64,000 nucleotides of DNA, taken from assembly GCF_000315625.1 (NCBI RefSeq), contig NW_005434626.1, positions 135,448 to 199,447 on the forward strand, read 5' to 3'. The DNA comes from Guillardia theta CCMP2712 (taxonomy: Eukaryota; Protista; Cryptophyta). Below, in pieces: positions 1-64,000 of the stretch. The notes below the pieces were generated by a model, which was not told the origin of the DNA, made no database searches, and was given only the letters and a program-made list of their open reading frames with translations. Position 1 is the first letter of the stretch, and every line of letters begins with the position of its first letter. The position numbers were made by a program, and so were the translations under genes.

Positions 1-3000
1 AGTCGAGACGTCCGCTGCCGGCACAAAGCGGGCGGCCGCGGACGGAGAAAGGGCAGCCGCCGACAAGGAGCCGGCGTTGCCCGGGGGTCCGCCTGGGGCA
101 GCGGACGGAGGGAGGCTGGACACATGAACACCTCGCATAGGATTTACTGGCAGAAGGTAAAAAGTGCCTCAAGCAAAACAAAGCAGGAACAAGCTGAACC
201 GGCAGGCACACAGTCCACAGCGAGAAGCTGCACAAACACACACAAAACACAAGCCCGAAAAGAACCAGCACTGCTGGCACCCAGACGCGGCATCGCCAGC
301 CCAAGCGCGAAGCCGCGCAGACAAGCAGCCTAAGGGTCAGGCAATCAAGAAACAAGCAGCAGGAGCATGCAGGAGGAATAAAATCCCTTAGACGCGATAC
401 CCGGAGGAACACGGTACCGCTCGAGGTAGTCCTCCTCGCTAGCCTCCGAGTCAGCGGTAGCCGAGTCAGCGGTAGCCGCCCGTGACGGCGGCGACGCCGC
501 GGCAATGCCCAAGGACCGGCGTGACCCGACCGATGCCGGGGAGGAAGCAGGCGAGCTCGGACCAGCAGCAAGCACCCCAGTGGTGTCGAGCTCTCCGGAG
601 GCACCCGACGTCACAGTGAGGGACGGAGACGCCTCCGAGTCGCCAGCTCTGCGCCCATCGTCGGGGCCACTCGACGTGTTTCCCCCATCGGAGTCGGAGA
701 CCTCCGGCGAAGACTCCTCGGGCGACTCGACAAAGTCCGAGGAGGAGCTGTCCTCTGGCTCGAGGAGTGCTTGCGCCCGCAAGGGCGTCATGCGCCTCGC
801 ACCAGACAAGAGCGCTTCCAGCGTCAGCTGCATGGTGAGGCGCTGATAGGTGGCGGCGCGTTTGCGAGCCAAGACCTCAGCAGCAGGTCCGTCATCAGGC
901 ACGAAGTGCCGACCAAACGCCGCATCCTCAAGAGGCATCGAGCGCTGAGCAATGATGTCCGCAAGATACCAGATGAAGCGGAGGGTGAGCAGTGCTGGTT
1001 NNNNNNNNNNNNNNNNNNNNNNNNNNNNNNNNNNNNNNNNNNNNNNNNNNNNNNNNNNNNNNNNNNNNNNNNNNNNNNNNNNNNNNNNNNNNNNNNNNNN
1101 NNNNNNNNNNNNNNNNNNNNNNNNNNNNNNNNNNNNNNNNNNNNNNNNNNNNNNNNNNNNNNNNNNNNNNNNCGTCATCGATACAGTGGGGGATCCTCGT
1201 TCTCGACGGCAGGTACCCTCCCCATCCTCATGGCCGCAAGATGAAGGGCGATATCCACATTCCTGGAATCCGCGATCGAGGGTCCGAGCAGTACGAGGAA
1301 CAAGCTAATCCTCCAGGCACACAGTCCACAGCGAGAAGCTGGGAGGGGAGGGAATGTATAGGATTGACTGGCAGAAGGTAAAAAGTGCCTCAAGCAAAAC
1401 AAAGCAGGAACAAGCTAAACCTCCAGGCACACAGTCCACAGCGAGAAGCTGCACAAACACACACAAAACACAAGCCCGAAAAGAACCAGCACTGCTGGCA
1501 CCCAGACGCGGCAGCGCCAGCCCAAGCGCGAAGCCGCGCAGACTCAAGCAGCCTAAGGGTCAAGCAATCAAGCACCAAGCAGCAGGAGCATGCAGGAGGA
1601 ATAAAATCCCTTACACGCGATACCCGGAGGCAGCCGACTGACCACTGTCAGTCGAGACGTCCGCTGCCGCCACAAAGCGGGCGGCCGCGGACGGAGAAAG
1701 GGCAGCAAGGAGCCGGCGCTGCCCGGGGGTCCGCCTGGGGCAGCGGACGGAGGGAGGCTGGACACAGGAACACGGTACCGCTCGAGGTAGTCCTCCTCGC
1801 TAGCCTCCGAGTCAGCGGTAGCCGAGTCAGCGGTAGCCGCCCGTGACGGCGGCGACGCCGCGGCAATGCCCAAGGACCGGCGTGACCCGACCGATGCCGG
1901 GGAGGAAGCAGGCGAGCTCGGACCAGCAGCAAGCACCCCAGTGGTGTCGAGCTCTCCGGAGGCACCCGACGTCACAGTGAGGGACGGAGACGCCTCGCCA
2001 GCTCCGCGCCGATCGTCGGGGCCACTCGAAAGGGTGTCCCCCATCGGAGTCGAGACCTCCGGCGAAGACTCCTCGGGCGACTCGACAAAGTCCGAGGAGG
2101 AGCTGTCCTGTGGCTCGAGAAGTGCTTGCGCCCGCAACGGCGTCATGCGCCTCGCACCAGACAAGAGCGCCTCCAGCGTCAGCTGCATGGTGAGGCGCTG
2201 ATAGGTGGCGGCGCGTTTGCGAGCCAAGACCTCAGCAGCAGGTCCGTCATCAGGCACGAAGTGCCGACCAAACGCCGCATCCTCAAGAGGCATTGAGCGC
2301 TGAGCAATGACAGGATGCAGGGTACCGTCCGTCGAGATGGCAAGAGGGATGAACGCTCGAGGAGGAGTAGTCATGGCATATGCAGCGCGATGTTTGCGAA
2401 TCTTCTCAGACGCTGCAACATGGAGGGCGTCGAGGTTGACCTCCCCCCACTTGGTCAGGTCGGCAGAGCTACCAATGTAAGGGTGGACCAACGTCACGTC
2501 CGCCATCAAGCCCTCGTAGTTTTAGGTTGTTCCTGCTTTGTTTTGCTTGAGGCACTGTTTACCTTCTGCAACTTTTTACCTTCTGCCAGTAAATCCTATG
2601 CTTGCCAGTAAATCCTATGTACCTCGTACTGCTCGGACCCTCGATCGCGGATTCCAGGAATGTGGATATCGCCCTTCATCTTCTGCCAGTAAATCCTATG
2701 TCTTGCGGCCATGAGGATGGGAGGGTACCTGCCGTCGAGAACGAGGATCCCCCACTGTATCGATGACGCTCTGAAGACCAGCTTCGTTCAGCATCGACCG
2801 AATCGTACGAGTAAGGTTGTCATGCGCCGTGGGAAGCTTGGATGATCGGCGTTTGCAGGTCTGGAGATGATGTGCAGCAACGGAGGGATCGAGGAGGGTA
2901 TAGGATTTACTGGCAGAAGGTAAAAAGTGCCTCAAGCAAAACAAAGCAGGAACAAGCTAAACCTCCAGGCACACAGTCCACAGCGAGAAGCTGCACAAAC

Positions 3001-5890
3001 ACACACAAAACACAAGCCCCAGTAATGATCCGTCTCACCTGCCGTCGAGAACGATGATCCCCCACTGTATCGATGACGCTCTGAAGACCAGCTTCGTTGA
3101 GCATTGACCGAATCCTCCTCACCGAACTGAGTGCGAGTAAGGTTGTCTTGCGCCGTGGGAAGCTTGGAGGATCGGCGTTTGCAGGTCTGGAGATGATGTG
3201 CAGCAACGGAAGGATCGAGCTCGCGCTGACATCCATCACATTCCGTCGGACACTGGCAGATCGGCATGCCATGGAGATAGCAGTCGAGCATCTGAGCATA
3301 GCGGTGCGGGAAGGCCCTGAGGGGATAGCAATGGATTTACTGGCAGAAGGTAAAAAGATACCCATAGGATTTACTGGCAGAAGGTAAAAAGTGCCTCAAG
3401 CAAAACAAAGCAGGAACAAGCTGAACCGGCAGGCACACAGTCCACAGCGAGAAGCTGCATGTGCCTCGTAGCTCGAGACTCGCATCGGAGAGTGGCCGCC
3501 GCTCAGAAGGAAGGCATAGGATTTACTGGCAGAAGGTAAAAAGTGCCTCAAGCAAAACAAAGCAGGAACAAGCTAAACCTCCAGGCACACAGTCCACATA
3601 CTTTCTGCCAGTAAATCCTAAACTACAGCGAGAAGCTGCACAAACACACACAAAACACAAGCCCGAAAAGAACCAGCACTGCTGGCACCCAGACGCGGCA
3701 GCGCCAGCCCAAGCGCGAAGCCGCGCAGACAAGCAGCCTAAGGGTCAAGCAATCAAGCACCAAGCAGCAGGAGCATGCAGGAGGAATAAAATCCCTCACA
3801 CGCGATACCCGGAGGCAGCCGACTGACCACTGTCAGTCGAGACGTCCGCTGCCGGCACAAAGCGGGCGGCCGCGGACGGAGAAAGGGCAGCCGCCGACAA
3901 GGAGCCGGCGCTGCCCGGGGGTCCGCCTGGGGCAGCGGACGGAGGGAGGCTGGACACAGGAACACGGTACCGCTCGAGGTAGTCCTCCTCGCTAGCCTCC
4001 GAGTCAGCGGTAGCCGAGTCAGCGGTAGCCGCCCGTGACGGCGGCGACGCCGCGGCAATGCCCAAGGACCGGCGTGACCCGACCGATGCCGGGGAGGAAG
4101 CAGGCGAGCTCGGACCAGCAGCAAGCACCCCACGGTGGTGTCGAGCTCTCCGGAGGCACCCGACGTCACAGTGAGGGACGGAGACGCCTCGCCAGCTCCG
4201 CGCCGATCGTCGGGGCCACTCGAAGGGTGTCCCCCATCGGAGTCGGAGACCTCCGGCGAAGACTCCTCGGGCGACTCGACAAAGTCCGAGGAGGAGCTGT
4301 CCTGTGGCTCGAGAAGTGCTTGCGCCCGCAAGGGCGTCATGCGCCTCGCACCAGACAAGAGCGCTTCCAGCGTCAGCTGCATGGTGAGGCGCTGATAGGT
4401 GGCGGCGCGTTTGCGAGCCAAGACCTCAGCAGCACAAACGCCGCATCCTCAAGAGGCATCGAGCGCTGAGCAATGATGTCCGCGAGATACCAGATGAAGC
4501 GGAGGGTGTCCGGGATGCAGGGTACCGTCCGTCGAGATGGCAAGAGGGATGAACGCTCGAGGAGGAGTAGTCATGGCATATGCAGCGCGATGTTTGCGAA
4601 TCTTCTCAGACGCTGCAACATGGAGGGCGTCGAGGTTGACCTCCCCCCACTTGGTCAGGTCGGCAGAGCTACCAATGTAAGGGATGTAAGGGTGGACCAA
4701 CGTCACGTCCGCCATCAAGCCCTGCTTTGTTTTGCTTGAGGCACTTTTTACCTTCTGCCAGTACTCCCATCCTCATGGCCGCAAAAAGAAGGGGGATATT
4801 CACATCCCTGGGATCCGAGATCAAGTACTAACAGACAGCCGTCTCGATCGAGTCCGAACTGAATCGCTCGAGGGTGAGACGAGAGGAAGTGCTGGTCAAG
4901 AGATGAGCGAATCGCTGCCAACGCAAGCTTCGTCGCGAGTCGAAGGTTTGCGAACCCGATACTCCTCGACGAATGGCCGCCGCAGGGCAGGAATAAGAAG
5001 ATCTGGCATCCGGCCAAGAAGGACCCCTTGGAGGATATGCAGAGCTTCAAAGCTGCAGGATGCTGCCGCAGCAGCTGCTGCTCAGTGCTGAGGTGGCTGC
5101 CGCCGCCGTTGCTGCTTCTGCCGTTGTCGCCGCCTGCTGGGGTGGTTGCAGCTGCTCCGACTCAGGGCCTGCGCCGCGGCTGCTGCTGTGGGAGAGACGA
5201 CGGCTGTAGGTTCCGTCGGACAATGGATTTGCTGGCAGAGGGTTCCGAGAGGCAGTACGGATTTACTGGCAGAAGGTAAAAAGTGCCTCAAGCAAAACAA
5301 AGCAGGAACAAGCTAAACCTCCAGGCACACAGTCCACAGCGAGAAGCTGCTCAAACACACACAAAACACAAGCCCGAAAAGAACCAGCACTGCTGGCACC
5401 CAGACGCGGCACCGCCAGCCCAAGCGCGAAGCCGCGCAGACAAGCAGCCGAAGGGTCAGGCAATCAAGCAACAACCGAGGTGACCGCCGAAGTTCAGGCT
5501 GCTGCTGCTGTTGCGGCTGTTGCGGCGGCTGCCGGGGCGGCCAGTGTCCTTGGGGCGGTGGAGGCTGCCGCGCCCCCTCAGGTTGCCTCAGGCTTCTTCC
5601 CATGAGTTTCTGCAGCACTGGGCAGATAGGAAAAGTGCCTCAAGCAAAACAAAGCAGGAACAAGCTGAACCGGCAGGCACACAGTCCACAGCGAGAAGCT
5701 GCACAATCACACACAAAACACAAGCCCGAAAAGAACCAGCACTGCTGGCAACCAGACGCGGCCGGGCATCGCCAGCCCAAGCGCGAAGCCGCGCAGACAA
5801 GCAGCCGAAGGGACCTGGCAAGCAATCAAGCAACAAGCAGCAGGAGCAGTAGGAGCATGCAGGAGGAATAAAATCCCTTAGACGCGAATA
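1..5890 (-). mobile_element. Nested array of truncated RLE-clade (CRE/NeSL-like) non-LTR retrotransposon fragments
   Basis: Near-identical kb-scale blocks recur (137-990, 1358-2510, 3515-4720). Minus-strand fragments join into C-x2-C-x9-H-x3-C (CDGCQRELDPSVAAHHLQTC), AHDNL, KGDIHIP, ADVTLVHP, EKIRKH and FIPLAISTDG. This is the zinc knuckle / RHD / PD..D..K order of restriction-like endonucleases. The terminal motif (ca)taggatttactggcagaaggtaaaaag recurs many times. No intact RT is visible. Confidence 0.8.
1001..1172. other. Assembly gap (N run)
   Basis: Run of N inside the repeat array. Confidence 0.99.
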
Positions 5891-6500
5891 AGCCTTGAAG
5901 ACAAGTCAGCCAAAGGACCCGGGCTGCCTCGGCCCGGCGCCAGGCCGGGCTCAGAGCTCAAGCCTTGAAGGCTTCACTGAACTCGGCCGGCCCGGCGGCG
6001 CCAGTCGGAGGTCCTAGGGTGGTGCTAGCGGCGGTATTATGTGTTGCTATGAGCACGCTGCGAGTCAGTGGTCCTATGACCAATATAGGGCCCTCGGTAC
6101 TGACATAGTGCTATGACCCGGTCATAACCCCCACCGTTCAAAAGTACATCGTAAACTTCGTATTTTCAAAGGATTCAAATTTTGTCAATATGATTTGAAT
6201 ATAGATATGAAAAAACGGTGGTAACATTTCAAGTCTAATAAGATACATCACAAACCAGGGGACAGGAAATCGGTAGGGAAGTTTCAAGGGGTGGGGGCAG
6301 GGACTCGAACGGAATGTTGAGGGTGGGTGGGTGGAGAGTACCCAGGTTTTAATGTTTGCAGTACCGGACAAAACGAAGACAGAGGGGTGGGGGTCATGAA
6401 AAATGGGGGTAAGCAAAAGGCCGAGGGTACTTAAGTTGTGGGGTTGAAGGGTGGTCGCGGGGCCCGACTTGAAATGCACGGGCGGGGATGAAGTAAAGAA
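5885..6500. promoter_or_regulatory. Intergenic module: CCGG/GAGTCA-rich block, then AT-rich TTCAAA block, then GGGT-rich block, upstream of the phosphatase gene
   Basis: Similar motif blocks recur at 16140-16450, 18980-20100, 28700-29200, 46560-48080 and 53930-54345. A regulatory role is inferred from position. Confidence 0.35.
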
Positions 6501-6533
6501 GAAGAAGGAGGGGTGAAGAGGAAGAGGAGGAGC

Positions 6534-9515
6534 ATGACCAGTCGATCTCTCCCTTCTGCTCTCACTTCCAAGGTTGACTCCAGATCTGAAAGTCCCTCAC
6601 AATCGCGCCATAGCCTTGAAAGCCATGCAAGCAGTAGGGCAACACGATGGCGGTCATCAATCGACTCTTACAACCTGGAAGACTGTCCTTCGTTTATACA
6701 AGCTCTTCGCAGCGTTCCAGCAAGAGACATCTGTGCAGCAACTCAAATCCCGCGCATTATAAGCAACATGTCCATCATCGACGTTCTGAGAGAGTTCGAA
6801 AGAGGAGAAACGGTGATAGCGCGAAAGATCCCTTCGTCGCATGACACAGAGGTACACGCTGAGGATGTCTTGTGGTCACGGCAAAATTTCATGGAGGTTT
6901 GCTTTACAAGCCAGAGATCGTTCTTGGACACAGTGGCAACCATCTTTTCGGCCGTACAGCCACTTCCGACTGTCAGCGACTCTGACACGCTGGATAATGT
7001 TTTCTTCACGATGCTCCAGTACGGAGTGAGTGAGGTTGGGGTGGTCAGCTCGAATGGTAATATTGTAGGATTGATACATTTTCGAGAGTTTTTTCAGTAT
7101 ATTCTTGCACAGGTTGAAGAAGATTTGCCGAACTTGGAAAAGAAGGCACAAGATAAGTTTTCGGAAGTAGAAGAGCAGGACTCTTTGAAGGCAGTGAAGA
7201 CACTTCGAGGAGGAGCCGGAATCTTAAGTGGCCTCGAAGCAATCAAGAGCAAGTATCAAACGAAAGAGTTTGGACGAGTTCAGCATGCTGCCCAGCAGTG
7301 GGTGGAAGCCGCGTGGACAGAGCTTTTGATTCTGACGCTTGTCTGTCTGGATTTCTCTTGTACAGTCGTCGAGTTGTCAACGAATGAAAACGAGGGCTCA
7401 TACAATTCTCCTCTGAATGTCGTCACCGGTTGTATTCTCCTTGTTTACACGTTTGAAGCAAGCGTGAGAGTCTACGGATATCGACTTTCATTGCTTTGGC
7501 GCATTTTAGATCTTTTCGATCTTATTATCATTGTGGCTTCAGTAACGGTGTTTATTCTCGTGATTTCATCAACATTTGGGCGGCGAGCAACTACTTTCAC
7601 CTTTGCAAGAATTTTAAGATGCTTGCGCTTGGTCAAAATATTCAGAAGGCTGAGGAAAACGATCCTTTCATCAAAGACTCGCTATCAAAAGGATGGATTC
7701 AATCTCGACTTGGCGTACATAACACCCACATGCATCGCGATGTCACTTCCTGCAGTTGGAACTGAAGCAATCTTTGCAAATTCTCTTGAGGAGGTTCAAA
7801 GGTTCTTCTACTTGAAGCACCCTGCCAATCATCTCATCTTCAATGTCTGCTCTGAAAGATCTTATGATGCCAGGTTGTTTGGAAACAGAGTGGAAAGGAT
7901 TCCGACAGTGAATCATAATCCTCCCCTCCTCTCGCAGATTGTTTCCTTCCTGGAGCACACGGCATCGTATCTCGAAGATGACTCAAATCACGTGGTTGCG
8001 GTCCACTGCAGGAACGGAAAGGGGAGGACAGCTGTGATGGTTTGTGCCTGGCTGGTTTACTGCAAATTCTCTCCGAATGTCAACGATGCCATGGAGTGGT
8101 TCGCATGGAAACGACTTAGGAAATCCAGCCTTCTTCATGGAGATGAGCAGATCTTAACCCCAAGTCAGCTCCGTTACCTCAACTATGTGCAAGTCATGTG
8201 TGAGAACGGCCAGTTCGAAACCCGAGGTCTTACAATAGAGTCAATCTCCATCTCCTCATGCCCTCGAGTGGATCTTAGCGGAAATTGCAACATCTGGTTC
8301 AGCATCGAAGAATGTCAAAACGAAGTTTTCAACTCAAGCAAAGTGATGGGAGTGAAGAGCATGTCGCAGAAAGACTCAAACACTGTGTTCGAGGGCATCA
8401 AGACGACTGTCGCAGAGGATGTTCGAATCACCTTCTACGACAGAGATCAGGCATCCCAGACTGACCGGATCATCTTCTACACCTGCTTTCATACAGCCTT
8501 CGCTCCTGGCTCGAAGTTGGAGATTTCTAAAGACTTTCTCGACATGGCATGTGTAGACAAAGGCAATGCCATCTTTGACTCGGACTTCAAGATCTCCATC
8601 TTGTTCAAGCACAACGACAGAGAGCTTCCTGTGCCAGTTAGAAAACTTCGAAAGATCAGCCAGCAACTGCAGGCAGTCGCGTTAAAACAACGTGGCAGGA
8701 CAGCAGCTTCGTCTGCGGTTGGTGTCTTGAACGCGATTACTGTAGAAGGAGGAACAGACGGAGAGTACAACCTGGGAGATGCGAAGCTCAAGGTGGACGA
8801 ATTCTCTCTCGCACCTTTTGACGACTCCTTGTGTGTCGCCTCCGATCCTAAGGTCAGCCACGAGACCGTCAGGCTCTTCGCATTCGCAGGCAGCACCGTG
8901 CCGAGCCACGCTCAGTCGAAGAGGCTTGTGAGCCACTACCGAGGGAGCGAGAAGGAAGGTATCGAGATCTCTCACCTCCTCACTGGCGCTGGGCTGGCCA
9001 ACCGCCTACGACGGACAGCGAGGCATGCTGTGTCAGGGAACAAGCGGCGGTTTGTAGAGGACGATTTCGACCTCGACCTGACCTACATCACACCGCGTCT
9101 CATCGCCATGGGCTTCCCGTCTAAGGGAGTGGAGGGCGCGTACCGCAATTCGTCGGACGAGGTCTACCGTTTCTTCCAGCAGCGTCACTCCGCTCACTTT
9201 CGCATCATCAACTTATGCTCCGAACGCGCTTACCGCCTCGACTTGTTCCATGGCAGCGTCGCACGATATCCATTCCCAGACCACAACCCCCCGCCAATGG
9301 AGCTGATCCTCCCTTGCTGCATGCACATCCATCGCTTTCTCCAAGACGACCAAGACAACGTGGTGGCGGTTCACTGCAAGGCTGGGAAGGGACGGACCGG
9401 CCTCATAATTGTCGCTTACCTGATGTTCGGAGGGCTGGCAAGAGTGAGTCCTTGTTGCCGTGCGGGGGCATGAGATGAGATGAGAGAGGGATACTGCCTG
9501 TCTATGTTGTTATGG

Positions 9516-9546
<31 letters not shown>

Positions 9547-11241
9547 CAGTGCTCCTGCTCCTGCTCCTGCTGCTGTTGCTCCTCCTCCTATTGTTGCAGC
9601 GCTGGTAGTGGAGGGTTGATTCTGACATGAGGCTGTAGAGCGCAAGGATGGCGCGGATCTACTACGACACGACTCGGACTCATGACGGGAAAGGGCTTAC
9701 CATCATCTCACAGGTGAAGTCAAGGCGAACAACCTGAGCTGAGGCGATGATGACAATTCGCGTTTCAGATCCGCTACGTCCACTACTTCGAGGAGCAGCT
9801 GAGGCGAATCAAAGCAGGAGAGGTTCACAGCTACACGGAGACGAAGAGCCCAGCAGTGATGCTGAAGATGCTTCGCTTCAATTCAATCCCTCACTTTTCT
9901 CGCGATGGAGGGTGAGGAAACTGCTAGGCCTGCAGTCGTTTGACATGCAGCAGGTGTGCTCCTTCCTTCAACGTATTCGTTGTGAATGAGCGAGACCACG
10001 AGGTCTACAAGATTTTTTCGACCAAAGAGAAGGGAAAGGTCGAGCATCTGAAGCCTTCTGTGAAGGTCTGATCACCGATACAATTCTCACTCCTCCTTTC
10101 TCCTCTCACCACCGCCTTGCAGCGATGGGAGTATAGTTTCCCCGAGGGAGGACTGCGAGTAGCCGGCGATCTTGAGTTCGAGTTTTGGGATCAAGACACC
10201 TTCTCGAATCGGCGGTCTGCCTGTCGTCATTCTCCTCCTGCTGACACTCATGGCCAGTATGATGCATTTCTGGATCCACACTCACTTCATGAGCCGCCCT
10301 GCCTCTGAAATGTCCGGCAAGGCTCGACAACTCAGCCCCGACGAGTGCGCGAGCCTTAAACTTGAAGTCCAAGTCTCTTTTACCTCCCATGCTCGCTCGT
10401 CTCACTGTATGCAGGAAAATGTCAAGTGCTGGTGCTTGAGCCTGTCAAAACACGAGATTGACCAAGCGGCTCGTGACAAGAAACATGTTCACTTCGATGA
10501 AGACTTTAAGGTATTCTGCTGATGGTGGTGGTGGTTCTGCTCCACCACCACCACCACCACCACCTCCTCCTCCTCCTCCTCCTCCTCCGTGCTCTGCTCG
10601 CATTTAGCTGCTAGTATACTCTTCCTTGTCCTCCTTGTTCTCCTCGCTGTGACTCTCTGTGCTCTGCGTCAGATTTGACGAGGGAATAATGCAGGTCGAT
10701 GTGATTTTCATGGAGCTTGCTGGTGAGAAAGGAACGGGTCAGCTGCTCAAAGACGCCGAGCAGACAGCCATGAGCAAGGGAATGAAGATGAGGATGCATG
10801 GGAATCTTTATCTTGAGCGAGAGCTCTACAAGAAGCATTGCTTGGAGAAATGTGTAATTGGTGAGACATCTCCCTTGATCTTAACTCTTTGCCTGTATCT
10901 TGTTGCTGTCCTCACCGTGACTGTTTCTCTGTCCGTGACTGTATCTGATCGCTTCGCAGGTGAAACTCCGACTCTCTTCGAGACCTGGTTGCTTCAAAGC
11001 CAACAAGACACTGAAATCTTCGGCTCTCAACAGATTGCAACCGAATTGCGCGACGATCTTGAACCAGGCGTAGGTGAGCGATGAGCTTCGTCTGCCCTCT
11101 CGTCTCTCATCATTTTTATCAGATTCGTCCATTAACGGCAGGTTTGACACCGACAGCGAGGTCGATCATGAGCCTCTGAACCAGCGCGACATGTCCCTCG
11201 CGAGTCTGGCCACGAGAGAAGACGAGGAGGGTGAGAGTTGA
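6534..11241 (+). CDS. CBS-pair + voltage-sensor domain + two tandem PTEN-like phosphatase/C2 modules (VSP/TPTE-like), multi-exon
   Basis: The 986-aa first exon has a CBS signature (LPTVSDSDTLDNVFFTMLQYGVSEVGVVSSNGNIVGLIH) and four TM helices with S4 FARILRCLRLVKIFRRLRK. It continues RYQKDGFNLDLAYIT, HCRNGKGRT, a C2 domain, NKRRFVEDDFDLDLTYIT, PDHNPP and HCKAGKGRTG. Later exons give GLTIISQ/IRYVHYF and a second C2. Stop TGA at 11239-11241. Confidence 0.9.
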
Positions 11242-11441
11242 GCTTGTTCCTGTTCTCTCTCATCCTCTCTTTGCAGAACAATGTTGCGCACCCAACACTC
11301 CTCACGCTGTTTGTGTCTGATCGCTCAGTCTAGCCTCTCTATGCTAGCCTCTCTTAAATGAGAGCACGTGAAACTTTAAGAACTTTCACGTCAGAATGCT
11401 GCTGCTTTTGTCGTTCCTTCCTTCTCCTACCTTCTCCCGTC

Positions 11442-14400
11442 CTACCTGCGCCTCTCTTTCATCGTCTTCATCTGCGGCATCCGAAGCTCATTTGCTTGAC
11501 TCCGAGACGCTTCCAGCAGCAGCTGTAGGCTTCTGTTCCGTTTCATCGCCTCCTGGTGCTGCTGCTGCATCATCCGCAACCTCACGCTCGTAATGTGGGT
11601 CGCCGCGAGCTCTTGCTCCCTCTTCGCCATCGCCCTGTGGCCACGTCACCAGCAAATCAACAAAAGCTTCTTGCACTCACAACTCGTCCGCTATCCGACC
11701 TCCCACCTTCCTCGCCTTCACCTCCAGGTCCTGCTCAGCTGTCACCTGCTGGTTCATGCGCATGGGAGATGACCTCGAGAGCATCGTGCTCCTCCTCTCC
11801 TCTCCCTTCCTCGAGCTCGTAGTGAACCCCTCTCCTCGCCACCTCCTCCATCTTTCGCTGCAGGTCGTTCTTCTCCTTCTTCAGGGCCTCCAGCTCCTCC
11901 GTCAGGTTCTCCACCTGGTTCGTTAGCTGCACTTGCAGGGAGTCCTTCACCGACCCCTTCCACAGCGCCAGCGCCCATGCGACCGACTGATTCTGCCAGC
12001 GATACTTGACGCGCTCCAAGCGCTGAGCAGTGGAGGGGCGCTGACGAGACTTGTAGGAGGAGAAACGGCAGTCGGCGACAGAGACGTCAAAGTCGGAAGG
12101 GTCGCTGGAGATGAAGGTGAGGAGGAGCAGGTTGGCATCTCTTACCAAGCTGTCCGCTATGAAGCGTGAGAGCGCTGAGTCTCCCAGCGAGGCCATCGGG
12201 TCGCTCTGCTTGATGTGCTTGCGCTCAAGAAACTTCATGACGGCGACCAGTGACTGGTCGTGCTCCTCCACGAAGCTCGTCGCCTCCGATGCCACATCCT
12301 CCCTCTCCGCTGCGTTCCCCAGCACCACCACCCTAAGAGTGCCGATCTCTCTCGTCCCGTCTACCTTAGACTTGCGAACCAAGGTCATGCTCAGCACCCT
12401 ATGCGGGTGTTGCACCAGCTCGCCCTCAGATGTTCTGCTTCCTGTCTTCGACAGCCTCTTTGCTCGCGCGACTTTCTCACTCGCACGTCTGTCCAGCTCC
12501 TCCTGCTCCAGCCTCAGTCGCCCTGCTGACTTGTCGAGTGCCTCTTGCAAGCTTTCTAGCACACTTTGAATCTGCTCGCCGATTTCTTGTCCAAACTTTT
12601 CCTCCTGCTCCTCCTGCTCCTCCTGCTCCTCCTGCTCCTCCTGCTCCTCCTGCTCCTCGTCATCGTTGTTCGAGGCATCGTCATGATCTTGTGGCTGCTC
12701 CTTTGCATCGTCTGTCGATTTGTTTCCGCGCTCTCTGAGCATGTCGCTCAAGGTCACAAGCGACTCCAGAGCGTTGGGAGGCTCCGCGGCCTTGCCGGGG
12801 ATGAAGTTGACGACTTGCTCTTGGTACACCTGCCAAAGTATCAGAGCTGGATGCTCAGCTGAGAAAGACAAGTCTGCCTCAGAGAAATCGACCAGCAGCT
12901 TCACTTGCTCTTCCTCTGCTTTGCCTGACTCCAGCAGACCCGCGAGCTTGTCCATGTAGAGGTCGTGCATGTACCTGACCACCAGCGGAAAGAGCCCCGA
13001 CTCACTTGCCTGCTGCTTCCTCCTCGACGCCTCTGCTGCCATGCCGGTCGCAAACTTTTGTTTCCCGCTGTTGCGTCCCCCGTGAATGATGAGGCAACAA
13101 GACTTCCAGAGGAGGATTCTAGACATGTGGGGGAGGAGCTGGTGGAAGATGTCTTCATCGGAGATCTCGGGCCCCATCACTCTGTCGAAGTCAAACACCT
13201 CGAGCATGCCGCGCCTGTTCTCGAACCCCTCCCTCAGCTTCATCATCAGCTGCTGCCCTGACTCCAGGCGTCGGAACAGCGACGCTTCCTTCTCGGCCCC
13301 AACGACGGCGAAGGAGTGGAAGGAGGCGAAGGTCAGCGCGTCCAACCGATGCTGCAGCAGTCTCTGGGCAGTGATAGCAACCGACAGCGATCGCTCCCCG
13401 TCCCTCAGCTCTGCTGAGGTTCTAGACAAGGTGGAGGCCATGAGCATGGTAGCGCGCTGCAAGTCTCTGATCAGCGGCATAAATATTCCTTCCGAGTACG
13501 CTTTATAGTCAGAAAGCAGCAGCTTCGAAGCTTGCTTCAGCTCTTCCGTGCTCTTCCTGATGTTCTTGACGCTTCCTCCTTTGCTCTTGACATCACCGTC
13601 ACACGAGGACTAAGCAAGCTTCCTCTCTCACCGCTCTCAGCAGCAGTCTCTCAGTCTTGTTCTTGATCGCGCTTGTTTTCTTCTCTGCGTTGTCTGTTTG
13701 CAAACCTCTCCCCTTGGCTTCTAGCTCGACTTTGAGTCGCTCGTTCACCCGCGTCACTTGGTTCAGCTTGTCGACATACTCTTGGGCGAGAAACTCCAAG
13801 TGCGTCACATGGTGGTGGGCCATGGCGACCTCTCGCTCCAGCTTCTCCACCTTGTCACTCTTTTCCCTGAGAGCCGCTAGCTCGGCCTGCAGCACCTCCA
13901 CGCGTCTATCTTCCTCCACCTGCTTCACGTTGAAACTGCTCGCGGAAGAGACCATGGAGGTCTCGATCTTGAGAGAGGCATCACGTCAGAACTTGGCACT
14001 ACAAGGAGCAAGAAGTACCCCCTGTCTCTCGTCTTTGTCGGGTGGAAGAGGGGGTACCGCCTGTGGCACCAGAGCACCTGAAGGTGAAGGCTTAGGCGCT
14101 CTTGCTGCATTCACGTAGCGTCACCAGGTTTAGAATCTTGCTGACTCGCCTCCTCCCTCTTGTCTTGGCTCGCAGCTGGCAGCTCTCGCTGCTGCATCTT
14201 CTTCTCGAGGGCTCGGACTTGCATCTCCTTCTCTCTCATCCTCATCCTCAGCTCCTCGTTGGCTTCCGTCGTCTCCTCTAGCGCTCTCTTGGTTGCCAGC
14301 AGCTGCTCGCATAGCTCTTTGCATTTCTCGCATTCGTTACTTTCACTGTCTTGTCTCTGCAGAAGACCTTTGATGTCTCGGTTGGAAGCAAGAATCTGAT

Positions 14401-14977
14401 GAGTCAAGTCTTCCAACGCTTTCTTGATCTGTTCTGTGTTCTGATCGTTCACCCTTGAGATGGTGGATGCAACAGACTTTGACATCTCTGTGTTCACGTC
14501 TCTTTTTTGGAGGAAAGTTTGAAGCTTCTGAGCAAATCGTTGCTCCTCGTTTTCCATCTCCTTGTCGATGGCGGACAAGGCTGATAGTTCGAGCTCTTTC
14601 ACATCCTCCCGGTACTTGGAGCTGATAGCAGCATCGCCAGAAAAGGATAGAAGCAGCTTGGAGGTCTCGTCTACCTCGTTGCTCTTTCTTCTACCCTTCT
14701 CCTTCTCCTTCTTCTCCACCTGCAGCATGGCCAGCTCTTCATCTTTCGCTTTGAACTCGTCGTACAGCTTCTTGTAGTAGCGCATGCTCGGGTGCTCTCG
14801 GCTAGTCTGCCCTGATCCTTGCTCATAGTAGAACACGTTCCCAGCCTCGTCGACCAGCTCCTGCCATCCTCCCGGCAGTTGAGCGTCGGCAGCCTCCTGA
14901 GCGATCCACAGGTAGCCTTCCTCTTCGATTCCCAGCGCCTCCGCCATGCGCCGCTCATGCACAGACAAGGACGCCAT
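11442..14977 (-). CDS. CEP164-type WW domain + coiled coil + degenerate kinesin-like motor domain, multi-exon
   Basis: N-terminus LGIEEEGYLWIAQEAADAQLPGGWQELVDEAGNVFYYEQGSGQTSREHP resembles the CEP164 WW region. ORFs 14111-15037, 13599-13955 and 11735-13480 join through short GT-AG introns. Kinesin-like strings: VFDFDRVMGPE, IIHGGRNSGKQ, DSALSRFIADSL, LLTFISSDPSDF. Confidence 0.75.
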
Positions 14978-15042
14978 GCAAGGGCCTACCACCGGAGGCG
15001 CAGCAAACTCTCCCTTTTTATTTCTTCCCCGCCCCAACCCAC

Positions 15043-15830
15043 ATGCTGCTGCTGCTGCTGCTGGGGCTGGGGCTGCTGGGGCTGGGGCTGCTGCTGGTGC
15101 TGGTGGTGCTGCTGCTGGTGCTGGTGCTGGTGCTGGTGCTGGTGCTGGTGCTAGTGCTGGTGGTGGTGGTGGTGGTGGTGGTGGTGGTGCTGCTGCTGCT
15201 GCTGCTGCTGCCTGCTGCTGCTGGTGGCTGGTGGTGGTGGTGGTGGTGGTGGTGGTGCTGCTGCTGCTGCTGCTGCTGCCTGCTGCTGCTGGTGGCTGGT
15301 GGTGCTGGTGCTGGTGCTGCTGCTCACGGTGCTGGAGCTGGAGCTGGAGCTGCTGGGGCTGCTGGTGCTGGTGCTGGTGCTGGTGCTGGTGCTGGTGCTG
15401 CTGCCTCCTGCTGGTGCTGCCTCCTGCTGGTGCTGCTGCTGCCGCCGCCGCCGCTGCTACCGCCGCCTGCTGGTGCTGGTGCTGGTGCTGGTGCTGCTGC
15501 TGCTGGTGGTGCTGGTGCTGCCTCCTGCTGGTGCTGCTCCTTCTCCTCCTCTTTCTTTTCCTCCTGCTGCCGCTGGTGCTCCTGCTTCTGCTGCCTCTGC
15601 TGCTGCCTGCACTGCCTGCTACTGTTGCTGCTGCTCATAGTGCTGGTGCTCTTTGCTGGTGCTGGTGCTGCTAGGGCTACTGCTTCTGCTGCTGCTGTTC
15701 ATGGTGCTGCTGGGGCTGCTGCTACCGTCCAGCGTGCTGCTGCCTGCTGGGGCTGTCACTGGGGCTACTTGGGCTGCTGTTGCTGCTCCTCCTCCTCCTG
15801 TTCCTGTGCTGCTGCTGGGGCTCCAGCAAC
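15043..15830. repeat. Imperfect (GCT/GGT)n trinucleotide/hexanucleotide low-complexity tract
   Basis: About 800 bp of gctggt/gct/ggt units upstream of the WW gene. All ORFs across it are low-complexity. Confidence 0.9.
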
Positions 15831-16704
15831 TATTTGTTATCTTGTTATTGATTATCCTCCTTCCTCCCGTCCTCTTATTCCTCCTTTTCCTTTTCACTTG
15901 TGCTCTTAAACCTTCTCTTCGATTTCCTCTTTATCCGACTGAGTTCGGCTTGCTCCTCCCGTCGTGCCTCTCCTGATCTTATTCTTTTATCATATCGCAG
16001 TAATTTGAACTGCGTCTCAGTGTACAATCACTGTGATTGTGCCTAATGAAGTTACAGTTGATCCTTCACCCAGCTTACAATGACTCCCTTGAAACATCAG
16101 TGTCCATAACTTGACACCCGGTCACCCCGTTCAACCGTTGAGAAGTGGTGACCTCCATTAAGTTCCCGGGCCGCGGCCCCCGGGAGTCCGAGTGTCGGAC
16201 TCACTACTACTGGTCACGGCGGGTAGTGACAGTGATGACCGACGCCCGCCGGGCCCGGCGGCCCGGGCCCCCCCGCGACCAGGTCACCTAGGCTAGTACC
16301 GTGACTCTGTGACTCGGCCCGGCCCGGATCATCATCCGGGACTCCCCGGATGATGGTCGAGCCCGGGCCCGCCCAGGTACAAGACGGCGTTGGGCGACGG
16401 CTCTGAGGCCAGCCTGCACTGGGGGTCTGGACAGAAACTCCGGGGCTCCATGCTTGGACTTGCGACCTGGCGCAATGCGGGAGAGGGAGAAGACAAGGGA
16501 GACTGAGAGAGGAGAACGGGAAGGAGATGAGAAAGGAAACTTCGAGAGGAATGAAGTGAAAACTCTCTTTCTTCATCTTGATATCATCACACAAGTTTCA
16601 GTCGGATGGAATTCCGCGGATCCGAGAGCTCGTGGAATAGGATCAAGTGCAATGAATCACAGTGAACGGAGAAGACATACTGCTGTAAGAAGTTGGAAGC
16701 AAAT

Positions 16705-18657
16705 ATGTACATGAGAAATCGAGATATGTTGATGTTCAATTCCTTGCTCGCATCCCTTGTGTTGCTGGCAATCCCTGTACCTTCTACTGCGTCTGCATCA
16801 GCTTCGTTGAAGCGGACTAGATCTCACAAGTCTAGTAAGCCCCCAAAAGGTAAGACGAACCCTATCACAGCGGTAGGTCCAGCAACAGGCATGGAAAGTG
16901 GAGGAGGAGGCGTCTCCTCGACCCTCAGGTCACATCGCGATGTCGACACGTCTGGTGGGTCATACGCGTTCGCGGGAAGGGAGATCTTCATTCCCGGAGA
17001 CTTTGACAGCATCAACGAGGGTCTGACCCAAACAGGGAATGGCGACAAGCTTCACATTCAGAATGGCAGGTCAACTGAACCTCTGACTGTCACAAACCTA
17101 CCCGGCTGATTCCCTTTCAGCTACTCGTTCCACAACATTGCTATGGTCGACCATCGACTGTATGTGACGGGCGAGGAAGACACGTTCGTCATCGGCCCTT
17201 GGAGCCTCAAGAAGATGTCAGGCGGGCTCTTTCAGACGCTCTCACTCGGATACAAGGCGCAGGTGTGACGGGTGACGTGCTTGGAGCAGTTGTTCAGTGG
17301 TGGGTTAGGAAGGATTGAGTCTCCGCTTCTCGTGCATGGCTAGTTTCTCTTCGGCATGGATCTTTGAGGTCTTTATCTGAGACACGCGTAGTGTTTGCAT
17401 GCGCTCCTGATCGCGTCCTCTGTCGCAGGATTGTGAGATCCGAGGAATCCGTTGCCTGGTGTTTGCCATGTTCGAAAAATCTGACATGAAGTTTCTTGCT
17501 TGCAACATGGGAGGAATGAAGGAGGTTCGACCTATCTCACTGACCGTAGTTTGTCCAGTCCTCACATTCCACAGGATGACGACTACTTTGCCATCAGCGC
17601 ACTAATAGCGGACGACCAGTGAGAAAGTTCAGTCTCGTGCTAACCCCTTTCACCCTGAAACAGAAGCAAAGCGTTCCTCTTTCGTTGTCGCCTGGAGAAT
17701 ACCGGAGAAATCTCAGAACGACCTCTAAGAAAGCTCGATGTAAAGGTGCAGTACATGAAATTCTTCGTTGACGAGCTTGTAAGGGGTCTATCATCCTCAT
17801 CCAAGACGACAAGCGGGTAGACCCACTCGCTTATCCTCAACTGCTCGACGAGGTTGTCATTGAAGGAGGAGTGAGGGCAACCGGTTCGTCAGAGGTTCTT
17901 GCTCTCTTCTTCACCTTCTCGCAAATTGACAACTCGACGTGAAAGATTCGCTTGGAGCAGTGCAGCCTGCATAACAACGACGTCTCGCTTCACCTCTCGC
18001 GAAAGGGAAAGATTATCGCGTCCAAGTGTCTTGTCAGGTGTTGCTAACACTTCTTTCATCTCTTAGGATGACTATCAGTCGCTTTGCAAGGTGTGGAGAG
18101 TTCTCCCTATTCAGCGCGTCTGCTTGCATGCCAACGAGTGCCTTGGAGCTTCAAGATTGTGAAATTGTGTGTATCATTGCATCTGTTTGTATCTAGCTGA
18201 CACCGTTGTCGCATTCTGCTGACTTTGAAGAGCGGAAAACCATGGATGAACAGGAATCGACCTCACGCATTCTTGAGGTTCAAAGATGGGGTTGTTCAAT
18301 CACTCTCTGCTCGCATGAGTGACAGCTCAGCGACAGGCAGAGGTGGAGAGCTACATCAACAGCACACGGAAAGAGGAGGAGGTGGGTGAGACTCAGTCAT
18401 CTGATGCTCCAAGACGATCCGAACCCAAGGTCAGCCTGTTCGCCTTCTGGGTTCGGATTGCTCACGCGAGCGAGTGCAGCGGGGCATGCAGACACCGAGG
18501 GTCGAGCGAGAGGAGGAAACATCGACATTGGAATCTTCTTCACCCGAGTATTGTAAGTCTTTTCTCTTGCTTTCCCTCTCTCATTTCCCCTCTCCACTCA
18601 GCAAGCTACGACGTCGCTGGACGCAATGTTTCTCTGCAGGGTGAGCACAATGACTGA
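16705..18657 (+). CDS. Signal-peptide-bearing protein with probable right-handed beta-helix (pectin-lyase-like/CASH) domain, multi-exon
   Basis: Hydrophobic leader (LLASLVLLAIPVPSTASA), then IFIPGDFDSINEGLTQTGNGDKLHIQNGSY...LYVTGE, the typical start of a beta-helix. Later exons have Cys/Asn ladder strings (IRLEQCSLHNNDVSLHL, LELQDCEI). The 3' exons are approximate. Confidence 0.55.
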
Positions 18658-18979
18658 TAAAGCGAGCCTGAGTACGAGAGTAGAGGGAGGGAAGGACGGA
18701 GATGGGGGACGGAGGTAGGTAGGTAGGTAGGGAGCGAGGGAGCGAGGGAGCGAGGGAGCGAGGGAGCGAGGGGAGCTGGGATGGGGGTGAAGGAGAGAAG
18801 CTGACGTACAACTGCCAGATATCAACTCGGCCCTGATGAACATGAATGACGAGCCTGAGAGGAACAATGGCAGGAGACAGAGCAATCCGACTTTGAGGAA
18901 GAGAAATCGAAGGAAATAGCAGCCTGAGCGTTCTGACGCCGCCAGCTTCCCAATCAGTTCATTGGTGACTTCTTCAAGT

Positions 18980-20100
18980 TCCAAGCCTTCACTAAGTTCA
19001 CAACATTGAATTACTACTCAGATTACATTCGGACGGCCGCCGGGTGACTAGTGACTACAGTACTGGGGTGATCGGACCGTCCGGACCGGGCCGGGGGGGT
19101 GACCGGGTCACGGGCGCCGAGTCACTGGCTGAGGGGCCGGGCACTAGTAAGCCAGCTTTACTCAAAGTTAAGTTAAAAATCAGTACGAGGACACGCCTAG
19201 CCGGACGTTCGGGGCCTCGGAGGTGAAGTCACTCAGTACAGATATGGGCTGACCCTAAGCATGACCCTACCCATGTCATTGAATGGGAAAGAGGGGGTAC
19301 CGTACCCTTGTTCATTTCGCTCGAAATACTGCGGTTTCGAAATCAACAAAGTTTCAATATTTGAGTATTTCATGTACCAAATATTATTCTTAATTTTCAA
19401 ATGAAAAGAAAACTTTTGATCGTGTATCAAAATTCATCAAATTTTGTCAAAAGAGCCGAAGGACGGAAGTTTATGATGTAGGTGGACAAATAACCCCTAG
19501 GACCCCTAGGACACCTACCCCTGTAATTGTAGTCCTGGGTAGCCTATATCGTACCCCTACTACCTATACCCAATCTACTTTCAACCAAATACTACCCCCC
19601 ATTCATACTTGAAAACCACCGGTACTCAACAGCTCTAGACTCGTGCTAGACCTACCCCCACGTTCCGTCACTTCTGGGGTGACTATGCAGCCCCTACCCC
19701 TTCTTTTCCCTTCACTCATACGATTTTGGTACACCCATAAGACCAGAACCCTAGCATCGTTGTAGGCTTCCTATACCCCAATCTCACATAACCTGCTACC
19801 CCACCCCCTCTTCCCCAACGCATCCCAGCAACCTCCGATCCGAAATTTCGGACTTGTGGACCCCGTCGGACTACCACCCCACCCCTTCTTCACCCATATC
19901 AACTTGACCGTCGCCCTGGTATTCATCACCTACCCCGCTAGATCCCATCCGACCTCATATAAAACTACCCCCTATCATACCACTTCCGTACCCCACCCCC
20001 GTGTTTCTTACTGTGAAATCTACCCCACCTGGGATTCGGAAACATACCACCCCTCGCAGACCTCCGAGAATCTCAATGGCGCACGACGTGGCTCCGAGAA
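18980..20100. promoter_or_regulatory. Long intergenic module (CCGG block, AT-rich block, TACCC-rich block)
   Basis: ccgg/gagtca/tgact block 19030-19230, AT-rich 19310-19460, dense taccc/cccta motifs 19490-20060. No credible ORF. Confidence 0.35.
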
Positions 20101-20805
20101 CGGAGGCTTCCCGAGTCGTCGCATGGAGGAGGCGAGGGCGAGGCGATGGAGGGGAGGAGGGGGCAGGACCTGACAGCAGATCCCACACTGAAATGCGCAT
20201 AAGCATCTAAGGAGAAGGTCCTGCACAGAGATCTTGTGGCGCATATCTTGTCCATTATAGACCAGCATGGAAGACAGTTACAGCAAGGAAGGTGTAGATA
20301 GACAACTGCCTTTGTGAATGGAGTAGATGATTTCAGAGACATGAGAGTGATATGTTTTCAGCTTTCAGGGGTGCATCACGTGCCTGTTTACATGCGAGTA
20401 GCCCACAGGGTATCCGTAAGAGTTTCACGTGTGTAATTAGATGTTTGTTCGGTTAACTGCTGAAAACAAGCGGAACGGCACGAGTCAGAAGAGTAGTACA
20501 GAGATGAATCGATGGATCGATAAGTATTCAGACACAAGGCATCAGAGAGGATCCTAACGATCTCTCGACTCATCACATAGCCTGATGTACAAGCCACTGA
20601 GTGAAAGTGTGTTTTAGACGTATCGATGATTTTGGTATGTCGAAGATATCTAAGTCGATATTGATCTGCAGTCTCTAACTCGTTGTGGTCACGTCCAGGT
20701 CGATTTGAGTGGAGGCACCAGGCAGAGGAAGTCTTGTCTTGCTGGAACTACTTCTTGAGACTTGCCGCAAGAGCACCTTCCATTTCATGTTTGTGGACAT
20801 TGCTA

Positions 20806-22004
20806 TGCAGAACGCAGCCGAGATGGTTGCTGGGAGCACTACGTTTGCTATGAGCAGTCTCTCGCGAAGAAGGAAGGTGAGGAATGGAGCATGCATCCCT
20901 TGCCGCCATGTCAAGTTGAAGTGTGATGAAGAGAAGCCGTGCCGGAGGTGCATCAGGCACTGGGGTTACCTGCTCGCTCACTCTGTGTGCGTGAGCTGGC
21001 GGGAGGACCTGCGATCTCTCGATGCAGACGCACCTGACGGCGTCACTGTCGGTGAGCAGGCAGATGTCGCGAGTGAAGGAAGAGCGAGGCAAATCCAAAT
21101 GGGAGGCAGAGTAGAGGAGAAGGCGGGAGGTCCGAGTGAAGTGGCCCCTGCCAAGCGACATCAGGTGTCGAGGGCGTGTGAACCCTGCCGAAGGAAGAAG
21201 CTCAAATGTGAGGACACGCGGCCTTGCTCTCGCTGTGTTCGCAAGGGAACAATGTGCTCAGGGCCGATGCTCTCTGCGGACGTCATCGAGGATGACAACC
21301 AGAAGGTCAAGGGGGGGCATGTCAAAGGTGAAGCCTTCGCTATCGGGGAGAACAAGTTCCTTCCGTTCAATGAGTCGCACCTCAACCGCAGGAGAGTTCA
21401 AGTTGCTCAAGCCTGCGTTCCCTGCAAGCGATCCAAGGTGAAGTGCGATGATGTCCGCCCGTGCTCTCGCTGTGTCAAAGAAGGCCCGGTGATGATTCGA
21501 GCCTGCTCACAAGGCCTCGGGAGCTTGGAGGGCTTCCAGGCTCATGTGGTTTCTGCTCGTCCAGTCGGTCGACGAGTTCCCTCAAGCTGTGAGCGATGTA
21601 GACGATCGAAGCTCAAGTGCGACATGGAGCGGCCATGCCGCAACTGCGTCAGCCATGGCGATAGCATTAAGTGCATAGACTCGAGCCTGGCGATCATCAA
21701 TGGAGACACAAATCAAGTTGTGCAAGACCCTCAGAAGCCGCCAACATCCTTCAGCCGGTTGGAGTTGTTGCTGCAGGCGAGTGAGGCCGACTGGTCTGCA
21801 AGCGATGAGGCAGAGAAGGCACGCACGCAAGCAATGGAAGCAGAGAACGCAAGAGCAGCAGTGCCAGCCTCGTCGGATTTGACGATGCTGGAGAAGCTGG
21901 TCAGTCTGACCTCACAACTCGTAGAGGGAAAGTTTGATGGAGAAGGCAAACAAGCTCCTTCAAACGAGCGCCGCATCTCGATATCTCAGATATGTGATCA
22001 ATGA
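20806..22004 (+). CDS. Transcription factor with four Zn(II)2Cys6 binuclear clusters
   Basis: Single long ORF with four C-x2-C-x6-C-x5-C-x2-C-x(6-12)-C motifs (CIPCRHVKLKC, CEPCRRKKLKC, CVPCKRSKVKC, CERCRRSKLKC). The start Met is uncertain. Confidence 0.9.
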
Positions 22005-22209
22005 GCAATGTACATTGATTGAAGCTCATGCTCGCTGACCTTCTACACTAATACGGCGCAACCTCTTGAAGAGGATTTAAGAGGGATCGAAGGAGGGAGG
22101 GAGGGAGGGAGGGAGGGAGGATGCAATGGTTGAATGCATGAATAGGATAAATGAATGAATGAATGAATGAATACTTGATGTTTTCTTTGGTCTCCTATCT
22201 GACGATGTG

Positions 22210-24011
22210 TTAATCTTGTCCATCTCTCCTTGCTTCACTTCGCCTGACTGTCACTTCCTGTTCCATTATGTCACAACGCACATTCCTGATCATCTCACCT
22301 TCGCAAACGTCTCGTTTGACTCCTCAAGTAGCAAGTCAGCCAGGCTGCGCCCAATCTCATGAGCACCTGAAGGCTGAAGGGTGACAAGGATGCGACAACA
22401 TTGGCAGATGACGTGGAGAAGGCGAGAAATGAGCAGCGAGGCGACAAAACAAAGGGAGAAACGAGAAGACAAATGGTTGGCTGGCTTATGTGGTGCAGGA
22501 GGGAAGAGAAGGGAAGAGGAGGAGAGGTAGAATGACACCGATGATGGTGAGGATGACGAAGCAAAGGAAGCGAAGGAAGCAGTGAAGCAAGGAAGCAGTG
22601 AAGGACGACGACGAAGAATAGATCGGGGCTTGAAGGGACAGCGACTGGGGAATGGTGAGGAGGAAGGGGGAAGAGGAGTTCCTCACTGGCTGCTCTGCCT
22701 TGTTCTATCGTCGACTGCAGCCAGTCTGCAAGTCAAGCATCATGATCATGATCATGATCGTCATTATCATCATTCAGCTTGAGGACACCTGCATGAGGAA
22801 GTTGCTTGGCTGTTGCAACAGCGATGTGTTCCCGGAGACCTGGAGTGTCGACCGTCCCCAAACTACGAGATGAAAATATGAACTTGAGCCCTGCCCTCTC
22901 TTCCCGTGTCCTCTCCTCCCCCGCCCCTCTTCGCTTCAGTTCTAGGATGGGCAAATTTCTTGCTCAACGTCTCACCGAACGTAGGCGACATGAACATTTC
23001 TTCCTGCCAGGTCCTCAGTCATTTGCAATGACAACCTGAGGCAACCCATGTTAGAGAGGAGGAGGAGAACATGTCTAACCGATGTAGAGCTTTCTTCGTG
23101 ATGCCGTACGTTCCTGTGCCGAGTTGCACCCTTGTCGCCGCTGGTGAATACAAAGCAGTCTCCTCCGGTCGCTCCTCACCGATCAGCGATCCCTGACCCC
23201 ACGTTCAAGATTCTTCCTCCTCCCTGCGACTCTATCACTCAGGGTCATCGTCCCGTCATCCTCACCTTGGCCTTCTCTAAGAGAGGAAGCAGCTGCTGCG
23301 ACAGAAACAGCGGCGCCTTCTCTCAGGCTGGTCAGAGAGGAAGAGCGACCTGCGGAGGAGGCGGAGGAGACTCACAGTGACATTCACAGCCATAGCCTGT
23401 CAGTCAATCAGAGGAGCGGCAGCTTTCATGTCCTGCACCTCCTCGAAGTCTTGTAAAGTGATATCTTGAAGCCTTAAAAAAGTCAGGTAAAGCAACGAGA
23501 GCAGTCAAAGCAGCTACTGCTGAGGTTTTCACCGGTCTGGAGTGCCAACAGCTGCATTGTTGACAAGAAAGGACAAGGAGGCCTCGCCTTTCAGCAACTC
23601 CACCACTTGTCTCCTTCCTTGGGAAGTCGCGATGTCTGACTGTGTCAAACTTATCAGCACGTGGATGCAGCAGAGGAGCAGCTTCGTTTGTTCCTGCACG
23701 ATCGTGACTCTCCCTGCTTGCAACGACGACTGCTTCTCCTTGAGGACAAGCGATCAGAGGTCACGTGACCCACACCTCAACTCACAGCAGCCTCCTTCAA
23801 CGAGTTGAGTTTGGCTGGGTCTCGACCAACCACTGTGACGGCCACTCCTGAGCACCCCCGGGTCCTTCAGACAAGCTCAACAACTCAGACGTTACCTCGG
23901 CGTGCAAGCTCCAAGCTTAGAGCTGCTCCGATGCCTGGGAAGCAGACCTCATTCCTCGCCTGCCGCTGATGCCCGCTGACCTGACGCGCCTCCTGTGACC
24001 AATGCATTCAT
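22210..24011 (-). CDS. Short-chain dehydrogenase/reductase, multi-exon
   Basis: Exons give NALVTGGASG(IG), FLVNNAAVG, ILNVGSG and the catalytic YGITK (YxxxK) motif. Confidence 0.85.
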
Positions 24012-24126
24012 GTTCTCTGAAACAAGCGAGTGAGAACACACCAAAGCAGGTGAGACATGACGTGAAGATGAATGCGAGATGAAAATGGAAATGATGGAAG
24101 AGGGAGACAAGACAAGCAGGCAAGGG

Positions 24127-24198
24127 ATTGCATGCATGCATGCATGCATGCATGCAACTATGTATCTATTCATGCGTAACAATATATGTGTGCTTGTG

Positions 24199-24238
<40 letters not shown>

Positions 24239-24305
24239 AATGTATGTAGGGGAGGGAGGGAGGGAGGGAGGGAGGGAGGGAGGGAGGGAGGGAGGGAGGG
24301 AGGGA
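24127..24305. repeat. Microsatellite cluster (TGCA)n, (TG)n, (GGGA)n
   Basis: Read directly from the sequence. Confidence 0.95.
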
Positions 24306-24480
24306 GGAGGCGATAGAACTAGGCATGGAAGTTTGTGGCAAAACTTTGCATGTCAACTTGTGATTCAAACTTCCCAAAGTTCAGCACCGCTAATTCCGTC
24401 ATGTTCGGGGCAGCCGCAGCGGCATGGTGAGGATACATTGGGAGGGATGGGGAGAGAGTGGAGGATGTGAAAAGTAGAGG

Positions 24481-24805
24481 ATGAGCATGGGTTGGTGAGC
24501 GAGCATGAAGTCGAAAGATTTCTTGTTCGTTGTTTCCTTTCCACCGTTGCTGACCATGCGGCAGGCATTCGACGCTTCATCACTCTGCCCTGCCCATAGC
24601 TATGCAACGACGCACAGGGAGGACACACTGGGAGTGCAACGTGTTGGAATACGAAGACGGAGCCAGTCATGCAGCCTCTTGGAACCTTGATGGTCTTGAC
24701 GCTCTTTCAGGTTTCTCGGATTGTAAATCTCCGGACCCCAGGAGCGTTCATCGCCAGCGACATCTAGTCTATCCTCAGCTGAATCCTGGTGATGAATGGC
24801 TGTGA
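24481..24805 (+). CDS. Possible small hypothetical protein
   Basis: ATG exon, a canonical-looking intron (gtgagc...ctgac...cag), then the 24602-24805 ORF. No recognisable motif. Confidence 0.25.
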
Positions 24806-25053
24806 AGACAAGATCTCTGACATCCTGTGCAGGAGGATTCTTCACTCATGGGCGAATGTATGACGGCGAAAGATCCAATGTAGGAGGAGGAGATGAGGAG
24901 GGGAGGGAGAGAAAGGGAGGAGAGGTTTGAAGTTTCTGGTCTCATATCGTCTTGGACAGGCGCTTCCTCTCGTGCGTGGAACTCTTGAACCGTGGACACA
25001 CAACACATCAGGGTGGAAGTTTGAGAACATGGAGTTCTGATGTCTCAGCACAA

Positions 25054-27350
25054 TCACGCAAAGGCATCAAAGAAGTCGTCTAGCGCTTCTTCCTCCCCAT
25101 CGAAGGATGTGCAGCTTGTGCAGGTGTCGTGATCCATCTGCATGCGATCAGGGCGAGTTTGAGGGGGAGGGGAGCGAGAACATGGACGAGGGTCAGGGAA
25201 GGACGGGGCGGAAGAAAGGACAATGGTCGAACCTTATGGGAAGTATCCGGAGAAGGTGGGAGAGGATGTGCTTGTATCCACTCTCGTGTATTTCTAGCAA
25301 ACAAGTCAAACGAGCGAGACATCATCGCGACTCCTCCTCTCACCTGCACCACCTGGCGTTGACCTCGCATCGTCTGCAGGTGCAAGTGAAGCCATGCATA
25401 TTGGCTATCGACCTTTTCCTCTCCGATGCTGCTCTAGAAGGGTCCACGTAGCTGATGCTCAGCTCCTCCCCCCGGGCGATCGACCTCTTGGCGACAACAT
25501 CTGCGAAATCCTCACGCTCATCAAGGGAGCATGGCGTGCTTGCCGATATTGGAGCAGGGGAAGGAGCAGACAACGTGGCAGTTGGGGTCACAGTCATGGT
25601 TGATCTTGCTCTGCAGACGAAACAAGCAAGCTGACTGAACCTGATTTGCCTGTCAATCCTTGTCCAGTCTGCTTCATCACTTGCCCCAAAGATTCCTTTC
25701 ATGATTTCGTCGATCTTGTTCGCCTTGTATTTTCACGTCACACTCTTTCTATACTTTCCTTGTTACCGGGATCATCTCCATACCCGCAACTTGCGCACAT
25801 GCCGACTGCACCTTGTGGAGAAGAGCAAGACGTCGCTTGTAGCGACTGAGACGAGGAAGCAACAGGAGAAGGATACCTCTCTCCTAACCTGGTTCCTAAG
25901 GTTGCGCATGTACAGCTCGAACTGAGAGATTTGACGCACACGCGTGCTGCCAGCACGTCACATTCGTCCTCTTCCTTATCCAATATCAGCTCACGCATTC
26001 GCACAGAGAATCGCAAAGATTGTCATGGTCTTCTTGCTCTCGAGCCAGCAGCATTCGTCCTGCCCCATACCGAGCGCCTTGAAGCTTTGTCATCCTCACC
26101 ACGAGCAAGATATCTTACCTTGTGCAGAGTTGAAGTGAAGTGCTCGTAGTCGACATCGGGCAGGACAGAATGAGGAGCCGCGACGGCATGAGCGAGAAGC
26201 TTGAGTGAGGTCAAGAGCGCGAGATAAGGCTCAGAGGTGGGCTCACATCATGATACGCGTCGTCAAGCTCCTTCTTAATGCAGCTTCCCGGGCTCTTCCT
26301 TTGCCCCCGTCTGGCTGTTTCAAGGATGGAGCTGACGATCTTGACGACAAGGCCTGGAAACTCCTCGAGGGCACCCACCTCTCCTTTTCCTTCCACCGAA
26401 CTCATCGAGCAAGAGTCAGGTCCACACGCGCGGATGAGAGCGACGAGATGGTCCCGACGCTCCTGGTCGTCGCATCGCGCGGGGCAGCAGACGGCATGAT
26501 ACAACTCGTGCGCTGCCTTCCTGCAAGCAGGGGAGCAGAACCCCACGAACCCGCACTCGCACGGGACAAGCGCCTTGTCCGGCCACAGCTCGTTCACCAA
26601 CGGAAGCTCAACATCCTCAGGCCAGGATGCAAGCGATCTGCATGGTTCGAACCATCAGTGATAGAAGAAGTAGAGCTTGGTAGACATGCATACAACAGGA
26701 AGACTTGAGCACATGACACGATTCATTTGCCGAACGCAGGCAAGCGAAATCATCTCATACTTGCAGCAATGATGGCAATGCTGTAATGTCGAAGTTGTGA
26801 AAGCGGCTATCGGGACTTCCGTAAAGATGATTTCATCCTTGTTGATCTACAACATTTCTTGAGACCACAAGCACACAACTCTGCTGAGACGCTCAACTGA
26901 CCTGTTGTGATGCCTCTAACCCGATTCCCTTGTTCTCGGTCTGTTTCAACTGACATGCGTAGCGTGAGCACATGTAAACTGATCCATCTTGGTTTCACCT
27001 TAGCTGGAGGAGGCTGAAATGCCTTGTACCAAGCAGCTCTGTCCATTCCTTTCATCTCTGCGCGGTCACAACCGTTCTCAGATCAAGCATCGTGAACATG
27101 GTATTTCTTCCTCATGTCAGGTTGCAGCAAAGCATCTGTTACTTCAGCTCAAGTTTTCATCTTCTTATGTGAATGCTAATGAACTCACAATGCTACGATT
27201 TCCCTCTTTTATCTCCCTCCATCAGATTTCCCTTGCTGTCTTCGTTCCTGCCACATCCCCTCCTCAACTCTCCTCCCACGCCTGTCACTCCTCTCCTCGT
27301 CTGGTTCCCCTCTCCTCTCCTTGCTTCATTCTCAAACTTGTCCTCCATTC
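25054..27350 (-). CDS. SMYD-like SET + MYND lysine methyltransferase, multi-exon
   Basis: MYND-like CECGFVGFCSPACRKAAHELYH, SET motifs INHDCDPN and GEELSISY, post-SET FTCTCRRC. Acidic tail ends TGA at 25054. The 5' end is approximate. Confidence 0.8.
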
Positions 27351-27515
27351 TCTCCCTTGCCGCAAACTTGCTGCATGACCTGCCCTCAGTTTGTAGATGA
27401 TGAGGGCGATGAGTCAAACTCATCCAGGGGTACCTTTCCCTGAAAAAATGAGGGTGGGGTACCGAAATACCCCGGTATGAGTGGGGACGAGGGGATCTGA
27501 GCACGTGCGGAAGCC

Positions 27516-28619
27516 ATGGCGCGATCGCGAGGAGCGGTGAAGAAGGCGAAGGCGCATGTAGTGACTCAGAAGCAGAAGAGAAACCCTCTCAAGCCCATCA
27601 GTAAGATTCTTCCAAAAGCTGTCAGGTGACTACACCATCGGTTCATCTCATCTTCACACGTGTATTTGTCTTCCCTGTTTCCAACACTCTCTGGACGATT
27701 CCCTCGGACATGTCTTTTATCTTAGTTGTTTCTGAAGCTTTGACTATGCGATGCAGTGTCTGGAAGGGCAAAGACACAGTCAGATCAAACTATGAGAAGA
27801 TGGGCTTGGCAGCGGAGCTGAACAGCGACGCATCGGTAAGTATTGCTTCAACACACTGGGAAAATTTTAGGGTGCTAAACAAGACACTTCGTCGTCAGAT
27901 TGCGACATGTCTCTCGACTCGTGAGGGGTTGATAAGAGGGAAAAAGTCATCATCGTTGTCACTCAGCAGTGGTCAAATTCAGGTACAGGAATGTGTTGAT
28001 GTGCTTCCTCTTTCATTCACGATCACGAATCAATAGATTGCAGAAGCTGGCCTTCCTTTGAAAGAAGAGCTTCCAGCAGACAGCAAGTACCGAGAGGAAA
28101 GAGACGCTATAGATGAGGCAAGATTGAATGATTGATCTGCTAGATCATGGTGGCGTACTTTGACTGAAAGCTGTTACAGGAGATGCGAGCCAGGGTTGAG
28201 AATGCTGCACCTTCTCGCCTATTCATGTTTGAAGGAGACCAGGTCCTAGCGCAGCAAGTGCTTTCTGCCTCGTTCACTGTTTGATGGACAGGAGTTCGTT
28301 GAAGCGCTTCAAAAGAAGTATGGAAACGATTACGAGAGGATGGCCAAGGACAGGAAGTTGAATCGATTTCAGGTGGATGAGCTGAATACTGTGCTTGCGT
28401 CATGCGGGTTGACTGCTTGTTCCTTGCAGCATACGCCAGGTCAGATCAGAAGAAAGGTCGAGAAATACCTCAAGGTGAAGGAAGCAGGCCTTGTCGAGGT
28501 GTGTGGGTTGTGCTTTAGAGACTTGAAACAGATTTACCATTGTACAGAAGCGAGGAATTGCCACAAAGCTGCCATGCCATACCTGGAATGCTGGAACAGG
28601 CAAGAAGAAAGAATTCTAA
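27516..28619 (+). CDS. NOP16: Ribosome biogenesis protein Nop16, multi-exon
   Basis: Basic N-terminus, WKGKDTVRSNYEKMGL and KKYGNDYERMAKDRKLNRFQHTPGQIRRKV match the Nop16 pattern. Confidence 0.85.
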
Positions 28620-29202
28620 CATGTAATCCATGCATCATCGATAACAATATCATTTGTAAATTACATTGGTGTACACTGTTCAATTCACGGAGGCTTTATG
28701 GTTTCAAGTTTGGCGTCACGCGGGCCGTGACGGTCACGGTTGGCGCGGGGCGCGGCCCGGTCCCGCCCTCAGGGGGGGGGGCTCTGGCAGCAACTAACGG
28801 CCCGGCCCGGACCGAAGTTCGGACTTCCGAGTCCGGGTACGGTACGGCGCGGCGTATCGACTCCCCGGGCCCCGCCGGGCCCGCCTGACGAGGAGTCATA
28901 ACCGGCCGAACAGCAAAGCCAGTCAACACTCATCTGTTGAGCCTCGGAGAAGCCTCTAAAGGGGTGGGGTGGTGGTATATCGGTCAAACCAGCCTGGGGT
29001 GGGGTACTCCCGTTGACATTCGAAGAACCGGTACTTTCGTAGGCTCCCACTGAGTGAGAATGTGGAGGAGGTGGGGGTGGGTCATGGCAGTTGAAGAGTT
29101 GAAACGATATGATTGAACGGGCCTTATCTCATCCCAAGAGGGGTGGGGGTACAGGGATTGTTCCATTTGGGGGTGGGGGTGAGGTGTAGTTGACTTTGGG
29201 CC

Positions 29203-29751
29203 ATGGGTGCAGCAGCATGCAAGTGTGAGGAGCGCGATGGGTCAAGAGAAGCGGAAGATGGCGGGAGACAGAGAGACAAGACGGTGATAGGTAAACACCC
29301 TCATGCACAACTGAGGCTTCCAGATGGACTGAAGAAAGTGAACATCCCGAACAGGAGGGCGTTTGTTCCAACTCATATCGCGCCCAGGGAGTTTCACACA
29401 GTTGGAGTTGATACCTCAGAGGCGTCTCATCGAGACATCAAGCACAGCTCGCCTGTCAAGCTCAAGAGCTCGAACCTTCTCCAAGAAACTTCTCCGAGAG
29501 AACGTTTGAACGCGATGATACGAGAAATGCAAGTTCATATGGAATGTCAACAGTCACGGATTGTTGACGGCGATCAAAATCAAATGAGAAAGTCCGGGGA
29601 CAGTTTACAAGTTAGGAACGTTCAACCCATTGATGAATTCTTGTATCCCAGGGTGGCAGAGCAGAACAATGCTCATAACAAGGAGATGATAGATCGGGTC
29701 CTTTGAGTTGTGCCGGGTAGCTCCGTTATTATTCTTTAGAAGGCGATGTGA
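29203..29751 (+). CDS. Hypothetical protein with MGxxxC N-terminus (possible myristoylation/palmitoylation)
   Basis: 167-aa ORF starting MGAAACKC directly after a GGGT-rich intergenic block. Confidence 0.4.
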
Positions 29752-30103
29752 GGAATCACTCGTTTACGAGTATTTTAAGTTATGATTAGAAGTGATGTGT
29801 TGGAAACAGGAAGAAATAAAATCTATGCTGTGTGTTGGAACCTTTTTGGAAGGAAAGAGAGGGGAAAGTCATGTTGTCCATCTGTTCAGATCTCGCGCAA
29901 GGAACGTAAAAGATGAAGTACTTCGCGAACTGCAGCATCAATGAGTGAAAACCTAACAGATCACAGCAGGTACATTCGGCGTGACTGGGAAGATGCTGCT
30001 GGGAGGGAGACTTCGCTTTTCGTTCCTCCAGCACTGAGGGCCAGACATACTGCGCCATCTGGTCATTCAGGTCAAGTGCCTCTCGTGATGCACCTTGACC
30101 AGC

Positions 30104-30791
30104 TCAGTGTTGACTCTCGTCCGGAAGGTGTCGCTCAGGCTGAACTTCTCTCTCATGCTGTCGTCCTTCCCAGCTATCTGCACCATCGCCTGCAAACGCC
30201 GTCACACCAGCCTCTTCTCCTCTTCCACCAACCGTATCGGAAGCAATGCGACCTGCTCGCTCCTCCTCCTCGGCTGCTCGAACGCGATCAAGACACCCTG
30301 CCGTCATGCTGTGAGGGGAGAGAGCAGCTCCCGCACTCGCGTGTCTAAAAGGAGCGAACCTCTGCCTCGCTGCTCATGCGCCACAGGATTCTCTTCGCAC
30401 CGTCGCTTCCTGAATGTCGCGAGTCACGGCGATCGCGACGGCATCAGCTACCTCTCTAGCTCCTCTGCCTGCTTGGCGAACAGAAGGGACCTGCATGGGG
30501 GATGAGATCGTCTGCGTCCTGGACTTGCTTTCACCTTGATCGCACAGCTTCCTCGAAGTTCTTGTTCACGCGCTGCTCCGTGAGCTGCCGCCTGCTGTCA
30601 AGTTAAGGCGCTTCTCAACCAGCTGCTTTCCCACAGCAACTCAATCTCGATAAACTTGCGCGCTAACATCTTGCGTCTCGCTGCCTCCCTGAGTTCAAAC
30701 TAGACCACGCTCAGTGAAGTAGCTTACGAAACAAGCTTGAACGTGGATAGATCACCTGTGTTTGATGGTAGATAGATTCCATCTTCGTCAT
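30104..30791 (-). CDS. Small multi-exon hypothetical coiled-coil protein
   Basis: Short exons (FELREAARRKMLARKFIEI, RQLTEQRVNKNFEEAVRS) separated by GT-AG introns. Ends uncertain. Confidence 0.35.
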
Positions 30792-31007
30792 TCTGGAGAA
30801 ACAAACATCACATGAAGGCGTTGCGGATGCAATCACACATGAGCTTCATCTAGATGAAGTCCATGACTCAAGTTGGAGATGACAGTCGAAGAACGTCCTT
30901 TCTTCCCTTCTCATTCCTGCCCTCCTCTGCTCTCCTTGATCACCGTTGCCCCCGTTCCTTGAATCTCTTCTGTTCCCCTTCCTCCCCCTCCTCCTCCTCC
31001 TCTTGTC

Positions 31008-31107
31008 NNNNNNNNNNNNNNNNNNNNNNNNNNNNNNNNNNNNNNNNNNNNNNNNNNNNNNNNNNNNNNNNNNNNNNNNNNNNNNNNNNNNNNNNNNNNN
31101 NNNNNNN
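31008..31107. other. Assembly gap (N run)
   Basis: 100 N. Confidence 0.99.
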
Positions 31108-31416
31108 CCCCCTCCCTCCTCCCGAACCTTGTCCACTCTCCCTTCATCCCCGCACCCGCGGGTCTCATTCTCCATCTGCCCTGACTTGCCATTTCCTCCT
31201 TGTGGAGTTTCGGGAAGCTGGAGCTGAAGAAAGGGAGGAGGGGCAAGGAGGAACAGCGATGGGCAGTTAAGCACTCAGTCGAGCATTCAGCAGAATCTCG
31301 TTCATTTGATGTTACATAGTTCACAGACCTCCGACGTGACGCAGGAGGGAAAAACTCAAAAAAATTATTTCGCTCGAGGATGATGAGAACAAACAGATTC
31401 TGAGGAGCCCGCAGGC

Positions 31417-34143
31417 TCACACGCTGTCCAAGAAGTCTCCCAGCAGCTCCTCCTCCTCTTTCGTCTTCTTCAGCCCTGCACACGGAGGCTCTCACGACGC
31501 GCAGGGGAGAGGCAGCTGACTTACCTCCCATGGTAGGAGGAAGCACAGAAACCCCCTTCTCCGTGACGTGAGGCTTGGGCTTTCGGATCCCCGATTTCTG
31601 ACACATGCTCATTTCAGGGAAGAAGACAGAAGAAACGAGGCCAAGAGAATGCGAGGGAGGAGGGAGGAGGGAGGAGGGAAGAAGGCTTACTTTTCCACTT
31701 TGCGTGAATTCTCGCCAGCTGTCGATGCGATTCAAGCGAGCTTCGTCCCAATCTTTTGCGACGTTCTGAAGTAGCAGAAGGATCAGCGGTCATGAATGGA
31801 GCAACAATAGCAGAAGGATCAGCGGTCATGAATGGAGCAACAATAGCAGAAGGATCAGCGGTCATGAATGGAGCAACAATAGCAGAAGGATCAGCGGTCA
31901 TGAATGGAAAAACAGCGTTTCACCTCTTGCACTTTTGTCTCCTGCTTGAGCTTGGCTAATGATTCCTTGTCTCGCTTCTCGTTGGCGATGAAAACTTTCT
32001 CTGCATGAGATCGTCGCTTCTCGAGCTGAAAGATTTTGTCAGAGGAATGTCTCAATGCAAACTCACGGACCTGGTTCAAGATGCGCAAAGCAGCCTCTCT
32101 CGTCCCGTCCACTAACATGTCCTCCTCCTCTTGGTTGAATTCATCTGCATCCGCAGTCTGCAGGAATCGTCATCATCTCCACCATCTACTAACTTATCAT
32201 CATTGACCAAACAATGAACTCCATCATACTGATCTCCATCGTCTCAATCCTCCTCCTCATCCTCATCCTCCTCCTCCTCCTCCTCCTCCTCCTCATCGTC
32301 ATCGTCATCACGCATGTTAAGGGACCTGAAAGGTATCATCCTCTGCTTCCGTGCGCGGTCGCTTCTTGACGCCACCGAAGAGAGCACTGCGAAGTTTGTT
32401 CACATCCGCAGTTCGCACTTTCTTGCGAGCAGCTGCTTCCTCCCGCTCCTGGCGCTTGCGCTTCTTGAGCTCTCGCTCGGCCTCCTGCCGAGCTGCATCC
32501 ATCACTTCGACATAGAATTTGCGTTTATCCGCATCCTCCAGCTCGGCCAGCGCTTTCTTGCAGGCTTCAAAGGCTTCCTCGGCACGGGGGTGCTTGCACT
32601 TGTCAGGGTGCACCATGAGCGACACCCTCCTGTAGCCCATCTTGATCTCCTCCACCGTCATGTCCACGCGGACTTGCAGCACCTCGAAAGGGTTCAGCTT
32701 GTACTTGAGGATTCGCTCAACTTGCTGCTTCCTCTCCAAGTCCGAGGTTTCGGAAAAGAATTCTGACAGGAGCTCGAGATCAGCCTCTGCCAGCGGCTCT
32801 TCCGGCGGCTCCTCCTTCTTCTCCTCTTTCACTTTCACGTCAGACTCATCAGTCGCCTTTCCTTGGTCCTTATCCTTCGCCGCGTCCCCTGCAGGCTCAG
32901 CTTTGGCTGACGGCATGATCTCCGCAAGCCCCTTGAGGAGTGTGCTGTTTTCAGGCTCGTAGCGGAGACCCTCCTGGTAGGCCTGGATCGCCTCGTTCCT
33001 TCGGTTCAGCCCCACCAGCGCAGCCGCTTTCCTTCCGTAGCCCTTGGCCCATCGAGGAGCAAGGTTGATACACTTCTGCGCGTCATTCAAAGCGCTTTGA
33101 AACTGACTGACAGACGAGTATGCAGCGCTTCTGTTGGAGAACAGCACGTGGTTGCTCTTGTCCAGCTCGATCGCGTCCGTGAAGAAAGAAACAGCATCCT
33201 CGAAGTTCCCGGAGCTGAACGCCTTGTTGCCCTTACTCTTGAGAGTTTCAATCTTGCTTGCCTTGGCCGTTGCAGCGCTCTGCTTCTGATCTTCCTCCGT
33301 CTTGCATGGGTCACTCACAGCTGCGCTTTGAGATTTCATCTCTCCGAACGGCTCGTATGATGCGTTCTTCTGCGCCTCGACATGTCGCTCTTTGAGGTCC
33401 TCGATCGCTTGCTTTGAAGCCTCTCTGCCGGGCTCGAGCTCAAGCATCCTCTGGTGCACTTCTATCGCCTCTTCGAACCGATTCAGTCCTTCCAACGCTG
33501 CTGCTTTCCTGCCATGCCCTTTGATCCAGTCAGGATTGTTCTTGACGCACTCATTGGCGTCGTCCAGAGCTTTCTTCCACTCCCTGCAAGAGCATGTGCT
33601 CACTCTCAGCACGAACATGGTCGCAGTACCTCAAACGCGCGTATGCAGCACTTCGGTTGCTCAACAGGACGTGGCAACCTGGACGTTTCTCCAACCCAAG
33701 TGTATAGAACCAGATGGCATCATCGACCTTATTGGCTAAGAGAATAAGCAGAAATCAGATGCAGAAGAGATACATGCAGAACATCTGGTCAAGTACAAAA
33801 GCTTGTTGACGAGCAACAGGACAATCGACATGCCAGAAAACAGAGACCATCTCCGTTCATACGAGATCAGAAAAGAGATAACATATTGATTCATATGATT
33901 TCGCATTCAGTGAGGTCAGAGTTGCATCGACACTCCACGACAGTGCGAGAGTGACAAAAGACCCAAGTGAAGTCGAATCATGCTCGTGTGCATGCGTATG
34001 CGCATGAGTGAGAGCATGGCGGACGAGAGGCAGGAAGAGCAAGCATCCTCACCTTGAAGCATCTTGTTCCCCAGCTCCTTGCAATCGTCTGCGCTGCTTC
34101 CCTTCACCCCCCCCGGCAGAAGAGCCTCCGCTACCGCCGCCAT
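31417..34143 (-). CDS. Hop-like TPR repeats fused to a DNAJC8/Spf31-like J-domain protein
   Basis: Two TPR clamps (KELGNK...WIKGHGRKAAAL; KSKGNKAFSSGNFEDAV...LFSNRSAAY...WAKGYGRKAAAL). Then LNPFEVLQ...YRRVSLMVHPDKCKHPRAEEAF and WDEARLNRIDSWREF, typical of DNAJC8. Confidence 0.85.
31772..31908. repeat. Intronic tandem repeat, 36-bp unit x about 3.8
   Basis: Unit tagcagaaggatcagcggtcatgaatggagcaacaa, perfect copies with no spacers, inside an intron of the TPR-J gene. Confidence 0.95.
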
Positions 34144-34510
34144 GGAATTGTCTGGACTCTTTTTGGGCCTCGTCCCCGCTAAGCCTCTGGCCTCTTCCCC
34201 CTCCTTGCCCTCTTTACTGTAACGGCTACGTTATATTTGGGGCAGAGAGGGGATGTGGGGGACCTCTAAGGAGATGGCGGGAAGATCATCAAATTAGGAC
34301 TAGGGAAAGGAGAACGAGAGCAGGAGGAGCAGGAGGAGCAGGAGCAGGAGCAGGAGCAGGAGGAGCAGGAGGAGCAGGAGGAGCAGGAGGAGCAGGAGGA
34401 GGAGCAGGAGGAGGAGCAGGAGCAAGAGAAGAGAAGAGTAGATAAATCAAGAATGAGGCAGTGTCGGATAGTGTTGGGCTGTGGAGTTGCTTTTAGTTAA
34501 GACATGCCGG

Positions 34511-38878
<4,368 letters not shown>

Positions 38879-38899
38879 GAAGGTCAAGCGATTTTCTCT

Positions 38900-41761
38900 G
38901 AGATCCGTTGGATGTAAACTAGCCTTCGCTCCTGCTGCGCCCTGTCAATCTCCTCCCATCGCCTCTCCTTGCGCGTTCGCTTTTCCTCCTTCATTCTCAG
39001 GTACCACCGCCTGCCAGTGCATGTCAGCGCTCCAGCTGGTCAAACTTCACTATCGTCCGACTGGATCTTGCGGAGGGACTTGTCTTGCAGGGTCGCATGC
39101 AGCCGATGTTTGATCTGCCGCCTCGTCAGCTCACCGGCCTGTCAGGAGCCTCCCGGACCCTCTCAAACATCTCCTCCTGCTCCTCCAGGTCCGGGCGGTT
39201 GAAGTACTCGGCAAGCCCATCTGCCCTCCAGGTGAACCGGCGGAGCTCCTGGTACCAGGCGCCGTCCTCGTCGTCCTTCCAAGCGAGGTAGAGGAAGCGA
39301 GTGTGCTGCCTGCTGGGCGACTTGCTTGACGGGGTTCTCACCACGATCTCTTGACCCCCTCCAGCTGGAATTCAGCACAGAGGAAGCAGAGCAGCAGCAA
39401 GCCAGCAGACTCACCGCAGAAGCCCTCGAAGCTCCAGCGCTCATGTTGGATGCAGTGTCTCATGTTGTACTCCCAGCTGGCGTCCTGCTGTCCCATCAGC
39501 GCCTCCTCGTCTCGTCGTCTCCCCGCACTCGCTCGCTCATCTCTATCAGCAGCATCCCAGCCTCCGTCAGCACCTGTCCCGGTTGTGAGGCCATGGCAAG
39601 CGGAGAAGAAGACAGCACCAGCAGGCATTCCTCCCAGTCCTCCGCCTTGTCCTTGTTGCCGCTTTCTGCGTGGAAAAGATCGGATGCCACTGGAGCAACT
39701 GGAGGAGGAGTGGGGGGAGGGGGAGGAGGATGAAGGGGAGGAGGAGGAGGAGGAGGAGGAGGAGGAGGAGGAGGAGGAGGAGGAGGAGGAGGAGGAACCT
39801 TTCAGCTTCCAGGCTTTCCCGCGACGTAAAGCAGGTTGATGAAGCATATCGTCCATCTGCAGTAACCTTGAGCTGAGAGCTGCTGGGGGAGAGCTGGGAG
39901 AGGAGCCTCACGCGGCGGGCTCGGAGGTTAATCGACTTGCGCTTGTCGCTCATCTCCTTCTTTTTGTTGGCGAGGACCTCGCTGACGTCAGAGTTGAGCC
40001 TGCGAGGAGCCGATGAGCCAAGCCAGGAGGGAAGCAGATACACGCACAAGATGATCTCTCCCGGTAGCTCCAGCAGGTTGAGAGATCTATCCGCATGCGC
40101 TTCCCGGGGAGGAGAGTCTCTGTCTTCGTCGAGCCTCTCTGCCCTGCTGACTTGCAACTCCTTCTTGACACTCCTCGCTCTGAAGCAGACGAGATCAGCT
40201 CAGTCACGCACAAGCATGTTGCTGCCTTCTCAGTGGAGATTTGCTTCCCTCCTTCACGCTCTTTGGCTGTTTCAACGGCAGCGACTTGGAGCCATCGAAG
40301 GGACGCGGCGGGAGATCGTTCGACCTGTTCCTGCAACCAGCACAACCTTCACAAGCCTCGCGATGACAGTAGGAGCGTCACGCTGCTCACGAACCAAGAG
40401 GGTTGGAGCTTGGAGACGTTCATGAGCTCGGGACGGAAGGTTCGAACAAGCAGGTTCTTGCGGATGGAGCTTGCTCGCAGCCGGTTATCTTGCTCCTTCA
40501 CCATGTTCATGTGCTGCATGTTATGCAGCAGCCTTTCGCTCCTTCTGTTGACCTTGTTGAATCTCTGACAAGCAAGTGAATCGCGATAGAGGAGAACAAG
40601 GTCTGACCGTTTGCACAGCTCCCAGCAAGACTGTCGCCTCGTCCTTGCTCAGATTCCCTCTCCTTCGCCTCATCAGGCACCAGCTGAAAGCTTTCAGCTC
40701 GTCGCCTACCTGTCAAGTCCCATGCTTATCCTATCCGACGTCTTGATCTCCGCTATGAACCTGCTCGGCCCTCATTGTCTTCTCTATCAAATCTCTTCGT
40801 ACTCTGAGAATTTCTCAGCTCTGGTCGCCTCCAGCTCGGAAATGTGCGAATCATGCGCTTGACTCGACGATCTTTGCTTGGCGGCATCTGAGACCATGTA
40901 AGCGGTTATGTCTGTTACTCCTCCTGCGGCGCAAAAGAAAATCGAAGAGGAGAACAAAGGTGTAAACAGACGCATACAAACATTCAGTCATCAGAATCGC
41001 CTCCACATGTCATCGAACAACATCACACAGCCTCTGAGCACCGGCTGCCTCCAAGTCCATCCAGGACTTCTCCTCCTTCGCCATCGACTTCTTTCCTGCT
41101 GGTCTAGGCGGCACCAGAGCTTCGCCTCCCTGCAGCTCCAGGGGATGACTGCTCGACATCAGCGGCGCGAGAGCAGCAGAAGAGAGTCCCGCACATCTTG
41201 ACGTCTCGTCTGACTTTGCATCCTCCGCTAGCAAGCAACTCAGTCGCGCCTCCTCACGCCGATCTGCTTGCCTCACCCCTTGTAACCCCGCGCCTCCAGG
41301 AACCTCCGCGTGCCCAGGTAGAAGCAACTTTGCCGGAGATCCTCCCGCTCATGCTCCCGGAGGAAGTTGAACCTGAGAGGAGGTCAGAGGCACGGGGAGC
41401 GGAGGAAAGCCTTCACGTCGGAGAATCTTGCGATGCCGCATACGAGAACCAAGTCGACTCTCTGCGATCTCTGTGCTCATAGTCGGGTTTCTGGTACCTC
41501 GCGGTCAGAGCTGGATGCTGCCGAGGAGAAGTGAAACTCTGGTCGTAGCTGCTCTGTAATCGCGCCCTAGCAGACAAGGGGATGGAAAGAGCTGAAGTCA
41601 TGCTTGTATCTCTTACAAGCTCAGACTATGTGCCAATCACCACAGACTGAGAGTTTCAACCAACTTTTGACTGCACATCCTTCGACTTGACCGTGAGTCA
41701 AGTCAAGTTGGATGTCTCTCATGCTCAGTGGGTACTGTGACGGCATGTCACCTGTTGCCAT
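38900..41761 (-). CDS. Multi-exon hypothetical protein with coiled coil and possible F-box-like motif
   Basis: Chained minus-strand exons, LLELPGEIILCVYL (F-box-like), and a Trp-rich C-terminal region (LAWKDDEDGAWYQELRRFTW). Boundaries are approximate and this could be two genes. Confidence 0.45.
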
Positions 41762-42070
41762 GTCTGAGTCCCATGTCACGAGTCGCTCGCTCTTGTCTTG
41801 TGCTTGTTCGGCTCTAACGGAAGGACAAAAAAGGATCCATAGGCCCGTAAAAGGTGGTTTTACTGTATTCAGGTAATTGAGAATAAATAAAATTCTTTCA
41901 GCTATCATCTTTCTTTTGGACCAATAGCCCCATAGCCTCCAGCTGTCCATAGGTTCTAGGGGTGGTGGGGTACTATGGTAGGGGTGATGTAGGCTCGAAT
42001 TGAGGTCGTTTTCAAGGGTAGGGCAATGAAAGTCTAGGGTCAGGGTTTTGGGGGTTCCTCGCAGCGCGGC

Positions 42071-45000
42071 ATGGGGGAAGGGAGCAAGGATGGACACGGG
42101 AGGGAGGAGGAGAGGGAGAGGGAGGAGAAGGAGAGGAAGAGTGACAGAGATAGGAAGAAAGACAGAGATGATCGAGATCGAAAGTCATCCCGAAGATCCC
42201 GCTCCAGATCGAGATCGAGGGAAAGGAGGAGGAGGAGCAGGAGCCCCGACCGGAAGAAGGATCGGGATCGACGATCTCGCTCTCGCTCGCGAGACAGGAG
42301 AAAACGGAGCAGAAGCCCCGACAGGCACAAGAAGAAGGACAAAGACCGGCGAAGATCCAGGAGCAGGTCCAGGAGCAGATCTCGAGACAAGGATGAAAAG
42401 AAGAGGAAGCGGGACGAAGAGAAGGAGAAGCAGAAGGAGAGGGAGAGGGAGAGAGAGAAAGAGAGGGAGGGAGAGAAGGAGACGACAAAAGAAAGTGAAG
42501 ACAAAGAAACAGAAAAGGCCGTGGATAAGGAGAGAGAGAAAGAACTTGAAAAGGAAAAGGAGGTTGAGGAGGAGAAGAGGAAAGAGGCAGAACTGGAGCA
42601 GAAACGGAAGGAGCAAGAGGAGCTAGAAGAACAGATGAGAATCAGGAGAGAGAGAGTGGCTAAATGGCGCGAAGAGCAAAACAAGTCATCGGGAAATGCT
42701 GAGGAGGGTGCTGGCACCGAAAGTCATGACACCGAGATGGTGGAAGCAACGGAGATGGTCGAAGAAGAGACGAGCCAGCAGAAGCAGCAGATGGCGGAAG
42801 AGAACTACTTTGATAAAGACGACGACGACGAGGAAGAGATGAAGCCTGCAGCCATGGAGGAAGCCGGCGCTACTGAACCCCAGACGAATGAAGGAGCTGG
42901 TAAGGCGGAGGAGGAAGAGGAGGATCCCCTCGAGGCCTACATGAAATCCGTGAATTCTGAAGTGAAACAGCTCGAGGAGGTAGACAAGAAACGGATGAGC
43001 AACGTTGTGGACATGGACTCTATTCTGAAGATGAACAAGAATCAAGGTAGTGCAAACCAAGGGAAGTCCAGGTCCATGGAAGGATTGGGGGTTAGGATGG
43101 AAGTTGAAGACAGTATTCCCGACCTCGATGAAGAATTGAAGAGAAAGAATGAGGAGTTTGATATCAAGCAATGGTTAGAAAGTAAGAACCAATGTAGGAA
43201 TCTTAGACCTGTCGATCATTCTCAGATGAACTACGTGCCGTTTCGACGCAATTTTTACATAGAAGTGCCTGAAATCGCCAAGATGACCGATGACGAAGTC
43301 AAGGATTACAGGTCGACGTTGGATGGAATCAAAGTGCGAGGAAAACGCTGCCCGAATCCAATCAAGACTTGGTTTCAATGTGGTCTCAGCGATCGTGTCC
43401 TTGCTGTGATCAAGAAGTTGAACTGGAAGAAGCCAACACCTATTCAGTGTCAGGCGCTTCCTGTCATCATGAGTGGCAGAGATTGTATTGCCGTCGCAAA
43501 AACTGGATCGGGAAAGACTGCAGGCTATCTGCTTCCTTGCTTTCGCCATGTGCTTGATCAACCTGCTATCGAGATTGGTGATGGACCAGTTGCGCTTGTT
43601 TTTACCCCAGCAAGAGAGTTGTGCATTCAAGTCTTCTTACAAGCAAAACATTTCTTTAAGCATACCGGAGTTACAGGATGTGCAGTCTATGGTGGTGCAC
43701 CAGTGGCAGACCAAATTGCTGAGCTCAAAAAGGGGCCGCAGATTGTGATTTGCACTCCAGGCAGGATGATTGATATGCTTTGTGCCAATGCTGGAAGAGT
43801 AACGAATCTACGAAGAGTGACGTACTTGACCATCGATGAGGCTGACCGCATGTTTGACTTGGGCTTTGAGCCACAGATTACAAAGGTACTTGAGAATACG
43901 AGACCAGATCGCCAAACTGTCTTCTTCTCTGCTACATTCCCCAAGCAGATGGAAAATTTGGCAAAGAAGCACTTGAGAAACCCCATCGAGATGGTTGTCG
44001 GCGGTCGAAGCGTAGTGTCTGATACCATCGAACATTTTGTCGAGCTTCGTGAAGCGAGCACCCGCTTCCTACGCACTCTTGAGTTGCTTGGCGAGTGGTA
44101 TGAGAAAGGACAAATTCTGCTGTTTGTGGAAAGACAGGAAAGCTGTGATGAGCTGATGGGTATGCTAATCAAGCAAGGGTACGCGGCCCTTACATTGCAT
44201 GGTGGTATGGACCAAGCAGACAGAGACTCGACCTTAGCAGATTACAAGAATCAAGTTGCCAACATATTGATTGCAACCAGTCTTGCTGCGAGAGGCCTTG
44301 ACGTCCCGGGGTTGAATCTCGTCGTCAACTATGATGCTCCCTCGCACTATGAGGACTATGTGCATCGAGTGGGACGTACGGGAAGAGCTGGGAGGAAGGG
44401 TACTGCGTACACTTTTGTTGACCCGTCGCAACGACAGCTCATTCCTGATCTTGTTCGCGCCTTGACACTTTCAAATCGACCAGTCCCTAAGGTAAGATCC
44501 ATCCCTACCTCTCGTCTGCAGTATCTCTCTCACGTTTGTGATACAGGATCTGAGAGATCTCGTAAACGAAATCAAAGCCGAGAAGAAGAAGGGCAATAAG
44601 GTTGCCAAAGGCTCAGGCTTTGGTGGCAAAGGGTATAAGTTCGATGAGGCTGAGCAAGCCAAGATGAAAGAAGCAGCGGCGAGATCAAGAAAGCAGTTGC
44701 TGCTTCAGAATGGCGAAGAAGTATCTGACGACGAAGAAGAGCCCATGCAGGATGAAGACTTTGAAGAGCAAGCTACCAATCTCACTGTCCAACATCAGCA
44801 AAAAGTGGCTGATTGGTCGGCCAAGACGATTGAGAAGGAAAGCAACAAGGCATTCAATGACTTGGTAAAAAAGGCGACAGGAGGTCTTTTGCTCAAGGAC
44901 ATTGTCCCCACCAACGCAGCTGGTGTTCCAACGGCAGGCGCCATCGGTATGCCGTTCGAACGTAACATTTCAAACATGTCGTTTGATTGCGTTGCAGCTG

Positions 45001-45758
45001 GCGTTGCACATCAACACCCGACTGCTGCACCTCAAGCCGGGCAAGCCGGAGGTCAACCTTGACATGCAACCCTGGTTACACTGACACTCTTGCAGGAGCA
45101 CTTGTCACAAGCGACATCGCTGCCCGCGCCAAGGCTGCTGCGGCTGCTCTTGGTCTCACCGCCTCGTCCGGTGGGGCAGCAGCTCCGATGGCAGGAGGCG
45201 GAGCGTTGGTGACTACAGGAGGAAATCCGCCGTCAGCCATGCAAGCCATGGAGGCTGCCAAGAGAGCAGCCGCGGCCTTGGGTCTCGGGGGCGATGGGAC
45301 AGAGAATGATCATTATTCAGAAGAGCTCGAGATCAACGACTATCCTCAGGCAATTGCTCGCGACGAGACTTGTTGCGCACCTGACTGAACTCTCAGCACG
45401 CGAGATGGAAGGCGACTCATCGTGACAGCATCACTCCCATCATTGAGTTCTGCGATGTCTGCGTCACGGCAAAGGGCATCTACGTGAAACCGGGCCTCAA
45501 CCCCCCACCTGGCAAGTGCTCTCCCTCGTGACTCGCGTTGAACTGCCTGACTTTCGCTTTGGGCAGGCGAGAGGAAGCTTTATCTGCTGGTGGAGGGAGA
45601 TTCAGAGATGAAGGTCAAGAGCGCAATCAATCAGGTCATGAGCCACTTGCCTCTTGTAACAGAGTCTGACAAGCCCTCAGTTCAAGAAGTTGTTGCAAGA
45701 GGCCACGCTGGAGTCGGACGAGGCTCAACGTCCTTTGTTCTCCAAGTACACTGTGTAG
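42071..45758 (+). CDS. PRP5: Pre-mRNA-processing DEAD-box helicase Prp5/DDX46
   Basis: RS/RD-rich N-terminus, DPLEAYM, PTPIQ, AKTGSGKT, TPGRMID, NLRRVTYL, DEAD, SAT, ARGLD, HRVGRTGRAG. C-terminal KH-like ELEINDYPQHARWK...GERKLYLLVEG. Confidence 0.95.
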
Positions 45759-45916
45759 GGTCTACTACACTATACTTGTTTACTGGTTTCATGATTAAAA
45801 CTTTCTGCCAAATACTCGTTTCTTCCCATTCAACTCTTGTCTTTCACCTCAGGTGAAAGTTAGCCAAAAGCGGCGAAGAGAAGCGGCGAAGAGGAGTGGA
45901 GAGGAGGATTGGCAGC

Positions 45917-46516
45917 TCACGAGGTTGAGCTTGAGTGGTTCTGCGCTCCTTGTGTTGTCTTGTGCAGGAAAGTGTGCGGAGCCCAGGTGAACTCCGGGTA
46001 GACCATGGCGTACGAGGTCGAACTCCCGCTGTGTGAGTAGAGCTTATGCTTACTGCTGACAGACAAGAACTTTCTTCCTTTCATGCTCTTCTCAGCTAAA
46101 AGTATCTGGTCACTTGTGGCGTCTCCTGGGTAGCTAATCTGCACCGACTTCAGGCTTTTGAGCGACGACACTGTAGATGCAAGCGGCTGCGTTCTTGAAA
46201 GTCGATCCTTGCTGGCACGCAAGCTAGATGAGTGACCCTTCAAGATCGTGCGATCAAAATGAGGAAGATCATCCTCTTGACTCCAAATGTTCATGACATG
46301 CACTGTGAACGATTCTCTTCTTTGGCTCGGAGTCAACAGGCCATCGCGCTGCATGGGCAGCGATGGAGCTGCTTCCCTCACAGGATTGGACCTCTCATCA
46401 GAGACATCGCGTCTTGTTCTCATTGTCTTCTCTTGTCCATTCCCGACTCCTCCTTCACTATGAACCCTCCGCGCATGGCGCTCGATGCGGGTCCCTGCAA
46501 GCCATAGCGGTTCCAT
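45917..46516 (-). CDS. Hypothetical protein (199-aa ORF)
   Basis: ATG-initiated ORF, convergent with PRP5 and adjacent to an intergenic module. No recognisable domain. Confidence 0.4.
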   Translation of the reverse strand: MEPLWLAGTRIERHARRVHSEGGVGNGQEKTMRTRRDVSDERSNPVREAAPSLPMQRDGLLTPSQRRESFTVHVMNIWSQEDDLPHFDRTILKGHSSSLRASKDRLSRTQPLASTVSSLKSLKSVQISYPGDATSDQILLAEKSMKGRKFLSVSSKHKLYSHSGSSTSYAMVYPEFTWAPHTFLHKTTQGAQNHSSSTS

Positions 46517-46559
46517 GTTGGATCGATGTCCCGAGCTGGGTTCAGGGTGGGGATGAGGC

Positions 46560-48080
46560 TCGCGGGCCGCCCGGCCGGGCCCGGGGCTCGCCGCAACTTG
46601 AAGGCTCCGAGTCAGTGAGGCTCAGGCCCTGATGCCATAGCCTAGTACTCTGACTCTATCTCGGCACCGGCGTTCGGCCCGGCCCAGCCTGTACCGGCCG
46701 CTACCGGGTACTCAGTAGCCTAGTAGCGTACCGTCACGGTGGCACTGCGGCCGCAGTGAGTCCAGCACGCTCAGTTCCGAGCGGCCCACTGGGCCGGGGC
46801 CCGGCGCGGCCAGTGATAGTAGTTCGGAACTGGCTCAGCTGCCGCCGCGCCCAGGCGGGCCGGCAGGCTGACAGTGTCACGCAGTTCCCGGGGCCGCCGC
46901 ACCGGGCCGGGCCGCGCCCGGCCCGGGCCGCGCGGGGCGGCCCCTCCGGATCTCGGAGTCATGACTGTCGGGTGCCCTCAAATCTTATCCCACCGTCGGG
47001 GGAGATCCGTCTACGCCGTGACTACCCTACCTCCTTCTAAGGGACTACCCTACCTCATATACAAGTACCCTACCTCCGCTACATCACCGCGACTACCCTA
47101 CCTCTTCTTTGACGTCCCTACCTCCCACCATCCAAGCAGTGAAATGAGTCACCCCCAACCCCCAAATGCTCTACCCCACCGAGTACTCCACCCGTATCGC
47201 CTCTATCACCCCCATTCCATTCCACCCCACCCAAGTAGATATAATAATCATCTCGCTGGTGGGGTGGGGTGTATGCTGAGTGGCTGAAACATGCGCGGGA
47301 TCTTCTACTTGATGTGGACTACCTAGGGGTAGTTTTTATCAGGGGTAGGGGTGGGGCGGAAGATGACTGACTACCTACCCTTCGGATATTGAAAACAACC
47401 CCTGTTGCTCGCTTACCTCCGTTTTGTCCACCACTCGGAAACCTCCTAGGTATCACCCTACCCCCATAGATGACACATATAGTACCCTACCCCGCCATCG
47501 GATCTCGCTCTGAAGAGTCCCCAGCAGAATCGAGCCATAGACGAGTTGGTGTACCCCCCGGGTCCCTCAGGTCTACCCCCAAAACTCCCCAGGACCACCC
47601 ACCATTGATACTCATTCCCTCAAACCAAATTCTGATCACCCATCTTGATAGGGGAGCCTAGGGGTGTAGGGGTGTAGTAGGGTGCTGATGTTAATAGAGG
47701 GGGGGAGGGGGGGTGCTCGATGTAGATATCGAAGGTGGGGTGGGAGGTATTAAAATATTTAAGTTAATATGTCCACGTCGATGAAAGTAGAGGTTGCGTT
47801 GACCCCATCCTCTTTCACCAAGGTACCGGTCATTTTTCATCTCCGTTCCAAATTTGTACACTTGGTACCAATATTTGATTGAAACTTGGCAAATTATTTT
47901 TTAAAATTTCAAAATTTCAAGAATAAATTTCTCAATTTTCCCACCCCACTATTCTACTAGCGCTTTGTTGTTGGAGGACTTGGGACAACGGTACAGAAGC
48001 ACCTGCATGGTGGGATACCCCTACCCCCATTACATTATAGAAAACCACCCCCCCGTATCTCCCCTGCACTCGAGCGGCAG
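46560..48080. promoter_or_regulatory. Divergent-gene intergenic module (CCGG block, TACCC block, AT-rich block)
   Basis: GC-rich ccgg block 46560-46975, ctaccc-rich 47020-47750, AT-rich 47750-47940, immediately before the TM9SF start. Confidence 0.35.
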
Positions 48081-48082
48081 CC

Positions 48083-51000
48083 ATGGGCTCGGTCGTGGCG
48101 CTGGTTGCTCTCTCCCTGCTCCTACCGGCGCAGGTAAGCTGGATATGCTCGCTCTCAGTCATCTATGCCATCGACCTCCTCCTTCCTCTTCTTTCTGCTC
48201 GGCTCTTCTCTTCGTACATCGCGTTGCGCATCGCATTCTATGGATCATGCTGGATCACATGCCATAGCGTGGTCCAGCAGGACGTCGAGATGCTGGCTCT
48301 ATATTATCTTATGTTGCTCATCACACTGTTCTTGATGTTTTTCATTCTATGCCTGCTTCAATTATGTTCTTGTCGACGATTTGTACAAAGAGTGCGAGTG
48401 TCTTTCAACTTGTCTGTGCATGTTTGCTGTTGTGAGTTTGAGTTTCGCAGGCCTTTTACTTGCCGGGTGTTGCACCAAGAGCATTCAAAGATGGCGAGCC
48501 TGTCAAGATGAAGGTTCAGACTTTGGTGAGCACTGAGACTCCGCTGCAGTTCGACTACTATCAGGTGAAGTCTTCGACACATAACTGGAGGTCTTTTGTA
48601 ATCTTGGTCTTCCAGCTTCCTTTCTGCCAACCAAGGAGGGTCCAAGATTTGCCTGAGAACCTCGGAGAGGCTCTGGCTGGCGAGAAGGCTCACACCTCCG
48701 CTTACAAGGCGCGTGTGCGCGTGAATGAGTATTGCAAAGTCCTCTGCCGCAAGACCTACACCCCCAAGCAAATGGAAGAGTTTCAGGATTTTGCCATTCT
48801 TGAGGTAATCCATGTGAGAACCTTCTATTCCCACTCATCGTCATGTTCAGTACCGTGTGAACATGCGATTGGACAACCTCCCTGTGGCTGAGATGATCAA
48901 CTTCGCTTATGAGGACAAGCCCGACAAGACCATGCAGGTTTCAAAGAAAAGGTGATGCAGATGATTTCGAAATGATGTTGGATTTTCAAAGATTTACAAT
49001 CTTGGCTATCCCGTTGGTGGCAAGCTTGCTCCGGAAGATGGTTCCAAGAAAACGGTACATGCATAAAGGAATTACCAAGTTTGCTGATCAATGCTCAGTC
49101 GCAAAGCACCGACACATATGTCTTGAACAACCATTTGCGCTTCAAGATCAAGTATCACCCTGTTGACACTGGAGATGGCATCACCTCCGAGGGTGAGCGA
49201 GGCAACTACATTGTTGGATATGAGGTAAATCTCTGTGGATGCTGAGCCCTGCTCTGAGCCCCACCTCAGGTCATTCCTTTCTCCATCAAGCACACCTACT
49301 ACGGAAAGTGGAATCAGTCGGCCGTGCCATACCATCCCCTCACTACCTGTGCTGGAAGCCCTCCAAATGGTCGTTTCGAACGGTCTGATCACAAGTAGAA
49401 GTTGGGCTTCACTGAATCGCGATGCAGCCATCAGCCACAGGTCATTGACCCTGCTGAGGGCGGACAGGTCATCTGGACTTACGACGTTGAGTGGGAGCTC
49501 AGCGATGTCAAGTGGGCTTCACGCTGGGACGTTTACCTTCAGGTATTGTTGATAGCAAGAGTGAAAATGATCGTAATTGCTTGTTTTCAGATGACTGATG
49601 ATAACATTCACTGGTTCTCCATCGTCAACTCATTTGTCATCCTCATCTTCCTCACCGGGTAACAAGGGCTTAGTCTCACTTGAGTCTGCTATTTACACAG
49701 TTTTGCAATCAGTATTGTTGGGTTGATTATGACCCGCATTCTCCGCAAGGATTTTGCCAGATACAACGAGGTTTGTAATGTGTTGTTCGACCATTCGGAT
49801 AGTTAGTCTCACCGTCCAGGTTGCTCTTACTGAGGAAGAACTTGCGGAGGCCAATCGTGAGATGCGGTGATGTTTTCTTTGTGTGTCTGTGTGATGGGCA
49901 TCTCATCTGTCCGTACAGTGAGGAGACTGGCTGGAAGCTCGTCTACGCGGATGTCTTCCGTGCTCCTCCTTTTGGAAGACTCCTCAGTGTCATGACGGGA
50001 TCTGGGCTGCAGCTGTTCATTATGGTAGACTCGTTGTTGATAACCATATCCGAAGCAGCTAACTCTTGTCGGATAGACTATCCTGACCCTTCTGTTCGCT
50101 ACCTTGGGATTCTTGTCTCCAGCCAACCGCGGAGCACTTCTCTCCTCGGTGACTTTGATGTCTCAGATTTATGGTGTGCTCACTCGCTTTCAGGTCCTCG
50201 TCTTCTTCGTGTTGATGGGCCTTCCAGCTGGCTACATGTCGGCTCGTTTCAGCAAGATGTTCAAGGAGGTTCGATCGGGTGCTGTCAACTCGATTGCAAC
50301 CTGACATGGTTTGCAGGACAACCATTTCCAGACAGCCCTTTGGACTTCTACCATCTTCCCTGGAGTGAGTCCTTTGATTCACCCTCAATCAATCTTATCT
50401 GACTTGATGTTGGTCAGGTCTGCTTTGCCGTTTTCTTTGTGGTGAACCTTGTCGCTTGGGCGAAGCGATCGTCGACTGCAGTTCCTTTTGGTAGGCTCGA
50501 GACAATTTTGACGTGACTGAGACTTTCTTCAGGAACTCTCGTGGTCTTGGCTTTGTTGTGGTTTGGTGTTTCTCTGCCGCTCGTATTCTTCGGAGCCTTC
50601 CTGGGATACAAGAAGGACCCGATGACTGTCCCAGTGCAGACTAACCCCATCCCCCGTCAGATTCCTCCCCAGGTTTTTCTGTTGATTCTGATGTACATTC
50701 TCACTTACAAAAATAGCTCTGGTACCTGCAACTTCCATCTTCCATTGTAATGGGAGGACTTCTGTCCTTTGGAGCTGTATTTGTCGAGATGTTCTTCATT
50801 ATCTCGTCCATTTGGCAGGTGTAGGAATATTCAAAATTTCACGGCATGTCTGATCGCGTTTGCAGCACCGTTTCTATTACATGTTTGGATTCCTTGCACT
50901 GGTCTTCATCATCCTCATCGTTACCTGCGCTGAGATCACCATCGTCTTGTGCTACCTCCATCTGTGCGCTGAGGACTACCGGTAGGGAACGATGCAAGCA

Positions 51001-51373
51001 TGATGTGAATGCTTTCTGATGATGAGCAGATGGTGGTGGAGGTCATACTTGACCTCTGGTGCTGTCGCTTTCTACATGTTCCTTTATGGAGCATACCACT
51101 ACTTCACCAGAGCTCACCCTTCGGCTCACTTTGACTCTCTCGCATCGAGCGTCTACTTTGGGTAATAGATTCCGATTTCATTTTGTCCTGCGTGCGGGAT
51201 GCTGACCTTTGACTTGCAGATATCTGTTCATCTTCTGTTATGCAGTGTTTGTTTGCACTGGGTACGTTAACGTAGTGGTTTCACGGTCGGTCTGACTTGT
51301 TAACAGCTTCGTTGGGTTCTACTCGTGCTATCAGTTCATCGTTAAGATCTACAGCTCAATCAAGATCGATTAA
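48083..51373 (+). CDS. Transmembrane 9 superfamily / endomembrane protein 70 (TM9SF2/4-like), many exons
   Basis: Signal peptide, [66 protein letters not shown]-terminal IYSSIKID*. Confidence 0.95.
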
Positions 51374-51520
51374 GGGACAAGAGTTGGTCTCGGCGTTATG
51401 ACAGCCTTGAGCCGGCGTCTCTTCATGAAACATCTACTCCACCTGTGAATTTGAGCCTTTAATTAAAGAAGCAAGAGACCGCTGACGCGACTGTAAACAA
51501 TAGAGCTGGTGCCGGTAGTC

Positions 51521-53907
51521 TTAAATGGCACCGTAGAGCCTCACAGGGAGCTCCTGGCGCTTCCCCGCTCTCTTCCTCCTTGCCGCGACGATCAGGGCGA
51601 TCATGGCCACATTGAGAACCACGAGGATGGCGACAGCGGAGGTAGACGAACCAGCGATGCGCTGGAAGAAGGGAACCTCACGCACCCTCACTGAAGTCTG
51701 GGCGAGGGAGTGAAGGTTCTCGGAGAAGTAGTAGCCCGGCAGCTGGTTCTTGATGTGTGCCGGAAGGTCGTGCTTGTTAGCAAAGACACCAAAAACAGTG
51801 GAGCCAGTGTCGAAGATGACGGTGAAAGTCTGTCGAGGAGTTCCGATGCCGACGTCCATGAAGTACTGGGTTCCCTTCTGGTTCACGATGGGGATGCGAT
51901 CGACCTGCGTGAGAATCTCCTGGTGCTGGGCTGGGTACATGACCTCGTTGCCACGGAGAGCCCTAAGCTTCGCTACTGGAGCGCTGTTGAGCTCGAAGTT
52001 AGCCAGCACGTTTCTTGTGACAGGAACGTAACGCTTGTTGAGCGGAGCAATGCCGATGATGGGCTTGTGACCTGTCATATCGAACTCGACGATGTATTCC
52101 CGGAAGAAGACATCTCCGACGAGCAAGCCTTGCATGCCCTCAGGCGACGGCTGTACGCAAGTCTGATCGGTCTCGGCCAGGTACCATGAAGAGAAGGGGA
52201 CTTCCCAGGTCTTCTGCCCGATCTCCAACCAGAAGGATCTTCCCTTCTTCCAGTGCTTGGCGAAATCATCCCAAGGAACGTTCGCCAGCTGGCCTTGCAT
52301 GGAGTCCGCAGGGATGACCAAGCAGGAGGTGCCAGAATCCATGATAGAAGGAGCTCCGTAGTTGCGCTGAGCCTTGGACCTGAACTGCAGAAGCTCGACC
52401 GCTGATCCGTAGTTGTCACCAAACTTCAAGGAGGTGACGCCAACGATGAAGTCGTCGGAGGCCAACGCCGGTGTGTACCACATGGTACCTTGAGGCAGCG
52501 ATTAGCCCACAGCAAAGCACAAGTATGTTGGGTACCTGAGGTGGTTGCGGGATCGTATCCTCCAAGCTGAACCTCAGCAGCATCATCGGTGGAGAAGAAG
52601 GAAAACTTGCGCTTGAGGTTCGCAGCGTTAGTGTCCTGCAGCACCGTCAGAACGTCTGGCGCCATGCACTCTCAACACGCCACCTTGTTCTCAGCGTCGG
52701 TCATGGCAAACAACACAGGGGTCGGGAGGTCACTGCCAGCCTTGGGGAGACCGAAGCCGAGGATACCGTCGACACCATTGAAGTCAGGGCTGTTGCAATC
52801 GGTGATGACACCTGCGCTGTCGTCACGGCAGACACTAGCACACGCCGCCCGTACCGAAGGGAGAAGTAGCCTTGTAGTCGCCCATGTACACTTGATCCAC
52901 TCCAGAAAATCCCCTGAGGTGCGATCCATCCGCATAGTTGAGGTCGAAAGTCTGCAGCGAGAGGTCAAACTTGGCCCACAGGTCATCACAGGGAGGGTAA
53001 AGAGGTACCTGTGAGGTTTGGGCAACGAAGGTAGAGGACTTGCTCGCATCGAAATGCCTCGAGTCTTGGGGCCTGCGGTAGGGCGTCAACTTACATGACA
53101 CCAACATGTCTGTCATCGAACCTGTAGGCCTCATCGAAGAGCTTGTTGGACGACTTCTCATCGGCTACCTTGAACTTTCTGCTATGCATGCGAGCATGTC
53201 GGCTGACAGATGCGCACTAGAAAACGTTTCAGTCCACAAGAGACATGGCATGCATACAAGTACCTGAACCCTGAAGGATGGGTCGGTATCACAGGGAAGC
53301 TCGTCTCTGGCCATCTGCAACACAGTGAGAAACAAAAACAGAGAAGCGAAAGGGAAGGATGAAGAAGCAATGGAGTGCAAGTGAGAATTTTATCCTACCT
53401 GGTCAGCATGCTTCCTTGCAAAGTCGTCAAGCTCTCGAACGTCAGTTCGGACATCCTCCCTTGCAAAGTAGGCATTGAAGTCTGCAAACATGTAAGAAGA
53501 AACATTGATATGTTGATAGCCCGACAGCAAAGACTACCCTACACAAATCGCAAGTTGCAGCAAATGGGACCGAGATGATGAAGGCATCGAACAGAAAGAA
53601 GATGTCAAGAAGAAACGAAAGCATGACATTGGTAGGAGTCATTCACCAGAATTTAGAAAAGTGGGAGAAAAGAAATCAGCTCAACAATGATCATTCACGG
53701 CACAACTGGCAGCAACGTAGGTGAACAAAACAAGATGAACTACATGAGCAGCAAGTTACAATCAACTTGTAGCTTCGAAACCTCTCACTGGATTTGCTCA
53801 CCTCTTGCTGCTTGTCTTCCTGTCTCTTGAATCTTCGTGGGAACTGCCATGCCGACCCCCAACAGGCACGCCAGCGCCATGGCAGTCGCCAGCCCCCGTC
53901 CCACCAT
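51521..53907 (-). CDS. Pepsin-family (A1) aspartic protease, circularly permuted, with signal peptide and C-terminal TM anchor
   Basis: Signal peptide, HFDASKSSTF, flap LNYADGS, DGILGFG, QLGGYD, IMDSGTS, LLVGDVFFREYIVEFD, then YFMDVGIGTPRQTFTVIFDTGS near the C-terminus, followed by a TM helix and RRKR. Confidence 0.9.
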
Positions 53908-54428
53908 CGTGTCCCCTCTGAAGAGTCGTACCACCCTACCCCCAATTTAACGATATCTTTTCGGTGGATACCCACATATAAGGTAGGTAGGGTTCAAACG
54001 AAAACAATACACCGGTACATGGTCCCTAAAGAATTAGAACTAGAGGGTAGGGGTGGGGTAGGGGTACTAGTCAGAGTACGGGGTGATCCCTTTCGGTATA
54101 CTTTGCCCACATCCCCACTCATTCTGACTCTCACTGCCGGGCTTGAGCCAGGGCTTGAGCAGGGCTTGAGTAGAGCCTATAGTACGGCCCCCGTCACAGT
54201 GCTGGTCAGTGAGGGCCCGGCCAGTGATCGGACCGGCGGCACCGAAGGCCGGCAAGGCCGGACGGTCCGGCCAGAGCGCGGCCGAAGGCTCACGGGGGGC
54301 CGCTGGTGTTTCGACGGCGAACACTTAGTGACGTAGCACTAAGTGACTTAATTTGTTGATTCAATGACGCTGCTAGGCTACTGAGGCAGAACGGACTAGT
54401 CCTGAAGTTCACTGACATAGCCGTGAAA

Positions 54429-57400
54429 CTAGCACTTTCCCCTCCAATAAGGAGAGGTCTTGGGTACCTTCCAGTCCTCCCAGCTGAAGATCTTGTTGTC
54501 AAGGCCTTTGTACTTGAATTCCTCAGTCATCCCGTCGGAGGGAAAGAAAACCGCAAACTTGGACTTGGGCAAGAGGGGATCTTCTGCTTGCACGACCTTG
54601 CCTACGTACCAACGATGGGGTTTCTGCAAGAAGCAGTCAGTTCGAGACAAGACGAGCGATGTCAGGTTTCCTGGTACATCCGCTGGTACTTGCGAGTCAC
54701 AAGAAGGTATCGCCCCGGCTTCTTCCGCTTCTTCGCATTCTCTTCGAGATCATCTTCCCGCTCCTCGAAGAGCACACACAGGAGCTTCCCCACTTCAATG
54801 TCCTTCGAGCGATAGTCGTGGCGTTGGCTCCACCATTTCTCCATGAACTGTACCTGCTTGGGGGATAGGACCTCTTCCTCCTCGTTCACATAGATCTCTG
54901 CGTCGATCATGAACTGTTTCTCCTGCTGTCCTAATTTACAACTTGAAGGTGCTCCTGCTGGCCACTTGGCTATTTCTTGCCCCGATTCCGACCCTTCACT
55001 GTCCACTGCCAACTTTCGCTTTCGCGATACAGTCGGTCGCTGTGCTCCACCATCTTCACGAGCCTTAGAGTTTTCAGCTGCAGGATCATGGGCAGCCTCC
55101 TGTCCCTCTACCTGGTCGACCGTTTCCTTGTCCATGTGCTCGCTGCCCTGGAGCAGGACTTCACTCGGTCTAGCCGGGGCCACTCGCTTGTCGAGCATGA
55201 ATACCAGGTCGAGGTCTCTGCACATGAACAACTTTGCCTTGCTCCATTTCTTCCTGTCCTGCAGAAGGTCCAAGGCCTCGAACTCGATCTCAAAGCTGCC
55301 GAACGTTTCCTTGAAGGTTTTGGTGGCTTCCGGGAGGGAGTTCTTCCTTTCTTTAGTCACTCTGTGTGCATTCTGTAGGCCGGAGAGGATCACTCTGGCT
55401 TGCTCCTGCTCTTCTCTTGTGCTCATCAACTGATGGAGCAAGTGAACAACTTCAGCACCATCGATTCGAGAGATCTGATCTCCATTTCCGTTGATTCTCT
55501 CAAACAAAGAGCTCAATGCAAGGACAATTTCGTTAGTTTCCTCCTGATCATCTGGTATGACAGGCGTCGTCGAATCAGACCCAGCAACATTCTCACCATT
55601 CTCTACTTCACTTCTGCCGCTCATGGAATCCTTTAAGGTGCTCTCCGTTGTTTGATCGCACATATGTGAGCCCCTATTAGCTTCAATTGAGTTGGACGAG
55701 TCGTCCTGTGCGACGGACTGCAAACTTGGCACGCTGGTCGTTTGCGTTGCTTCATGAGCTGTTGAACCACCTTCTTCTTGAAGACTGTTTTCAGCTTGTC
55801 GATTTTGTTCAACTCTTGCATCAGATGCAGTAGCTGTTTGAGGAGAATCGCGCTGTAGTAGTTGACTTGGAGGACATGTTTGTGTTGATGCATCAACTCT
55901 TTCCACTGCAGCCAAATGTGGCGAGGCCTCAATATCAGGCGTAGTTGTTAAACCTTTGGAGTTCAGCATCGACGAGTTCTGATGCTGGAATGGTAAATCG
56001 TAAAACGATTTCATTTCTTCATAGACTTTCTCCAAGCTCTTCCCCAACTGCTTTCGAGCGAGCAGCTCGGATTTCAATTTGATCATCATGTCGTCTTCAA
56101 AACATTTCATGACGACGAGGAGATTGTTCTTCAAGTCTCCTCCCTCTTGAAACGCGGCATCTTTCTCCAAATTTACCTCCCTGTACACAATGTCCACCTT
56201 ACTGTCTTGAATCGACAAGAAATGTTTCTTTAAGCACTTTCGCAGCGTTTTGATCGTTTTGACATGTTTCGAGAAACAGCGCTTGAGCCTTCTCATTGCA
56301 GGGGTATTCGTTGTTTCATCGTAGGATGGGTCGAGATCACTGTCATCGTGCCTTTGACTAGCAAGATAGCAGGTCTGCCACTCATTTCTGTGATCTGCAT
56401 GATCATGATTTGTCGACAGACTCTCTGAGGTACCAGGGTACCAGGAACACAAGGTTGGAAGTAAAACAACAAATCAGATTCGATAGCAACTATGCAGCTT
56501 CTTTACCTGCATGCTGTGAAGTATCCCCTACGCACGCAGCGCTCTTGCCATTCACCACCCCCATCCTGATGATTGTGAGCTGGCTAACCCAAAGTGACAA
56601 GCAATATTTACCTGTGCGAAGTTGGACAGTCAGGAAACCCATTGATCGTTCCGTAGCACAACGAAACATTTTCTGCCCATCGTCCAGACTCTGCACAACT
56701 CATCGCAACATCCGCATCCCTTGCCTCATTATCAGCATCTATCTGACGACCATGGTGGTCTGGCTGTGATGATGAACTTGCATTCTTGACCTCGATGAGA
56801 GTTGATTCTGTACTTCCTGTATCGGCCAAGACAAGAGGGACTGGATCGCAATCAAGAATGTCTTCATTTTGCAAATTGGTATGATCAAGAGCATCATCTT
56901 CCAACGTAACGGAGAGATTGCACATGTCTTTGTGTAAGAGGTGCAGACCGATCCAATGGTCGTTTAGCAATATGGCTCGTTGAAAGAAGCTTTTGTTTGT
57001 AATCCCGTCACTGATCAGATCTTGCAGGGTCTCATGGAGCTTGTCAATCGCAATCACATCGACTTCTTCACTTCCCAGCTTGATCAGATGTCGACCTGTC
57101 ATCTTGCACAAATGTTCTTCTTGCTGCAACTCATCCCACTGGATTTGACCAGAGATAGCATGAAGAAAGGATCGAGAGAGAGCGAAGAGATGATCATCAA
57201 TCTCAACACATTTCACAACTTCACATGTGTCGTTGAGAGTTTCAGGAACATCCAGATGAACGTGAAGTTCCGTGTTATCAGCTCTCGTGACCCTCTTGAA
57301 AAATTCTTTGCAGTAGTACAAGACGTGTCTCTCTTCCTCTTTGAATAAAACCCTTTCCACTTCCACCGGGAAGTCCTCTACAACAGAATCACAAGCAACC

Positions 57401-59890
57401 AAAATTTTGATTTGTTTCATCACCTTCCAAAGAATCGACAGTTTCTTCTGCTGTGTTGTGTTCAGCTGTCACTATATTTGTTGACGGACCCATGTCTGTC
57501 GCCTTCTGTTGACATTTGATCAAAATGTGAACGCTATTTGATTCTAGCAAAGCATTACCCTCGCATCTGACTCGATTGATCCAGGGACAGCATCATAAAC
57601 AACAGAGTCATCTTCAGATGCTGCAATTTAGTTTAGGATTGATAAAAGGACCCACCAAAACACACCTGAACCCTTCTCATTCGTAGATCTTAGTTCCTCA
57701 TTCTCAGAGGAAATATTTCTTTCAAAATTTGAAGGTTGGTCTATTACAGATGCAGCCTCCTGGACCCTAGATACAATTTCCTCGTAAAACGTACTATGGA
57801 TACTACTACATTTGTCGCCATTGACGCTCTTGGAAGAATCTGAACACCTCAGATTAAATATTTCATCCTGCAGCGTTGCAAAGTCATTTCCTTTGTCCCT
57901 CCAGAAACGGTTTACCATCATCGTAGTGCGACGAAATGGCAAACAGATCAGAATTTGGTCGCCGCAGCCCTCACTCATTACACTCTCATCGCGATTTTGT
58001 TCAAGATTGTTGGCCTGAGAGGAAGCAAAATGGCGCTCAAGGTTACACCAGTGTTCATCCAATCGTCTTGCTTTCTCACGAAATAGTCTGATTTGCTCTC
58101 TAGGCTTTTGACGAATTTTGAGAGGTTGTTCCTTCAATATATTCCGAACAATATCCTTCAAGCACGCATGCAAATTCTTCACTTTTATAGAATCATCTGA
58201 ACCATCTTCTCCTTTGTCACCGATTGCTCTCAAAATTGCCTTTCTAAGCTCAACAGAGAAACTTGCCTCGTTGTTGATAAAAGAGAAGAAGTCTGTTTTG
58301 CTTATACTCCATTCTCCATCTTTTTCAAAGCATGCGATAGTCACAAAGCGACTGTGACGAGATAACTCCAATAGGCCATCTTGCTTCAGACGACCGAAGT
58401 AGTATTCCTTGACAACCACATTGGACAAGTTTTCTTGATTCCTCTCAACCCCGGAATCGTTATTTTCATTTTCGTACACATTGTTCGAGTCATGGTTTTC
58501 CAGCCATCGAGAATCTGCATCCACACACAATTTACAATCTTCCAATTTGGTCTTCGCCTTTTTCAAGATATCATCTAAATCCGTAAGATTGAACGTCGCA
58601 ACTCTCTCGTTCGTGAAAGTTCGGAATTGAAACACCTCATTCATCACCCTTTCGATGGTTTTTTCCTTACGAAGAGGAGAAAGGCCGAGAGCAAATTGCA
58701 TGAAAGTTATTGCAGACACGAAAAAAATGTTTTCCTCTCGCTTGAAAAGCATCAAAGATCTTTGCCTTCCATAACATTTGTCCTTTAACATCAGAAAATA
58801 TCCTCCTTGCGTTCCTCTCAAGAACCTGAAGCCTTCACCTGCGCAAGTAATCACCTCAAAACTGAGCAGATATTTTTTCGGTTGCATTTTTGTTCTTCAA
58901 CACAGTATCACAGACACGTGTCTATTACAAAACAGTTTTCATGCAAAGGCGCACTCAGTCCAACAAAGTTATCACGAATGCGAGTCTAAGTCATCCTTTT
59001 CTCACCTTCACGGATCATATCGTCATTCTTTAGCATGTCCTTCGTTAACCCTATTGTTGGTAATTTGACTTCTCTTCGACACATGTAAGACTCGATCACA
59101 TTCATTTCCTCATTGATTCCATCCAGACTGCTGGTTGCTCCAAACAAAACATCTTCTTTCCTCAAGTTTTCGATACCTTCCTTTAGACCTGCCTTCGATC
59201 CACATTTCAGGCCTGGAGCGTTCCCATCGAACAAGATCCCAAGAACTGCATCTTTGAACTCATTGAGGTAAACGAGGTCCACAGCACTCGTGCCCTGAGG
59301 TGCTGCGATGATTTTGAGTCTCTCCTTCCACTTCTCCCTCCTTTTCAGCTCTCCGATCACAGCAGAGGAGTAGTGGACAATGCTGTTCACGGCTAAGGCT
59401 TTACGATTGAAGAATGACCTGCAAGACAGAAGAAGCAAGTGATACGAGAAGAATTATAGGAGTCAAGACACTTCAAAGCCAACAGGTCAACACTAACCGC
59501 ACAAAATGAGCTGCAGCGACGTAGATCTCATCTTTCTCTGTGAACTTCAAGACCGAAAGCTCAGCTCCAAGAATCGCGTCGCAGTTAAGAAAGACTTTGA
59601 ATTGAATCTTGGATAATATCAGTCGAACGGCAAGAGACAACACTTCAAGTTACGCATTCGTCTTCATACTTGTTTGACATCCTTCCTCGTTTCGCAGGGA
59701 CGCAAGCCTGTCAGAAGCCACCTTCACTGTTTGATAGCAGGGTATTCTCTGCTCATTTGCATTGGTTACAAATACTCGTCTACACTGAGCATTGCACTCT
59801 ATGCTACTCAGCAATTGAACAAAACAAACTTGCAACGGCCTAACATCGGCTACCATCAGCCAGACTTTGACTTCAGTTGCTGATGGCAAA
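54429..59890 (-). CDS. Large hypothetical protein (long exons, lower GC) with possible C-terminal Tudor-like domain
   Basis: Co-oriented ORFs of 150, 419, 271 and 596 aa separated by short intron-sized gaps. C-terminus IEVGKLLCVLF...WYVGKVVQ...FAVFFPSDG resembles a Tudor/SH3-like barrel. The 5' end is unresolved and near a gap. Confidence 0.55.
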
Positions 59891-60335
59891 ACAACAAGGA
59901 CTGTATGAGTAAAATGATCGTGAACATGTGTGAATATATAGTGAGGTGCTCACACAAAAACACTGAAGGAAGATTGCTGCGTTGAGAATAAGACGACAAG
60001 GAGCGTGGAAAGACGAAGCAAACCCATCTCAGACAACATAGTATCTTCAACTTCAGAAAAGATGGAATTGGATCCCTCACATATTTCGCATGAAGTATTC
60101 ATGCATCCAACCTATGACAGCTGTGATGGATGGGGACGAACAGCAAAAAATCTAATATCAACGCCAAAAAGAATGGAAGATAGCAGGCCGAGGTTGGATT
60201 ATGACAGAAAGTTGTTGGAAAACCAATTAAGATAGTGTAGTTCGAAAAGATCACGAGAAGAGGAGGCAGTGGAGTAGGTGGAATCCGGGCAATATCAACT
60301 ATTTTGTCTGAAGACGTGATGAAAGATGATGTAGA

Positions 60336-60435
60336 NNNNNNNNNNNNNNNNNNNNNNNNNNNNNNNNNNNNNNNNNNNNNNNNNNNNNNNNNNNNNNNNN
60401 NNNNNNNNNNNNNNNNNNNNNNNNNNNNNNNNNNN
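60336..60435. other. Assembly gap (N run)
   Basis: 100 N. Confidence 0.99.
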
Positions 60436-60686
60436 AGTACATATCATTCTGCAATACAGGGGTACTCGCAAGTTAAGTACCCCCTGTATTCCAGATAGCT
60501 TTCAAATTTAAGTGGGTGGATGGGTGGGTGGGTATTTGGATATGTGGGTGGGTGGGTGGGTGTAGCCTTGTAAAGTAGGCCGAAAGCAGCGTGGGCCGAA
60601 AGGGCGGTCAAATGTGCTGTATGAGGGTACGCGAGGTCTGAGAGGGGATGAGGGATGCAAAGTGGGGCCTTTGTATGACCGGCGCA

Positions 60687-62467
60687 ATGCAGCGACTGGT
60701 GGTATGGTTAGCGCTGATTGCGGAGACGATGGGCTTCATGATGGGGGGGACGGGAGGAGGAGGAGGAGGGAATTTCAGGTCGAAGAATGCGGCATCTGCC
60801 CGAAGGTACGGAGCGAGCATGTTTGGAGCTTCATTTCTCTTCTTGATTTGTCGTGATGTTAGCAAACTTAAATGCTTTCACTGCTTCCAACCAACGAATA
60901 GCATCAAATTTGCAAGGAAATGCGTCAGTGTTGAGATGAAATCAGAGGCTGCGGAGAAAGAGAAAGTTCCTCTCCCTCAACCTGTCCCTGGTTCACGATC
61001 TTGACACCACTGTTTCCATCGGCTTGTGACGTTTCGGCAGGATTCTTTCCTCTCTGGGAACAGAATGTTCTCCAGACTCTTGGGTTGCTCAATCCCGATG
61101 ACGCCAAAGTTGCAAATCTCCCATTTCTTGCGCAAGCCATCGCAGACAGGCCCAAGGACTACCTGCAGCAACTCTTAAATTACTCGCTCAAGTACGGGGG
61201 GATTTTCAAGGTGAGAACGGTTTTGAGATGGAGAGGCTGAGCATAGCTACAAGGTCTGCCTACTTCCGAAGGCTTTCCTTATCGTCTCCGATCCAACTGT
61301 CGTCCGGCACATTCTTTCAGAGAAGTTGGATCTCAGAGCACGGAGAACCTCTATTGATGCTCTTGTGCAGTGCCCTCAAGTACGACAAAGGGATCTTGGC
61401 TGACATCTTGGAGGTAGGGAGCAAGTCGCTCCCTTCTTGCTCACCGCTGTCCTCACTGTCACTTTGTGCTGCAGCCAATCATGGGGAAGGGGCTGATCCC
61501 AGCCGATCTGCCCACCTGGCAGCCGAGGAGACGAGCGGTGGTTCCAGGGTTCCACAGCTCGTGGTTGCAGAGCATGGTGTGTAGCTCGAGTTGTGCTCGC
61601 CATGCTCACCAGTAGATGGCAGTGGGGCTCTTCTCTCGGTGCTCTGACAGGATGGTAGGAGCTCTGAAGGAGAGCATGCAGAGAGGTATGGGGCCGATGA
61701 GTTCTTGCTGGAGAACTCAAGAGCGAGCAGGAGAGGAGGTAGATCTCGAGAGCATGTACAGCAGCGTCGCACTGGATATCATCGGAGAAGCAGTCTTCAA
61801 CTTCAAGTTCCTCTCTGTGCAGCGGAAAAGCCCTGTGATCGACGCGGTCTACAACCTGATGCAAGAAGCGGAGCACAGATCTTTTTTCCTCCTTCCGTAC
61901 TGGAAGGTCCGCAGGCTGAACGCGCGAGTCTTCTGCTCATGATCCGAGCAGGTTCCTGTGCTGGGGTTCCGGTTCCTCGGCCTGGGCCCGCTGGTTGAGA
62001 GGCAGCAGAGGTTTGAGCAGGACATCGAGTTGATCAACGACTGCCTGGACGAGCTGATCAAAGAGGCGCTACTGACCCGGTCCGAGGAAGACATCGAAAC
62101 CCTGCAGAAGCGCGACTATGATGCTGTTGCCTCCCTCCTCCTGGCTAGACTTGTCCGCTGACATGTGCTCCACAGCTCGAGAACCCTTCCCTTCTCCGCT
62201 TCCTCGTCGACATGCGAGGAGCCGATGCGACTGAGAGGTTGAGGGAGGGGGCGAGCGGGCGCTGGCTGATACAAGGAGCAGGCAACTGCGAGATGATCTT
62301 ATGACGATGATGATAGCGGGGCATGAGACGACGGCTGCACTGTTGACTTGGACGACCTTCTGCCTCCTGACCAACCCGGAGGAGATGAAGAAGGTGCATC
62401 AGGAGATCGAGGATGTGCTGGGGGGGAGGAGAGCAACTTATGAAGACATTTTAAAGATGGAGAAGGT

Positions 62468-62510
<43 letters not shown>

Positions 62511-62517
62511 TCACTTG

Positions 62518-62573
<56 letters not shown>

Positions 62574-63861
62574 CCTGCTCCTTCTCCTCCTCCTCCTCCT
62601 CCTCCTCCTCCTCCTCCTCCCTGCTGTTTTCCTACCTTATCCTTGTGGCGCAGACTCGTCTCGCTCTCGCAGAAGCCCTCAGGCTCTACCCCCAGCCCCC
62701 CATTCTCATCCGCCGAGCGCTGGATGACGATGTTCTCCCACTTGCCTGGGGTAACGAGAAGCAGGTCAGAAGGCTAGTCCTCATCCTCATCCTCATCCTC
62801 ATCCTCATCCTCATCCTCATCCTCATCCTCATCCTCGTCCCCGTCCCCGTCCTTGTCTTCATCCCCGTTCTCTCCCCCAACTCCTGGAGTGCAGGTGAAA
62901 GTCTTCCGGGGGACCGACATCTTCATGCTGGTCAAGAGCTCATGACTAACGTGCGGGGCAGCAGCTGACGGGCTTCAGGTTTGGAACCTCCATCGCTCTC
63001 CCGTGCTGTGGGGAGACGACGCCGATGCCTTCCGACCTGATCGGTGGTTGTCCTCGCGGAGCAACCCAGACGTTCCCGGTGAGGAGAGGAAGAGGAAGAG
63101 AAGGAGGAGAGGAAGAGGAAGAGAAGGGGGAGAGGATAGGAAAGGGAGAGGAGGGAGAGGGGAGGAGGGGAGGTGTGGGAAGGAGGAAGGGCAGAGGGCG
63201 GGCAGCTAGTGCGATGGTTGTGACATTCTGTGAAGGATGGGAAGGATACAAGCCGAACATGAAGAATCTTTACCCCAACGAGGTCTCGTCAGGTGCCGGT
63301 TGCTCCTGTTCTCCTCCCTCCTCACCTCCGAGCGCCAGACTTTGCCTTCTGCCCCTTCGGTGCTGGCCCCCGCAAGTGCATCGGCGATCAAGTGGGTAGT
63401 TGTAGTGGTCACCGGGTAGCTGGTTGAAGTAGAGAAGGAGGAGGGAAGGAGAGGAGGGAAGGAGGGGAGGGGAGGAGAGGAGGGGAGGGGAGGAGAGGAG
63501 GGGAGGGGAGGAGGAGTGTTGTTGTTGATGTCTTGGCTTCAGTTCGCGTTCCTCGAGTCAGTTGTGATCTTGTCGAGAGTGCTGCAAGAGTTCGACATCC
63601 AACTTGCTACCTCACCCGAAGAGGTCTTCTCCTTCCTTCTCCTTCCTGTCCCCGCCCCCCTCCCCCCCCCCATCCTTTCTTATTTCCTCCGCTCCCAACT
63701 CTCCTCTCACTCTCCTCTTCCCCTTCTTGCTCATCCTCGTCGGATCCTCGAACTCATGGACTGCTGGAGTTCAGGTGGGCATGACGACGGGTGCGACCAT
63801 TCACACGGAGAAAGGGTTGAAAGTCTCCCTGCGCGCGAGGAAGAACGTGCCTGCAGCTTGA
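60687..63861 (+). CDS. CYP97: Cytochrome P450 CYP97 family (carotenoid hydroxylase), plastid-targeted, multi-exon
   Basis: [95 protein letters not shown]-terminal signal peptide followed by Phe (AETMG/FMMG). Confidence 0.93.
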
Positions 63862-64000
63862 CGAGACTGAAGGCGATCGAAGGAAGCAGAGGAGGGAGGA
63901 GGGAGGAAGAGGAAGACGAGGATGAGGAGGACTACAGTTAAAGACATGTACATTCTCATCTCTTGACTGGGATCTCTGCCCTGGTCTTTCTGCTTCCTTC

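What the first reader, a model, noticed from the sequence alone, without database searches (positions are those of the whole stretch)
6534..11241. Voltage-sensing phosphatase with extra CBS pair and two tandem PTEN modules
Seen: CBS pair, S1-S4 sensor (Arg/Lys about every third residue, about 7600-7660), PTEN/C2, PTEN/C2. Established: VSP/TPTE proteins are best characterised in animals and have one sensor and one phosphatase; CBS pairs bind adenine nucleotides. Inference: an algal membrane enzyme that integrates voltage and energy charge into phosphoinositide signalling. I do not recognise this architecture from characterised proteins.
Basis: partly seen in the sequence, partly recalled or inferred. 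Interest (0 to 1): 0.75.

Follow-up and report, generated by a model that had tools for sequence, protein, structure and literature searches.

The report
Algal voltage-sensing phosphatase with added PTEN
The alga Guillardia theta has an intact gene for a membrane voltage sensor joined to a ligand-sensor-like domain and two lipid-phosphatase units in a row, a layout found in other cryptophyte algae but described in no paper I could find.

Summary
Window 6534-11241 (+) is a 10-exon gene, 1313 codons, with all introns GT-AG. It encodes, in order:
- a CBS pair;
- an S1-S4 voltage-sensor domain with an R-R-R-K-R ladder in S4 (7608-7658);
- a VSP-type phosphatase plus C2;
- a conserved linker of about 140 residues;
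- a complete PTEN-type phosphatase plus C2.

Full or partial relatives occur in Hanusia, Geminigera and Cryptomonas and in three unnamed transcript contigs. Four relatives carry both modules in one open reading frame.

A tree and an AU test place module 1 with all sensor-linked phosphatases and module 2 with ordinary PTENs. This argues against a cryptophyte-specific internal duplication and fits a PTEN-type module added to a VSP.

Module 1 of Guillardia keeps the catalytic Cys and Arg. It has lost the WPD-loop Asp (now Asn) and carries an altered P-loop. Module 2 has PTEN's exact P-loop, its WPD-loop Asp and a PTEN-like TI loop.

The "energy charge" reading is untested. The only RNA I could lay here is a spliced, polyadenylated antisense transcript, so the sense splicing rests on homology.

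Verdict: a real, uncharacterised variant of the voltage-sensing phosphatase family. The same scan had already noted other VSP variants elsewhere in this genome.

The parts
6534..11241 (+). Whole coding region, 10 exons: 6534-9443, 9639-9713, 9769-9911, 9954-10065, 10123-10214, 10258-10372, 10415-10510, 10695-10860, 10960-11073, 11123-11241 (TGA at 11239-11241). 3942 nt, 1313 codons. Introns are 42-195 nt, all GT-AG.
   Evidence: reading phases are consistent, and exons 2-8 align to P0002 residues 836-1084 with no gap at any junction; tblastn shows colinearity. The start Met matches the Hanusia phi ORF start. The exons were never joined for any search.
6534..6668 (+). Ser/Arg-rich N-terminal stretch (residues 1-45), probably disordered, with no hydrophobic signal peptide.
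   Evidence: Translation. Low pLDDT at the start of the model.
6711..7106 (+). CBS pair (Bateman module), about residues 60-191. CBS2 is residues 142-191 (nt 6957-7106).
   Evidence: Pfam CBS 31.8 bits. All 30 ESM Atlas look-alikes are CBS proteins. The AF2 model shows beta-alpha-beta-beta-alpha twice. Foldseek PDB hits are CBS pairs. The family profile against PDB gives E 1.4e-15.
7311..7670 (+). Voltage-sensor domain S1-S4, by model helices: S1 7311-7379, S2 7410-7499, S3 7503-7568, S4 plus its extension 7584-7670. The basic ladder R359, R362, R365, K368, R371 lies at 7608-7658.
   Evidence: Pfam Ion_trans. PDB sequence hits to fish VSP 9c49, Ci-VSP sensor 4g7v (E 7e-7), and TPC1, Cav, Nav and Kv sensors. 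Conserved S1 Asp, S2 aromatic-x-x-Glu and Arg, and S3 Asp. The AF2 model has four long helices; most 10-residue pLDDT blocks there are 77-94, with one loop block at 68.
7656..7700 (+). S4-to-phosphatase linker with a phosphoinositide-binding-motif-like basic stretch (KTILSSKTRYQKDGF). It is 4 residues shorter than in coral VSPs in the multiple alignment, and 10 shorter than fish VSP in the pairwise alignment.
   Evidence: Alignment A3. HMMER alignments to 9c49 and Ci-VSP.
7698..8228 (+). Phosphatase domain 1 (VSP-type). P-loop HCRNGKGRT, with Cys492 at 8007-8009. The WPD-loop Asp is replaced by Asn460 (7911-7913). The TI-loop position reads LTPSQ.
   Evidence: Careful tree. The AF2 model matches PTEN and Ci-VSP with TM 0.8-0.89 by target.
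8226..8609 (+). C2 domain 1.
   Evidence: Pfam PTEN_C2 81.6 bits. Model and Foldseek.
8610..9023 (+). Inter-module linker (about residues 693-830) with a conserved core (FSLAPFDDSL...SKRLVSHYR) and no known domain.
   Evidence: No Pfam hit on 8610-9230. The core can be seen conserved in P0002 and P0003 (sequences).
9027..9846 (+). Phosphatase domain 2 (PTEN-type), spread over the end of exon 1, exon 2 and the start of exon 3. N-terminal NKRRF motif at 9039-9053, Asp916 at 9279-9281, P-loop HCKAGKGRTG with Cys948 at 9375-9377, TI loop TIISQ in exon 2.
   Evidence: PDB hit to PTEN 1d5r at E 6e-54 over query residues 833-967. Exon-wise alignment to P0002. Signature table.
9847..10715 (+). C2 domain 2, split over exons 3-8.
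   Evidence: The P0002 equivalent scores PTEN_C2 at 73.2 bits. Exon 7 alone gives a weak PTEN_C2 hit of 16.5 bits. Exon-wise colinearity.
10716..11241 (+). C-terminal tail with the conserved motif LYLERELY. The last exon has an unresolved alternative donor at 11231.
   Evidence: Reading of the sequence.
7538..9506 (-). Spliced, polyadenylated antisense RNA over the gene. Minus-strand introns at 8183-8233, 8726-8771, 8847-8974 and 9081-9141; 3' end at about 7538. It probably continues upstream through 9597-10509 and beyond.
   Evidence: joints with CT..AC ends in RNA contigs X1 and X2 and none in DNA run X12; a poly(T) loose end before 7538; contig 9597-10509 keeps all + strand introns.

Best explanation
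This is a real, selectively maintained nuclear gene of the cryptophyte Guillardia theta. [quoted passage not shown]

Shown here:
- the domain order and the gene model (the model rests on homology);
- a voltage-sensor domain with the full set of sensing charges and countercharges;
- module 1 belonging to the clade of sensor-linked phosphatases;
- module 2 belonging to the PTEN-type clade, with PTEN's exact P-loop, its WPD-loop Asp and a PTEN-like TI loop;
- conservation of the layout across cryptophytes.

Inferred mechanism:
1. Depolarisation moves S4. The short basic linker brings module 1 onto the inner leaflet, as in Ci-VSP.
2. In the Guillardia/Hanusia/P0002/Cryptomonas branch, module 1 has lost its WPD-loop Asp. 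It then acts mainly as a slow or substrate-holding, voltage-driven docking unit.
3. The tethered PTEN-type module 2 does most of the chemistry, with a 3-phosphatase signature.
4. In the Geminigera branch both modules look fully catalytic. There the pair could remove the 5- and 3-phosphates in sequence.
5. The CBS pair lies on the same cytosolic face. It adds ligand-dependent or dimerisation-dependent control of the sensor.
For: Architecture:
- Pfam on exon 1.
- One continuous alignment from S1 to the end of C2 against fish VSP 9c49, E 1.5e-56.
- Phosphatase domain 2 against PTEN 1d5r, E 6e-54.

Sensor:
- An R-R-R-K-R ladder, and conserved S1 Asp, S2 aromatic/Glu/Arg and S3 Asp.
- Sequence hits to the Ci-VSP, TPC1, Cav, Nav and Kv sensors.
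- AF2 model with pLDDT 87.3 and four long helices followed by the phosphatase and C2, matching PTEN and Ci-VSP at TM 0.8-0.89.

CBS pair.

Single gene:
- A 2910-nt open exon runs from the CBS pair into the P-loop of module 2.
- P0002, P0003 (Geminigera), P0020 and P0126 (Cryptomonas) carry the sensor and both modules in one ORF.

Selection: 89% amino-acid identity to Hanusia phi over 970 residues.

Origin of the modules:
- In the careful tree a 98/98 branch separates all 13 sensor-linked phosphatase domains from 31 others. Cryptophyte module 2 is among the others, as a clade with 100/99 support.
- The AU test rejects module 1 plus module 2 as one clade, p 0.0138.

Active sites:
- Sensor-linked domains outside this Asp-less branch mostly read HCKGGKGRTG (one HCKSGKGRTG, one HCKGGKGRSG) and lack the TI pair.
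- PTEN types read HCKAGKGRTG and TIPSQ.
- Guillardia module 1 reads HCRNGKGRT with Asn for the Asp. Module 2 reads HCKAGKGRTG, with the Asp and TIISQ.

Literature:
- Ala126 and Thr-Ile 167/168 set PTEN's 3-site specificity, and a VSP sensor can drive a PTEN catalytic domain (PMC6182344).
- Ci-VSP D331A is nearly inactive and slows the return of the sensor, as expected for substrate trapping (PMC4322731).
Against: - No sense-strand RNA support was obtained in Guillardia. The RNA contigs over the gene are antisense, and the 3'-end library showed no reads on 5997-9936 and almost none up to 10724.
- The Asp-to-Asn change does not prove inactivity. Cys and Arg are kept, and module 1 is 96% identical between Guillardia and Hanusia.
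- How movement of module 1 would control module 2 across a linker of about 140 residues is unknown. I could not model the tandem protein.
- The S4-to-phosphatase linker is shorter than in animal VSPs, so coupling may differ.
- The CBS ligand is unknown, and Pfam misses the first CBS motif.
- The AU grouping was named after the tree had been seen.
Confidence: 0.55

Rival explanations
1. Both phosphatase modules are active in Guillardia as well. The enzyme is a voltage-switched two-step phosphatase: module 1 removes the 5-phosphate and module 2 the 3-phosphate, taking PI(3,4,5)P3 to PI4P. Asn simply replaces Asp with tolerable loss of rate.
For: - The Cys-x5-Arg motif is kept in module 1 of every family member.
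- Module 1 is under strong constraint between Guillardia and Hanusia, 96% identity.
- The Geminigera-branch proteins keep a canonical VSP active site.
Against: - The WPD-loop Asp is lost in the whole Guillardia/P0002/Cryptomonas clade (Asn, Asn, Lys), together with P-loop changes.
- Terminal branches of module 1 there are longer than those of module 2: 0.47 against 0.07, 0.35 against 0.07, 0.55 against 0.34. The Guillardia module 2 row is truncated to 126 of about 171 columns.
- Ci-VSP D331A is inactive on PI(4,5)P2 in cells (PMC4322731).
Confidence: 0.22
2. The four-helix domain is only a membrane anchor with no useful voltage range. The protein is then a constitutively membrane-tethered PTEN regulated through its CBS pair or by other means.
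For: - Some VSP-family sensors give weak or no signals in heterologous cells. Human VSP2 is one example (PMC12652588).
- The S4-to-phosphatase linker is shortened.
Against: - Five regularly spaced basic residues in S4 and all countercharges are conserved across cryptophyte lineages as distant as 37-51% identity overall. A passive anchor would not need them.
- The PD tree places module 1 with the other sensor-linked phosphatases.
Confidence: 0.12
3. The locus is silent or decaying in Guillardia, or the model wrongly merges two genes. Only the antisense RNA would then be functional.
For: - Only antisense, minus-strand-spliced RNA was seen over 7538-9506.
- Contig 9597-10509 keeps all + strand introns.
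- DNA run X12 carries an extra C after 9274 that would break the frame.
Against: - A 2910-nt open exon, and nine further exons with correct phases and GT-AG ends.
- 89% identity to Hanusia with no stop.
- Single-ORF transcripts with both modules exist in three other cryptophyte data sets.
- The extra C sits in a CCC run at 8x depth and is absent from both RNA runs, so a homopolymer error is likely.
- Short contigs at 6391-6625 and 7336-7495 lie beyond the antisense 3' end and may be sense RNA.
Confidence: 0.06

Closest known systems
Voltage-sensing phosphatases of animals (Ci-VSP, Danio rerio VSP 9c49, human TPTE/TPTE2)
   Same: S1-S4 sensor with no pore domain, a basic S4-to-phosphatase linker, a PTEN-like phosphatase, then C2. 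One continuous alignment over all of these (E 1.5e-56). Module 1 sits in the same clade as coral VSP phosphatase domains.
   Different: An N-terminal CBS pair. A second, PTEN-type phosphatase-C2 module behind the first. In Guillardia module 1 the P-loop is HCRNGKGRT (animal VSPs: HCKGGKGRTG) and the WPD-loop Asp is Asn. The linker is shorter.
PTEN (1d5r)
   Same: Module 2 has the N-terminal NKRR motif, the FPDHNPP loop with its Asp, PTEN's exact P-loop HCKAGKGRTG, a TI loop (TIISQ against TIPSQ) and a C2 domain.
   Different: It is not a free cytosolic protein. It is the C-terminal half of a membrane protein, tethered behind a sensor-driven VSP module. The regulatory tail also differs.
Engineered voltage-controlled PTEN (Ci-VSPTEN / PTENCiV; PMC6182344, PMC4379879)
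   Same: A VSP sensor placed upstream of a PTEN-type catalytic unit. This shows in principle that a sensor can switch PTEN chemistry.
   Different: In the chimera the sensor is joined directly to PTEN. Here a whole VSP-type phosphatase-C2 module and a linker of about 140 residues lie between them, and the protein is natural.
CBS-pair-regulated membrane proteins (CNNM/CorC, MgtE, ClC channels) and AMPK gamma/Snf4
   Same: A cytosolic Bateman module attached to a membrane protein. The best fold matches are the CorC, Snf4 and AMPK-gamma CBS pairs.
   Different: About 10-20% sequence identity. The module sits at the N-terminus of a voltage sensor, and no ligand is known. I found no report of a CBS pair on a VSP.
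Receptor protein-tyrosine phosphatases with tandem D1-D2 domains (from my own knowledge)
   Same: Two Cys-based phosphatase domains in tandem behind a membrane segment, one of them catalytically weakened.
   Different: In those receptors the membrane-distal D2 is the weak one and the substrates are proteins. Here the membrane-proximal domain is the altered one, and both modules are lipid-phosphatase type with C2 domains.
Other VSP-like genes of the same genome noted earlier in this scan (s1-437054, s1-436897)
   Same: The same organism and the same VSP core with extra sensor-type domains. Related database proteins appear in my searches, for example P0109 with Ion_trans plus cNMP-binding.
   Different: Those carry cyclic-nucleotide-binding, PH or other domains.

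Membership tests
Voltage-sensing phosphatase (VSP/TPTE) | S1-S4 voltage-sensor domain with basic residues at every third position of S4, plus acidic and aromatic countercharges | tested here: met
   ARILRCLRLVKIFRRLRK; S1 Asp, S2 Tyr-x-x-Glu and Arg, S3 Asp are conserved. Hits to the Ci-VSP sensor 4g7v at E 7e-7 and to channel sensors. Four confident helices in the model.
Voltage-sensing phosphatase (VSP/TPTE) | No pore domain (S5-S6); S4 leads through a basic linker directly into the phosphatase | tested here: met
   The Ion_trans match covers profile positions 3-142 of 241 only. The linker KTILSSKTRYQKDGFNLDL follows S4.
Voltage-sensing phosphatase (VSP/TPTE) | PTEN-like phosphatase with the Cys-x5-Arg P-loop, followed by a C2 domain | tested here: met
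   HCRNGKGRT; PTEN_C2 81.6 bits. Model against PTEN and Ci-VSP gives TM 0.8-0.89. Module 1 falls in the clade of sensor-linked phosphatase domains, 98/98.
Voltage-sensing phosphatase (VSP/TPTE) | WPD-loop Asp and Gly in the P-loop (HCKGGKGRTG) in the sensor-linked phosphatase | tested here: not met
   Guillardia module 1 has Asn for the Asp and Asn for the Gly. The Geminigera-branch homologues P0003 and P0022 meet both, and P0004 keeps the Asp with Ser for the Gly. This bears on catalytic competence. The tree still places the domain in the family.
Voltage-sensing phosphatase (VSP/TPTE) | Voltage-dependent sensing currents and phosphoinositide turnover | not testable with these tools
   Needs electrophysiology with PIP reporters.
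PTEN-type phosphatase module (module 2) | N-terminal basic PIP2-binding motif, WPD-loop Asp, P-loop HCKAGKGRTG, TI loop, C2 domain | tested here: met
   NKRRF, FPDHNPP and HCKAGKGRTG in exon 1. TIISQ in exon 2. C2 shown by exon-wise colinearity with P0002, whose stretch scores PTEN_C2 at 73 bits. Clade placement.
CBS pair (Bateman module) | Two consecutive CBS motifs, each beta-alpha-beta-beta-alpha, packing as a pair | tested here: met
   AF2 secondary structure. Foldseek aligns 130-160 columns to whole CBS pairs, TM by target 0.57-0.76. Profile hits span both motifs in Snf4 and PAE2072. The model has only moderate confidence (pLDDT 68.8).
CBS pair (Bateman module) | Binding of an adenosine-containing ligand in the cleft | not testable with these tools
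   An acidic residue stands at the usual ribose-contact position in both motifs (HAEDVL; GLIHFREF, Asp in P0002 and P0003). This comes from reading the alignments and is suggestive only.

The most novel reading that the evidence does not exclude
Cryptophytes have a natural voltage-gated PTEN. A VSP-type module has lost its WPD-loop Asp and serves as a voltage-driven, lipid-holding clutch. It delivers a canonical PTEN 3-phosphatase to the membrane, under further control by a nucleotide-binding CBS pair. In a flagellate whose membrane voltage is set by channelrhodopsins, this would turn light-evoked electrical signals and metabolic state into 3-phosphoinositide signals.
Probability: 0.2. Interest if true: 0.8.

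Novelty: new variant of a known kind. Interest (0 to 1): 0.6.

Why it matters
All functionally characterised voltage-sensing phosphatases I found are animal proteins with one sensor and one catalytic module.

This family shows three things:
- the sensor-linked phosphatase clade extends to cryptophyte algae;
- it has been extended there with a PTEN-type module, and possibly with a ligand-sensing domain;
- within the family the sensor-linked active site has changed while the added PTEN module stayed canonical.

That gives a natural test case for two questions. One is how a voltage sensor controls a phosphatase that is not directly attached to it. The other is whether 3-phosphoinositide signalling can be put under voltage control in nature, which so far has been done only by engineering.

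It could also supply new sensor and enzyme parts for voltage-controlled lipid tools.

Tried and rejected
1. Reads. One call to lay reads on 5800-11700 was meant to confirm the + strand introns. Every joint had CT..AC ends, meaning minus-strand introns, and the contig over 9597-10509 kept the + strand introns. The sense splicing therefore stays homology-based.

2. Pfam on single small exons gave nothing except a weak PTEN_C2 hit on exon 7. My first exon coordinates for exons 5 and 6 were wrong and were corrected.

The second C2 domain is therefore argued exon by exon and through P0002.

4. The AU test on the 95-row tree did not finish in about 10 minutes. I replaced it with a 44-row careful tree and test.

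5. An alignment meant for a model of the whole tandem protein put the VSP phosphatase domains under module 2. I dropped it and modelled the sensor plus module 1 of the window's own protein instead. The relative arrangement of the two modules is therefore unmodelled.

6. An Hv1-type proton channel or a pore-forming channel was rejected. There is no S5-S6, I see no Hv1-like Trp-containing S4 motif by eye, and a phosphatase follows S4 directly.

7. A recent internal duplication of the PTEN module was rejected by the tree and the AU test.

8. Literature searches for cryptophyte VSPs, CBS with VSP, and tandem PTEN found nothing relevant.

9. The word searches had already found the family. Restriction of the architecture to cryptophytes is therefore provisional.


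Full report
WHAT IS THERE

The region holds one long open frame on the + strand (6513-9473; first ATG at 6534). Pfam finds on it, in order:
- a CBS domain;
- the first half of an ion-transport domain, profile positions 3-142 of 241, which is S1-S4 only;
- a dual-specificity/PTEN-type phosphatase;
- a PTEN C2 domain at 81.6 bits;
- a second phosphatase that is cut off by the end of the frame.

Downstream I built nine further exons by hand and checked them. All introns are GT-AG and 42-195 nt long, and the phases are consistent. Exons 2-8 align to residues 836-1084 of the single-ORF homologue P0002 with no gap at any junction. The coding sequence is 3942 nt (1313 codons) and ends at TGA 11239-11241.

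The second C2 domain is therefore argued in two ways:
- exon by exon (exon 7 alone gives a weak PTEN_C2 hit of 16.5 bits);
- through P0002 and P0003, whose equivalent stretches score PTEN_C2 at 73 and 51 bits.

An alternative donor at 11231 would change only the last few residues. I could not resolve it.

THE ORGANISM

- The best database hit is a Hanusia phi transcript product, 89% identical over 970 residues.
- Earlier notes of this scan name the genome as Guillardia theta.
- The Hanusia ORF starts with the same Met-Thr-Ser-Arg-Ser-Leu and runs into the same first intron. This supports both the start codon and the intron position.

THE SENSOR

The stretch from S1 to the end of C2 aligns in one piece to the fish voltage-sensing phosphatase 9c49 (E 1.5e-56). 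The sensor part alone hits the Ci-VSP sensor 4g7v (E 7e-7) and the sensors of TPC1, Cav, Nav and Kv channels.

S4 reads ARILRCLRLVKIFRRLRK. Arg, Arg, Arg, Lys, Arg stand at every third position (nt 7608-7658). The S1 Asp, the S2 aromatic-x-x-Glu and Arg, and the S3 Asp are conserved in all relatives.

An AlphaFold2 model of residues 230-700, built on 23 aligned sequences, has mean pLDDT 87.3. It shows four long helices followed by the phosphatase and C2. The catalytic part matches PTEN and Ci-VSP with TM 0.8-0.89 by target.

The S4-to-phosphatase linker is 4 residues shorter than in coral VSPs in the multiple alignment, and 10 shorter than fish VSP in the pairwise alignment.

THE CBS PAIR

Pfam sees only the second motif (31.8 bits). 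Four other lines of evidence support a pair:
- All 30 language-model look-alikes in the ESM Atlas are CBS proteins of about 160 residues.
- A four-sequence AlphaFold2 model (pLDDT 68.8) shows beta-alpha-beta-beta-alpha twice.
- Foldseek returns 365 PDB hits at E<=0.001. All 50 listed are CBS pairs, including CorC 7cfh, Snf4 2nyc and AMPK gamma, aligned over 130-160 columns.
- A profile of six family members hits CBS proteins in PDB (best E 1.4e-15). Some alignments span both motifs.

The region has about the same length in the full-length relatives P0119 and P0126. Their sensor starts at 262 and 241, against 261 here. It lies before S1 and so on the cytosolic side, together with the phosphatases. 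What it binds is unknown.

TWO DIFFERENT PHOSPHATASE MODULES

I extracted every phosphatase domain from the 117 proteins collected.

In a careful tree of 44 domains, a branch with 98/98 support separates two groups:
- All 13 sensor-linked domains: coral VSPs, other protist VSP-like proteins, and cryptophyte module 1.
- The 31 others. Cryptophyte module 2 sits among these as a clade with 100/99 support.

Forcing the cryptophyte modules 1 and 2 into one clade costs 38 log-likelihood units and is rejected (AU p 0.0138). One caveat applies: I named that group after seeing the tree.

So module 2 is not a cryptophyte-specific internal copy of module 1. The result fits a PTEN-type module added to a VSP.

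The active-site table agrees:

| Group | P-loop | WPD-loop Asp | TI loop |
|---|---|---|---|
| Sensor-linked domains outside the Asp-less branch | mostly HCKGGKGRTG (one HCKSGKGRTG, one HCKGGKGRSG) | present | no TI pair |
| PTEN-type domains | HCKAGKGRTG | present | TIPSQ |
| Cryptophyte module 2 | HCKAGKGRTG | present | TIISQ |
| Module 1, Geminigera branch (P0003, P0022) | HCKGGKGRTG | present | no TI pair |
| Module 1, P0004 | HCKSGKGRTG | present | no TI pair |
| Module 1, Guillardia | HCRNGKGRT | Asn | LTPSQ |
| Module 1, P0002 | HCKSGRSRS | Asn | TTASQ |
| Module 1, Cryptomonas (P0020) | HCKSGRDRT | Lys | PMVSQ |

In the Asp-less branch Cys and Arg are always kept. There the module 1 terminal branches are longer than those of module 2: 0.47 against 0.07, 0.35 against 0.07, and 0.55 against 0.34. 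The Guillardia module 2 row is truncated to 126 of about 171 columns, which weakens the first comparison.

Module 1 is nevertheless 96% identical between Guillardia and Hanusia. It is therefore changed, not decaying.

The literature gives these differences meaning:
- Ala126 and Thr-Ile 167/168 set PTEN's 3-site specificity, while VSPs carry Gly and Glu-Thr (PMC6182344).
- Ci-VSP D331A is nearly inactive and slows the return of the sensor, as expected for substrate trapping (PMC4322731).

DISTRIBUTION

The sensor plus two modules occurs in one ORF in:
- P0002 and its longer form P0119 (a Logan transcript contig, organism not named);
- P0003, from Geminigera cryophila;
- P0020 and P0126, from Cryptomonas curvata (UniRef A0A7S0MBP1, auto-named a PIP3 3-phosphatase).

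It is also seen in part in P0022, P0004 and Hanusia P0001.

All named sources are cryptophytes. The architecture is therefore in databases but not annotated as such, and I found it in no paper.

Tandem and triple PTEN modules without a sensor also exist in other protists, some behind a PH domain. Earlier notes of this scan describe other VSP variants elsewhere in this genome.

EXPRESSION

This is the weak point.
- The two RNA-like runs that hold the locus cover 7537-11700. Every joint has CT..AC ends, which are minus-strand GT..AG introns: 8183-8233, 8726-8771, 8847-8974, 9081-9141 and 11634-11679.
- Both runs' contigs stop at 7537/7538, and in X2 the end carries a poly(T) run before 7538.
- In run X1 the contig over 9597-10509 keeps all five + strand introns there.
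- None of the joints occurs in the DNA run.

So a spliced, polyadenylated antisense RNA overlies the gene from mid-sensor to its 3' end. It is probably a long 3' extension of the convergent kinesin-like gene (ORF 11735-13480). The main poly(A) site of that gene is at 10789.

A 3'-end RNA library showed no reads on 5997-9936 and almost none up to 10724. Two short contigs, 6391-6625 and 7336-7495, lie beyond the antisense end and may be sense RNA.

The extra C in the DNA run after 9274 sits in a CCC run at 8x depth and is absent from the RNA contigs. I take it for a homopolymer error.

HOW IT MOST LIKELY WORKS

Shown: the parts, their order, their family placement and their conservation.

Inferred:
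1. Depolarisation moves S4. The basic linker brings module 1 to the inner leaflet, as in Ci-VSP.
2. In the Guillardia branch, module 1 has no WPD-loop Asp. It works mainly as a slow or substrate-holding, voltage-driven docking unit.
3. The tethered PTEN-type module 2 carries out 3-dephosphorylation.
4. In the Geminigera branch both modules may act in sequence.
5. The CBS pair adds ligand or dimerisation control.

Engineered sensor-PTEN chimeras show that a VSP sensor can switch PTEN chemistry (PMC6182344, PMC4379879). From my own knowledge, Guillardia theta is the source of several channelrhodopsins, so light-evoked voltage changes are a plausible input.

The rivals are: both modules active; the sensor as a mere anchor; and a silent or mis-joined locus. 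They are listed with their tests.

VERDICT

The enzyme class and the unusual architecture hold. The energy-charge idea is untested. The two modules differ in kind.
- This is a new variant of a known kind, the voltage-sensing phosphatases. It is conserved in cryptophytes and uncharacterised.

Noticed in passing
window 7538-9506 (-), probably on through 9597-10509 and 10596-11700: A spliced, polyadenylated antisense RNA lies over the phosphatase gene. Minus-strand GT..AG introns are at 8183-8233, 8726-8771 (one run only), 8847-8974 (one run only) and 9081-9141, and the 3' end is at about 7538. Depth is about a third of that of the neighbouring convergent gene.
   Followed up: partly
window 10789 and 11735-13480 (-): A convergent gene with a weak kinesin-motor match (26 bits, below cutoff) has its main poly(A) site at 10789. 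That places it inside the last exons of the phosphatase gene, so the two genes overlap tail to tail. There is also a minus-strand intron at 11634-11679.
   Followed up: partly
window 9275-9277: One DNA run (X12, depth 8) reads CCCC where the window and both RNA runs read CCC, just before the codon of catalytic Asp916 of module 2. A homopolymer error is most likely. If real, it would be a frameshift allele.
   Followed up: partly
window 5845-5887: Word depth in the DNA run jumps to 850-1500, against 4-8 elsewhere, and contigs break here. This looks like the edge of a high-copy repeat just upstream of the gene.
   Followed up: no
proteins P0021, P0023-P0028 (not in the window): Two or three PTEN phosphatase-C2 modules in tandem, without a voltage sensor and some behind a PH domain, occur in other protist data sets. 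I found this architecture described in no paper either.
   Followed up: partly
window 9507-9596 and 10510-10595: Introns 1 and 7 consist largely of trinucleotide repeats (CTG/CTC-type and CCA/CCT-type). Read contigs break there.
   Followed up: no
protein P0020 (Cryptomonas curvata), module 1: Its P-loop, HCKSGRDRTG, carries an Asp just before the catalytic Arg, while the WPD-loop position is Lys. From memory, myotubularins also have an Asp at that P-loop position. Not tested.
   Followed up: no

What the first reader, a model, noticed from the sequence alone, without database searches (positions are those of the whole stretch)
51521..53907. Circularly permuted pepsin-like protease: the first catalytic DTG strand sits at the C-terminus
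Established pepsin order: YF..IGIGTP.Q.F.VIFDTGS, then F....SSTF, the flap Tyr, DGILG, the second D(T/S)GT and ILGDVF. Seen here: after the signal peptide the spliced protein goes straight to a Cys pair, HFDASKSSTF, YADGS, DGILG, DSGTS (about 52340) and LVGDVF. Only then, after a prosegment-like linker (VAKLRALRG...DRIPIVN), comes YFMDVGIGTPRQTFTVIFDTGS (about 51800-51870) followed by a TM anchor. I found no DTG-coding exon upstream, including in the long first intron. Pepsin N- and C-terminal strands are neighbours in the interdomain sheet, so the permutation is structurally feasible. Both Asp residues are retained. An internal prosegment implies a different activation mechanism.
Basis: partly seen in the sequence, partly recalled or inferred. 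Interest (0 to 1): 0.8.

Follow-up and report, generated by a model that had tools for sequence, protein, structure and literature searches.

The report
Circularly permuted membrane-anchored pepsin-type protease
This expressed Guillardia theta gene encodes a pepsin-family protease whose first ~45 residues, including one of the two catalytic aspartates, lie after the rest of the enzyme next to a membrane anchor; a large algal protein family shares this order, and I found no paper that describes it.

Summary

- **Gene:** nine GT-AG exons on the minus strand, 53907-51521, encoding 563 aa. The product is identical to GUITHDRAFT_110843 of Guillardia theta CCMP2712.
- **Transcripts:** contigs from three studies show all eight splice joints and begin about 10 nt upstream of the ATG. 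A six-frame scan of the whole 64 kb window finds no second DTG-strand piece.
- **Order of parts:** residues 110-392 match pepsin 47-326. Residues 434-480 match pepsin 1-45. The two parts cover complementary stretches of the Pfam Asp profile.
- **Structure:** two AlphaFold2 models give a confident pepsin-like body (rmsd 2.1 Å to porcine pepsin) and a confident four-strand tail.
- **Conservation:** both catalytic Asp residues are invariant down to 21% identity. Of the 316 relatives fetched when counted, 227 are permuted.
- **Named carriers:** all are cryptophytes (Guillardia, Hanusia, Rhodomonas, Hemiselmis, Teleaulax, Baffinella).
- **Linker:** at family level it keeps a vestige of the canonical propeptide's first strand. 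This fits an origin by tandem duplication followed by loss of both ends.

Not shown: the geometry of the Asp pair (model coordinates could not be read), enzyme activity, any cleavage of the linker, and whether the family occurs outside cryptophytes.

The scan has already found the same family on other pieces of this genome. Six literature searches found no description.

The parts
51521..53907 (-). Whole coding region, nine exons: 53907-53802, 53481-53399, 53314-53264, 53216-53122, 53072-53009, 52951-52855, 52811-52684, 52635-52536, 52488-51521 (stop included). 563 aa.
   Evidence: All introns are GT-AG. The product is identical to P0152 = XP_005830094.1 GUITHDRAFT_110843. All eight joints are seen in transcript contigs of three studies.
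53845..53907 (-). Signal peptide, residues 1-21.
   Evidence: Hydrophobic core followed by a small-residue cleavage-type site, read from the sequence. No predictor was run.
53139..53844 (-). N-terminal extension specific to this paralogue group, residues 22-106 (exons 1-4 with their introns). It holds a Cys pair and two low-confidence helices.
   Evidence: pLDDT is below 50 in model 1. The stretch is absent from P0018, P0022, P0057 and similar relatives.
52031..53138 (-). Protease body, residues 107-394 (with introns). It is equivalent to pepsin residues 47-326: the rest of the N-lobe plus the whole C-lobe.
   Evidence: Pfam Asp profile positions 40-313. VIA-align: model residues 4-286 on porcine pepsin 47-326, 252 aligned, rmsd 2.1 Å, Z 22.6.
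52922..52936 (-). Flap motif YADGS, with Tyr139 equivalent to pepsin Tyr75.
   Evidence: The Tyr is invariant in alignment A3.
52325..52339 (-). C-lobe catalytic motif DSGTS, with Asp292 equivalent to pepsin Asp215.
   Evidence: Invariant in A1, A2, A3 and in the divergent set A4.
51914..52030 (-). Linker, residues 395-433. SAPVAK at 51985-51968 lies at the family position of the propeptide-like strand.
   Evidence: pLDDT is below 50 for residues 414-432. Pfam A1_Propeptide is negative.
51773..51913 (-). Displaced N-terminal piece ('tail'), residues 434-480, equivalent to pepsin residues 1-45. It is modelled as four beta-strands.
   Evidence: Pfam Asp profile positions 1-33. phmmer matches to human pepsin 1-37 and cardosin A 6-45. 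pLDDT 80-96.
51800..51811 (-). First catalytic motif DTGS, with Asp468 equivalent to pepsin Asp32.
   Evidence: VIFDTGS is invariant in A1-A3, and the Asp is invariant in A4.
51581..51772 (-). Juxtamembrane stalk (residues 481-522) and transmembrane helix (residues 525-544, at 51640-51581).
   Evidence: A 20-residue hydrophobic run, modelled as a long helix. A hydrophobic stretch is present in nearly all full-length relatives.
51524..51580 (-). Basic cytosolic tail, residues 545-563, ending in YGAI (a Tyr-x-x-hydrophobic motif, 51535-51524).
   Evidence: Read from the sequence. Similar C-terminal Tyr motifs occur in many relatives.

Best explanation
GUITHDRAFT_110843 encodes a type I membrane-anchored peptidase of the pepsin (A1) family that is a natural circular permutant. 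After a signal peptide and a variable extension, the chain starts at the equivalent of pepsin residue ~47. It runs through the flap, the rest of the N-lobe and the whole C-lobe (Asp292 in DSGTS), then crosses a ~40-residue flexible linker. Only then does it supply the four beta-strands that normally open the enzyme, including Asp468 in DTGS. A stalk, a transmembrane helix and a short basic tail ending in YGAI follow. Inferred: the tail inserts into the N-lobe of the same chain and completes a normal two-Asp active site, so the enzyme cannot become active until the last catalytic piece is translated, and it is tethered to the membrane through its N-lobe. Inferred origin: tandem duplication and fusion of a cathepsin-D-like zymogen gene, then loss of the front of copy 1 and the back of copy 2. 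The shortened propeptide of copy 2 remains as the linker. The event predates the diversification of the cryptophyte paralogues.
For: - Gene model: it equals the annotated protein.
- Transcripts: contigs from three studies carry all eight joints with 5' ends at 53909-53917, and raw 3'-tag RNA reads lie on the minus strand.
- Complementary profile coverage: ortholog P0001 residues 95-370 match Pfam Asp positions 40-313, and residues 430-462 match positions 1-33.
- Canonical HMM test: with an HMM of 20 canonical A1 proteins the native order gives two domains in reversed order. Moving the tail to the front in silico gives one colinear domain in five of nine proteins tested.
- Tail identity: it matches the mature N-termini of solved pepsin, renin, cathepsin D and cardosin A.
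- AF2 models: pLDDT 85.8 and pTM 0.84 for the window protein. The tail strands are in register with pepsin strands 2-9, 13-20, 25-32 and 38-42.
- Superposition: the body fits porcine pepsin 47-326 at 2.1 Å.
- Conservation: both Asp motifs and the flap Tyr are invariant across 45 family members, and both Asp residues are invariant down to 21-37% identity.
- Counts: 227 of the 316 relatives fetched when counted are permuted. Of the 150 best library representatives, 76 are permuted and 14 canonical.
- Tree: two deep clades, both permuted, each holding several named genera.
- Linker: the canonical pro-strand motif is enriched, with 23 of 85 linkers at p<0.05 against 4.25 expected, at a fixed distance before the tail. 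HMMER alignments of P0311 and P0193 extend to the 'riPLkK' start of the canonical propeptide.
Against: - Dyad geometry: model coordinates could not be read, so the distance between Asp292 and Asp468 and the exact seat of the tail were not measured. All structure aligners available here are sequential.
- Activity: no activity data exist.
- Propeptide vestige: the window's own linker is not significantly propeptide-like (PSSM p 0.79). Pfam A1_Propeptide gives no hit in ten linkers, and hhalign confidence in that stretch is low. The motif instances for the PSSM were picked by eye. The linkers are homologous, so the combined p-value overstates independence.
- Intermediates: no intermediate form related to this family was found.
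- Sorting role: the proposed role of YGAI rests only on general knowledge of Tyr-x-x-hydrophobic signals.
Confidence: 0.85

Rival explanations
1. The fold is permuted as described, but the protein is a non-catalytic pepsin-fold binding protein, as the plant TAXI-type xylanase inhibitors are.
For: Pfam also gives weak TAXi_N matches on the tail. No activity data exist. Some divergent relatives have altered residues after the C-lobe Asp.
Against: Both catalytic Asp residues, the Gly after each, the flap Tyr and the hydrophobic-hydrophobic-Gly partners (DGILG, LVGDVF) are invariant or nearly so over a family reaching down to ~21% identity. That is the pattern expected of active enzymes. The TAXi_N scores are below or barely at that family's threshold, while Asp scores 119 bits against a cut-off of 19.9.
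Confidence: 0.08
2. The tail does not complete its own chain. Instead it is exchanged between two molecules (a domain-swapped dimer), or the linker is cut and the enzyme works as a two-chain complex whose small chain is the membrane anchor.
For: The linker is about 40 residues, much longer than needed to join neighbouring strands. It is modelled as disordered. It carries conserved residues such as the near-invariant Lys. It retains a propeptide-like strand at family level. Cathepsin D is known to work as a two-chain enzyme (light and heavy chains in PDB entries listed).
Against: Single-chain AF2 models place the tail with pLDDT 80-96 and pTM 0.84 without a partner. Nothing here shows cleavage or dimerisation. 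This rival changes the assembly, not the permutation.
Confidence: 0.1
3. This is not a permutation. It is a partial duplication or a wrong gene model, and a normal N-terminal DTG exon exists but was missed.
Against: Transcript contigs from three studies join 53802 directly to 53481 and start within 10 nt of the ATG. The previous gene on this strand ends at 54429. A six-frame scan of all 64 kb finds only one DTG-strand piece. Complete relatives with signal peptides lack an N-terminal DTG.
Confidence: 0.02

Closest known systems
Canonical pepsin-family (MEROPS A1 / Pfam PF00026) proteases such as pepsin, renin and cathepsin D
   Same: - The same bilobal fold: 252 residues superpose on porcine pepsin at 2.1 Å, Z 22.6.
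- The same two D-T/S-G-T/S catalytic motifs, flap Tyr and hydrophobic-hydrophobic-Gly motifs.
- The tail is about 50-60% identical to the first 40 residues of cardosin A and renin.
   Different: - The order of the chain: pepsin residues 1-45 come after residue 326, joined by a ~40-residue linker.
- There is no N-terminal propeptide.
- The new N-terminus lies at about the position of the pepsin Cys45-Cys50 loop.
BACE1/BACE2 (memapsins) and other type I membrane A1 proteases
   Same: - A signal peptide, a lumenal or extracellular A1 domain, one C-terminal transmembrane helix and a short cytosolic tail with a putative sorting motif.
- BACE structures are among the fold matches.
   Different: In BACE the anchor follows the C-lobe. 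Here it follows the displaced N-lobe strands, so the domain is tethered through a different face. BACE is colinear and has an N-terminal propeptide (established knowledge).
Swaposin, the plant-specific insert of plant A1 proteases
   Same: It is the only circular permutation tied to aspartic proteases that my literature searches returned.
   Different: There the permuted unit is the inserted saposin-like domain, not the protease fold. The protease itself stays colinear.
Tandemly or partly duplicated canonical A1 proteins seen in the protein library (P0225, P0269)
   Same: They show the kind of head-to-tail duplication, in P0269 with a propeptide between the copies, that the permutation-by-duplication model needs as a starting point.
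   Different: They are canonical cathepsin-D-like sequences of unknown origin, not shown to be related to this family, and they may be assembly or gene-call artefacts.

Membership tests
Peptidase family A1 (pepsin family, Pfam PF00026 Asp) | Significant match to the family profile above the curated threshold | tested here: met
   119 bits against a cut-off of 19.9 for the ortholog P0001. Body and tail each pass on their own at 90.5 and 33.3 bits.
Peptidase family A1 (pepsin family, Pfam PF00026 Asp) | Two catalytic Asp residues, each in a D-T/S-G-T/S motif, one per lobe | tested here: met
   DSGTS (Asp292) and DTGS (Asp468). Both are invariant in A1-A3, and both Asp residues are invariant in the divergent set A4.
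Peptidase family A1 (pepsin family, Pfam PF00026 Asp) | Flap with conserved Tyr (pepsin Tyr75) and hydrophobic-hydrophobic-Gly motifs | tested here: met
   The Tyr of YADGS is invariant. DGILGFG and LLVGDVF are conserved.
Peptidase family A1 (pepsin family, Pfam PF00026 Asp) | Colinear order: first DTG strand, flap, rest of N-lobe, C-lobe | tested here: not met
   Profile positions 1-33 lie after positions 40-313. The canonical HMM gives two domains in reversed order, which become one when the tail is moved in silico.
Peptidase family A1 (pepsin family, Pfam PF00026 Asp) | Bilobal pepsin fold | tested here: met
   For pepsin residues 47-326: AF2 models with pLDDT above 90 over the body. VIA-align Z 22-23, rmsd 2.0-2.3 Å to renin, pepsin and cathepsin D.
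Peptidase family A1 (pepsin family, Pfam PF00026 Asp) | The two Asp carboxylates side by side at the base of the cleft | tested here: inconclusive
   The tail is modelled with pLDDT 80-96 as four strands in register with pepsin 1-45, and pTM is 0.84. Coordinates were not readable and no non-sequential aligner was on hand.
Peptidase family A1 (pepsin family, Pfam PF00026 Asp) | N-terminal propeptide (zymogen) | tested here: not met
   No A1_Propeptide match anywhere. Many relatives have no residues between the signal peptide and the domain. A possible vestige sits in the linker.
Peptidase family A1 (pepsin family, Pfam PF00026 Asp) | Acid-optimum, pepstatin-sensitive endopeptidase activity | not testable with these tools
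   Needs expression and an assay.
Natural circular permutant (as defined in the Bliven & Prlic topic page, PMC3320104) | The N-terminal part of one protein is homologous to the C-terminal part of the other and vice versa, with complementary coverage | tested here: met
   Body matches canonical HMM positions 99-372 and tail matches positions 45-88, without overlap. The Pfam coordinates are likewise complementary.
TAXI-type inactive pepsin-fold proteins (Pfam TAXi_N / TAXi_C) | Match above threshold to TAXi_N and TAXi_C, with loss of catalytic competence | tested here: not met
   TAXi_N scores 31.8 bits on the whole ortholog and 19.8-22.7 bits on pieces, against a cut-off of 30. There is no TAXi_C hit, and both Asp residues are kept.

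The most novel reading that the evidence does not exclude
The linker is a shortened internal propeptide that still gates the enzyme. The protein stays latent until the linker is displaced or cut in an acidic compartment. Cutting would give a two-chain protease whose small chain, carrying the Asp32 equivalent, is itself the membrane anchor. Under this reading cryptophytes would have replaced the canonical pepsin architecture altogether with this form.
Probability: 0.2. Interest if true: 0.85.

Novelty: new variant of a known kind. Interest (0 to 1): 0.68.

Why it matters
The pepsin fold is among the best-studied enzyme architectures, and its chain order and N-terminal zymogen mechanism are treated as constants.

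- **Fold tolerance:** a whole, conserved, expressed lineage is cut at residue ~45 and rejoined through the old termini. This shows the fold tolerates that change in nature.
- **Evolutionary model:** the family gives a clean natural test case for permutation by duplication, with a likely propeptide remnant as the scar.
- **Latency:** it raises a concrete question of how latency is achieved when the propeptide is internal and one catalytic Asp is the last part made.
- **Geometry:** the protease is held at the membrane through a different face than in BACE-type enzymes.
- **Annotation:** these genes are currently labelled only 'hypothetical protein' or 'Peptidase A1 domain-containing'.

Tried and rejected
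- **Model coordinates:** I looked for them to measure the Asp-Asp distance, but none are exposed to scripts. All structure aligners here are sequential, so the seat of the tail could not be superposed.
- **ESM Atlas shape search:** it returned only canonical A1 clusters, which says nothing about the tail.
- **Pfam A1_Propeptide:** no hit on ten linker slices.
- **hhalign of linker+tail against fish pepsinogens:** colinear through the propeptide, but with near-zero confidence there.
- **Register of the linker motif:** my first guess, KLRALRG against RIPLIKG, was dropped. The register supported by the family and by hhalign is SAPVAK against RIPLIK.
- **Taxa of the most divergent permuted proteins:** cluster look-ups and a word search with P0311 gave no organism names beyond cryptophytes. 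Occurrence outside cryptophytes stays open.
- **CIRPIN paper on systematic discovery of permutations:** it mentions aspartic proteases only through the swaposin reference, and its supplements are not held.
- **A 107-proteome survey of A1 proteases:** it mentions neither Guillardia nor permutation.

Full report
**What is in the window.** The minus strand between 53907 and 51521 holds a nine-exon gene. All eight introns are GT-AG, seven are 43-84 nt and the first is 320 nt. The 563-aa product is identical, residue for residue, to P0152 = XP_005830094.1, 'hypothetical protein GUITHDRAFT_110843' of Guillardia theta CCMP2712. It is 97% identical to a Hanusia phi transcriptome protein, P0001, which is colinear with my exons. 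The C-lobe, the linker, the displaced DTG strand and the membrane anchor lie in one uninterrupted 968-nt exon, so their order cannot be a splicing or gene-call artefact.

- Intron-free contigs from three separate studies carry exactly my eight joints (CT..AC on the plus strand). They begin at 53909-53917, about 10 nt upstream of the ATG at 53907.
- Raw reads of a 3'-biased RNA library cover the 3' end on the minus strand.
- The previous gene on this strand ends at 54429.
- A six-frame scan of the whole 64 kb with a profile of the DTG strand finds one piece only, the last exon (E 9e-31). The next best is noise at E 0.34.

**Permutation at sequence level.**
- Pfam's Asp profile is covered in two complementary stretches: positions 40-313 by residues 95-370 of P0001, and positions 1-33 by residues 430-462 (last exon alone).
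- The tail matches the mature N-termini of solved pepsin (1-37), renin, cathepsin D and cardosin A (6-45).
Nine permuted proteins each give two domains in reversed order: body on HMM 99-372 and tail on HMM 45-88.
- When the tail is moved to the front in a script, five of the nine become one colinear domain. Four of these five run straight from the signal peptide into the body; the fifth, P0226, has a leader of about 60 residues and scores slightly lower after the move.

**Fold.**
- AlphaFold2 with family-only alignments gives pLDDT above 90 for the body and 80-97 for the tail, both in the ortholog and in the window's own protein (residues 107-510: mean pLDDT 85.8, pTM 0.84).
- The tail forms four strands in register with pepsin strands 2-9, 13-20, 25-32 and 38-42, counted from the catalytic Asp.
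- The body superposes on porcine pepsin 47-326 (252 residues, rmsd 2.1 Å, Z 22.6) and equally on renin and cathepsin D.
- Pepsin residues 1-47 are exactly what the sequential aligners leave unmatched.
- That the tail fills this gap and brings Asp468 next to Asp292 is an inference.

**Family.**
- The first word search found 127 relatives. Every one that spans both motifs has DSGTS first and VIFDTGS about 177 residues later, and none has an N-terminal DTG.
- Many complete sequences go from a signal peptide straight to the conserved start.
- A profile search of 1.84 billion representatives with the C-lobe-linker-tail junction gave 242 hits at E ≤ 1e-10. Of the best 150, 76 are permuted, 14 canonical and 60 fragments. 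Among those of 400 aa or more, 39 are permuted and 10 canonical.
- Divergent permuted members at 21-37% identity still keep both Asp residues invariant.
- Named carriers are all cryptophytes: Guillardia theta (at least GUITHDRAFT_110843, 161360, 163545 and 101908), Hanusia phi, Rhodomonas, Hemiselmis, Teleaulax amphioxeia and Baffinella frigidus.
- A maximum-likelihood tree has two deep clades, both permuted. Each contains several named genera, so the event predates the paralogue radiation.
- Whether the unnamed divergent members come from other lineages could not be settled.

**Linker and origin.**
- The ~40-residue linker is modelled as disordered but carries conserved positions.
- Pfam's propeptide model does not hit it, and hhalign is colinear with fish pepsinogen propeptides only at low confidence.
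- In divergent members the HMMER alignment to canonical A1 proteins runs on to the 'riPLkK' start of the propeptide.
- A small PSSM built from eleven canonical pro-strand 9-mers scores 23 of 85 non-redundant linkers at p<0.05, against 4.25 expected. The hits lie mostly 20-27 residues before the tail.
- Caveats: I picked the motif instances by eye, the linkers are related to each other, and the window's own SAPVAK is not significant by itself.

I read this as moderate support for permutation by duplication. Two zymogen genes fused head to tail, copy 1 lost its propeptide and first ~45 residues, and copy 2 lost everything after them. Its propeptide shrank to the linker.

**How it most likely works.**
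- Shown: it is an expressed gene for a secretory-pathway, single-pass membrane protein with a complete set of A1 catalytic residues in permuted order.
- Inferred: the N-lobe and the active site can only form once the tail has been made, immediately before the anchor. The enzyme is tethered through its N-lobe rather than its C-lobe as in BACE.
- Inferred: the C-terminal YGAI, with similar Tyr motifs in many relatives, may act as a Tyr-x-x-hydrophobic sorting signal towards an acidic endosomal or vacuolar compartment. This rests on general knowledge of such motifs.
- Open: whether the linker inhibits the enzyme, is cut, or is only a tether.

**Novelty.**
- Six full-text searches found no description of a permuted pepsin fold or of cryptophyte A1 proteases.
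- The only aspartic-protease permutation they returned is the swaposin insert of plant enzymes.
- Two of the returned papers were opened and neither mentions this permutation.
- Public records call the protein 'hypothetical' or 'Peptidase A1 domain-containing'.
- Earlier notes of this scan report the same permuted family on other pieces of this genome. They agree with my reading but are not independent evidence.

I class the finding as a new variant of a known kind.

Noticed in passing
window 50541-51483, + strand: The convergent downstream neighbour is an EMP70/TM9SF (endomembrane protein 70) gene (Pfam PF02990, 58 and 30 bits on two exon ORFs). It is well expressed, has a 45-nt GT-AG intron at 51261-51305 and a poly(A) site near 51483. 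The protease transcript ends near 51472, so the two 3' ends overlap by about 10 nt. Some transcript contigs run across both genes.
   Followed up: partly
P0225 (704 aa) and P0269 (529 aa), library proteins: P0225 is a head-to-tail duplication of a complete canonical A1 domain (DTG, DSG, DTG, DSG). P0269 has a partial first N-lobe followed by a propeptide and a full domain. These are the kinds of intermediates that the permutation-by-duplication model assumes. Their origin is unknown and they may be artefacts.
   Followed up: no
P0218, P0235, P0271, P0288, P0308, P0311 (alignment A4): Divergent permuted relatives keep the C-lobe Asp but change the residues after it (for example D-S-M-Q and D-S-A-T instead of D-S-G-T). 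Their specificity or activity may be altered.
   Followed up: no
window 54429-56452, - strand: The upstream neighbour on the same strand has a 596-aa last-but-one ORF and a 73-aa terminal ORF with no Pfam match at E ≤ 0.01. It is transcribed (reads and contigs at 54375-54700) with a joint at 54623/54671.
   Followed up: no
window 53802-51521 (introns of the protease gene): Seven of the eight introns are only 43-84 nt. The first, at 320 nt, is the exception. One low-depth contig (X1 record 2, 53454-53741) reads through it unspliced.
   Followed up: no
P0098/P0101 subfamily: One deep clade of the family has a Pro/Ala/Gly-rich insert after DGIVGFG and a conserved Cys pair (C-x8-C) right after the tail. 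It also has a different cytosolic tail with two Tyr motifs.
   Followed up: no
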